This document shows, piece after piece, positions 1 to 64,000 of a stretch of 64,000 nucleotides of DNA. The position numbers and the translations under genes are program-made. Position 1 is the first letter of the stretch, and each line of letters opens with the position of its first letter. The notes under the pieces are model-generated. The model was not told the DNA's origin and ran no database searches. It was given only the letters and a program-made list of their open reading frames with translations. The DNA comes from the human T2T-CHM13v2.0 reference genome, Homo sapiens: NCBI GenBank assembly GCA_009914755.4, contig CP068257.2, positions 43,104,001 through 43,168,000 of the forward strand. Reading direction: 5' to 3'.

Positions 1-2869
1 ACTGAACTAATAGAAAACTGAAGTAATATTTTTTACTTTTGCTTGGAAAATTGCTGATCCTTTTGTTTTTAGAGTCAAGGAAACATTTTGAGCTATTTAT
101 GGCCTTTAATAACTAAGTAAGGTATACTACTGTGAACACAATTTGGAACATATTTGTCTCTCTCTCTGCCTGGCTTCTCCGGGATTTGGAAACTAGTTGT
201 AAGTATTCTTAACTTATGACAATATAGTTGTTTGCATCAGTGCAATAAGAATCCATTTTCTTTTGCAACAAGACACAATTGGAGAAACTGGTTGTTTTAC
301 CAAGGCTTTGACTAGAAGGGTATGCTCACCTTTAAGGAGTCAAGCTCGATTTGCAGAGCCAACAAAAGACCCTTGGGAAAACTGGCCTCATAACTGGTCT
401 ACACAGTCCCCATACAGGGTTCCTAACCTGTGGTGAGTAAAGCATGTCACTTTCTAACAGGTCCAGGAACTCCATGCTATTGGGACCTCAAGAAGAGAGT
501 TGTTTACCCAGCTTACAAGTATTTGAGGGTACAATCTCAGCTTTAGAAAGGCCTATCTGAGATTCCTTGTGAAACAGAGTTCCATCAAAGCCCATGTAAA
601 TCTAAAAGGCCCACGTTAAAATAATTATGCTTGCTGCTCTTTATGCAAATAATCAGGCCAAGTATAAGACTAAAGTCTGTTTTGCAAACAACTCAGTCCT
701 ATCATGATTTGTTTTTAAAAATGAGGACTGGAGAGAGACATTATGTTTCAAAACTTATCATACGTTTGTCATTAAACTCTAGACTCATTCGTTGTTTTTG
801 CGTTTTGCCTACATTTTAGACTAACCCTGCTTATTCCTGTGAACCAACCAGCCATCTCCAACTGCAGCTCAGAAGGAACAAAAGGGGATGGGTAATGTAA
901 AAATCTGGATCCATATTTAATTCTGAGCAATGATCCTGCAAATCCTGCCAGGTGATGGGAATAAATATAGTGCCCATCACCTGGAGGTTTCCTTTTTGTG
1001 AAAGTAAGACCAAGGGAGCTAACCAAAGCCAAGCCCCATGCACCCAGACCTTAGCAAGCATAACTATATCCACCAGTTATCAGGGCATGTCACAGGACAT
1101 CCTTTTCTCTCCCTTGTTGGAGGAGGACTCAATTCCGCAGCTTCACCTTACCATTCAGCCTATGATAAGGAGTCCATGCAACCTCCTCGAGACACATTTT
1201 TGTCCCAAACTCAATTTCAACCTTTGGGTCAAAGCCCTAGAAAAGAAAATTGGATCTGAAGGACCCAGAGGCAGATGATAATGAAGTTAAAAGGCACAGC
1301 ACAGGTGAGTGATTCCTGCAGGTTAAGCCAAGCCTCCCGTTTCATGGATAAAGGTCATGCTAGTATCCAAGGCATAAGCGAGGTCTAGGCAATTCAGAGG
1401 CTACTGATAGCAAGGGAAATAGGACGAACATGGGTGAGAGCAGATACTCCCACCCCCTAGGCCCCCCTGGTAACATGGGTAAAAGCCGATTTGACACCCA
1501 TAGGTGGCACCCTGTTGTGGTCACTGGGACCCAGGGATATGAGGATGGAAGAAGAAAGAAGGTTGCCTCACTTTATCTCCCTCACATACCCCAGGTATTT
1601 GCTAGGAAGAGAAGGGAACCTGGGATGCCTCAATTCCCTCCTTCTAGTGGGTAGCCATCCATCTTCATCTGTACCCCTTTTAAATGCATCCTGACCCCCT
1701 GGGACTCCTTTGAAAAAAAAAAACCCTTCTTTTTTTCCTATCTCTTCCTCTGTCCTGTCTTCATAGATAGGTAATTGTGTCTCTGTACAATGGGACACTC
1801 CCCTCAGATGCATCCTCCAAACTGGGAAAAGTTAATTTCCCAAACCTTAAACTGGTTGGCTTAGGACCGGACTCAGGGGAAGGGATCCCAGAAGAGCAAC
1901 ATGCCGGCAAAAGGGTCAAGGTTTTATTTTTTATTATTACTTTTTATTTTTTTAACCAGTTGGGTTTTTGGCCTCCCTCTCCTTCTACAGTTTGGGAAAA
2001 GGCCTCAGGATTTTTGAGTTGTCCTTAACCCCCAATTATTTCATTTCAATACATGTTTTCTAATAACCTAGTTTGTCTCCTCTCGCCTTCAGGCCATCAA
2101 ACTCCAATCGGTCTTGCAAGGGGAGCCTTGGACGGTAGCCTTCTGCTGGGAACCCTTAAATAGGCCTCTGAGGGAGCTCTGACTGCTGTTTCCCCAAAAC
2201 AGTGCCCCTGTCAGCAGGAAGCAATTAAGACTTCGTCCTTATTCTTATCCTTATTCTAACACCAATTAGATGTACTTCTTTAGAGGGGGAATGACAGCTG
2301 CAGGAGACAGATGAGGGAAGCTGCCCAGGGCTTTGTCTGCACATGCCCACAACGGACTGGGGACCCACCTGCATACTGGGAAGATGCGGTGGAGCCATGG
2401 GAAGTTTGGGCCTTATGCACGGGGAGCCTTGTCTCTGGCTCATGTGTGGTGGCCTGGAATTCAATCTGTGTGGTGAGAGCCTGTTGGCAGGACCTCTTCT
2501 TTTGCTGAGAGCTTTTTGTTAGTAAATTCTGCTTTCCTCACCTTTCAGCGTGTTCACGTGCCTAACTTCTTCCTGGTTGTGGGATAAGAACCCAGGTTTT
2601 CGCTGAGCTAAGGAGAAGTTGTGTATCGATGACACATGGACTGCGTGAATACTACATGGAGTGTGGACATGTGAACTATGGAAAAATCCCACCTAAGCAG
2701 GAGACGCAATTTCCAAACAATTACCTACTTCACTTTTCAGTATTTTATTAAATATTATGTTTGTGCTGTTAGCAGAAAAATCAAACTCTGTAAAATTAAA
2801 TTTTAAAGAGATATTCTGAGCCAACATGGCTGATGATGACCCATGGAAACACAGTCTCATGAGGCCTGA

Positions 2870-3199
<330 letters not shown>

Positions 3200-4529
3200 A
3201 TGGTTTGGTTTTATACGTTTCAGGGAGACAAGAGTTATAGGCAAAGACATATATCAATACATGGAAGGTATACATTGGTTCAGCCCGAAAATGAATGTGA
3301 AAGGAAAATCAATCTTGGGGCCCCAAAATCACTAAGCTAAAGGGAAAATTCAAGCTGGGAACTGCTTAGGTTAAACCTGCCTCCCATTCTATTCTGCCGA
3401 GACCAGCTCGGTCGGAGAGACCCTAACCCAGCAGCACTAGAGGAATTAAAGACACACACACAGAAATATAGAGGTGTGGAGTGGGAAATCAGGGGTCTCA
3501 CAGCCTTCAGAGCTAAGAGCCTTGAACAGAGATGAGATTTACCCACGTATTTATTGACAGCAAGCCAGCGATAGGCAGTTTCTATAGATTACAGATTAAC
3601 TAAAATTATTCCTTACAGGAAACAAAGGGATGGGCCGAAATAAAGGGATGGGCTCTGGCTAGTTATCTGCAGCAGGAGCATGTCCTTAAGGCACAGATCG
3701 CTCATGCTATTTTTTGTGGTTTAATAACGCCTTTAAGCGGTTTTCCGCCCTGGGTGGGCCAGGTGTTCCTCACCCTCATTCCGGTAAACCCACAACCTTC
3801 CAGCGTGGGCGTCATGGCCATCACGAACATGTCACAGTGCTGCAGAGATTTTGTTTATGGCCAGTTTTAGGGCAAGTTTATGGCCAGATTTTGGGGGCCT
3901 ATTCCCAATACTATTCAAAGTCATCCCTCTGCTCACTGAGGTAAGTGCGTATCTGATTGCTTCCTTTGGAAAGGCTAATCAGAAACTCAAAAGAACGCAA
4001 CCATTTGTCTCTTATCTACCTATAACCTGTAAGCCACCCCCTCCCCACTTTGAGGTGTCCCACCTTTGCTTCAAGTTGTCCTGCCTTTCTGGACCAAATC
4101 AATGTTCATCTTAGACATATTGTTGGATGTCTCATGTCTCCCTAAAATGTTTAAAATCAAGCTTGCTCCAACCATCTTGGGCACATGTCAGGACCCCTTG
4201 AGGTTGTGTTACGGGCAGGTGTCCTTAACCCTGGCAAAATAAAATTTCTAAAATGGCTGAGACCTGCCTCAGATATTTGGGGTCACAGGCAGAATACTGT
4301 GAATGGGGGGCTTAGAGGTTGTAGGTAGATTCAGAGATTATTTCATTTGCAATTGGTTAAAGGAATAAAGCTTTGTATAAAAATTTGGAGCAGGCAGAAA
4401 AGAATGTTTAACATCAGGAAGTCTTCGAACCAATACACTGGGTCAGTGTGACCTACGGGGTGTGTGACTTAACCCTTGTCTGGCATGAGCTTAGGTCCTG
4501 TTTATACTTCGTCAGTTTTGGGGCATTGT

Positions 4530-4618
4530 TTTGAGACAGGGTCTTGCTCTGTCACCCAGGCTGCAGTGCAGTGGCGCGACCATGGCTCACTGCATCCTGG
4601 AACTCCTGGGCTCAAGGG
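4530..4618 (-). mobile_element. Alu fragment (right arm only)
   Basis: ttgagacagggtcttgctctgtcacccaggctgcagtgcagtggcgcgac... partial Alu, antisense. Confidence 0.75.
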
Positions 4619-5486
4619 CTTTTTGCGCCAGGAAAGAAGTATGTTTTTCAGGTTTTTCTTGGGTCCCCTTGGCCAAGAGGAGGTCCATTCAATTGTTGGG
4701 GGGCTTCCAATTTTATTTTTAGTTAACAGTGCAGTTTGATACATTTTTGTGTTAATATTTAAGGGAAAATCCAGAGAAAAAAATAAAAACATATATTTAG
4801 CACTTAGATCCTTATGTTCATAGAATTTTTTGAACTTTCATTTCAATTAATATATCTATTTTTTGTTGCAAATGAGTGTGATGAGCAACAAAAGACTTTC
4901 TGGAATAGAAACACCTCTTTTACAACCGTGAGGAAGCAGATCCTCTGTGTCTTTGGAAAACGAGATCACGTTCCATGGTATTCTCCGGGCCTTCGGTCCT
5001 TTTACTCTCCCTGGCCCTTGCAGAAGGCTGGCTTAGCGGGGTCTGAGTCCACTGAGCCCTGTGCCGCCACCTATGTTAGACCCCGCAGGGCATCAGCAGC
5101 TCTCAGGGGGCCCCAGCCCAGGCCTGAGTCAGCCTCTCGGAGGCCACCAGCTGCGTTCACCAGGCGCCAAGGTCGGGAAGCACGGCTCTAGGGCAGAGCC
5201 TCTCAAATGCTCTCCCGGACCAGCCCCAGGGCTATCACCTGGGAACGCATTAGAAATGCAAATTCTCAGGCCCCACCCAGCCCTTCGGAGTCAGCAGGCC
5301 GGGCTGGGGCCAGCCCTGTCTTAACAAGCCTCGGAGTAGCTCCGATTCTCTCTATGGACTGGGAACCAGTGCTGCGGCTTCAGGGAGAAATTCAGCCACA
5401 CTGAGACCAGCACCGTAAGCCATTTGGAAAGTGGGGGCAGTGGATGAGGAGGGGCAGTGGCAGGCAGGGGAATGAAGCCCAGGTTG

Positions 5487-6229
5487 ACGAGAAGAGTGAA
5501 ATTTGAGTAACTGCAAGGAAAGGCCAAGAATCCCACAGTCAGCTCACGGCCTTGGACGTGGCTCACAGACAGGCAGGGGGAGACTTCGCAGGCTTCAGAG
5601 GGTGTCAGGGACCAGGACCCTGGAAGCAAAGGTTGGGAGCAAGGAAGCAGCGCGACCCCTCACACCCCACCTGGAGGCCTGGGTCGGGCCTGGGCGCCGG
5701 CACAGAGCTGGTGAACAGACATCCTTGGGGGAGCTCCCGCTGCAAGCACTGCGGCTGCCCAGGCAGGTCGGGGGAGACCCGGGTTCGGCTTCTTTCCAGA
5801 CCTCGCAGTATTTCTGTGCCCTCACCTGGCTGTGAGCCACAGGTTCAGAGAGAGGCCAGGATTGGGGCAAGGGAGCCCAAGGAGAAGGCCGGATCCCCTC
5901 ACGGGGGTGGCCCTGGATTCCTTGGCTGGGCAGAGCGTCACTGGGGATCTCCAGACAAGGGACACAGGCTTTGATTAAGGGGCCCCAGCGAGGATGTCTG
6001 TTCACCAGCTCCATGTCGGCGCCTTGGGCCCACCGAGGCCTCCAGGTGGGGTGTGAGGGGTGGCGCTGCTTCCTTGCTCCTAACCTTTGCTTCCAGGGTC
6101 CAGGTCCCTGACACCCTCTGAAGCCGGCGAGGTCTCCCCGTCCCTGCCTGTGGGCCACGTCCAAGGCTGTGAGCTGACTGCGGAATTCTTGGCCTTTCCT
6201 TGCAGTTACTCAAATTTCACTCCTTCTGG
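5487..6229. repeat. Inverted duplication: arms ~5487-5728 and ~5988-6229 (about 90% identical reverse complements), ~260-bp spacer
   Basis: Near-identical ORF translations on opposite strands (5503-5835+ vs 5938-6213-; 5321-5629- vs 6087-...+). Arm junctions gagctggtgaacagacatcc / ggatgtctgttcaccagctc. Confidence 0.8.
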
Positions 6230-6340
6230 GCTGGTCCAGGAGACCCCAGCTTGGGACAGGGCCTGTGGCCCCTCCAGCAGCACGCACTGTGCCCACCCGC
6301 CACTGGTGAGGAGATTCCAGGAGAAACACTGCCACCCAAG

Positions 6341-6682
6341 CAGCACCCCACATGGCTGGCCTCCCCGCACCGGGCCGGCACCCCACAGTGCCAGTCACCC
6401 ACCCCACTTGGCTGGCCTCTCTACACCGGGCCGGCACCCCACAGCGCCAGTCACCCACCCCACACGGCTGGTCTCCCCGCACCGGGCTGGCACCCTGCAA
6501 CGCCAGTCACCCACCCCACGCAGCTGGCATCCCTGCACCGGGCCGGCATCCCACAACGCCAGTCACCCACCCCACGCGGCTGGCCTCCCTGCACCGGGCT
6601 GGCACCCCGCAACGCCAGTCACCCACCCCACGAAGCTGGCCTCCCCGCACCGGTGCCAGCACCCCGCCGCGCCAATCACCCA
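6341..6682. repeat. Minisatellite, ~60-bp unit x ~5.7 (CACCCACCCCACRCGGCTGGCCTCCCCGCACCGGGCCGGCACCCCACAACGCCAGT)
   Basis: Direct tandem copies are visible. The unit start cacccaccccac recurs every 60 bp. Confidence 0.85.
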
Positions 6683-7009
6683 GAGTCCTCCTGCCCCAGG
6701 AATGAAACCATCCTCAGGCCGGGCGCTGTGTCCTCAGTGGTGGTGTCTAGGGATGGGGTACACAGCCCAGCCTCTGCCCAGGGCTCGGAAGCCCTTGGCC
6801 AAATCCCGGCTACTCCCTGCTCCGGCAGGCTGAGCGATGCCCGTGCATGCTGAGCCAACCAACCAACAAATGTCCCTGCCTTGTGTGCCGTGTGCATGCC
6901 AGGGCGGACGGCCTGCTTGCTATGGATGTGGGGCTCCCTGCAACCCCATGAGGCCCTGCAGCAGCCTGGCTGTGTCCCCGCACCCCTGTGTGTTGGCAGA
7001 GGTCAACAC

Positions 7010-7203
7010 CACCGGACCCCTCCACGCTGGCCCCCTGCCTCTCCATTCCCGCTTCCTCCCTGTGAACGCGCTGTCATTCCCGCTTCCTCCCTGTGAACGT
7101 GCTGTCATACCGACCCCTCCACACTGGCCCCCTGCCTCTCCATCCCCGCTTCCTCCCTGTGAATGTGCTGTCATTCCCGCTTCCTCCCTGTGAACGTGCT
7201 GTG
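7010..7203. repeat. Tandem duplication of a ~97-bp unit, each containing two 31-bp subunits (CATTCCCGCTTCCTCCCTGTGAACGTGCTGT)
   Basis: Direct sequence repetition is visible. Confidence 0.8.
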
Positions 7204-8280
7204 CCCTAAAGCCATGCTTCCTCCAAAGGCTGCACTCCATCCGCCCAGGTGATAAGAGTCGCTCAGACACTGTTGCTTATACGGCCGCACACACATCTCT
7301 AGCTGGTTTCTTGTTCCAATAATACTGGTATTTTTAAAAGCAAATTTGATTCCTTGATCCACCGTGGCTGGGTGTTTTGTAAAAGGTAGAATTAAATACC
7401 AGGTGTGTGTTAGATAATTGAACCAAGCTCACAAGGCACAGGTCAGTGAGTGTGACAATTGTCAGAGGCAGGCAGAGACCGTGATGGCCTCGGCTCTTAC
7501 AGAGAACATTCCCCAAGGGAGCAAAGCCTGGCAGGAGGCCTCCCTTGGAATTCACCGGAAACTTCAGATGCCAGTTACAGGGGAGCATCGAAACCGAGAA
7601 TGCCGCATTTATGCCCAGGCCCTCGCCCGCAGCGACCTAACCCCTTCCAGAGGCTCTGCTGGCTGGGGCTTGCACCTCTTCCCTGCAGCCGCTGGAGATC
7701 CCATGTCTGTTCCTGCACCCCGCAGGGTGAACCTTCAGAGGCCCAGCGCCAGGGTCCCTGTGCTGCTGAGAATGAAACCCGCCCTTGGGGGATGAAGTGC
7801 CTCTCCACCAGCTCCGGGGTCACAGTGTCGCTAAAACATCCGGCTGGGCTCTGCAAAACGGCGTCTTGGGGGCACAGCCTCTTCACAGCCACGGGGCCTC
7901 CCGGGAGGAGCACAGGCTTCTGGGTGTGCTCTGTCCCTGGGACCCTCAGCTCACAGGCCAGGAGGTGGGACCCCGGTGGCTGAGGAAATGGCCACACGCT
8001 CCCCATGTCCCGTGCGACTGCTATGGAAAGAGGTGATTCCCAAAAGGAAATGGGGGAGGGGGCGCCACCCAAATCAGGGAGAATGGGTGCTGTGGCCGAA
8101 TACACAAACGTGTCGCCGTAGCATCTCACAGGCCCCACATCCAAAACAGGCCCCACATCCATTGCTCCAAACCTGCTCCCGGCCCCTCGGTCCTCCCCAT
8201 GGCTCCAGCCGCCCCCTGCCCGGTGTCCCACTGGCAAGCCCTCGTCCTCCCTTTCTCCCTCCGCCCCCTCCAAGCCATTG

Positions 8281-8400
8281 GCCCATCCTGTGGATTCCAC
8301 TCCGAATCCAACTCAGATTAATCAGCACAACCTGTGGACTCCACTTTGCATCCATCTCGGATCAATCGGCCCATCCTGTGGACTCCACTCCGAATCCATC
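8281..8400. repeat. ~45-bp tandem repeat x ~3 (CCATCCTGTGGACTCCACTCCGAATCCA...)
   Basis: Direct repetition is visible. Confidence 0.7.
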
Positions 8401-8989
8401 TTGAGTGCACCTGCTGTCTCCCTCTCCATAGTGCCCCCTGGCGCCCCCGCCCCCACTTAAGCCTCCAGCCTCCCAGCCTCCCAGCCTCCTCCTCCCTCAA
8501 CCCGACTCACCAGCAAGAGGGACCCCTTGAAGACCCGAGTCCCAGCGTGCGGCTCCTCAACCTCTTCCAGTCTCTCCTCGCAGGAGGGTAAGCTCCAAAC
8601 CCCCAGGCTGCCCGACGGAGCCCACGGCACCAGACTTCTCCCCACCAGCTCTGCCCAGGAGGCCTCTGCAGGAGGCCCCGGCCCGCTGGCTCCTGGACCC
8701 CTCACCCTCTGCTCAGCCCGGCCTTTGCCTGTGATGCTCCCAGAACGACCCTTTACAGCTACTGCAGATGGGAAGCCCCCTCCCCCCCGCCCGGGGCTGT
8801 GTGGGTTCATGGGGTGTGCCCTGGGCCGCTCCTCACCGCCTGGAGCGCTGGATGCTCCCTTCATCCATTTTCACTTGTGTATCGTCCATCTCCCCAAATC
8901 CACGAGGCCCACAGCTGCCGAGCGTTTTCTCCACTGTTATCCTAGCACCAAGCACAATGCCGGCCACCTGATGGGTAGTAAATAAGTGT

Positions 8990-9105
8990 AGAGAGAAAGA
9001 GAGGGAGAGAGGGAGAAACAGGAAGGAGGGAGAGTGGGAGGGAGAGAGGAAGGAAGGGAGGGAGGGACAAAGGGAAAGAGGGGGGAAGGAAAAGGGAACT
9101 TGTAA
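8990..9105. repeat. Polypurine (GA/GGA-rich) simple repeat
   Basis: ~115 nt that is nearly all A/G on the + strand. Confidence 0.85.
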
Positions 9106-9247
9106 ACTTCTAACATTTAACAATTTGTTGGCAGCTTACTGCATAAAGATGTGATTTTTGGCAACAGGAGCCAGGAAATGCTCAGTGCTGCTTCATGTGC
9201 TGAGCCTCTGCCACTGCACATGGCCTCACTGCCCGGGGCCGACAAGC

Positions 9248-9400
9248 TATGTGTGCACGCGAGAGTGCATGTGTGTCCATGAATGCGTGTGAGCGTGAGT
9301 GCACGTGCATGTGTGAGTGCGTGTGCACGCATGCTTGTGTGCATGTGTGCTGTGTGTGCACGTGTATGTGCATGTGAGGGTATGTGCATGTGTGTGAGTG
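9248..9400. repeat. Alternating purine-pyrimidine simple repeat (GTGCAT/GTGTGC-type)
   Basis: gtgtgcacgcg...gtgcacgtgcatgtgtgagtgcgtgtgcacgcatg... Confidence 0.8.
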
Positions 9401-10608
9401 TACCTGTCTAACCAGCAACAGCCTCATTAGATTCCAAGGCTGCGTGAGTCACCTCCTGCCACAGGTAATTAAAACTGGGGAAAGGCCTGTGGCTTTGAAT
9501 GGGGCAGATAGAATCTAGCCAGATAAAGGAAATGATTGCATCTCCAGGTGGCTGAAGGGGAGGAAGCTGGACTCATTCCGAGTGTGACTCCAGGTTTTCA
9601 AGTGTAAAACACGAGGAGATGTCAGTCGGGTGCCACTGCTAATGAGGCAGCCCACAACTGGTCTCGACGTGCGTCTGTGCCTGTAAAAGATGAAAGTGCA
9701 GCAGCACCCTGAGAAATCACACATCTTCGCCGTCAGTACCGCTCAGGGCCCCAGCTACCTGTTCTGCGTGTCTGTGGCTGGGCCGTGTCTTCGTAGTAGA
9801 ATCCCGTGTCAAAGCACCCACCCTCAGAGGCTCCTGGGGGAGGCCCGGTTCTGTCCGGCAGCATGGGAGAGAGATGGTGCTGATGAAGAGGACAACACGG
9901 GGCTGTCTGCAGAGCACCTGCCACGCGCCAGGCTCTGTGTCCACAAGCACGGCGGCTGCTCCCACATGACAGAGCTCGTGTGGCAGCTCCAGGACTGTCT
10001 GGTGCCAGAGCCCCAGCTCTCCGCCAGCCCCAGGCCACTGTGCGAGGCCCTCAGTGAAGAGGGGGCCGTGGCTTTGACTGCAGGATGCACGGGCTCGGGG
10101 TCGGTTTCAGTCAATCCTTGATTTCTCATCGTTGCAGCTTCTCAGAGGAGTCAGTTCACAACGAGCAGAACAGCTTCCTGGAGAATCCTCCACACAGGAG
10201 GTAACCATGGAAAAAGTGTCTACATATGGCTCTGATATGAAAAACTAAGCTCTGGACTTAAAACAGTGTAGCAGTCCATAAACCAGAGAGGTGAAGTGAA
10301 GAGACCCACCTGAGTGTGTGCAGCAGCAGCCCAGGCCGTCTGTGCCCTCCTCATGCTGAAGACCTTTCCAGAGCTCGAAAAACACGTCTAAAACCTCGTG
10401 AATACCATCAAAGAGGTAACAAGCCAGTGAGCACTCCTGGGTCAAGACCCAAGAGAGGATAGAAAGTCAAGAGATGGGCCCAGGGTTTGGAACCGCTTTG
10501 CTCTGGAGGTATTTGACAACCTGCAGGAGGCAGCTAAGTAACTGAGCTGAGTCGCCCATGACCTGGAGAACAGGAACTGAGGTCTGCCCAACAAAGGTGG
10601 GTGCCCCA

Positions 10609-10936
<328 letters not shown>

Positions 10937-11950
10937 TCATGCCAGGACCCAGAAGGGTTGCATTCTAGGACCAGGGTGAGCAGAATACAAATTAGCCCTT
11001 GCACAGCCTGCAGCCTGGCTTCTAGGCATTCAGGCCAGGAAAACATCAAACCCAGAAATTATGTTAAGGCAATCTCCAAATACTGATGCCAGCAGGCACC
11101 TAGCAGAAGCCATTTGTAAAATCCTATCTGGAAGAAAATAACACTATACCAGGCCTCAAATTATTTTTTATGAATAAGTTTTCAAATAAAATGCCCAGAA
11201 TATAAAGATGACCAAGCATACAAGGATACACAACCACATGAACAAAAACTGGCCAAAACAACAGAAAATAGACCCTCAAAGACTCCAGATTAGACATAGA
11301 TGTAAACATCTGGGCAAGCTTGGAAATTTTGGCAGGAAACTAGAAATTATGAAAAGTGGAATCTGCATGTTTGAAACACTACAAACAAATTGCCACAAAC
11401 TTAGAGGCTTAAAATAACATAATTTATTCTCACACAGTTCTGGAGGTCGGAAGATCAAAATGAGTCTCCCTGGACTATTCCAACATATTTTTAACTCCAA
11501 TCCCGGAAGGAAAGGGGAGAGAAAATGGGGAGAAAGGAACATTTAAACAGATACAAGCTGGCAATTTTCCAAAACTGATAAAATGCATCATTCTGCAGAT
11601 TTGAGAGACCAAGAGAAATCCAAGCTGGATAGATAAAAAGAAACACCATAGTGAAACTACAGAAAACTAAAGTCAAAGCATTACAGCAGCCAAAGAAAAC
11701 TGCAGACTTCCTTCAGAGGAGCCACAGGAAGCCGCACAGTGTTCATGGAAGCCAAGAGACAGTAGGGAGGCATTTCCGGTCCACTCCCAATCTACGATCC
11801 CCCACCACGCAAATGCCCCTGGATGCAACCTCTATTCTTTGTACAGCAGCTGGGTTGGTAAAATAGAAACTTCAATATCCTGCCACCTGGGGGACCACTC
11901 ATTCCCCAAACATTTAGAGGGGACTGTTCTGTATAACGGGTTAAATGTCT

Positions 11951-12001
11951 TCTGGGTGACAGAGCAAGGCCCTGTCTCAAAAAAAAAAAAAAAAAAAAAA
12001 A
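11951..12001 (+). mobile_element. Alu 3' end fragment with poly-A
   Basis: tgggtgacagagcaaggccctgtctcaaaaaaaa... Confidence 0.6.
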
Positions 12002-12102
12002 GAATACCATCTTGACCCTCTTTGTAATAATTTATTTGAGACCCTTTGAGACCACCCCCCCCCCCGTAAAAATTCAAATTACTTTTTAATTTGCAAAATT
12101 TA

Positions 12103-12468
<366 letters not shown>

Positions 12469-15400
12469 TCAGGAATGTGGGAAGGTTCTAGAAGGCCAAT
12501 GGCTACAGCACCAAAGCATGCTGGAGGAGCAGGGAGGTCTGGACACCAGGCATGACCCAAAGGGCCCCAGATCTGCTTTGCAGGGCCACCAGACCCCACA
12601 TCGAACCCTGTGGACAAACGTTTCTCTTGAGACTTGTCTGCTGCGGTTTGCCACACTTACTACAGTTACCACGGGACTGAACGAAGGAGGACAAATGCAG
12701 AAATGAAAACTTAAACTGTTGGAAAGAAGGGGTTTGGGGAAGAAGAAGAGGGCTCCCTGCTTCTAGTGAGCAAGGGCCACCGCCGCGAGCTTCTACAGCC
12801 CTTCATATTTATTAGGTAGAAAGAGCAGGGAGGAGGAGGTAACGATCGGAGGGCTGCTTGATTGATCACAGGTTCACATTATTGCTCACAGGCTTCAGAT
12901 GTGCCTCATCACAAGAAACACCGCGCTTGACGCGTAACTGCCCTCAGCATTTCTTCGGGGCAGCAGACGCAGTTTGTCAGTTTGCCAGCATTCTGCATTT
13001 ATGAGAACAGTTTGCTGTCTACTCATACAGCCTCCAGTGGTATACTGAGTGGATCACGACCCTCACTCTTTCGGCCTGCAACACTTGTCTAGTCTTAGCA
13101 TGTGATGGGGCCTCTGCTTCCCTGCTCCCCTCAACAGCTGTCCAGCCGTCTTAAGGACACAGTCAAGAATATGAACAAAGATAGTGTTTGCAATGGTTTT
13201 CATGGTAGAAAAGACCTGACTGCCACAGGGAAGACTGATAGGGCCTCTGAGGTGGCTCTGAAGTGGGGGGCCACTCAGACGCCTGAATGCCAACTGGAGG
13301 GAATGTGCGTAGGGCCTGAGAAAGGCTGAGAAAGGCTGTGAGTCTGGGATCAGGAGACGTGCAGGGCTGAACGCCATCTGTGCCCTGGAGTCGGTCACTA
13401 TAGTCCATCAGGGCCCCATCTCGGCGCCGGAGACACCAGCAGGCAGGCAGCATGCAAAGGCTCCCACTTGCTTCTGACCAGGCCCACCCTCGCCACCTCT
13501 GCCATCCCCAGCATCCTGGTACAGAGCACTGTGCCGGGTATTAAAATATAACATGTGTCCAAAGACAGGGCACGAGATCAGGGCACCAAGAAGCAATTAT
13601 CAGCAGTGCTGATCCAGACCATGGATATATTTTAGATCCAGCTTTTTGCTAACCTTTCTTTTCTAATTTCTCCAAAATGATCATAAATTGATTTTTCATT
13701 GAAAATTAAAAGGCTTTTTTCAGTGTTTTGTCTATTTAAGGAGAGGCCACTGCCACGGTCCAGCTGAGAGAGAACAACCTAGAATGCAGGTGGGGTAGTT
13801 TGAGAATCACCAGGACATGGGGCCATGTGTTCAGGCAGGGCCTGATGGGGAAGATACGGGGACCCTGGGACCTGATGGGGCAGCTGGGGGTGGTGACTGG
13901 AGCTCCAGCCACAATGACTGGACCACTCAGACAGTTTGGGACAGGGAGGGTAGGGAGGGCGTGCACTGACGTTTCAAGAAAACCATGAGGAGACTGTGGA
14001 GGGAGGCAAGTGCTGGAAAGCAGATGCCCAGTTGGAATCCCAGAGAGCCCAGGTGGAAGAGGCAGCTGAGGAGGGGCTGCCAAAGAGGAGACCACACAGT
14101 AGAGAGCTGGGGGGCGGGGGGGGGGGTCAGAAGAGGTGTGGAGACGGAACCCCAAAGTCCCTGAACGCTGAAGACCAGCACAAGGCTGGGTGAAATACGA
14201 AAGCATCAGTGGAGGTAGTTTAAAGAGGAGCTTGGCTGACAGTTCCCTTAAGCCCCCAGCAGAAGCAAAAGCAAATGGTCTCGGGGGAAACACACCTCCA
14301 AGGCATGCCTGGCTCAGAATGGACTGGGCACACAGAGGGAAGGCCCCAGTGTCTGGGGGGCTGGACTCCCTTCCTAGAAGTGCCACGAGGCAGTGGCAGA
14401 AGCCCCACCAGCCTGGGTCCCTGAGTGACTCTGTGGAACAGAGCCCCTCTGAAGATCTCACTGGACTGGTTGGTAATGAATGCGAGAAGCAAACTTACCT
14501 CAAGCCCTAAGATTTGGGAACCATTTGCTTCTGCAGCATAAGCCAGGCCCACTCTGACTGACAGAAACATGTCCCCAGCCGGGACCCCCACAAAACCATA
14601 CGCAGGCCACAGGTATTTGCCGCATGAGTGGCCACAGGCAGCCCGGTGTGGTCCACAAACCCCCAGGGCCAGTTCCTGAGGCCCAGCATGGTCCTGCAGC
14701 CAGAGGGTGCCACCTCCCTGGCCTGTGGGGTCTTCCCCCAATGCCACCCACTCAGCCCTCAGGGATTGGTGGAAGGGGCCAGCCAGTGTCCGAGGCAAAC
14801 CCCTCAGGCTGCACTCTCTGCCAGTGCGGAGCTCCAGGTACAATGAGCGACACCCTCAGCCACCAAGGCCCAGCTGGGGTGTGAGCCGGCACCCATGGGT
14901 GACCTCCTCTACCACCTGCATGCAGGTGGACATGGCAGCAGCAGCCTGATATGGGGGCTGCAGGGACCCCAGCTCCCCCTGCAGGGACACTCACCTGGTA
15001 ACCAAGCCTGTGTAGGCTGGCAAATCAGATGATTCAGGTGGCTAATTTATTTATGACAAACAGGCTAAATGTAGGTTAATTACTTTGTAATCATTGTCTG
15101 GAGGGCACATGGAGGGACCAGAGGCGGTCCACACACACTGAGTGTGGGCAAGTGAGCGCTGTCTCATGGGGCTGCTGCCAGCTGCCCGGGGCCCTGCAGG
15201 CTGGAGATATCTGCCCCGCGGCAGGCGCCCCAGGAGTGGGACGAGCCCAGGTGGAGGAACATCAGGCGTCACCTGTCCAGGGCTTGCACACTGGTGCCCT
15301 GGGCAGTTCGTGGTGCACACCTGTGTGTATGCGGAGCCTGTTTGCCCCCAGGTCCTGCAGCCCCTCATCCTACCCTGGAGCTGTGTCTTTGTGGTCCCTC

Positions 15401-18099
15401 GTAAACGTGGGGCCCCTTGTGATACCTGGGGCAGCCCCTCCTCACTGTCGCCAGCTGGCCCCTGGGCTCCCGCCACAGTCTCCTCCTTCCTGGACTCCAT
15501 CCTTTCCCATACAACAGGACAAGTGAACATTCCCGAAGGTCAGTCTGGATCCCGGGCTACAGGGCCCCCCAGAGCTGTGCCACGCCTCCCTCACATCCCC
15601 CACCCCCAGGCACAGCCCTACCAGGCCAGCTCAGGAGCCCCTGCCTCTCCCTAAACTCCAAAGCTCCACCCTCATTCCAGAACGAGCTGCTGCCCTGAGC
15701 CCTCCCCACCCTGACCTGGCTCCTTCTGCTGAGGCTCCAGCCCTCCCTGAGCCCGCTGAGGCCGAAGCCCCACCTTGGGGCCACGCTCTCCAATCAGCCG
15801 GCCACTTTGGCTGACAGTGGCTGGTAGGCTTCTCCAGCTCCCACAGCCATGGAAGCGAGGGACTGCTCCACCCCTACAGAGGGCTCTGGTTGGGCACACA
15901 GCAAACCCCACCACAGTGGGAGGGCCCGGCCACCAGGCCAGCATGCCCTCCTGCCAGCCCCCTGTGAGCCACAACCCAGAAAGAGCCTGGAGCTGAGCGG
16001 CCCCTGCTGCCCTGTGGCCCCTCTTCTCCCCGTGGACATCAGGCCAGTGGTGTTGCCAGATGACCATCCCTGCCCAGGGGGTCTTGCCCTCATGGCAGTG
16101 GTTGGTGTCCTTGCACAGAGCCCAGTGACAACCCCCCACGGCCAGCTCAGGGCACCGACACTGATGGGCAGCGGCCTCTCTGAGATGGGGCTTCTGGCCT
16201 TTCCTGCTTCTTTGGATGGGCCTTAGCCAAGGTCTGTCGGAATCTCCAAACCAGGCCTCCAAACGCCGAGTGTGGGCTCAGACGCCCAATGACTAAAGCC
16301 AAAATGAGCATCACATAAGCTCTGAATGCGCTCTTTAAAGGGTGACGAACAGGTGTCAAAACTGAACTTATGTTTGCTTGCGTCCCCTCCCTGGAGGTGC
16401 GCGGCCCTCACTCTCTCCCTGCAGCAGACTTCAGGAGAAAACGCAGAAGATTTGGCTGCACCCACTCCTGCTCCTCAGAGTGCTGAGCAAGAGCGGTCGG
16501 TCTGAGCAGTCGGGCAGAGTTGTACCTGCAAAAGGCAGGCCACAGATTACCAACGTTCCCATCGCTATTTCACGATTTTCAAATTAAAAAGTGACACATA
16601 TTGGCTCTAACAAGGGAATCAATACAAAATAAAGGTGTGAATTCCCTCAAGGTTCTGCTGCTGACTAGAATGGGGGCCTAGTCCTGGACTAGCACGTCTG
16701 CCCTAAACAGTCAAACACTGGACGGAACGCACAGGCACCAGTCTACAGGCGCGGGTGGGTGAAGGCTGTGATCCAGGGGGAAGGACACACTGCAGATGCC
16801 ACAGCTCCCTTCCCAGGGCAATTTCTACCCAGGCACAGAGGCTTGACTCCAGGCAGAGCCTGGCAGGGCCCCTGAGCCTAGGAGCTGGAGACGGAAGCAG
16901 GAGGGCACAGAGGCGGGGCCTAAAATTCATGGGGCCCCAAGGCCTCAGCTGGGTGCTGCTGCATTTGCCCGGAGGGAGCACGTGGCAACCTACAGAGAAG
17001 CTGCCTTGGGCTGAGGGGGGAGGAAACAAGAAGTGGAGGGTGCTGGGGACACAGAGCTCTGGCCAGGCCAGCATGGAAAGAGCCCCCGAATCCCTCTGAG
17101 ATCCCCTGGGCATCCAGCCGAGAAACTAGAAAGGCCACAACTGAGAAGTGAGGAAGACACCCTCAAGTAGGTCTACCCTAGACGCTGGCCATGCCTAAAG
17201 GCAAGCCCTGGCAGGAGCCACAGGAGAGACGGAGGGTGGACACGGAGTCCCACTCAGGTACAGAGACTTGGGAGGCCCTTGTGACATTTCTCAGACTCCA
17301 CCCAACAAATGGTAAAACCAAACTCGGACCAATTCAGGTGGACCCACCAGTTCTCAAGCGCCAAGGGGACCAAGAGCAACAGTTCTCTTCTGGAGAAGGG
17401 GAGAGTCCAGGGCGTCTTCCACGAACAGTTACATTGCTTTTCTCTCCACGCTCATCACTGCCTTGTTCTGAGGCAGCTCCAGCTGTGCTGAGCTGCACGG
17501 AGCAGGGGAGACATTCTCAGAGCATTCCAGATTCCAGCCAGAGACGGTGGGGAAGGGGCCCTGGAGCTCCTGGGAAGAGGGCTGGGCAAGGCCTCTCACT
17601 CAGGCATGGACCAAAGAATGTTCTTGGCTCCCCAAAGCTGCACACACACAGAAAAGGTCCACGCCGCACAGAAAAGCTCCCGAGAGCTCTGCCGCCACCA
17701 CCAGAGTCTGGAAACATAACATTCAAAATATTCACATAAAATTACTCAACATATAGTGAATTTAAAAATTACAATTCTCGAGGAAAAGATAATCAACAGA
17801 TGCCAACCCCAAGACGCAGCCGAGGCTGGAACCATCAGACGAGGCTCTAAGGCAGTTCCGGCAGCGTCCTCTGGAGGCAAAGGTGAGCACACCTGGGCTG
17901 CGTGAGAGGACAGGCGTTCCCAACAGAGAAACGGAGAGCAGGAAACAAACCTACACAAAGACTGTAGAACTAAAAAATACAACATACGAAATACAAATTT
18001 TACCCCATGGGCGCACAGCAGAATGGAGATGGTGGAAGAGTCAGTGGCCTTGAAGATGGGTGAATAGAAACGGCACATTCTGAAGAACAGAGAGCAAAG

Positions 18100-18190
18100 G
18101 GTGAGTGTGTATGTGTGTGTGAGCACGTGTGAGTGGCTGTGTGCCTGGGCGTGTGTGGGCGTGGCACTGTGTGGGTGAGCAGGTGTGGGG
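18100..18190. repeat. GT-rich simple repeat
   Basis: gtgagtgtgtatgtgtgtgtgagcacgtgtgagtggctgtgtgcctgggcgtgtgtggg. Confidence 0.7.
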
Positions 18191-19940
18191 GTCTGGCATG
18201 CGAGGGTGGTGCAGGGGCGTGGCCGGGTAGCTCCCTGGTCCATTCCCCACCCCACTGCCCTCCAGCACCTGGTGTTCGGCATGTCACGGGCTCTGCCCTC
18301 CTCTCCTTCCCTGTCACCACCCACATCGTTGTCTATGGCAAACCCCAGCCCTGGGTTCTCAAACAGAAGCAGCCCAGTGGAAGGTTAGGCTGACTCGGTC
18401 CAGCTGAGTTCCGGGGTTGGGTCCCTGTTTGCAGGCCCATTGGCCAGCACCCCAGTCTCTGCCCGCTGGAGGCCGACAGCTCCTCACTGTGACAACCAGA
18501 AAGGTCTGCAGATGCCGCCCAGTGTGCCCAGGAGGCCAGGCAGCCCCTCGTTAGGAACCCCTGTGACAAACACAGAAGGGGACTGGGTTGGAGATCACAC
18601 TCAACTGGAGGTTACGTTTTCACATTTCTTGCTAGAAGCAACCGGAATGGATAGGCATTGGCAAGCCGATTCCAGGACCTCTGGCCAGGAAGCCCAGGGC
18701 CTGCAGCTCTCTGTCCAGCTCCCAGTGTGCTAAGAGTGGACCTTGGCCATGCCGCAACTGCCAACTTCAACCAGGAAGGGCTGCCACAGCTAGGCTCGCT
18801 ACGTACCCTTGCTAGGTAGCTAATTCAGTCTCGTCAGAGCCACCAGACACAGACTCTCGTGACCCCACGGCATCAAGGAGGGTTACGTGGCTGGTGGGGG
18901 CAGGATGAGGAGCCAACCTGTCTTCCATCCAGGGACGCAGCTCCCAGGCCCAGATGGCGACCCAGCTCCACCCAGCCCTGGGGTCTTTGTAGGCAGGCCC
19001 AGGAGTGGCCAGCTAAGGGCACGTGTTTGTCTTGCCCACGTCCCCATCAGTTCCAGGGATCAGGTTCTTGCCACATCCACCTCTCAGCAGCCCCTGTGGG
19101 AGGAGAGAGGGGTGTGCTCCAACGCTGGCTGCCTGCAGGGCTGCTCTGGGGCTGGGATGAGTAGCCTTCCCAGGTGCCCACTCTGGGCTGCTCGGGCCCT
19201 ATCTCTACCATGTACGCCCCTGGAGCCCACGAGCCGCTGGCCTCACTGCCCTGGGCTCCACCCTCCATAGCAAGTCAGGGCTGACACGACAGGACACCTG
19301 CGGAGCAGCCCAGGCACGAGGGAAGAGACAGAGACAGATGGAGAGACAGAGACCGAGAGATAGAGAACTTCACAAAAGAGCAGGCCAAATGCTTTGCTGG
19401 AACTGCTCCAAAGACGCCCCCACAGGCACACACACTCTCCTACATGTGTGCACATATCTGCACACAGGTGTGCACAAACACACATGCTTGGTGACGTGGA
19501 ACCCGAGGTCTGGGTGGGATCGGCCCCCCCGGGACATTTGGGATCGTGCTGCAGCCCCGTCCTCTGCTTTAGGAGCTCCTTCAGGTGGGAACCAGTCCAG
19601 CAGGAGAAACCCGTGAGAATCCCAAAGTCTCTTCTGCCCTTAAGCTGCAGATGTTTCATGTGGTTCCAACTCATTTAGTATATTATCCAGGATTTCAAAG
19701 ATCCATTAGCAAAGGACAACCTTCCACGTTTGTTTCCATCTGAATTGGTTCCAACGAGACAGTCCTCTGCCAGAAAGCCCCACACACGCACACAACCTGA
19801 GAACTCTTCTGGTTTCCCGCTGCTCCTCCACCAGCCCTGAGCAAACAGGAGTGCCCCGCACAGAGGCTGGGGCCATGGCAGGTGTCCAACATGCTCCCTG
19901 CCCAGCAGGGATGTGCCTGTCATGGGACGTCCAAGGGACA

Positions 19941-20800
19941 GGCACCCAGCACACCTGGGGTACCCACCACACCCGGACACCCAGCACACCCAGGACACCC
20001 AGCACACCCAGGCACCCTGCACACCCAGGCACCCAGCACACCCGGGGCACCTACACACCTGGGGCACCTACACGCCTGGGGCACCTACACACCCAAGCAC
20101 CCAGCACACCCAGGCACCGAGCACACCTGGGACACCCAGCACACCCGGGCACCCAGCACACCCAGGCACCCTGCACACCCGGGACACCCTGCACACCCGG
20201 GACACCCAGCACACCCGGGGCACCCTGCACACCCAGGCACCCAGCACACTCAGGCACCCTGCACACCCAGGACACCCAGCACACCCGGGGCACCTACACA
20301 CCCGGGGCACCTACACACCCGGGGCACCTACACACCTGGGGCACCCTGCACATCCGGGCACCCAGCACACCCAGGCACCCTGCACACCCAGGACACCCAG
20401 CACACCTGGGGCACCTACACACCCGGGGCACCTACACAACCGGGGCACCCTGCACACCCAGGCACCCAGCACACCCGGGCATCCAGCACACCCGGGGCAT
20501 CTACACACTCAGAACACCCTGCACACCCAGGCACCCAGCACACCCGGGCACCCAGCACACCCAGGCATCCAGCACACCCGGGACACCCGGCACACCCAGG
20601 CACCCGGCACACCCAGGCACCCAGCACACCCGGGGCACCTACACACCCGGGGCATCCAGCACACCCAGGACACCCTGCACACCTGGGGCACCTACACACC
20701 CAGGGCACCCAGCATACCCGGGCATCCAGCACAACTGGCACAACTGGGGCACCCGGGACACCTGGCGCACTCGGGGCACCCACACACCCAGCACATGCCG
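19941..20800. repeat. GC-rich minisatellite, 17-18-bp unit (CACCCRGGNCACCYWRCA) x ~49
   Basis: Regular tandem array. No stop codons in any of the six frames, which explains the 306-327-aa repetitive ORFs. Confidence 0.9.
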
Positions 20801-23800
20801 CCCCAGGCCCATGGAACTCGTGCTCTGATCTGAAAGTTCTCTTCAGACTCAGACTGGAATGTTGAGGATCCGAGATGGTGGCCGCCTGGTAGGGACCTGG
20901 CCCTGCGGTGGGAGGGTGAGCAGCTAGGCCCAGGACTCTCAGTGGGTGACCTCCTGGAGGGATGCCACCCAGGGTGCGGCTCCATCCACCCCACGTTGGA
21001 GGAGCTCTCCTTCGGACAGGCCTGGGTGGGAAGGCATCCAGGAGCCATGTTGCTGACTGCTGCCAAGTCTCAGGTGGCCCCGTGGCTGTGCCCTGGAGGT
21101 GGCCCCATGTCACCCTTGTGAGGACGATGCCCCCTTCCCTCCTGGCACACATGTGCCCACTGCCACCTGAAGAGCTGACCGGGGCAAGGGGCACAGCTGA
21201 GGACAAGATGTCCTGACCACAGCTCAGACATGCGCTGGGCTGGGAGGGACCGAGACAGGAGATCCTGCCCCGAGAGGTGGGCGGGGGTGGCCTCCTGGAC
21301 ACGCCCACCACAGGGAGGGCTGCTGTCTCCCGAGCTACTCCGTGTTCTCTGTGCTTTGCACACATGGTCTTTAATCCTCACCACCACTCAGGGCTGGGAT
21401 GTGACTGCCATCAAACCCATTCCCAGACCAGAAAACAAAGACCTAGACAGCTTCCCTCGCTAGCCCAGGTCATACAGCTGCTGGGGTCTGAGGAAGGCCA
21501 AGCCCCAGCAGGCTGGCCAGAGCCACCTTCAGCTGCCAGGCCCACAGCTCACCCACAGCCACTGACCAGGCAGCAGTGGGGATGCCCCACGTCAGCCTCT
21601 GCCCACAGGGCAGGACCACAGAACACATCCTGCCCTCCCTCCGACCCCCCCGCCACCCCACGCCAACTCTGCCCATGCCTATTTGGCAAGCCCCAGACAA
21701 CACTCCTGGCAATGCCAGGAGCAGCTTTCAGGTCTGTGGTCCCCACACAAAGGCACCCAGCCCCACCCAGTCACACGACAGGGTGCCACTGCAAAGCCTA
21801 AACCGGAGATAGGGCCCTGCATCATCTCCCGACCACAGAGATGGGGCTGAATGCTCTGTACTTACACACCTGAAAAACCAGTTCCTTTCACTTTGCCATC
21901 CTAGCCTCTCATGAAATTGTACTCAAAAAAGAAAGCCACAGGATGCGTTCTTGTTATCCCTATGACAAGCAACTTAGAGCAACAGCACTGCCAGCTACCA
22001 GGCTGGCCGATCTTCACCCCAGCCCCCGGGGGGTTCTGATAAGGATGTAGGGGAGTCACCTGACCAGTGCACCACCCAGCTGGGGGCAGGGCCGCAGGGC
22101 CACACTTGTGGGAGGCAGACAACATGCATGGCCACTGCAGGGGGAGGAAAATCTGGAGTCTGGAGCAGAAGGAAAGTGGCTGGGGTGTCCAGAGCACTTC
22201 CCCACTGAGCTGGTGGACAGAGGAACTTCCAGGCATGTAAGGGAGGGTGCTGAGGGCCGGGCCCTGGTGTCTCCTGGCCCCGAGTGGAAGGTGAGGCTTT
22301 GCCAAGTGCAGCAGGTGGGCTAATAAGCCTGATGGTGGGGGGACTGAGAGGACCAGACCAGGGTGCGAGAAGAGACATGAGGTGGCTGTGTCGCAAAGGC
22401 CAGCACCTGAAGCGGGGGAAGGTGGAGCAGTGGAGGCTGCCCAGCAGGCCCCTGGGTCTAGGTGGACACTGCATAGGAGGGTGCAGTGGGCCTCATGCCA
22501 CCAACCGCACCCCATGGAGGCAGAGGGGCCACAGTCCTGGAGGGTGGGGGGCCTTGCAGATTCAGCGATGCATCGGGGCACGGCGAGGACCATTTCTTGG
22601 CTGGGGCTTTGGCAAATGACCTCACCTCCCCCACCTCAACTCCTCAGAGCACGCCCTCGGACATCTCATGGCTGGGTTCACAGCCTTCAGAGGGGAAGAT
22701 GCCCGGACGTGTGAGGACTTGCCCACTTCTGGTGTCAGAGCTCGGGCCCTGGAGGTCAGGTTCCACACAGCCAGCAGCGCTCACAGTCCAGGCATGGGAA
22801 CGGGGGCACAGGAGGGGCACAAAGGTGGAGAGCCCCATCTCCCTGACGCTCCTATGGGATCCCCGAACCAGTACGCCCACCCAGCAGAGGGCAGGGCTGG
22901 GACATTCAACGGGGTGAGGCCAAGGGCAGGGGTTACAGATGTTCGCCAGGGGATGACGAAGGGCATGGGCCAGCTGCCTCGGGGGCACCAGACCTGCCTC
23001 GGGGTACCAGACAGTTGGCACTGCCCAGTGGGTGGGTTCGGTGGGTGTTGAGGCCTGGAAGGTGTGTCTGGGATGGTGAGGGGGTACAGGCTATGGCTGG
23101 CTGAGTGGTGCCGGGGTTTGGGGGAGGAAGCTGGTGTTTCCTGCCTCTGCAGGGAGGTTCACCTTGCTTTGTCCCCTCAACAAAGCCAGGCTCTCGTGAC
23201 AACGGGTCACAACCTGGACAGATCTGAGGAGCTGAACACCTCCAGCTTCCACAGGGCTCAGCCAGGACCTGGGCCCAACAGCATTCCCTCCCAGATGGGG
23301 CCACCACGCCACATCAGCACGACGAGACCTCCTCCCAGGGTGCCCCCCCCAGCCCAGGGTCCAGGCCCCAGGCCAACACCCAGAGGGGCTGGCTTTGTTC
23401 ACAGCCCCTCTCCAAACCCTGCCCCCACCCCAAGCGGCCCCGCGGTCCCCTCCAGGGCAGGGTTTCCAGAATCCACCTGTCCTTAGTGTGTTCACTGCCC
23501 CTTGGCAGCCCCGAATTTTTGTACCTGTTTCCTGTCCCCTCCTTGTGTCCAGGTAGCATCCCCAGGGCCCTCGCCTCCAGCACAAATTCCAGCCTGCAGA
23601 AACCTTGTCAGCTCAGGGGGCCACGGTGCAAGGCACGCCCAGGGGAGGGAAGCTGGGGCTGCCCTGGGGTGCCTTTCTGTGCAGCTGGAGCAGTTCCATA
23701 TCCTATGAAGAAACTGGTACAGAACAGCACTCCTCTGAAAAATTAGCAACCTCATCTACACAGAGACTGGACTGGAGAAGCCCCAGCAGGTGCAGCAATC

Positions 23801-25321
23801 CCAGAAGTGAGAGTCAGAGCTGTGGACGCCACCCTTGCTGTGGCCCAAGCAGTGAACTGGGGCCGCTAACCCCCAGGAAGGGTGAAAAGCCCCAACACCC
23901 AGAAGATGAGACCCTAGAGCTTCCCTGGCCACCCCAGCAGCCCTCCCCATCCCAGGAAGCAGACAGTTGCATGGGAAAAGCAAGGACGGCACTCAGCCAG
24001 ACAGGCAAACAACTGTGGCAAACCAGTGCCAGCAGACAAAACCCAGAAACACAGAGCAAATGAAATGGTAAAAATCACTGTCAACCCCCAAGGTTATCTG
24101 CGCAGAAAGGGTCCATACAGTGGGGACGGCCGTCCTGAGGCCCGCTGGCCGGGCTGGCCCTTGGCTGGCGTCTGGGAACTGGGATTTCCGAGGGGCTCCC
24201 TGAACCCCGCCTCACTGGGCCTGTGCTATTTGTACAAGGTGGTTTAGGCAGAACACTCACATCCCTGCTGAGAGTCTGGAATTGTAGCGCAGCCCAGGCA
24301 GAAGCTGCTCACGTGACCAGCCCCTGGGTACATCACCAGGCAGGGCATCCCCAACATCGCACACGCAGAGTCCCAGCTGCTTGCAGGGGAGTGAGGCGCA
24401 TCCTGCGTGACCCCCACCCCAGGAGAGGCCTCCAAAGCTGAGCATGGTGCCCCTGGACTCGGCCCCAGGAACCTTTCCCTTGGCCGATTTTGCTCAGTGT
24501 CCTCCCTGTGGGAAATCACAGCCGTGACTACCGTGACCTGCATGGCCTCTGTCCTCCTGGAGAATCGCCGCCCTGGGTGGTCTTGGGGACCCCAACTCAG
24601 TATCACATTAGAGTTCTTACCCATTAAAAAGAATGCTTAGTGAGAACACTGGGCAAAGGGCAGAACAGACATGCCTGGGGGCCTGTGCTGAGGCACTCGC
24701 CCAGTGCACCCCACCAGGAGCAGCCTGGGAACCAGCCCAGGGAACGAGGCGCCAGCACCTGGGGAAGCCTGGGGACCCTGCCTCACAGGATTACAAAGGA
24801 AAGCTGACCGCCAACTACCAAAACAGAAACAGCAAATCACTGACACAGGAATCTGCCTCTTTATTGACATGCTAAGTAACAAGACGCAGAGGCAGGTCTC
24901 ATCGCAACCAACCGTGACCACAGAGGACCACAGAGGAGTGATGACAGGGAGCTGTGCTTCTAAGCAACTGCAGGAGGGAAGCGCAGTCGGAACAGCCTGC
25001 TGGCTTCTAGTGGTCAAATGTGCCACTCACACAATGGCATCTGCTGAAAAAGCTGCAAAATGTCATTTATAGGTTAGTGAACACATCCGTCTCACAGACC
25101 CCAACTAACCTGAGAATTCCAGAGGAAGACCACAGAATGACAGAAGGGAGATCAGAAACAGAAGAAAACGTGCCAGAGCTAACCCAAGTCTGCAGAAAAG
25201 CCCCCGCCGTGAGGAATCCCAGCTGGGATGATCTGGTGTGCTCCCTGGGGGCAGTGGCCACAGGCTCCTCTGACAATACGACAAAGGGACACACACTGCA
25301 GGGCAGGGAAAACACAGAACT

Positions 25322-25327
25322 TTATTT
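25322..25327 (-). terminator. UBE2G2: Poly(A) signal AATAAA (minus strand). A second AATAAA lies at 25411-25416 and a GU-rich element at ~25308-25313.
   Basis: + strand tttatt at 25322-25327. The sense RNA reads gaaataaagttctgtgttttcc, which fits the expected UBE2G2 gene span. Confidence 0.5.
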
Positions 25328-25403
25328 CAACAGTCATTAGGTTCCACCACACAACAGGGACACCATGGGATTGTTTTTTCATTTAATAAATACAAATGAA
25401 TAA

Positions 25404-25934
<531 letters not shown>

Positions 25935-26675
25935 TCCAAATTTTAAATGAGCCCCTTGTGAGAAGGAAAAGAATCTGCTGTCCACAGAAGCCAGGCGTGG
26001 AGCTACTTCAACCAGAAACTGTCACCCATGACACTCTGTGTGGGTTCAGTCACACAGACCACGATCCATTATGGAAGGGAGGGAGAAAAGGATCACATCA
26101 AATCTACTGTATGCCTCATAGACCATCCCTTATTTCAAAAATAGAAATTCCTATTTAAATGCCGCCCGTGTGCGACAGGCCTGATATTTGCTTCTGCATG
26201 TGGCAGATCTGTTATTGCTTACACTGTGGCCTCCTGGCCTGTGCTGCTCAGCTGGCCCTGTTAGAGAACATGGGAACCACATCAAAATCCTAAGTCACAA
26301 AACAAGGGCTCTGTCCCCAGCCTGGGCCCAGGGGCCCACATGCCCACCTCCACAGCCCAGTCAAGTGTGGGGATAAGGCACTCCTCTGTGCTCTGAGCTA
26401 AGATATGGTAGAGTCCCTTCTGAATTTTGAGTTGCAAAGAATGATTTTGTGCTAATAAATTCCCAGTGCATCCAAAATGTACAAAAACCCTAGAATTTCC
26501 AGTTTTTAGATTGAAAAAAAAAATTTTTTTCTGTAGATCCAGAAGAAACTTTCATTGAAACTTTAAAGACCTCACCTGCACCTGCTCTAGTAATGCACTA
26601 GTTACTAATATACAAACGTAAATCTTTGATGAGTATGGTCGGGAAAAAACTGTCTGTCCTTGTGATCAGCAATAA

Positions 26676-26973
<298 letters not shown>

Positions 26974-27633
26974 AATCAGCAATAAATTTCTTTTCTATTT
27001 ACCCCATTTCTTATTAATTCACACTTCAAAAAAGCATTTCCTGGAAGTATTTCTAAGTGTGATGGTTTGTAATATATAACAAATGAAAAGATGTAATTAG
27101 ATTATAAGAAAAGCATCTGCCTGTAAAATATGAAGGAAGAAAGGAAGTAATGGACTCCTCATGGGGCCCACAGGGAACCAGGAAGGACCCAGAAAGGGTG
27201 CCGGGCCCTTCCCCTGTGCTGCAGCTACAGGGCCCCATTTCTTCAGAAGGAGCGTTCTGGGTATTCCATCGTCCCCTGGAAGTCTGGCAGGTACAACCCC
27301 CTCAACACTCCAGGGAGGGAGGGAATCCACAGGAAGCCATGAACTGCTGGTTTCAGCGGGGAGAGGTAGTGCTGACAGCTCTGATAATCTACCTGAAGCC
27401 CTTTGTGAGGAATACTGTAAAACTGCAGTAAGCTGTCAATATTCGACATTAAGTCATCATTTCAGAAGAGAAGCCTGTTTGAAGTAGGAAAGGTTTGAAA
27501 AAAAAAAAAGATGCCGTGGTTCTTGCAAGTCTGCCTTGTTTGGTACCAGCACAGAGCATCACTGTCACTAAGTGTGCCGGGGGAGAATGCTGAGCTGCTT
27601 GGCGGTGTGTGTGCGCCTGTGCGAGGCCAGGTC

Positions 27634-27746
27634 TCACAGTCCCAGAGACTTCTGGACGATCTGCTTGGCAATCTTATAGAACTGCTCCCGGTCATCGCGC
27701 CACATTTTGGACGCATCCACGTTAGCTCCACTTTCGTCATTGGGCT
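27634..27746 (-). CDS. UBE2G2: UBE2G2 exon 6 CDS: (E)PNDESGANVDASKMWRDDREQFYKIAKQIVQKSLGL*
   Basis: Reverse-complement translation matches the UBE2G2 C-terminus exactly. Acceptor is ctttcag|AG. Stop TGA at 27634-27636. Confidence 0.95.
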
Positions 27747-29803
27747 CTGAAAGAAAAGGGAACACCCTCCATGTAAAAGGGAGTCTTATACGTAAGCAGC
27801 CTGGCAAGGTCTCCCATTTATTTAAAACACTGGCGGGGGCTTTCAAGAGCTGTGTCCCAGAAACAAAGAACCTGAGAACTGCATGGGGTCGGCCCCACCT
27901 CTAGAGTGCTGGCCACGCAGGTCTCAACGAAAGCCACTCTCATGACTCCTGCGTTCTGAGTGTCTGAAGACACCAGGACAAGTTGTCATCTGTCTTGCTG
28001 TGGAACATGCGACAACCACCTAAGCACAGGCCCACACGGCCTCCCACAGCAGCCTCCTGGGCCACTGCACTTCTGGCACCCGGACAAGCTACACGGGGAC
28101 CACCTGCTGCTTATTTCACCTTTCTCAAGACACTCTGCAGTGTGGCTTCTCTCTCACAGAGCGCCCTCTCAGCAAAACTGCCCCTCACAGCTCCTACCAA
28201 GACAATCCCAAGCAAATGTGCAGCCTAAGGTAGACACCTGACCCCAGGATACCTGACCCACCCCCTAGCCAGCGGCACTGGCAGTCACTGCAGAACTGCA
28301 GTTAGGAGGCACGGAGGGAGTAGCCAGGGCCTGCCGGAAGGCAGAACGGAGAGAGACCACCAGAACTGGATGACATGTGCTGAGGCAGCAGCTGTGCAGT
28401 GCGGCGGTGGCGCTGCTCAGAATGCACGTGGGGACCGGTTCAGAGCAGAGTTGATGAGGATAAAACCCACAGCTGACATCTGAGGACAGCCTGAGCCACT
28501 GCCTCCCTCCCAATCTCCAATCCCCTGGCCTGGCTCCCTCCACTCAGCACATGAAGAGGGTTCACGCCTCAGCCCTCTCAGGATACACACTCGCGTCACA
28601 GGCCCTGACCTCACATCCCTCTAGACCCCACTCCACGGCACCCAAAGGCTCTGCAGAGAATAGCTGAGTGGCCTCACTCTGGCATCGACCCCTGGCCCTC
28701 TGCTGGGTCTGCTCTTTCCTTTCGGACTTGCCGCCTTCCTTTCCCACACCCTTCCTCCTGACTGCCCTGGAAGACCCCTCCCTGCTATGCTGTCACCCTC
28801 CGTCCTACTCCATCACCTACTGCCTCATCCAGAAATGACCCCACATCTTCACTCTCATGTCTGACCCCCTTTTGTGGATGGAGGCCCCTTGTCCCACACA
28901 CCTCAAACTATTCCCCAAATCCTGCTGTCTCCTGAACCCAGAGCAGCACCTCTGGTAGACAAAGAACCAGGAGTCCCAGAGCCTGTACCTTCAAGGTCTC
29001 CCAAACCCACCCCTTCCTCTTAGCCCTGGGACCACTCAGCCCTTCTCTTTTCTCTCCAGGCTACTGCAACACCACGATGTCTCTGTTTGTCTTCCATCAC
29101 ACTATTGGTTACTGCTGCAAGGATGGCCCTTCGAAGGCACAGCTCACAGGACATCACACCCCCAACTCCAATCCCCAGGGTCTGCTGGGGCTCCTCTCCC
29201 TGCAGCCTTGGCTCCAGCCAAAATGAGCTGGCAGTGCCCCCATCAAGTCAGCCACCTCCTGCCTCTGGGCCTCAGCCCAGGCTGCTTCCTTTGCCCCAAA
29301 ACCCCATTCCCTCCCTCCTACCTCATCAACACCTACATGTCCTAAACACACCCCAGACAGCCCCACCAGGAAGTGGCCCGAGAGTCCCTGCATGTGTCTG
29401 ATCTTAGGGTGCATCCCACTGGCCTCTAACTGCTGGTAGGCTTGGACAGTTCCCTAGAACGTAGGAACAAAGAGTTGGGGTCTTTGTCACACGAAGCTTT
29501 ACACCCCCAGTCCAGTGTGTGGCATGTAGTGGGTCCTCAATAAACACCTACTGAGGGAAAAAGACGATCAAGGACCAGAGACCAGTTAATTATGGCCGAC
29601 AATACAATATACAACCCCAGGCTATGCTAGAAGGTATGCTTACAATTGGAAAAGTGTAGGCAGATAACATTAAATGGCAATAGCATGTGTAAACTAACTG
29701 CAAATGAGGAAAAGGACATTCTAAAGACAGGATGACGCAAGGCTGGAGAACACCTGCAGCCTGGGTGTCCACGGCAGCTCCTGCCAGGAGGCTCGGGCCT
29801 TAC

Positions 29804-29944
29804 CTGCCAGCATGCTCACCACCGACAGCAGGATCTTCTCCACACTCTGCACAGGACTCCACCGCTCCGCGCTGCTCTCGTAGCCCATGGGGTCATCGCC
29901 TGGCGCGTGGAGGATGGAAATGCAGACTCTCCCATCAGGGTAGA
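29804..29944 (-). CDS. UBE2G2: UBE2G2 exon 5 CDS: (I)[46 protein letters not shown](E). Catalytic Cys codon at 29922-29924.
   Basis: Exact match to UBE2G2 residues 82-128. Acceptor cccttgcag|TC, donor CAG|gtaagg. Confidence 0.95.
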
Positions 29945-32806
29945 CTGCAAGGGTCAGAGGCAGCCAAGTGAGCCCAGGAATGGTGCCCGAGGCATCGCCG
30001 CGCTTGGGCAGGCTCCACAGATAATGAGAACAAAGACTGCAGACACAGCAACCAAGCTGTTTGCACAGCTGGGGCATAGCCTGGGGCCCTGAGTGTCACG
30101 CTTCATGTCTGCAGGAATCCCGGTGGGGCCTGCTCACTCACTGACAGGCTCCAGGCTGACCCAGCCAGTTCTAATCAGCTGTCGTAGTCTAATCCACTTT
30201 CATATGAATTTTTTTCAAGCAATATATACAAAAAGACTAAATGAAAGGTTATCTGGCAAATATTTTATCAAAATATCTAATGTGATTAGGATTATTTACA
30301 ATACTTTTCAGAGCTAGTTCCTTAGCTATTTCTAATTCTATCATTAAATCCCTGAACCGGTCTGTGTAAAATATATGTTCACATGGCTATGATAAAGGCA
30401 ACTGGAATTATGTAAATATCTACAAAAAGAAAGGCACCAGGATTTCTCTTGGTAGCTTACTCTAATAATAAGTAAATTATCATCAGTACAACCTGGAATG
30501 TAGGTCAATGTGTCTAAATCAAATCCCTTTCCACCAAATATCATCATTAAAAAGATACACAAGGTCTGATAAAGAGAAATAAATTTTCAATTCACAGCAT
30601 TTAATCAGTCCTCTTTTACATATAATTGGGAGGAATTCTCAGATGGCTCCATATATACTCAGATATGCAGTAATCCATCTAGATAGACTCAACTGTAAAA
30701 TTATAAAGCCATTAAAGTTATAATAATAGAAATAGCAATTTTAAAATACATTTATTTAACTCACCTGAGTTAATAAGCTCTGAATTTCATGAAAATTCAC
30801 AAATGTGAATGGCGATCACTTACCTTCAAACAGTCTTGTCTTTCATACCTGGTCCTATGTGTTTCCACTCATCCATTGTTTCAGTGGTGAACGTTCAGTG
30901 GTGAACGCTCTACTATCCAGGAACTGAACCACAACTTCTCATTCAAGGAGAGTGGAAGAAACTAGATGCATACTTGCCCTGGACATCAGGCTGTCCACCT
31001 AAGATCCACATCCACAAAATCAGGAAGTTTCCCACTTCTGTGTTGCCTTCTCCAGGAGTTGGTCCCATAGGGTGACACTGCATCCACAGAAGCATCAAAA
31101 GCACCTGTGTCCCTGCCACAGCCCCTCCTTCACCAAGTCCCAGCAGTGCCATGTCCTAAACCTCTCGTGGATCCACACACATCTCTTTATCTTTAGTGCC
31201 CACATTTAGTTCCCAAGTTGCCGGTGTCTCTACCCTAGACCACTACAGCCGAGGGCCTGCCTGGCTTCCTCCCACCTGTCCTTTGCACTGTACCCAGAGC
31301 GAGCCGTCAGAGATCATTCTGGTCATGCCACTCCCTTGGAGTCTTTCAATGGAGTTCCGCCACTCCCAGGAGAAAACATCAAAACCTTCAGTATTGACCA
31401 AAAGGCCTGAGGTAGTTTGGCCCCGGCCTTCCTCTCCCGTCACTTCCTGCGCTGGGCCTTTGCACATGTGAAGGGCCCCTCCTCCCCGAATCACTCAGGT
31501 AACTCCTGCTTCACTCCCTACAGATGGTCCATCCAACCACCACCTCTGCAAGGTGCTGCCCAGAACTTCCTGATGTGACTTTGCGTTTTGTTTGTGTGAT
31601 TCTCCTATCAATGTCCATCCCTGTCCTTGGAATATAAGCTCCTGAAGGTCTGCTATTATTTGCTCACCACTGTATACCAGCAACTTTCAGTACGTGTGTT
31701 GAATTGTTTTTAAAGTATTTATTGACTAGTTTTTATGATATTGGTAGACCTATAGTTCTCAAAGATAATTTTTAAAAAATCAAAATAATCCAATTACAGT
31801 AAGGCAAAAATTTATATTATCTGAGCATTAAAAATAATTACCAGAACATTAAAAATAATAATCAGACCACCTGTAGTACATAGTCACATAAGGTAATCAG
31901 TTTATTGGTCATATTTGTCACTAATGCCATGTCACAGGTATTGTTCTGAATAATATATTTCTCCTCAATACAATCTTAGTATTTTAATTACCTACAATCC
32001 TCTTCATAGTTGCATTTTATAGCTAACCAATTTGAAACTACTTCAATTACTCTTACCTATCAATTGTATTTTTTAACTTTTTATTATGGAGAATTCCAAA
32101 AACACACTCAAGTAGACAGCGTGTGATGAACCTCCATGTTATCATCTAACTCAGGCGCATGGCCAGTCTCCCTGAAAGAAGGCACGCTTCTGAGCATCCC
32201 CTGTGCACACAAGACTGAAGCAGCTTTGAGATAAGAAAAGAAGTACCAAATGGTCTCTCTCAGGCAGCCGCCCACTACCTATGTGTACCAATATCTGCAG
32301 TAAATGAGAAGTCCTAAACGAGGGTTAGGACAGCAAGTCTATTGGCAGACGGCATTTCCACCAGTGAAGTGGCCGGGGGTGGGGGGGTAGTCCTGAAAAC
32401 CCCTATGGCAAAGATGTAAAAGGAAGAATGTAAAAGGAAAAAATAAAAACTACAGCTGTTCAGAAATTCCAATTCCTACTACTGGACACATTTTCAAATA
32501 AGCTACAGTACAATTCACTTAAATGACCTTATTTTTTTCCTCCTTTTAAAATTAATATATATTAATTTTAGGGCAAAAAAAGATTTACAAAAAGGAAAAA
32601 AAATTTCAATCCGAAAAAAGAATCACTTTTAACATTTTTGTGCTTACTTCTCCAGTTATATATACATTTACATGTGAATTTCTTTTTCAAGAGGAAATTA
32701 TAACAGTGCTACTGCTTTTCCCAGTCAATATAACACAAATACTACTTTGTATCATTGATTCTTCTTTTAGATCATTTAAAAAATCTACATCACATTCTAA
32801 CATATA

Positions 32807-33168
32807 TGATATAGTTTGGGTGTGTCCCCACCCAAATCTCATCTTGAATTGTAGCTCCCATAATTCCCACATGTCATGGGAGGGACCCAGTGGGAAGTAC
32901 TGAATCATGGAGGCACATCTTTCCCGTGCTGTTCTCGTGATAGTGTACAAGTCTCACGAGATCTGATGGTTCTGTAAAGGGCAGTTCCCCTGCACACACT
33001 CTCTTGCCTGCCGCCACTAAGATGTGCTTTTGCTTCTCCTTTGCCTTCTGCCATGATTGTGAGGTCTCCCCAGCCATGTGGAACTGTGAGTCCATTAAAT
33101 CTCTTTCCTTTATAAATTACCCAGACTTGAATATGTCTTTATTAGCAGCGTGACAACAGACTAATACA
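32807..33168 (+). mobile_element. Solo MaLR LTR (THE1-type)
   Basis: tgatatagtttgggtgtgtccccacccaaatctcatcttgaattgtagctcccataattcccac ... ctttcctttataaattacccaga ... gactaatacaa matches the THE1 LTR consensus end to end. Confidence 0.85.
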
Positions 33169-33555
33169 ATATATAACTTAATTTATTCTTGTGTTAAAAA
33201 CCCAGGTTAAGTCAAAATTTTCACCATTACAAATAACACTATGACAAAGATTAGCATAACCCCTTCTGAGCACACACCCATGTGTAAAACTTCCTCCCCA
33301 GTGAAGTAGGGTGGCTGGGTCAAATGGCATCCGGTTTTAGGTGCCTGTTGTCTTTTATCTATATTAAACTGACCTTCAAAATTGAAATCATGTGCTTAAT
33401 ACCACCATGCTTACTTGGCTGAATTTCAAAACATAAGAAGTGTTTTCTAAAGATCTACATCATAGACATATAGAATATACCACATTTCAGGTGGCTGATA
33501 ATATTATCTCCGTACCTATCCTGGTACCACAAAAACTACTTCCAAAAGCACTTAC

Positions 33556-33674
33556 TGTTGGGATGAAACATCTCACAGGTAAATCTCATCTTTGGGGGAC
33601 TTAACGGGTAATCAAGTGGGAAACTCAGGATGGCAGGAAAAACACCAAACTCAAAGCAGGTGTCTTCTGGGCCC
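33556..33674 (-). CDS. UBE2G2: UBE2G2 exon 4 CDS: (M)[39 protein letters not shown](I)
   Basis: The reverse complement was translated base by base and matches exactly. Acceptor tcttctag|G, donor AACA|gtaagt. Confidence 0.95.
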
Positions 33675-33769
33675 CTAGAAGATATAAAATACGTAGACTG
33701 AACTTCAAAGTACATTTTTCAACGTCGACCACAATTGACAAATGGGTTAAGAACATTTTTACCACTTTA

Positions 33770-34117
<348 letters not shown>

Positions 34118-37100
34118 CTAAGTAACAATGAATTGGTACTTTCTTTTCAGTGGAAAGCAATGTCCCATTCTCCAGTTTCAATCTGGTCTAAATCTTAGGT
34201 ACAAGTACAAAGACTGAATTCCAGGCAGTTTTCACATTTATGAAGGTTAAGAGTCAAGCAGCAGAACCTCTTGATAAGAAGGGGATCAGAGAAAAGAACT
34301 AATGTCAATGCTCTAAGATCTGGGAGTTTTTTCTGCAGATGTGGTACAATCACATTTTAGGATAAGGGTATGAATTACGGCACAGGGTATAGCAAGATTA
34401 CATTGTATTTCAACAGATGTGGGGCTAAGAGTTGTATTTCAAAGGTGATTTTTAATTTTTAAACGTGCCCAAGAAGGCATCTTTGCAACCTTCAAGAAGC
34501 AGATGAAGAGCACATGTGATCACTGCTGCATGCTCGGTGAAAGGCTAGGCACACAGGCACCACCACTCCAGGCTGCACCTGCAGGCCCATGTGCTGTGCC
34601 TCATCCCACTGATGCAACATTGGAGCAACTCCCCGTCATGGGCACAGACACAGGCACTGAGTCTCCCTGGACCTATACTTTCCTCACGTGTAAATGGAAG
34701 AAATAGATGAAACCATTTCAGAAATCCTGCTTAAGGTTTAAAACCCAACAAGTATAAATTAACACTATCTTGACCAACAGTTCAAGGCATGATGGCCACA
34801 GGAGAGGAAGAGTGTCAGCCATACTATGCCTGTACCTTCACACCAGGGACGAACTCCTCTTCTCCTACAAATCACATTAATAAAACACACATTGGAGGAG
34901 TTCTAAAAGATCTTGCACCATCTTTCTTTGATAAGGAAGCAGGACTGCTGAATGACAGCGGCAGACAACGAAACAGTGGAAGTTGCACTGGGTGTGACTC
35001 ATCAGATCAATAAATAGGTCAGTAAACCCGTTCTCCGTCTACGAACTGAAAGAACAAGTCCCTTCCTAAACAGCTCTGCTCCTCTAACAACAAAGGCTAA
35101 GGCAGAAAGAACAGTCGTGCAGGGGCCGAGGCCTGGATGAGCAGAGGACAGTCCACACCAGACCTACTGCCTTCAGAAAGAATCCAGGATATGGCACAGG
35201 AAAAAAATAATTTAAAAAAATATACGTTTTAAATCTTCAGTTAAAAAATAGATTTCTTAAAAGTAAAAATTTGTTTTAAAAATCTTAAAATTATCTTGGT
35301 TCAGTGAAATTAATAACAACAGACTTGGAAATATTTATCTCTATAATTAAAGGAAAAAGACAAAAATCAAAAAGAAACTGAACGAAGAGCTTTAGCTTTC
35401 ACCTGGAGGCGGCACTCAGGGCTGTCGGCAGCAACAGCAGATGCCAGCACGGCTCATGGCCCTAGCAGGGCTGATCTGCGGGCAACAGTCAGAAGAGAAC
35501 AAAGCAGTGATTGCTTCATGGAGACAAGATTTTTCAATCTAAAAGACAAATTTTGATTCTGAAAACTGTCTTTGCTACCTTTTCAGAAGAAGATAGCGAA
35601 TATGGCCACTTTGTTTTGGGGAGCTGGGGTGGGGGGGGGGTACTGTGTGACAGTCCCCAGAGCCTCAGCATGACCAGCACAGGGAACGCCACCGAGGGAG
35701 GCACGAGCATGAGCTCTTGCTACTGGTACAACAGCCGCGCTGGAGAGGACAGTGCCCGGATGAGTACCCCCCCCCGGCCCACACTGGCACCCAGCGCCCG
35801 GCAGCCTGGGGACGCCTCAAGCCTGGGTTACTCTGCTCCCCCTGCAATGGCCTGAACAAACACATTCCTGAAGCCCCGCCTTCTCAACACAGGGTGGGCA
35901 CACACCATGTATCAGAGTGAGGCGTGGCCACCCCGAGCCTCCTGTCCAGTACAAGAGCTCAGAGCAAACGATAACCACCACCCATTCATTCTCCACACGC
36001 CCTCTGATGAAAGGGCACCAAGGATTGTGGTTTTCATTTTACTGTCAAGCAAGGCTGGAAAATCCAAGGATGAAATGACTTAGTCAAGGTCCTAGATCAA
36101 TTTAGTATTAGAGTTAAGAGAACACAGTTCAAACTGCGAAATCAGAAGTCAGGCACATAAAGATACTATCTTTAAAAGTAACACTGTTCATATGTCAGGA
36201 ATGCTTGCCAGCACTCAATATTTCTGGCACCTCTGAGTCCAGAATAAGAAAAAATGTCTGGGGTAGTGTTTTTGGAATGAGCCAAATGGTATTTGCTCAA
36301 TACTTTGATAACAGTTCTTTGTTTCTCATAATAGGGCTTTCTTTAAAAAAAATTTTTTTTAATCCACCAGGTCGTTCCTAGCCTCAGAAGCATGACCAAA
36401 CATTTCCTGAAGTGCGCCCACATCTTAAATATCAAAGTTATTTGCAAATGCTCCGGTTTACTACTGGTTTGAAACTGGGATTTCTTTCTCTTTTCTAGAA
36501 CGCCTGGCGCCCAGACAGGAGGGCAGATGGGCAGTGGTGTGCAGCAGCATGCCTGACCCCATGGAACATGCCTTCCAGGCAACTCCCGAGCCAGGAGTGG
36601 GAGACGCCACAGTGCTGTTTTTGGACAAGTTTTATTGCCATACTCCCAGACAACCTCACTTCTCTTTCACCGAAGATGGCCTCACCTGGGAATCTTCAAA
36701 AGAAACAACAACAAGGAGGACACAAATATATCCAAAGCAAATGTAAATTTTTCAAAGCCTGCAAATTATGCTGCCTTATTGATTGAAATCATGACCTAAA
36801 CTCTTTCGGAGCTGAGCTAAGGACAAGCATTAGATTAAGCATCATAATGACCCTGCACTCTACACAGGAGGCACGCTTGCAACAGCTCAGACTGTTTTGC
36901 TGTCTTGTGGGTGAATTAGATACAAAAGCAAATATTGAAAACACCCATGGCCTACTCCTGACTAGCAATTCTCTCTCCTCACAAAGGACAACTGCCTTGT
37001 CACTGTCCTCCTCCAGAGTTGTGACCATTCCTCAGCAACAGTGTGGGTCACTTATATGCCAGTGAAAAGCGAAGATCAGCCTCTTCTGTCTTTCCACACT

Positions 37101-38479
37101 CAACTCAAGGGAGAGATTGTTCTTCTTTGCATTGCCTTTCTAACACTTTTTACTTTCTAGATAAGAGAAGCAGCAGGCAGGTCAGAGTGCCTTATGGAGC
37201 ACCCAGGGCAAGTGGGTGCCCTGAGCTTCGCCGGCAAGCGGTGTTCCAGGAACTGGTGCGCTCGCCACTTCAGCTGCACGCAGGTGTTGGGAAAGCCGAC
37301 TGCTTTTGCTGCTGTTCTCTTTATCAAGTTTGTCACAGCACATAGACAAGAAGTCTCCAACGCACATGTGATAAAGAATTAAAATCACAGAGAATGCAAA
37401 CTCATCCATCAGTATTTAAAACCTGAAGTGGATGACTAAGGGACGATGGCCCTCCAAAAGCTGGAGCCAGCTGAGCTGGAGACGGGAAGGGCAAACTGCT
37501 TCATGGGCACCCTCCACTCTGGGGGAAGGATAAGCACCTCCCTTACGCTACAGAATCGACAGAGGGCACCCAGCAGGAAGGGCATGAGGGCTCCCGGCAT
37601 CTGAGCTTGGGTGCGTCTCCTTCCTTCAGTCCCTGCTCTGCAGTTCAGCAAAAGCTTCTTGCCGATGTTCCCACCCCACTAATGCCCAGGACAGCAGGAC
37701 CAAGGTGGGCTGCACACACAGCCCCCACACTGGGCACTTTAAAAGCCCTAGGACACTGGCTCTGCTATGCCAGGTTGTGCTTGTGGCTGTGCCAGGCAGT
37801 GAGGAGTTAAATAGAAACTGATCCCAATACCCTCGTAGCAAGAGGACGAGGCTGTAAGAAGCCGTGATTTGGGGAAGTGCCTTCCTGCACTTTCCTCCAG
37901 CACTTGGTCTCCACCAGGATGACATATTTGACCCTCACCCCCAGAGCAGGGCCCTGGCTCTGGTTTAAACCCAGAGATCCCCTGTGTTTCCTTTCTGTTT
38001 TGTGGTGTTCTAAGCACCCCAGGCGATACTCAGGTAGATAACCAATGCTAAGAACTGCTCGGAAGAAAAGGGGGAACATTTCCATTTTATGAAATCATAG
38101 TAGGGGCAAATATAGCTTTTGCTCCATATAATTATTTTCATAGTTAAACCTGTCCAAAAGGCATCTACAGCCATACCCTAATTATTTTTTGCAATATAGA
38201 TGTTTCTTAAAATTTTTAAATCTAATATATTTGAACTATAAAGTGTACTAAATAAGTTCATCAATTATAAGAACTTTATAGTATATTCTAACATAGACAA
38301 TCACTTTTACAACATAAACTTTGACCTTATTTAACTAGGAAAATAAAAGAATGTTGGAAAATATTCAAATACAGAAGTATATAAAATAAAAAGCAAATAC
38401 CTCCCTCACTCCCCCTCCCAAAATCACCTCCTTGAGGTAACCAGAGTTAAGTTTGGTTATTGTTCCAGCTTTTCTCTAT

Positions 38480-40132
38480 GTGTGTATAAATTCACATACT
38501 CTAATCTACAAAACTGGATTTCTAAAAATTCAAATGTATCATGGCATTGCTGAGAATTTTAAAACACCTAAATAAATGGAGAGACAGTCCATGTTCATGG
38601 ATTAGAGCACTCAGTACTGATATGATGGCAATATCCCTCAAACTTATCTAAAGATTCAATGTAGTCTCAATCAAAATCCCACCAGGCATTTTGTAGAAAT
38701 TGACAAGCTGACCCTAAAATGTAATGGAAATGCAATGGCCTAGTAAACAATCTTGAAAAAGAACAAAGTTGGCGGACTTAAATTTCCCAATTTTAAAACT
38801 TACCATGAAGCTCCAGTAATCAAGACAGTGTAGTAATGGCCTAAGGATAGGCATAGATCAATGGAATGCAATTCAGAGTCCAAAAATAAATCCTTGCATT
38901 TATAGTCAACTGATTTTTGACAAAGGTGCCAAAATTATGCAATGGGGAAAGAACTGTCTTTTCAACAAATGGTGCTGAGACAACTGGATAACCACATACA
39001 AAAGAATGAAACAGACTCCCACCTAACTCCATACATGACACTAAGTCAATCAAAATAGATCAAAGGCCTAAATGTAAAAGTGAAAAAACACAAAACTTCT
39101 ACAAGCAAACATAAGAGAAAATCTTTGCAACCTTGGGTTATATACAACACCAAAAGCATGCTCTATATAAGAAAAAAAATGCAAAATCACACTTCATCAA
39201 AATTAACAACTTTTTAGTTTCAAAAGACTCTATTAAGAAAACAAAATGGAGAGTTGCAGATTGGAAGAAAATATTTAAAAATCCTATGTCTAATGAAGGA
39301 CTTGTATCAAAATATATTTTAAAAACTCTTAACGTTCCATCAACAAGAAAACAACCGAATATAAAAATGGGGAAAAGTTCTGAAGTTCACCAAAGAAGAT
39401 ACATGAACGGCCAATAAGCCCATTAAGAGATGCTCAACATCATTAGTCGTCAAGGAAATCCAAGTCAAATCTGTAAGGAGACCCCACTTTACACCCACAA
39501 GAACAGCTGTTATCAGACAACAGCAGTGTTGGTGTGGAAGTGGAGAAACTGGAATGCTCATACACTGCTGCTGGGAATGCAAAATGGTGAGCTACTCTAG
39601 GAAGATAGTCTGATAGTTTCTTAAAACATTAAACGCAAATTTACTCCACACCCCAGCAATTCCACACCTCTATATCTGGTCTAGAGAAATGAACTCCATG
39701 TCCACACAGACAGTGTGACAAGACAAGTGTTTACAGCAGCATTGCTCAAAAGAGCCAAAAAGTAGGAAGCCCAAATGTCCATCAACTGGGGAATGGAAAA
39801 GGAAGGAGCTGCTGATACATGGTATAACATGGATGAACTGCAAATACATTCTGCCAAGTACAAGAAGCCAGGCACAGATGATTAGACAGTGTATGATTCC
39901 ACACATAGGAAAAGTCAGAAAAGGCAAATCTATAGTCAGAGGAAAGAGCAGGGATTGCCTGGGGGTTGGAATGGGAACTGTCTGCACATAGACATAAGAA
40001 TCTTTTTGGAAATGTTCTAAAACTGGACTGTGGTGATGACTACAAAACTCTAGAAATTTACTAAAACCACTAACTTTTATACTTAATGCAAGTAAAACTT
40101 ACAGTATGTAAATTATCTCAATAAAGCTGTTT
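38480..40132 (+). mobile_element. L1 (LINE-1) 3' fragment: ORF2 C-terminal region plus 3'UTR
   Basis: tcaactgatttttgacaaaggtgccaaaattatgcaatggggaaagaactgtcttttcaacaaatggtgctg ... gtaaattatctcaataaag is typical of L1 ORF2 and the 3' end. Confidence 0.85.
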
Positions 40133-40133
40133 A

Positions 40134-40524
<391 letters not shown>

Positions 40525-43038
40525 CTATTATTCTAGAATCCGCCTTTTCCATTTATATTGTGTACATCTTTCCATGCCAGGATGAAAATTCCACCTGAAC
40601 TGTTTTACAGCTACATGGCATTACTCTATATAGATGCTCCATAAATTATGTGGAACAGTGATGTTTCCTTTTTTATTATTATTACTGCAATGAATGTGGC
40701 AATAACTTCTTCATATAGGGATCTTTGTGACACTTTTGTTGAAGAAAATGCTATGGTGAGATTACATACAATACAAATTATAAACACCTATTTTATTATC
40801 TCGGGTTTATTTCAGCAAGGCATAATACTGCCAAGAGATGCCCTGTGACAGTCTTCGGTCAACAAGAAACCTGGACATAAAGGGAGGCTGCTGTGCCCCG
40901 GACACTGGCCCCCAGTGTGAGAAGGGCTCCTGGTAGAAGCCGCGGCAGCCTGGGAGCCCTCAAGCTGGCTGCCATGAGCCAGCTGGAGAACCTGGGAGCA
41001 TCCATCCACCAACTGGGCCCCAAACACACCATTCAGTAAAGGAAGGTCCTTCTTATTTCACCACAGCCTCTAGAACCACTGGTCTGGGGAGGTGACAGCA
41101 GTCAGGCATGAACCAGACAAGAAGGTCACCAAGCCAGCTGATTTGGGAATGCTGGGGCAGGACACAGAGGACAGCAAGCGCCAAGGGACTCCACGCCTTG
41201 TCCGGCCACTGGGGATGAACAGCTGTCTAGGACTCCTTCTGTCCCACATAAGTGCATCAATGAAAGAGGGCACCCACCCTCTCTGCAGCTACACCCCCGT
41301 CACCGTGGCTTAGTGGCAATGGGGTCACGGGCCATGGACCCTAGAGCTGGGCAAGAACTGTAACCATCTGTCTAGAAGATGCTGATAAACCTCTCTGTTT
41401 TGATCCAAATAAGTCAAAGAGAGGCAAAGTGACTGGGCCAAGAGCAGCAGGCCATGCTAGCACCCACAGCCACGGTGGCCACATCCCCTGGTGTGCCGCC
41501 ATCCCAGCCACGCTCGATTTGATTGCAGGCTCAGACTCCACCATGAGCGTGGCAGGGTCAGCAGAGTTATTCCCGGTGTTTAAAGACACAGCCTGCGGAC
41601 TCTCATTATTTAGTCCTCTCATTCACTAATCTGTTCTATTCTCCATCCTAATCCCTCAACCCTGGTCTTCCAAGGTAAAGATTTCAGTGCATCTTTGACA
41701 TGTCTGTATCTTCAGACAAGGGCCCTAACATATCAAAGGCACTTAGTGTTTGTTGCTTAGATATCTAAAATGACATTTTCTTCACTGGCCCTTAAGGCAA
41801 GCACAACAGCAAAAACCAACAGCCGTTCGACTTCTGTGAGGCAAGCACGGGTTTTAGAAATACTAGGGTAGAGAGGCGGCCCTGGAAGCCATCAAAGAAT
41901 AAAGAGAAAAAGAAGAAACTTATCACCAAGGAGCAAAGACTTGGCCAGATGTCTGCCAAAATAGCAGGGTGAGACAAATCGATGGGAGGACAGTTAATTC
42001 CCTAATAGGCATTTTAAGTGCACTTGTAAACGGCCTCTTGTTTGTGAAGGGTCTGGAACAGGACCAAAACCCACAAACTCACTAGGATCTTCAAGCAGGG
42101 GAATTCCAAACTAATGCAAAAAGCCTTGTTCAAACACAGAAGTGCTCTACCTAAAAATAGTTCTAATTACTTTTTAAGACAGGTTTTCAAAATATTGGTT
42201 TAATTTTACACTGTTTATTTAAAATTGGTAATAGTTACCCTAATCGATTTTTAACAATGAACATTTTTTTAAAACCACACTGGACGGCTCAACTGTTCCT
42301 TTAATGAGCTTCCAAATAGGCCTACGGAGGAGCCAACACCCCACAAATACTGCAGACACGACAGGCGCCTTCAACCTCTACACACAGACAGGCCTCCCGC
42401 CACTCTGGGCCTCTGCAGCAGGCGTGCTGCCCCGCTGGCATGAGTGCAGGTGCGCCTGCATTAACACATGAAACAAGCAGGTTACACATCAGTTCATGTA
42501 TATGATCTCCTGCTTCTACAGAAATAAAAAGAGCTGCCCCGATACAAGTATACAGCCGCACAGTCCACTAATGAGGACAGCCCAGACTGTGGGACTCGCC
42601 ATCCATCTCATAACTGCCTTGGGGGCCACATTACACACAAACACAGATTCCAGAAACCTTCAGACACCGAAAAAACATGTGCCATAGGCCCAAGCAATTA
42701 GGATATTACAAATGATCAGGAAATGGCAGGCGTGCTGTACCATCTGAATAGCGTTTGATGATTTTTTAAAAACATTTTGTTTATCCAAAATACTAATTTT
42801 CATATCAATTTAACCTCCACAGACAACACTTAGCTGCAATCTGTTTCTCAGACCAACCCATAGAGCATTAAGAATTAATGTGATCCAAGCAACTGGCGAA
42901 TTCCAAAAGCATCATGAAGCTTAAGATCACTTCAAGCCAGAGCCCACACTTGTTTCACAGCCCTCACTTTTCCGGTCCTTGCCCTCTAGAGCACTTCTCA
43001 ATGCAACAAAATCCAACCCAAGACCTTGCTGCAAATTA

Positions 43039-43402
<364 letters not shown>

Positions 43403-44179
43403 TTACAAATTTCAACTTCCTAAATTTTATTTAACCTCACTTTGCTGAAAATACACTAAGAATGGCCAAAAATTGCACATCTAAGGTAGAAAGAAGAAAA
43501 AGCAAAGTGAGTCAAGGCCATAGAACACTCTAAAATCAGGGGTCCATGTGTTTCTCTTTCCAAGCAACGTCACCCTAAGTTAAATGCCACGAATCCCAGA
43601 ACCACACTGCTCACTTACTAAGCCATGTCTTGGGTCGGAAAGAACACAAGGCCAACAAGTCCAGACAAGGCAACAGAAAAAGGAGATGCAGCACACGAAG
43701 ATACGAACTGGGAGGAAAGGAGAAGAAAAAGAAGTCCTGGCCCAAAGGCAGGGCAGGCAAGGCTGCGCTAACATGCCTGGTGTGGTCAGACACATCTTTG
43801 AGGACCCTTTTCTCGTCAAAATTTCACACCTGAAGGGGCTACTTCTGGAAGCCAAAGCCACCTACGCCATTTGAGGTTATTTTAACCACGATCATACAAC
43901 ATTCCAAAATTACCACCTTAAAACTCTCAAATATATAATACATATATTACATAATTATAACTAAACCTTTGACTGGCTCTAAGGAAACACTCATTTCTTT
44001 TGGATCAATGCTCAGGTTCTCTGCTTTCAGACCAGCAGCCTAGACGAGAGCTGGGCATTACTGGAGAACTCAGTCTTTTTTCCAGCTGATGCTTTTGGAC
44101 ACAGTCACACTGCTGATGTGATTCTTACATCTGACTTCCAGCAAAGCCCTAAAAACTAGTACACCTAAAATTAACTTAC

Positions 44180-44225
44180 ATGATCAATGCCTCCCATTCA
44201 AAAAAGTTCTCTTCATTCATGGGGC
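44180..44225 (-). CDS. UBE2G2: UBE2G2 exon 3 CDS (46-nt micro-exon): (G)PMNEENFFEWEALI(M)
   Basis: Reverse complement gccccatgaatgaagagaacttttttgaatgggaggcattgatcat. Acceptor ttacag|GC, donor AT|gtaagt. Confidence 0.93.
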
Positions 44226-44319
44226 CTGTAAGGTGAGAAAAAATTTCACAACATTTTAACTTTGAAGGAACTTTGGCAATTAAAAGTAAATTATAAGGAA
44301 GTTAACTTTGGTACCTTAC

Positions 44320-44355
44320 CTGCTACAATTCCTTCCGGAGGATTCAGTGTTAATT
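44320..44355 (-). CDS. UBE2G2: UBE2G2 exon 2 CDS (36-nt micro-exon): (Q)LTLNPPEGIVA(G)
   Basis: Reverse complement aattaacactgaatcctccggaaggaattgtagcag. Acceptor ttttatag|AA, donor CAG|gtaagg. A 94-nt intron separates it from exon 3. Confidence 0.93.
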
Positions 44356-44498
44356 CTATAAAATTAATAAGTAAAACCATTACCAAACAGAATAAATGTT
44401 ACATTGTCATTTTAACAAAACACCTTTACAAAATATATAAGCCTATAAACCATAGAATATGCATATTAACAAGTGAAAATTCTGTTTGCCCAAAGTGA

Positions 44499-44848
<350 letters not shown>

Positions 44849-44974
44849 AAATAGTTCTTTATACCAACAAAACATAGACTTTTCTTTTTCTTTTTCTTTT
44901 TACAAATGCAAAAGCAAACATAAGGGGTACACTGTCTTTCCAAACTGTTCCTGCTGGTTACTTTGTTGCTTAGT

Positions 44975-45030
44975 TTTGAGACAGGGTCTCACTCTGGTTG
45001 CCCAGGCTGGAGTCCAGTGGGCAACCAGAG
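44975..45030. mobile_element. Short palindromic Alu-derived fragment
   Basis: gagacagggtctcactctggttgcccaggctggagtccagtgggcaaccagagtgagac. Confidence 0.5.
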
Positions 45031-45362
45031 TGAGACTGGGGAAATTAATAAAACAGTAAGCAAACATACAGAAAAAAAAAAATCAATGAAACCAAAAGGT
45101 GGTTCTTTGAAGAGACAGAAAATTAATAAATCCTTGCCAAATAAATATAAGGTATAAGGACTGAAAAAGAAATAAAACTCATTATTCACAGATGCTATGT
45201 CCATATATACAGGAAAGCCCAAAAGAATCTAAAGATAATTAGTAAAAGTGAGTTTGGCACAGTTGCTGAATATGAGGCATATATATATCTTTCTAAAAGA
45301 TATATAAAAATGCAAACAATCCAGAATAGCCAAGACACTATCTTTAAAAAGAATAAACAGAG

Positions 45363-45685
<323 letters not shown>

Positions 45686-46059
45686 CTATGAGTTACCAAG
45701 CCTTCCTTACAGAGCTATGGAAATTAAGGCAACGTAGCACTGGCTCAAAGTTAAATTGAACAATGGGGCACAAGAGAAAGCCCAGAAGCATACCTGTACC
45801 AACAGAGACCCTGACTCGAGGGAACACAGAGCTATGGCCCAGAGGCAAAGGGCAGTCTTTTCCATGAATGATGCTCATCTCTAAGACAAAAAAAAATCAA
45901 ACTTTCCCCATCTCACACCACATATAAAAATCAAAATAGGTAAGAAGAAAAATGGAGGCAGAGTTGAAAAGAGCCACTGTCAGAGTCAACACGAATGATG
46001 CTGTGGTCCAAACGCTTGCGTCCCCCCAAAATTCCTATGTTGAATCCTAATGTATGTGG

Positions 46060-46318
46060 TATTGGGAGGTGGGACCTTTGGGAGGAGATTAGGTCAGGAG
46101 GGCAGAACTCTCATGAATGGAGTTAGTGCCTTTATAAGAAGAAACGAGAGATTTGCCTCTGGCCATGTAAGGGCACAAGGAGAAGACAGTCATCTGCAAA
46201 CCAGGAAGACAGCCCTCACCAGACTTCCCAGCCTCCAGAATTGGGAGCAATAAATGTTTGTTGTTTAAGCTCCCTGGTCTTTGGTATTTTTTTACAGCAG
46301 CCTGAACTGACTAAAACA
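46060..46318 (+). mobile_element. MaLR (MLT1-type) LTR fragment
   Basis: ...cttcccagcctccagaattgggagcaataaatgtttgttgtttaagctccctggtctttggtattttt resembles the MLT1 3' consensus region. Confidence 0.6.
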
Positions 46319-46329
46319 GATGGCAAATA

Positions 46330-46693
46330 AGCACATGAGAAAATGCTCAACATTGTGAATCATAAGGGTAATGCAAATTAAAACCACAATAAGATACAGC
46401 TCAATAGCTTCAGCATTATCAGTATCTTTAGTCACAAAAGAATGGCCAAAATTAAAGACTTAAAGTGCTGGCAAGTTTAGCAAGTAGATCTCTCATGCAC
46501 CACTGATGGGAATGCAAAATGGTTTGGTTACCCTTTGGGAAAGAAGTTTGACCATTTCCACTAAAATTACATATATATTGACTCTAAGACCCAGCAATTC
46601 TACTGGGTCTTATGTTGCCATAGACTTTTGTGTGAATGTTCATAGTAGCTAAATTCGTAATAGCCCCAAACTGGAAACAACCCAAATGTCCAT
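46330..46693 (+). mobile_element. L1 3' fragment, truncated by the THE1 insertion
   Basis: aaatgctcaacattgtgaatcataagggtaatgcaaattaaaaccacaataagatac ... caacccaaatgtccattga. Confidence 0.75.
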
Positions 46694-48937
46694 TGATATG
46701 GTTTGGCTTTGTGTCCCCACACAAATTTCATCTTGAATTGTAATCTCCAGGTGTTGAGGGAGGAACCTAGTGGAAGGTGACTGGATCATGGGGGCAATTT
46801 CCTCCATGCTGTTCTCATGACAGTGAGTTCTCATGAGATCTGGTGGTTTTATAAGTGTTCGAAAGTTCCTCCTTCACTCTTCTTTCTTGCCACCTTGTGA
46901 AGAAGGTGCTTGCTTCCCCTTCGGCTTCTGTCATGATAAGTTTCCTGAGGCCTCCCTAGCCATGTGGAACTGTGAGTCAATTAAACCTCTTTCCTTTATA
47001 AATTATCCAGTCTCAGGGAAGTTCTTATAGGAGTGTGAAAACAGATGAATACAGTAAATTGGTACCAGGGGTACTGCTATAAAGATAACCTGAAAATGTG
47101 GAAGCAACTTCAGAACTGGGTAGCAGGCAGAGGTTGGAACAGTTTGAAGGGCTTAGAAGAAGGAAGATGTGGGAAAGTCTGGAACTTCCTAGAGACTTGC
47201 TGAATGCTTTTGACCAAAATGCTGATAGTGACATGGACAATGAAGCCCAGGCTGAGGTGGTCTGAAAAAGAGAAGAGGAACTTCTTGGGAACTGGAGCAA
47301 TGGTCACCCTTGCTATGTTTCAACAAAGAGAATGGTGAGATTTTGCCCCTGCCCTAGAGATCTGTGGAACTTTGAACTTGAGAGAGATGATCTGAAATTG
47401 GAACTCGTGTTTAAAAGAAAGCAGGGAATAAAAGTTTGAAAACTTCGCAGCATGACGGTGCAATAAAAAAGAAAAACCCATTTTCTGGAGAGAAATTCAA
47501 ATAAGTAACAAGGAGCCAAATATTAATCGCCAAGACAATGGGGTAAATGTCTCCAGAGCATGTCAGAGATCTTGGCAGCAGCCCCTCCCATCACAAGCAG
47601 GGAGGCCTAGGAGGGAAAAATGGTTTTGTGGGCCAGGCCCAGCCCCGCTGCTACTCTGTGCAGCCTTGGTACTTGGTGCCCTGTGTCCCAGCTGTTCCAG
47701 CTCCAGCCATAGCTAAAAAGGGCCAAGGTACCGCTCAGGCTGTTGCTTCAGAGAGTACAAACCCCAAGCCTTGGCAGCTTCCACGTGGTGTTGGGCCTGT
47801 GGGTGCAAAGAATTCAATAACTGACGTTTGGGAACCTTCACCTACATTTCAGAGGATGTAGGGAAACGCCTGGATGTCCAGACAGAAATCTGCTGCAGGG
47901 GCAGGGCCCTCATGGAGAACATCTGCTAGGGCATTGCAGAAGGGAAATGTGGGGTTGGAGCTCCCAGAGTCCCCACTGGGGCACTGCCTAGTGGAGCTGT
48001 GAGAAGAGGACAACCATCCTCCAGACCCCAGAACGGTAGATCCACCAAGAGCTTTGCACTGTGCACCTAGAAAAGCCAAAGACACTCAATGCCCACCATG
48101 AAAGTAGCTGAAGGGGGTGGGTGTGGGAGGGCTGTACCCTACAAAGCCACAGGGGCAGAGCTGCCCAAGACCATGAAAGCCACTCCCTGTATCAGTGTGC
48201 CCTGGATGTGAGACACGGGGTCACAAAGGAGACCATTTTGAGCTTTAAGATTTAATGACTGCCCAGCCGGATTTCGGACTTGCATGGGGGCCTGTAGCCC
48301 TTTGTTTCGGCCAATTTCTTCCATTGGTAATGGGAGTATTTATCCAATGCCTGTATTTCCATTGTATCTTGAAAGTAACTAACTTGCTTTTGATTTTACA
48401 GGCTGCTAGGCAGAGGGGACTTACCTTGTCAGAGATGAGACTTTGGACTTGGACTTTTGAGTTAATGACGAAATGAGTTAAGACTTTGGGGGCCTTGCTG
48501 GGAAGGCATGATTTGTTTTGAAATGGAATGGTTTTGAAAGGAACATGAGATTTGGGAGGGGTAGGGGGAGAAATGACATGGTTTGGCTTTGTGTCCCTAC
48601 CCGAATCTCACCTTGACTTGTAATCCCCAAAGTGTTGAGCGAGGAACCTGGTAGGAGGTGACTGGATCATGGGGGCAGTTTCCCTCATGCTGTTCTCGTG
48701 ATAGCGAGTTCTCAGGAGACATGATGGTTCTATAAGTGTGTGGCAAGTTCTTCCTTGGCTTGCTCTTCTCTCTCCTACCGCCTTGAGAAGAGGTCTGTTT
48801 CCCTTTCTGCCATGACTATAAGTTTCCTGAGGCCTCGTCAGTTATGCAGAACTGTGAGTCAACTAAACCTCTTTCCTTTATAATTACCCAGTCTCAGGTA
48901 GTATCTTTATGGCAGTATAAGAACGGACTAATGTACC
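46694..48937 (+). mobile_element. Full-length MaLR retrotransposon (THE1/MST family): 5' LTR 46694-47054, internal 47055-48573, 3' LTR 48574-48937
   Basis: Both LTRs start tga(t/c)atggtttggctttgtgtcc and end ...ctaat(a/g)tac. The internal sequence matches the THE1-int consensus as I recall it (e.g. ccaaatattaatcgccaagacaatggggtaaatgtctccagagcatgtcagag...). Confidence 0.85.
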
Positions 48938-49989
48938 GATTAACCGTTTAATGAACCCACAACCTTGGGTAGAACAAGGCCTACCCAAGGAAAAATTATT
49001 TCACTCAAAATACCACTAACACCTGCTGAGAAGCCCTGATCCAGGAAACAGAGGTCCTGAAGAGACCTAAGTGCTGTCACAAGGGTGTGCTGACACCCAG
49101 CAGTGAGAGAAGGCAGAGTGGCAAGGAGGGGCCAGCAAGGCAGGCCAAAGGCAAGTGCTGGCCCCAAGGGCCAAGTGCATTAAACATTTCAGGGGTGGGT
49201 GGGAACTGAATGTGAATGAGGTCAAGTACCAAGCCGACTAAGACCTTGGATTTCACAAGCCACACCCTGATGTTCTCCCTTTGTGTCTCTTCATGTGGAG
49301 TAGATCAGGAGAAATAACCACAGAACCTAATTTGCTAGGCTTCCTACACCCAGTCATCTAAAATCTAGTCCCATTCTTGTGTCTCAAGCCAAACCGCCTA
49401 ATTATAAGAAAAAAATAACAGATTAAGGCAGATAGACTGTAAACTGCTAAGCAGGTGGGGTGCGGGAGAAACACAATGTCAGTGGGCAACTAAGTAGAGG
49501 CCTGGCAGCAGAACACACAAAAGCTTTACAAATCACCTTCGTGGGACCATGAAGAAGAGCTCGTACCAAAGAGAGCTGGCTTTATTCTTCATCTGGAGTT
49601 CCCCTTTGGCACTCCCCTGCGTGACACCCTCCCTTAGGGAGGGGAAAGGGTGGTCTAAAAACTGCAGCTCCAGACCTGCTCCTGGCAATGCAGGCTCAGC
49701 ACAGAGACCTGCCCGGGTGTGCGCTGGCCTTCCCGCCAGCTTTGTTATTCAACAGTGGCCTCTACTGGTCAATAAAGAATTGCAGCAAATGAGTTCAGAG
49801 GCTGGAGGGAATGGTTCAGGGCACTTGATTTTTTCCATTTTGTTTTTTGCTTCCAAAGCATATACACGCGTACACAAAATAATATACAGTTTCATGTTTA
49901 CTGATAAGAAACAAGTTCAAAAAAAGAGACGAATCTTGGTATCAGGGAAATTTTCAGAGGCCATTCCTTGCCACTTAAAATAGTGGCTT

Positions 49990-50295
49990 AACAAATAGCT
50001 ACCACACAAAGTGAAATATAACCTTTGACCCAGCAATTCCATTTCTAGGAATCCATCCCACAGATAACATTGGTGAAGATAAAAAATGTATACACAGGCT
50101 ATTCATTTCAGGACTATTTGTAAAAACAAAAAGAAATTAAAAAGGACTTGAGTGTCTATCAACAGAGGACCAGTCAAATTATGATACATATACCAGTGGG
50201 GTACTTTGCAGCTATAAATACCTCTACATGCTAGTACAGAACAAACTTCAGGACATATTACATGAAAAAAAAGAAGGTGGAGAAAAGTGTGTGAC
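49990..50295 (+). mobile_element. L1 3' end fragment
   Basis: tgacccagcaattccatttctaggaatccatcccacagataacatt ... typical L1 3' region. Confidence 0.7.
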
Positions 50296-50560
50296 TAGGG
50301 CCTTTAATGAGGTAATTAAAATTAATGTGGTCATTAGGGTGGACCTTAATCCAATCTGACTAATATCCTTTTAAGAAGAGATGAGGACACAGGCATAGAG
50401 GACAGAGCCTCAGAAGAAACCAGCCCTGCCCTATCCTTGATCTTGGACTTCCAGCCTCCAGGACTATGAGGAAATACATTTCTGTTGTTTAAGCCGTGCC
50501 CAGCCTGTGTGGTAGAGCAGCCCTAGCAAACACAGTGCTGAAACAACTGCACTGCCATTT
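50296..50560 (+). mobile_element. MaLR-type LTR fragment (MLT1/MST-like)
   Basis: ggtcattagggtggaccttaatccaatctgactaatatccttttaagaag ... cttggacttccagcctccaggactatgaggaaatacatttctgttgtttaagcc. Confidence 0.6.
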
Positions 50561-50750
50561 ACAAATAATTTACAAATAAACCTTGGCCTTTATCTCATAC
50601 CATATGGAAAACTTTGATATGGATCCCAAACCTAAATACAAGAGCTGAAACTATAAAACATCTAGAAGAAATCATAGGAGAAAATCCTACTGCCACCTGA
50701 TGTTTGGCAGTTATTTCTTAAATATAACACAATAGCAAGAAATATTTTAA

Positions 50751-51096
<346 letters not shown>

Positions 51097-51247
51097 AAGA
51101 ACTAAAACTTAAGAAAATCAACACAATTTTGAAAGAAGCAAAGACTCAAGTCACTTTATCTAAAAAGACATATGGATGGCAAATAAACACGTGAAATGAT
51201 GCTCAACATCACGAGTCTTATGGAAATGCAAATGAAAACCTCAGTAA

Positions 51248-51985
<738 letters not shown>

Positions 51986-52879
51986 TTAATACACTGCTAG
52001 GGAAATGTGAACTAGAGGAAAACTGTTTGGCCGTTTCTTTAAAAATTAAACATACACTTCCCATTATAACCCTGGTTATTTACACAGGAGAAATAAAAGC
52101 ATATATCCACAGAAAGACATGTACATTTAGGACATGCACACAGGGGGAAGATGGCCATGCGAAGATGGAGGCAGAGATTAGAATTACACTACCTCAAGCA
52201 AGAGAATGACAATAAACGCCAAGGATGACCAACAATCACCATTAGCTGGAAGAGGCAAGTAAGGGTTCTCCCCTCGAGCCCTCAAGAGGAAGAATGACCC
52301 CATCAACACCTTTATTTTAGATGTCTGGCCTCCAGAACAGTAAAAGAATAAATTTCTGTTGTGCTAAGCCCCCCATGGGCAGCCCACTTCTACCTGGGTC
52401 TATCTCTGACACTCCTAGGAAAGGCTGGATGATGAATGAAGACAGAACATCAAGACAAGACAGCAGTTTACAACAATTGAGTTCTTTCCTGGCTCTCCTT
52501 TTTTCCTGTTTATGAACCTAGGCAAAATCATCTTGTCTGTTGCTCAATTCCATAAAATCTGTAAAATTAGGGGGCTTGAACAGAATCATAGCCAAGGTCC
52601 CACCACCTCTGAATTTCTGCAGTTATATGACTACTCCCAAATACAATAAAGTGTGCATGAACATCTAACCAAATTTATCTAAACCCCTTCTATGTAGAGA
52701 TTGATTCTGTCAAGTCCACCTTTACACTGGAATGTGCTACCTTAAAATACGTTATGAGGACAAACTAGATGTTAAGATACACACACAAAAAAAACCAGTA
52801 AATGATACACAAAAAAAACCCACTAAATTTTATCACATTATTAAGATACAGGAAAAACAAAGTCCCCTCAATAACACAC

Positions 52880-53430
52880 TGTATTCATCTTCTGTCACTG
52901 CTGTAACAAATTACCACAAATTTAGTGATTTAAAACAATACTCATTGATGATCTCAGAGTTTCCAAGCGTCAGAAGTCTGGACACAGCATGGGCCAGCTA
53001 GTTCTCTGCTCAGAGTCTCACCAGGGCTGCCACTCCAAGTTCATTGAGGTTGCTGACAGAATTCACTTCCACGGGTCTGTTGGTCTGGGATCATTCTCAG
53101 CTTCTTGAGGCTGCCCGCCTTCCTTAGGTCATGGCTCCTTCTTCCATCTTCACAGCCAGCCACAGAAGGTAGAGATCTTGTCATATGTTGAATCTCTCTG
53201 ACCACCCCCATCCTGCCTTCACTGACTGCTTTTGAGCCTTATGTTATTATTGGATCCTTCACGGTAATCCAGAATAATCTCCCACTCTTTAGGTCTGCTG
53301 ATTACTAACCTGACTTGCATCTCCAAAGTCCCTCCACCGAAGTACTAGAAAGTGCTTGAATAACAAGGGCATGGGAATCTTAGTGAGGTATGTTTAGAGT
53401 TCTACCTTCTACACATAGTCCAAAATTTCA
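52880..53430 (+). mobile_element. Ancient interspersed repeat (the 'ctgtaacaaattaccacaaa...' family; exact family name uncertain)
   Basis: cactgctgtaacaaattaccacaaatttagtgatttaaaacaatactcatt... is a motif common to a widespread human MER-type repeat. A shorter copy lies at ~11395-11490. Confidence 0.4.
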
Positions 53431-53702
53431 TGTTAACATGTAAAAACACACAACACACTTCCGTGACAAACCTTCGGAAATCAACCATTATTTAGGTCTT
53501 ATTACTGCAAACTAATTGACAATATAATTGAAATAACAGATGAAGCTTCTGTCAGGACAATAAAAGGGAGAACATATCTTTGCTAATGCAAATATCCTTA
53601 GAAAATGCAAGTTCAACAATGCAAAGACTGGCCTGAAGCAGCAGCCTGAACTTAATTTCCTATGCAGGGGTTTAATGATTTTCTTCTCAATAAAAATGAG
53701 AA

Positions 53703-54063
<361 letters not shown>

Positions 54064-54275
54064 CTAAAACAGAGACACAAACACAAACCAGGATACCAAG
54101 AAATGGTAGGTGTTCACACATCTGACCCACCAGCCAGGTTTCCCATGAGGACACAGAAGTAATAGTCCCCCACATCCAACCCTCTGTTCGAGTATGAACA
54201 TTGTCAGAATCAAAATGGAGTCACTTTCGCCAAACCCTGACAACATAGAGGGAGGTCAAGATGAAGACAGAAAAA

Positions 54276-54450
54276 TCAGCCAGGTGTAGGGGCACATGCC
54301 TGTAGTCTCAGCTACTCAGGTGGATTAAGTGAAAGGATAGCTTGAGCCCAGGTCAAGGCTTGCAATGAGCTGTGGTTGTGCCACTGCACTCCAACCTGGG
54401 TGACAGAGCAAGACCCTGTCTCAAAAAATAAATAAATAAATAATTATTAT
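54276..54450 (+). mobile_element. Alu right-arm fragment
   Basis: cagccaggtgtaggggcacatgcctgtagtctcagctactcagg ... tctcaaaaaataaataaataaataa. Confidence 0.8.
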
Positions 54451-54459
54451 TTGCCAAAA

Positions 54460-56537
54460 TATGCTTAATTTTTATTGCTAAAAAATGCTAACAATCATAT
54501 GAGCCTTCAGCAGGTCATAATCTTTTTGCCGGTGCAGTCTTGCCCGGATATTGATGACTGCTGACTGATCAGGGTGGTAGTTGCTGAAGGCAGGAGTGGC
54601 TGTGGTAGTTTCTGAAAATAAGACAACAATTAAGTTTGCCACAGGGACTGACTCTTACTTTCACAAAAGATTGCTCTGTAGTCTGTGATGTTGTTTGACA
54701 GCACTTTACCCACAGTGGAACTTCAGTCAAAACTGGAGTCAATACCCTCAAACCCTGCGGCTGCTTTATCAACTAAATTTATGGAATAGTCTCAATCTTT
54801 TGTCATTTCAACAATGTTCACAGCATTTTCACCAGGAGTAGATTCCATCTCAAGAATCACTTCTTTGCTCATCTGTAAGACTCAACTCCCCATCTGTTCA
54901 AGTTTGATCATGAGATTGTAGCAACTGAGTGACATCTTCAGGCTCCACCTCTAATTCCAGTTCCCTTGCCATTTCTACCACACCTGCAGTTGCTTCCTCC
55001 CCTTAAAGTCATCCATGAGCATTGAAATCAACTTTTTCAAACGCCTGTTGTTGATATGGTGACCTCCCATGAATCACAGATGTTCTTAATGCCATCTAGA
55101 ATGATAAATCCTTTCCAGAAGACTTTTGATTTTCTTTGCCCAGATCCATCAAAGAAATCACTTTTCATGGCAGCTATGGCCTTATGAAATGTATTTCTTA
55201 AATAAGTCAAAAGTGCTCCCGGATCCATGGGCTGCAGAATTGGTGTTGTGTTAGCAGGCACAAAAACATTTATCTCCTTATACCTCTCCATCAGAGCTCT
55301 TGAGTGACCAGGTGCACTGTCAGGAATAGTATTTTGAAGATAATCTTTTTTTCTGAGCAGTAGGTCTCAACAGTGGGCTTATATTCAGTAAACCATGCTG
55401 TACACAGATGTGCTGTCATCCAGGTTGTTTTTCCATCTCTAGAGCTCAGAGTAGATTTAGCATAATTTTTAAGGGCCCTAAGATTTTCTGAATGATAAAT
55501 GAGAACTGGCTTCAACTCAGTCAACTTAAAGTGACCGACATTAGCCCCTAACAAGAGTCGCCCTGTCCTTTGAAGCCAGTCATTGACTTCTCTCTAGCTG
55601 TTTACGTTGTATATGGCATCATCTCCTCCCAATACCGTATAAGGCTATTTTACGTACCTTGTAAATCTATTGCTTAATTTAGGAGCCACTTTCATCTTGA
55701 TCTTAGCTAGATCTTCTGGAGACCTTGCTGCTTCACCTTGTGCTTTTCTGTTATGGAGACAGGTTATTTACTTCAATCTCATGAACCAACCTCTGTTAGC
55801 TCCCAATTTTTCTTCTGCAGCTTCCTCACTGCTCTCAGCCTTCATAAAACTGAAGAGTTAGGACCTTGCTCTGGATTAGGCTTTGGCTTAAAGGAATGTT
55901 ATGGCTGGTTTGATCTTCTATCCAAACCACTAAAACTTTCTCCATATCAGCAGTAAGGCTTTTTCACTTTATCATTCATTGTGTTCAACAGAGCAGCACT
56001 TCTAATTTCCTTTAAGAACTTTTCCTTTGCATTCACAACTTGGCTAACAAGAGACCCAGCTTTCAGCCTATCTTGACTTTCAACATTCCTTCCTCACTAA
56101 ACTTAATCATTTCTAGCTTTTGATTTGAAGTGGGTAGAGTGCAACTCTTCACTTCAACACTTGAGCCCACTGTACAGTTACTATTGGCCTAATTTCAATG
56201 TTGTTTTGTCTCAGGGAAGAGAGAGGCCGGGAGAGAGATGGGGAAACAGCCAGTCAGTGAAGCACACACAACATTTATTAGGACTACCATCTTTTATGGG
56301 CATAGTTTGTGATGCCCCAAAATAATTACAATAGTAACATCAAAGATTACTGATCATAGATCACAGTAATAGATTAAAATGTAAGAGAGAGACACGAAGC
56401 GAGCAAAAATGGTGCCAACAGACTTGCTTCCATGCAGGGTTGCTTGTAAAAAACTTGTAAACTTGTAAAAAATGCAAGATCTGCGAAGTGAAGCTCAATA
56501 AAGCAAAGCGCGCGGGAAACTGAGGTGTGCCTTTATG
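54460..56537 (-). mobile_element. Tigger1 (pogo/Tc-mariner) DNA transposon with a decayed transposase ORF
   Basis: Minus-strand ORFs [36 protein letters not shown]...[50 protein letters not shown] and ...EMARELELEVEPEDVTQLLQSHDQT match the Tigger1 transposase. The 5' terminus (revcomp of 56400-56537) matches the Tigger1 consensus start. Confidence 0.85.
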
Positions 56538-56544
56538 TTCTGCT

Positions 56545-56930
56545 TTAGCAGACACTAGGTGGCGAGCGTTATTTGAACGTTTACAGGAGGCCCTGTGTAT
56601 CTGCGGCTGCATATCCATGGATTCGACCAACCAGGAATACAAAATATTTGAAAAAAATAACAATAAAAAATGACGATTTAAAAATACAAGTAAAAAAAAA
56701 TCAGTGTAACTATTTGTGCAGCACTTACATTGCATTAGGTACTATAAGTAACCTTGAGATGATTTAAAAGTTATGAGAGGCTATGCATACATTAAATGCA
56801 AATACCACGCCACCTTATAGTAGGGACTTGAGCATCCGAGGATTCTGGTATCTGCAGCGGGGCCTGGAACCAATCCCCTCCAGATACCAAGGGAAGAATG
56901 ACCATACGTGAGTGAGCCTGTATTTGCAAC
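56545..56930. mobile_element. Second Tigger-family terminal fragment
   Basis: acttgagcatccgaggattctggtatctgcagcggggcctggaaccaatcccctccagatacc resembles a Tigger TIR-proximal motif. Confidence 0.45.
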
Positions 56931-57699
56931 GTTTTGGTCTGCTTAAGCCAAACATCAACTCTTACTGGGCGGTGTCACCAATAGTTTTACGAAATCAAGC
57001 TACATGTATATTCACCACTTATTTTTTTTCTCACATTCATTCTTTTAGCTTAACTTTCTTCCAAAATTATCCTCAATCTAATTACAAAAGCAGCAGCTAA
57101 CTTTATTAAGGGTTACACATCAGGTATTTTGCTAAGCACTTCACCTGCAGTATCAAGTTTAACCTTTTAAGACAAGGAAACTGCAGAGACAGAGAGAGGA
57201 ACAAGGTCAAAGAGCTAACAAGCAGAGAGGCCGGGTCTGAACTCAGGCCCTGCTCTTAGCCGGCTACTATCTCGTCTCCATCGGCGACTCAGGCTCCTGG
57301 CGCTTTCAACACAATGGTATTCCAAGACTTCTCGCAGCAGTTCTTCCAAGCGGGCATTCGGTGTAAAACGATGGAATGCCGAGTGTTCCTAGGTTCTCAT
57401 TTCTCCCTTCGCTCTCCTCAGACATTAGAAATATCTAATTTACCGGGTAGGAAAGCACTCAAGAGGTTTCCTCAACACTACCTAGGAGGAGTGACAGGTG
57501 GCACTGTTCAAAAACCCTTTTCCTTCATTAGAGGGAAAGCCAAAATCTGACCTTTCAAAGCTCCACCAACGAGCCTTTCCCCTTTTAACGCATACACTTT
57601 TCCCTCCTAATTCCGCAGCAGCAAGTCAGGCCTTCTTCCTCAAGCTCTCACTGCACGTTCTCAAGGCTGCCAAGAAAAGAAAAAATAGAAGAGAAAAAA

Positions 57700-58900
57700 A
57701 CAAGCCCGCAAAGACTCAACTGTGTGTGCTCTCAACTAACACGGCGCCGGCGCTGCCTTTACTGATGCTGGGAAGGCTTCTCTTCACGACTTCACGCGTG
57801 AGAGTGGGCAGCGGGCGCAGGGCGCGGCACTCCGCGGGACCCACAGGGGGGCTCACGGTGGAGGCCCCGGGCCCGGCTCCCCCGCCAGGCTCCCTGCCCC
57901 AGCCCCGCCGGACGACGCGGGCCCGGGAGCAGGAACGCGGGACGCTGCTGACGGCCCGGGTCCCCAGACTCACGTTTGTACTCGGCCATCAGCCTCTTGA
58001 GCGCGGTCCCCGCCATGGCCCCGCAACAGCTGCGCCGAGCGACCTCGCCTCAGCCGCGCGCGTGCCTCCTGCCCCGACACCGGGGACTGCTTCCGGGCCA
58101 CCGTCGCGGGCCCAGGAACTCTTCCGGGGCGTGGCGCGTGCGCGATCGCCGAGGCGCGCTGTCCGGGTGGTGGGAGCTCAACCCGCGACCGCGGCTACGG
58201 TTCTCTTGGCTCCTGCCCTCGCCTTAGTCGCTCTGCGGGGTTGGTTCGGTCCCGGCACTTCCAGAGGCCTCAGGGTCCTGGTCTTGTAGAGACTTCCTGA
58301 ACGGTGGCGCCTGTTCCAGTGTGTGTGCGCTAACTGCCTGTTCTGTGCCAGCCGCGCGTGGCCGAAGGGCGGGAGGACGGGGGTTGTGGAGGGGAGGATG
58401 GAGGTTGGGGAGACAGGGCGGGGACGAGATAAGAGGTCGGGGGGTGGGGAGGATGGTCGCGGGGCGGTCTGGGGCTGGAGACAAGGGGCCTGAGGTGCGG
58501 GTACGCACTGAACATTCCAACCGTCCCCAGCCGGCCGGGTTTCAGGTTTGAAAAGGTGGGAAGGTTAGCTGTCCTGGCGCTTTTCCTCCACGTGTTGTGC
58601 GGCTCCGCTGGAGTTCGGGTCCAGCACCTTCTACTCCGAGGGAGAGAGCCGCGGGGAGAGCCCTGTTCGGGCCCGCGGCTCGAACTGACCGCCGGCTCTG
58701 CCGAGCAGCCTCGACCCCAGGGCACCCCCGGGAGAGAGGGCGCGGCTCAGGTCCCTGCCCGAACCCCTGGGGTGCTGAGAGACTCCCCAGCGCCCCGCGT
58801 GGGCTCCCGGCCTCTCCACAGTTGAGGATCCTGTAAGGGGCGAGCCCTTTTTCCCATAATGGCTGTAGTGAGTGGGTGTGCTTTCCCGATTGACCCGCTG
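57700..58900 (-). promoter_or_regulatory. UBE2G2: CpG-island promoter/5'UTR of UBE2G2, with CCGGAAG (ETS/GABP-type) motifs at ~58090 and ~58120 on the minus strand and no TATA box
   Basis: Very high CpG density from ~57730 to ~58870. The UBE2G2 ATG at 58016 lies within it. Confidence 0.75.
57974..58016 (-). CDS. UBE2G2: UBE2G2 exon 1 CDS: MAGTALKRLMAEYK(Q), ATG at 58016
   Basis: Reverse complement atggcggggaccgcgctcaagaggctgatggccgagtacaaac|gtgagt. Exact N-terminus of UBE2G2. Confidence 0.95.
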
Positions 58901-60757
58901 TGAGGTGAGCGATTTTAACCCACATCCTTACTGACTTCACAGCACAGTAGGTGCTTCGTGGCTGTCCGGTGCAAGGATGTATATACACACACACCTTTGC
59001 AAAAAAAGTTTGCATCTCTTGCCTGGCTGTTTGTTGCAATAATCTATCATTTGTCTTTTCCTTTCCAGCATTGCAGATGATCCCTTGAAAAGAAGTCTGA
59101 TCACATTCACACTCTGCTCCGCCCATTTCACTCAGTAAAGCTGAAGTCCTGCAGTGCTTTGCTCTGCCTCCGGTCACCCCGCCATACTCCCAGACCCTCC
59201 CTCCCTCTCACTCCACTCCAGCTGCCCTGGCCTGGTTCAGAGTCCCTGACTCTTCCCTCCCCGGAAACACTTTCTGGCGGCTCTTGTCCCCGACTCTTCC
59301 CACCTGCTCTTTCAGTCTTTGCTCAAATGTTGCCTCTTCAGTGTGGCCTAGGCCGTCACCACCCGGCCTTCACCGCATACCTTTTTCTCTGCAACACCTA
59401 CTCAACACACCGTACTATAGAACTTACTGGCATGCTATAAATGTATTACCCTTATCTGTTGCCTCTAACCAAAAGCGTGTTCCATGAGAGCCATGGGTCC
59501 CTGCCTACTTCTGTCTTGTTTCTGGGGCAGCCTCTGTACCTGGACATCGTATACTCTTAACACGGATTTGTCAAATCAAATGAAATTTAACAATACAAAC
59601 TTCACAAGTATGCATAGTGTAGGAAAATTCCCCAAAATTCAAAATTTCAGTCTACCTCCATCTTTTCAAATGACCACAGTGCTTTATAAAATGACATGGT
59701 CCTTTGAGACTGTTTCAGAGAGTAATTTGTGCAAATGCAATGTGCAAAAAGTCACAGTGGAGGTGTTTCCTCCCCCATTCAAGAGCTGCTCTCTCTCTAA
59801 TCAGACAGCACCCCACACCCCAAGGCAGTCTGTCCAGTGCTCCTAAAGGAGAGCAGCTCCCCTTTTCCAGTTATGGGAGATGTGGGCAATAAAGCATTAC
59901 TGTCAATGCCGTGATGTTCACTGCAACATATGCTTGATGTTTTCATAATTTTATCCATCTTTTTCAGACATCTTACTGCAGAACACTGTATGTTTTCCAA
60001 TTATTATTTTTCAGAAATGTGGTTTACAGCTTCTATCAGGATTAGCTTCAGCTTCAAGTGACAAAAGTCACTTGAAATATGAGTTGCTGAAACAAGATGG
60101 CAGTCTCTCCCCTCAACAGGACTGTTACAACACCTTATCTTCAGAGAACCAGGCTCTCTGCAACATTTCAGGGACGTCGTTCAGTACCTTATGTGGAATT
60201 CAAGCTTAGCTGGGCATCCTATGTTTTAACTGGCTAACTCGTGGAACTCTCAACTTGGATCAAGTGGTAGTGGAGTCCCAGGGACTCTGAGCAGCCAGTG
60301 TGTGATACTGCAGGGCAGCACACCCTGGGGAGGCCAACTGTACAGAATAAAATTAATGCTTTCTATCTTTAGCAACTAAAGTTCTGAAATATAAAAAGGA
60401 CCTCACAGCTTAACCCATGTTATACGGTGGGGTTTTCCCATGAACATCACGCGTTTCCAGCTGGGCACTCCTGCAGCATGGCTAAGATGACAACTCAAGT
60501 TCCCTGGGAGTGGGGGTTCCTGGGATGTGAACCTTTCGGTGCAAAAACTGGAGAAGTTCCAGTTGGGACCCCAGGCATAGATACTAGGATAAATAGGGCC
60601 TCTCTCCTCCAGGAGCATCAATTTAACCCAAAGATTCTTGGAGTCAGTTTCACATAAGTAATCTTGTTGAAAATAGTAATCCCAACAGATCTATTTTTCC
60701 AAATGCACCATTTGCATAAATCTCAGAAAAAAGACAACTTCAAGAACATACCTTTGC

Positions 60758-60851
60758 TGGGCACCATGGCTCATGCCTGTAATCCCAACTACTTGGCAGG
60801 CTGAGGCACGAGGATCACTTGAGGCCAGGAGTCTGAGATCAGCTTGGGCAA
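60758..60851 (+). mobile_element. Alu left-arm fragment
   Basis: ggcaccatggctcatgcctgtaatcccaactacttggcaggctgaggcacgaggatcacttgaggccaggag. Confidence 0.8.
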
Positions 60852-60855
60852 CTGA

Positions 60856-61042
60856 TTTATGGTTTGGATTTGTGTCCATGCCCTTCCTCTTCTGCCATGA
60901 TTATAAGTTTCCTGAGGCCTCCCTAGCCATGCTTCCTGTACAGCCTACAGAACTATGAGTCAATTAAACCTCTTTTCTTTATAAATTACCCAGTCTCAGG
61001 TAGTTCTTTATAGTAATGTGAGGATGCACTAATACAGCAATA
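60856..61042 (+). mobile_element. MaLR LTR fragment (MSTA-like, internally deleted)
   Basis: tggtttggatttgtgtcc...ccatgcttcctgtacagcctacagaactatgagtcaattaaacctcttttctttataaattacccagtctcagg...actaatacag. Confidence 0.75.
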
Positions 61043-62099
61043 TAGTGAGAGCTCCATCTCTACAAATCTTTTTTAGAAAGACAGGACATCCTGCTGGTTC
61101 TGCTGTGAGGTGTTGTGGGTGGAAGTTCAAGCAGCGCTGCCCTAATACATCCACATATGCTCCTGGCCATTATTCTTATCTAACCTACGGTGCCTGGGAC
61201 ACATCCCTTTCCTCATTGATTTTGGCAGCCGCTTCGCCCCAGGCTGCCTAGGGAATCTGGCAGATGTCCCCATCCTGTATTGTGCCTTAATCCGTGCACT
61301 CTTCCTGGTGCAAGTGAATCACGTGTTCCATCTCCACAGCTGCCCATCTTTCTTCACCTTGGGTTCATTCAACTGATGGGCTAAAACAGCTCATTTTCAA
61401 CCTGGGTTTTGTTACACCACTGCACACTGGGAAATTCTTAAAGCCAAATCAATGTCAGTTCAGTTTCAAAGCAGATAGGTAAGTTGTCCATGGCAGAAGG
61501 AAAGCTGACTTACATTCAAACACCAGAAAACGAGAGATGTCCTAGACTAACACCCAAGCTCACCTGCCTCTAAAATCCACCCTTTCTTTACATACGAAAC
61601 CCAGGAGAGGGAGGGTAACATGTCACAGTGATGCCAGCTCAGACAGCTGTCAGCCAGGAGGTCTCTGAGGAGAGGATGCATCCCTCAGCAGGAAGAAGGC
61701 TGGACTAGCATTGGTGATGTGCCAGGGGAGGGGAAATGAGCTGCCAGGCGAATACTAACCTTCCAGCGGCTAGCTTTTCAATCAAAGTTTCTCAGTGCAG
61801 TGGCTGCCTGGAATGGTCAATTCAAACACTGAATTGTACCAGTATGCCCCAACCTTCAAATGCAGTGTTTAGTAGAAGCCAAGAGACAGAATACCAAACT
61901 ATATTTACTGTTTACAGTAGTAAAGGACAACAAATAATGTACAAATTGGTGAATAAACACAACAGAGCCAACAAACATCCCACCCGAGCCCATACAGCAA
62001 ACAGGAAATGAGAACATTTCAGCAAGATTTCAAGCAAGCAAGAGATGATGGGTCATTGTTCAGGTGACTGTAAAAAGGCAGAGAATGGCCACCAAGCAG

Positions 62100-63218
62100 C
62101 AATGGAGCCTCAGGGAAGGACAATAGGCAGAACTATGAAAATGTTTAATTGGTATAGATCCCAAAATATTTCACAGAACTGAAATCACCAGACTAATGCA
62201 TAAATTCAATACCTATTTGGAAAGCAGCACGGCACAAACCCACGAGAAGAACATGAAGTCATCATTCCATGGGTTCATTTGTAACCACACTTGGAAGTAG
62301 CTCTTATACACGACAACATAACTGCAAATTCAGCAATACTTAGTCTTACTTTTTTATGTATAGACCATAATCATTCATCAGAAGCAAATACTAGAAGAAA
62401 TCTGAGGCCACAACACCATTACCAAATGAGAAATGTGGGAATTTCTTCAATATTAAGAGGGAGAAAAAGGCCAATTTTGGTTGTGCCAATCCTTGCCTGT
62501 GTACCAACGCCAGGTACTGAGCAGGGAGTGGGGTGGGAGGGGTGGCAGGGGGGTGGGTCCTGGGCCTCAGACCCCGAGGTTACATGCTTGAGGGCCAGAG
62601 AGCACGTGGGGTCAAATTACCAAAAGACTCGGTTATTTTTTAACCTTTGAAGAAGCATTCCAGTATTTTCCCTTCAACTTTTCCATATACTGACAAAGCT
62701 TAAATTTGCAATATTTAGCATTTTAATCACCTGTGCCTGTAACAGCAAGTGACAGTCTGTCCTCCCTACCAACCTTGCCCCCAATACCTGTCCAACAGCT
62801 GCATCCCCACTGCGGGAAACACCAATTCTCTATGTGACTGGAGTGAGCAGGGGAGAGGCAACCAACTCAGGAGTCAGATCCCTGGCCAGACTAAAAGCGA
62901 ACATTCAGGCTATAATTTTGGGGTTAAAAAAATGTTGTAGGAGGGGGGGAAAACACAAATGAGCACACAAAAGTACCCACAATATCTTGCAACTCATTTT
63001 ACCTGAACAAAGATAACAATTCTGATTGGCCCAATTTAAGTTACAGATTCATCCCTGCAGATATAGTTTTGAGTTGCACTTGAAGTACATCAAAGAGAGG
63101 AAAATCATCGTGGTGAATGTCCTCGAGTTTCCGCAGACACCTTTGTGGTCGGCATGGTCACGTGCTCACCATTCAACAGCAATGCGAGGATGGACGGCCC
63201 GGGCTGGGGACGGGCCCT
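62100..63218 (-). other. SUMO3: SUMO3 3'UTR (3' end not fixed; candidate ATTAAA signals at complement 62144-62149 and 62722-62727)
   Basis: Lies downstream of the SUMO3 stop on the minus strand. The end is inferred from the known ~3.6-kb UBE2G2-SUMO3 spacing. Confidence 0.45.
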
Positions 63219-63308
63219 CTAGAAACTGTGCCCTGCCAGGCTGCTCTCCGGCACACCTCCCGTCTGCTGCTGGAACACGTCGATGGTGTCCTCGTCCTCC
63301 ATCTCCAG
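63219..63308 (-). CDS. SUMO3: SUMO3 last coding exon: [29 protein letters not shown]
   Basis: The reverse complement translates exactly to the SUMO3-specific C-terminus. An acceptor (gacag|CTG) precedes it, so this is the spliced gene and not a retro-pseudogene. Confidence 0.9.
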
Positions 63309-64000
63309 CTGTCATGGTTGTCACAACAGGCACAGCGAGAGAGAGGGGAGCCTGTTAGTTTTCATCAGAGAGTGGGAAGATCCTCACTGGCATGAGTGTT
63401 CCCTGACACTAGCGACATCACCTGGTCACACCTTGGCTCTTGTCCGTCCCCTCACTGCAGCTCAGCACGCATGGAAGAGGCATTGCTGTATGCTCACTAC
63501 AGCCCTTACGGTTCAGCAAGCTTCCCCTAACAAAACTCACAAAAGCAGATTCAAAGCTAAAATGTTAACTGAGAGAAAAACTGAGTCTAGAAGATAAACT
63601 GAAATGTCTAAAATTCTTACTGAAAATTACACAAAATCAGATTCTAATTAAGAACATCTGATTAGCAGCACTGAGTCCTAGGACCCACAGGAGCCTTGCG
63701 CTTTATACCAAGTGCGAGGGACCATGCCATGAAAGCCAAAGCCCCCAGCTCACAGAAGGGCCCGTCAAGTGAGGGTCCATTGCCAGCTTCTCCCCGCCCC
63801 TCCCCATTTAAAGCCCAGGCAAGGTAGTGAAACACCCCCGCTCACTTCTCTCCTCCTGACACAGTGGGCGCAAAACACCCACCCTGATCTTCTTCCATCC
63901 TCTAAGCAAGAGGAAGCTTCTGCCAGTTCCTACACAGACTCAGCAAGGCTGGAAGTAGTCATGCTCCCAGATGGAAAGGAGTCCCATCAGGGCTGTCGGC

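What the first reader, a model, noticed from the sequence alone, without database searches (positions are those of the whole stretch)
19941..20800. 860-bp GC-rich minisatellite (17-18-bp unit x ~49) open in all six frames, with regular G-triplets on the complement
The highly regular array CACCCRGGNCACCYWRCA generates 300+ aa pseudo-ORFs in every frame (Pro/His/Thr-rich on +, Cys/Gly/Val-rich on -). None has a credible start or context, and there is no intron-exon structure. The complementary strand carries GGG every 8-9 nt (..GGGTGTGCTGGGTGCCTGGGTG..), so it is a strong G-quadruplex candidate. Arrays like this in 21q22.3 are usually length-polymorphic VNTRs and recombination- or mutation-prone.
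Basis: seen in the sequence. Interest (0 to 1): 0.5.

Follow-up and report, generated by a model that had tools for sequence, protein, structure and literature searches.

The report
Ordinary GC-rich minisatellite downstream of UBE2G2
This is a real but ordinary non-coding tandem repeat (about 48 copies of a 17-18-base unit) lying about 4 kb past the end of the human UBE2G2 gene, of the GC-rich kind that crowds chromosome ends; its "open reading frames" are a by-product of base composition and its G-quadruplex potential is only borderline.

Summary
The array is real. Tandem Repeats Finder gives 19941-20733, period 17, 45.8 copies, 81% matches, score 820. A unit-by-unit alignment gives 48 full units (28 of 17 nt, 19 of 18 nt, 1 of 16 nt) over 19941-20789, at 69.7% G+C.

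- The array is open in only the three + frames. The minus strand has 13 stops inside it (11 TAG, 2 TGA).
- It is not a strong G-quadruplex candidate. Ten regex motifs exist, but every loop is 5-6 nt. G4Hunter scores are 0.66-1.21, and a thermodynamic model gains at most 0.4 kcal/mol from G4.

It is not coding. Unit lengths are mostly not multiples of three and vary, and there is no protein homologue or Pfam match. It is not a CpG island (CpG o/e 0.29); the main unit variants (CCCGGG, CCCAGG, CCTGGG) are CpG decay.

The window carries all six UBE2G2 coding exons on the minus strand, which supports 21q22.3. The array lies about 4 kb beyond the gene's AATAAA.

Best reading: a neutral subtelomeric GC-rich minisatellite that grows by slippage or unequal exchange. 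Length polymorphism is likely from general knowledge but could not be tested here. Low interest.

The parts
19941..20789 (.). The whole minisatellite. It has 48 full units (19943-20776) plus partial units at both ends. The consensus on the + strand is CACCCAGCACACCC(G)GG(G/A). Each unit is itself a diverged dimer of an 8-9-nt CACCCRGN motif.
   Evidence: TRF rows for periods 17, 9, 52 and 69; unit-by-unit alignment; column composition and unit types
20723..20789 (.). Degenerate 3' tail of the array (units 47-50: CATCCAGCACAACTGGCA, CAACTGGGGCACCCGGGA, CACCTGGCGCACTCGGGG, CACCCACACACCC). These are older, decayed edge units.
   Evidence: TRF row 20720-20786, period 27, 76% matches
20219..20669 (.). 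Higher-order blocks. The 140-nt stretch 20219-20358 recurs at 20340-20479 (88% identity, offset 121 nt = 7 units) and at 20530-20669 (83%). The unit-type order T-A-Y-Y(-Y) recurs at units 6, 20 and 27. This is the signature of multi-unit duplication.
   Evidence: unit-type string; TRF rows for periods 52 and 69
19980..20631 (-). Ten non-overlapping G3-N(5-6)-G3-N(5-6)-G3-N(5-6)-G3 motifs on the minus strand. They lie at 19980-20009, 20015-20043, 20144-20171, 20178-20207, 20214-20242, 20257-20286, 20370-20398, 20448-20476, 20534-20562 and 20603-20631. Their G4Hunter scores are 0.66-1.21.

Best explanation
The feature is a non-coding, intergenic, GC-rich minisatellite of the subtelomeric human type. 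It lies about 4 kb beyond the poly(A) signal of UBE2G2, which is transcribed from the minus strand.

Inferred history:
- An 8-9-nt CACCCGGN motif doubled into a 17-18-nt unit.
- That unit was amplified to about 48 copies by replication slippage and/or unequal exchange or gene conversion.
- Later duplications copied blocks of 3-7 units.
- The array is presumably methylated in the germ line. Its one CpG per unit decays by deamination, giving the CCCGGG / CCCAGG / CCTGGG variants.

The long + strand ORFs exist only because that strand has 5% T and none of the few T contexts makes a stop codon. No gene product and no sequence-specific function is implied.

By analogy with its class it is probably length-polymorphic in people. 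This is an inference and was not shown here.
For: Shown:
- Tandem structure and unit map.
- The motif is confined to this locus within the window, and the flanks are unique in the window.
- Higher-order blocks at 88% and 83% identity at 7-unit offsets.
- At the unit's CpG site the counts are CCCGGG 17, CCCAGG 16 and CCTGGG 7. CpG o/e is 0.29, the same as the flanking kilobases.
- Every T lies in a CTAC, CTGG, CTGC, ATCC or similar context, none of which gives a + strand stop. The complement gives 11 TAG and 2 TGA.
- Unit lengths of 17, 18 and 16 nt shift the reading frame at most units.
- No protein homologue among 5.8 billion clusters, no Pfam family, and no called gene with these products.
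- All UBE2G2 exons lie on the minus strand, and AATAAA is at 24865-24860.

From the literature:
- VNTRs with more than 60% GC and units longer than 15 bp are 21-fold enriched within 5 Mb of chromosome ends (PMC7608644).
- VNTR mutation rate rises with allele size (bioRxiv 10.64898/2026.03.06.710071).

From my own memory: UBE2G2 lies roughly 2 Mb from 21qter.
Against: - Length polymorphism, germ-line methylation and the slippage/exchange mechanism are inferred, not observed.
- No second allele or primate orthologue could be fetched.
- Mononucleotide shuffles give a mean of 7.6 + strand stops and never 0. Taken naively this looks like avoidance of stops. But the 48 units are copies of only a few variant types, so they are not independent trials.
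- Transcript evidence could not be consulted, so a non-coding RNA overlapping the array is not excluded.
Confidence: 0.85

Rival explanations
1. The array is a G-quadruplex-forming minisatellite of the CEB1/CEB25 type. The G-run (minus) strand folds into G4 during replication or transcription, and this drives instability or pausing.
For: - There are 10 non-overlapping G3+ motifs with loops of 7 nt or less in the array, out of 20 on that strand in the whole window.
- In the G4Hunter paper, the G3 / loop 1-7 regex had very few false positives on its test set (PMC4770238).
- GC skew is 0.37 towards G on the minus strand.
Against: - Per-motif G4Hunter scores are 0.66-1.21, and no 25-nt window exceeds 1.2. 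The paper gives 1.2 as the permissive threshold and 1.5 for stable G4.
- All loops are 5-6 nt, and many contain CC or CCC that can pair with the G-runs.
- In yeast, only G4s with short (3 nt or less) pyrimidine loops destabilised minisatellites (PMC5491262, citing Piazza 2015).
- ViennaRNA with DNA parameters and G4 terms gains at most 0.4 kcal/mol. The single strands fold no better than shuffles (z from -0.8 to +1.0).
Confidence: 0.12
2. The array is a cis-regulatory VNTR. Either it is a dense cluster of CACCC-type boxes (KLF/SP family) whose copy number tunes nearby genes such as UBE2G2 or SUMO3, or it is a G-skewed R-loop or pause element for transcription that reads through the UBE2G2 poly(A) site.
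For: - CACACCC occurs 34 times in the array (39.5 per kb against 0.35 per kb elsewhere), and CACCC 65 times.
- The G-rich strand is the sense strand for UBE2G2 read-through. GC skew is +0.37 in that sense, starting about 4.05 kb past the AATAAA.
Against: - The fuller KLF core CCMCRCCC is met only once, because the units read GCACACCC.
- CpG decay and CpG o/e of 0.29 point to a methylated region rather than one kept free of methylation.
- 4 kb is far from the poly(A) site for a termination element (my own knowledge of the terminal GC-skew literature).
- No paper links a VNTR to UBE2G2, and no locus entry was found in the VNTR-eQTL supplements that could be read.
Confidence: 0.06
3. The array is a real protein-coding repeat exon that encodes a Pro/His/Thr-rich protein on the + strand.
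For: All three + frames are open for 331-373 codons. Mononucleotide shuffles never give zero stops.
Against: - Units of 17, 18 and 16 nt change the reading frame at most units, so no peptide repeat is preserved.
- All three frames are open equally, which indicates composition rather than selection.
- No homologue, no Pfam family, and no such gene product on record.
Confidence: 0.01
4. The array is the internal tandem-repeat region of an interspersed transposable element, not a locus-specific minisatellite.
For: None directly. Some composite elements do carry GC-rich VNTRs (my own knowledge).
Against: - The unit occurs nowhere else in 64 kb.
- The 1-kb flanks match nothing else in the window.
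- No repeat-family library was available, so this was tested only weakly.
Confidence: 0.03

Closest known systems
Subtelomeric GC-rich human minisatellites / VNTRs (the class described by Vergnaud and Denoeud, and by Linthorst et al. 2020, PMC7608644)
   Same: - Unit longer than 15 bp and G+C above 60%.
- Strong strand asymmetry: one strand is C/A-rich, the other G/T-rich.
- Interspersed unit variants with higher-order blocks.
- Located in the last few Mb of a chromosome arm, with other minisatellites nearby (6344-6682, 7015-7202, 8280-8401).
   Different: Nothing structural. Copy-number variability, the property that defines a VNTR, was not observable here.
G4-forming hypervariable minisatellites CEB1 (D2S90) and CEB25 (D10S180)
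   Same: A GC-rich tandem array with several G-triplets per unit on one strand, which matches the classical G4 regex.
   Different: - Loops are 5-6 nt, against the 0-1-nt or otherwise short pyrimidine loops that drive CEB1/CEB25 instability (PMC5491262).
- G4Hunter is at most 1.21.
- C-runs sit inside the loops.
- There are no experimental data.
Coding tandem repeats (for example mucin or proline-rich protein VNTR exons)
   Same: A long stop-free, Pro/Thr-rich conceptual translation.
   Different: - Most units (17 or 16 nt) are not a multiple of 3, and unit length varies.
- All three frames are equally open.
- There is no homologue or domain.

Membership tests
Minisatellite / VNTR | Head-to-tail array of units of about 7-100 bp | tested here: met
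   TRF gives period 17, 45.8 copies, score 820. 48 full units were aligned.
Minisatellite / VNTR | Copy number varies among individuals | not testable with these tools
   No human population or long-read data are reachable. Flank and unit scans of the metagenome, prokaryote and viral collections returned no human allele. The VNTR paper supplements that could be read had no entry; three other papers had no supplements held as text.
Minisatellite / VNTR | Subtelomeric GC-rich subclass: G+C above 60%, unit longer than 15 bp, within about 5 Mb of a chromosome end | tested here: met
   G+C is 69.7% and the unit is 17-18 bp. The window holds UBE2G2. The distance to 21qter (about 2 Mb) comes from my memory of the human map and was not computed.
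G-quadruplex-forming minisatellite (CEB1/CEB25 type) | Four or more G-runs of at least 3 G with loops of 1-7 nt | tested here: met
   10 non-overlapping motifs on the minus strand.
G-quadruplex-forming minisatellite (CEB1/CEB25 type) | G4Hunter score above 1.2 (permissive) or 1.5 (stable) | tested here: not met
   Per-motif scores are 0.66-1.21, and the maximum for any 25-nt window is 1.20. Thresholds are from PMC4770238.
G-quadruplex-forming minisatellite (CEB1/CEB25 type) | Short (3 nt or less) pyrimidine loops and high thermal stability, which are linked to instability | tested here: not met
   All loops are 5-6 nt. The modelled gain from G4 is at most 0.4 kcal/mol. The criterion is from PMC5491262. 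Thermal stability itself was not measured.
Protein-coding repeat exon | Repeat period keeps the reading frame (a multiple of 3) | tested here: not met
   Unit lengths are 17 nt (28), 18 nt (19) and 16 nt (1).
Protein-coding repeat exon | Homologous proteins or a recognisable domain | tested here: not met
   No hit at E <= 0.001. No Pfam family for the three + frames, and only a sub-threshold Collagen hit (E 0.16) for the minus ORF.
Protein-coding repeat exon | Transcript, splice or peptide evidence | not testable with these tools
   No human transcript resource is available.
CpG island | CpG observed/expected above 0.6 with G+C above 50% | tested here: not met
   CpG o/e is 0.29 at 69.7% G+C. 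The flanks are 0.17-0.37.
PRDM9-motif recombination hotspot | Presence of the CCNCCNTNNCCNC 13-mer | tested here: not met
   The window has 4 matches (3.2 expected), none in or near the array. Actual recombination rate is not testable here.

The most novel reading that the evidence does not exclude
The array is more than neutral repeat DNA. One possibility is that its length alleles act in cis on UBE2G2 or SUMO3. With about 34 CACACCC boxes and a G-skewed sense strand 4 kb past the UBE2G2 poly(A) signal, it could pause or terminate read-through transcription through R-loops or weak G4s. The other possibility is that it is one of the rare hypermutable VNTRs.
Probability: 0.06. Interest if true: 0.4.

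Novelty: already known. Interest (0 to 1): 0.12.

Why it matters
It matters little. The array is one more example of the GC-rich minisatellites that crowd human chromosome ends, and any TRF-based catalogue of the reference genome would already list it. Its practical value is as a possible multi-allelic marker next to UBE2G2/SUMO3. It is also a caution: T-poor repeats give long false ORFs, and a regex G4 hit can be weak once loop length and C content are considered.

Tried and rejected
1. Protein search with the 327-aa + frame translation, hoping to find alleles or orthologues as called pseudo-proteins: 8000 word candidates, none at E <= 0.001.
2. Exact look-ups of two + frame ORFs in the assembly index: not on record.
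4. The same two-unit pattern in viral contigs gave nothing. In 185,579 prokaryote genomes it gave one hit, an (AGCACACCC)x6 micro-array in a Chloroflexia MAG. This is a chance resemblance, not a relative.
5. Literature: no paper pairs UBE2G2 with a VNTR or tandem repeat in a relevant way, and the unit sequence is printed in no paper. A search pairing 'minisatellite' with '21q22.3' gave nothing specific.
6. Supplements of VNTR catalogues were searched for UBE2G2 or estimated coordinates. Nothing was found in the two papers with held files, and no files were held for three others. The coordinates searched were my own estimate from remembered gene positions, so this negative is weak.
7. Denoeud et al. 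2003, which gives rules for predicting minisatellite polymorphism, is not held.
8. PRDM9 13-mer: absent from the array.
9. Hairpin or cruciform idea based on the 17 CCCGGG palindromes: neither strand folds better than shuffles.
10. CpG-island idea: rejected.

Full report
**What is there**

Reading 19700-21100 shows an obvious C/A-rich periodic block.
- Tandem Repeats Finder reports 19941-20733 with period 17, 45.8 copies, 81% matches and score 820. It gives alternative rows at period 9 (63% matches), 52 and 69, and a degenerate tail at 20720-20786.
- I aligned the region to a concatenated 18-nt consensus. This splits it into 48 full units (19943-20776) plus partial ends, so the array spans 19941-20789.
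- Unit lengths are 17 nt (28 units), 18 nt (19) and 16 nt (1).
- Composition over 19941-20800 is C 410, A 218, G 189, T 43. That is 69.7% G+C against 49.4% for the window.
- The 17-nt unit with up to 2 mismatches occurs 36 times, all inside the array, against 0.05 expected.

**Anatomy**

Each unit is a diverged dimer of an 8-9-nt motif: CACCCAGCA followed by CACCCRGG(N).

There are four unit types:
- A: CACCCAGCA..., 23 units.
- T: CACCCTGCA..., 10 units.
- Y: CACCTA-CACA..., 11 units.
- G: CACCCGGCA..., 4 units.

Their order along the array is AAAATAYYYAAAATTATATAYYYTATAYYTAAYTAAAGGAYATYAAGG.

The T-A-Y-Y(-Y) order recurs. A 140-nt block (20219-20358) is repeated 7 units later at 88% identity and again at 83%. 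The array therefore grew partly by duplication of multi-unit blocks, as minisatellites do through unequal exchange or slippage. This mechanism is an inference.

The main variable site is the single CpG of the unit: CCCGGG 17 times, CCCAGG 16 and CCTGGG 7. These are the two products of methyl-CpG deamination. CpG observed/expected is 0.29, no different from the flanks. It is not a CpG island and is most likely methylated in the germ line (inference).

**Open reading frames**

- The three + frames are stop-free for 331-373 codons.
- The minus frames carry 4-5 stops each inside the array, 13 in all. Eleven are TAG, the complement of CTA in Y units. Two are TGA, from CTCA variants.
- The longest minus-strand stop-free stretch inside the array is 124 codons.
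- 'Open in all six frames' is therefore wrong.

The + strand openness is compositional. All 43 T lie in contexts such as CTAC, CTGG, CTGC and ATCC that cannot start a stop codon.

Several results argue against coding:
- The mix of 17-, 18- and 16-nt units changes the frame at most units.
- All three frames are equally open.
- A search of 5.8 billion protein clusters gave nothing at E <= 0.001.
- Pfam gave nothing for the + frames.
- No gene with these products is on record.

**G-quadruplex claim**

On the complement there are 67 GGG runs, all exactly three long. 48 of 66 spacings are 8-9 nt.

The classical regex (G3+, loops 1-7) finds 10 non-overlapping motifs. All their loops are 5-6 nt, and many loops contain CC or CCC.
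- G4Hunter gives 0.66-1.21 per motif and never exceeds 1.2 in any 25-nt window. The array mean is 0.41 on the G strand.
- The G4Hunter paper treats 1.2 as a permissive threshold and 1.5 as the level for stable G4. It also notes that the G3 / loop 1-7 regex has few false positives (PMC4770238).
- Work on CEB1 and CEB25 shows that only G4s with short (3 nt or less) pyrimidine loops destabilise minisatellites (PMC5491262).
- ViennaRNA with DNA parameters and G4 terms lowers the energy of 200-nt segments by at most 0.4 kcal/mol.
- Neither strand folds better than dinucleotide shuffles (z from -0.8 to +1.0).

My verdict is that this is a borderline G4 candidate, not a strong one.

**Context**

- An ORF at 29721-30077 (minus strand) matches human UBE2G2 in the Protein Data Bank at 47 of 47 residues.
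- A canonical AATAAA lies on the minus strand at 24865-24860.
- The array therefore begins about 4.05 kb beyond the poly(A) signal and about 6.8 kb beyond the stop codon. On the evidence available it is intergenic.
That UBE2G2 maps there, roughly 2 Mb from the telomere, is my own knowledge.
- The window is primate: an Alu is detected as an SRP-like hit at 26691-26838.
- Other C-rich minisatellites sit at 6-8.4 kb.
- VNTRs with more than 60% GC and units longer than 15 bp are 21-fold enriched in the last 5 Mb of chromosome arms (PMC7608644). This array fits that class exactly.

**Explanation and rivals**

Best explanation (confidence 0.85): a neutral, non-coding subtelomeric minisatellite. It evolves by slippage or unequal exchange, with CpG decay.

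It is probably length-polymorphic, because long, fairly homogeneous arrays of this class usually are and because mutation rate rises with allele size. This was not testable here.

Rivals:
- A G4-driven unstable element (0.12).
- A cis-regulatory or R-loop element. CACACCC is 39.5 per kb in the array against 0.35 per kb elsewhere, and the G-rich strand is the sense strand for UBE2G2 read-through with skew +0.37. Against this, the fuller KLF core is met only once and the CpG decay argues for methylation (0.06).
- The internal repeat of a transposable element (0.03).
- A coding exon (0.01).

**Related sequences elsewhere**

None were obtained.
- Scans of the metagenome, viral and prokaryote collections gave nothing, apart from a chance (AGCACACCC)x6 in a Chloroflexia MAG.
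- Literature and supplement searches found no description of this specific locus.

**Verdict**

The feature is an ordinary member of a well-known class in the human reference genome. Interest is low (0.12).

Noticed in passing
window 5494-5737 and 5979-6222: An inverted repeat with 244-nt arms, 90% complementary, and a 241-nt spacer, in a GC-rich block. I first noticed it because ORFs on opposite strands encode the same peptide (MDVAHRQ...GFRGCQGPGPWKQRLGARKQR).
   Followed up: partly
window 6344-6682, 7015-7202, 8280-8401, 8990-9098: A cluster of other tandem repeats: 56 bp x6 (86% matches, C-rich), 97 bp x1.9 (also read as 31 bp x5), 44 bp x2.8, and a GA-rich tract. The region is dense in minisatellites, as expected near a chromosome end.
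   Followed up: no
window 27637-58016, minus strand: The complete coding region of UBE2G2 in six exons (about 58016, 44374-44318, 44232-about 44180, 33673-33557, 29945-29805, about 27750-27637). An AATAAA lies at 24865-24860 on the minus strand, and a GC-rich promoter region at 58-59 kb.
   Followed up: yes
window 8001-9000, 23001-24000, 58001-59000: G4Hunter windows scoring 1.5 or more concentrate in these three kilobases (7-9% of windows), including the UBE2G2 promoter. None are in the minisatellite.
   Followed up: no
window 26691-26838, minus strand: An Alu element inside the UBE2G2 3' UTR region, detected as an Rfam Metazoa_SRP hit (72.6 bits). Alu-like conceptual translations also appear at about 12100-12456, 25416-25820, 33767-34108 and 51521-51985.
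   Followed up: no
L001 2560-2613 (Chloroflexia MAG contig CAWHHU010000004.1): A short (AGCACACCC)x6 tandem repeat. It is the only match to the two-unit pattern in 185,579 prokaryote genomes and is a chance resemblance to the human unit.
   Followed up: yes
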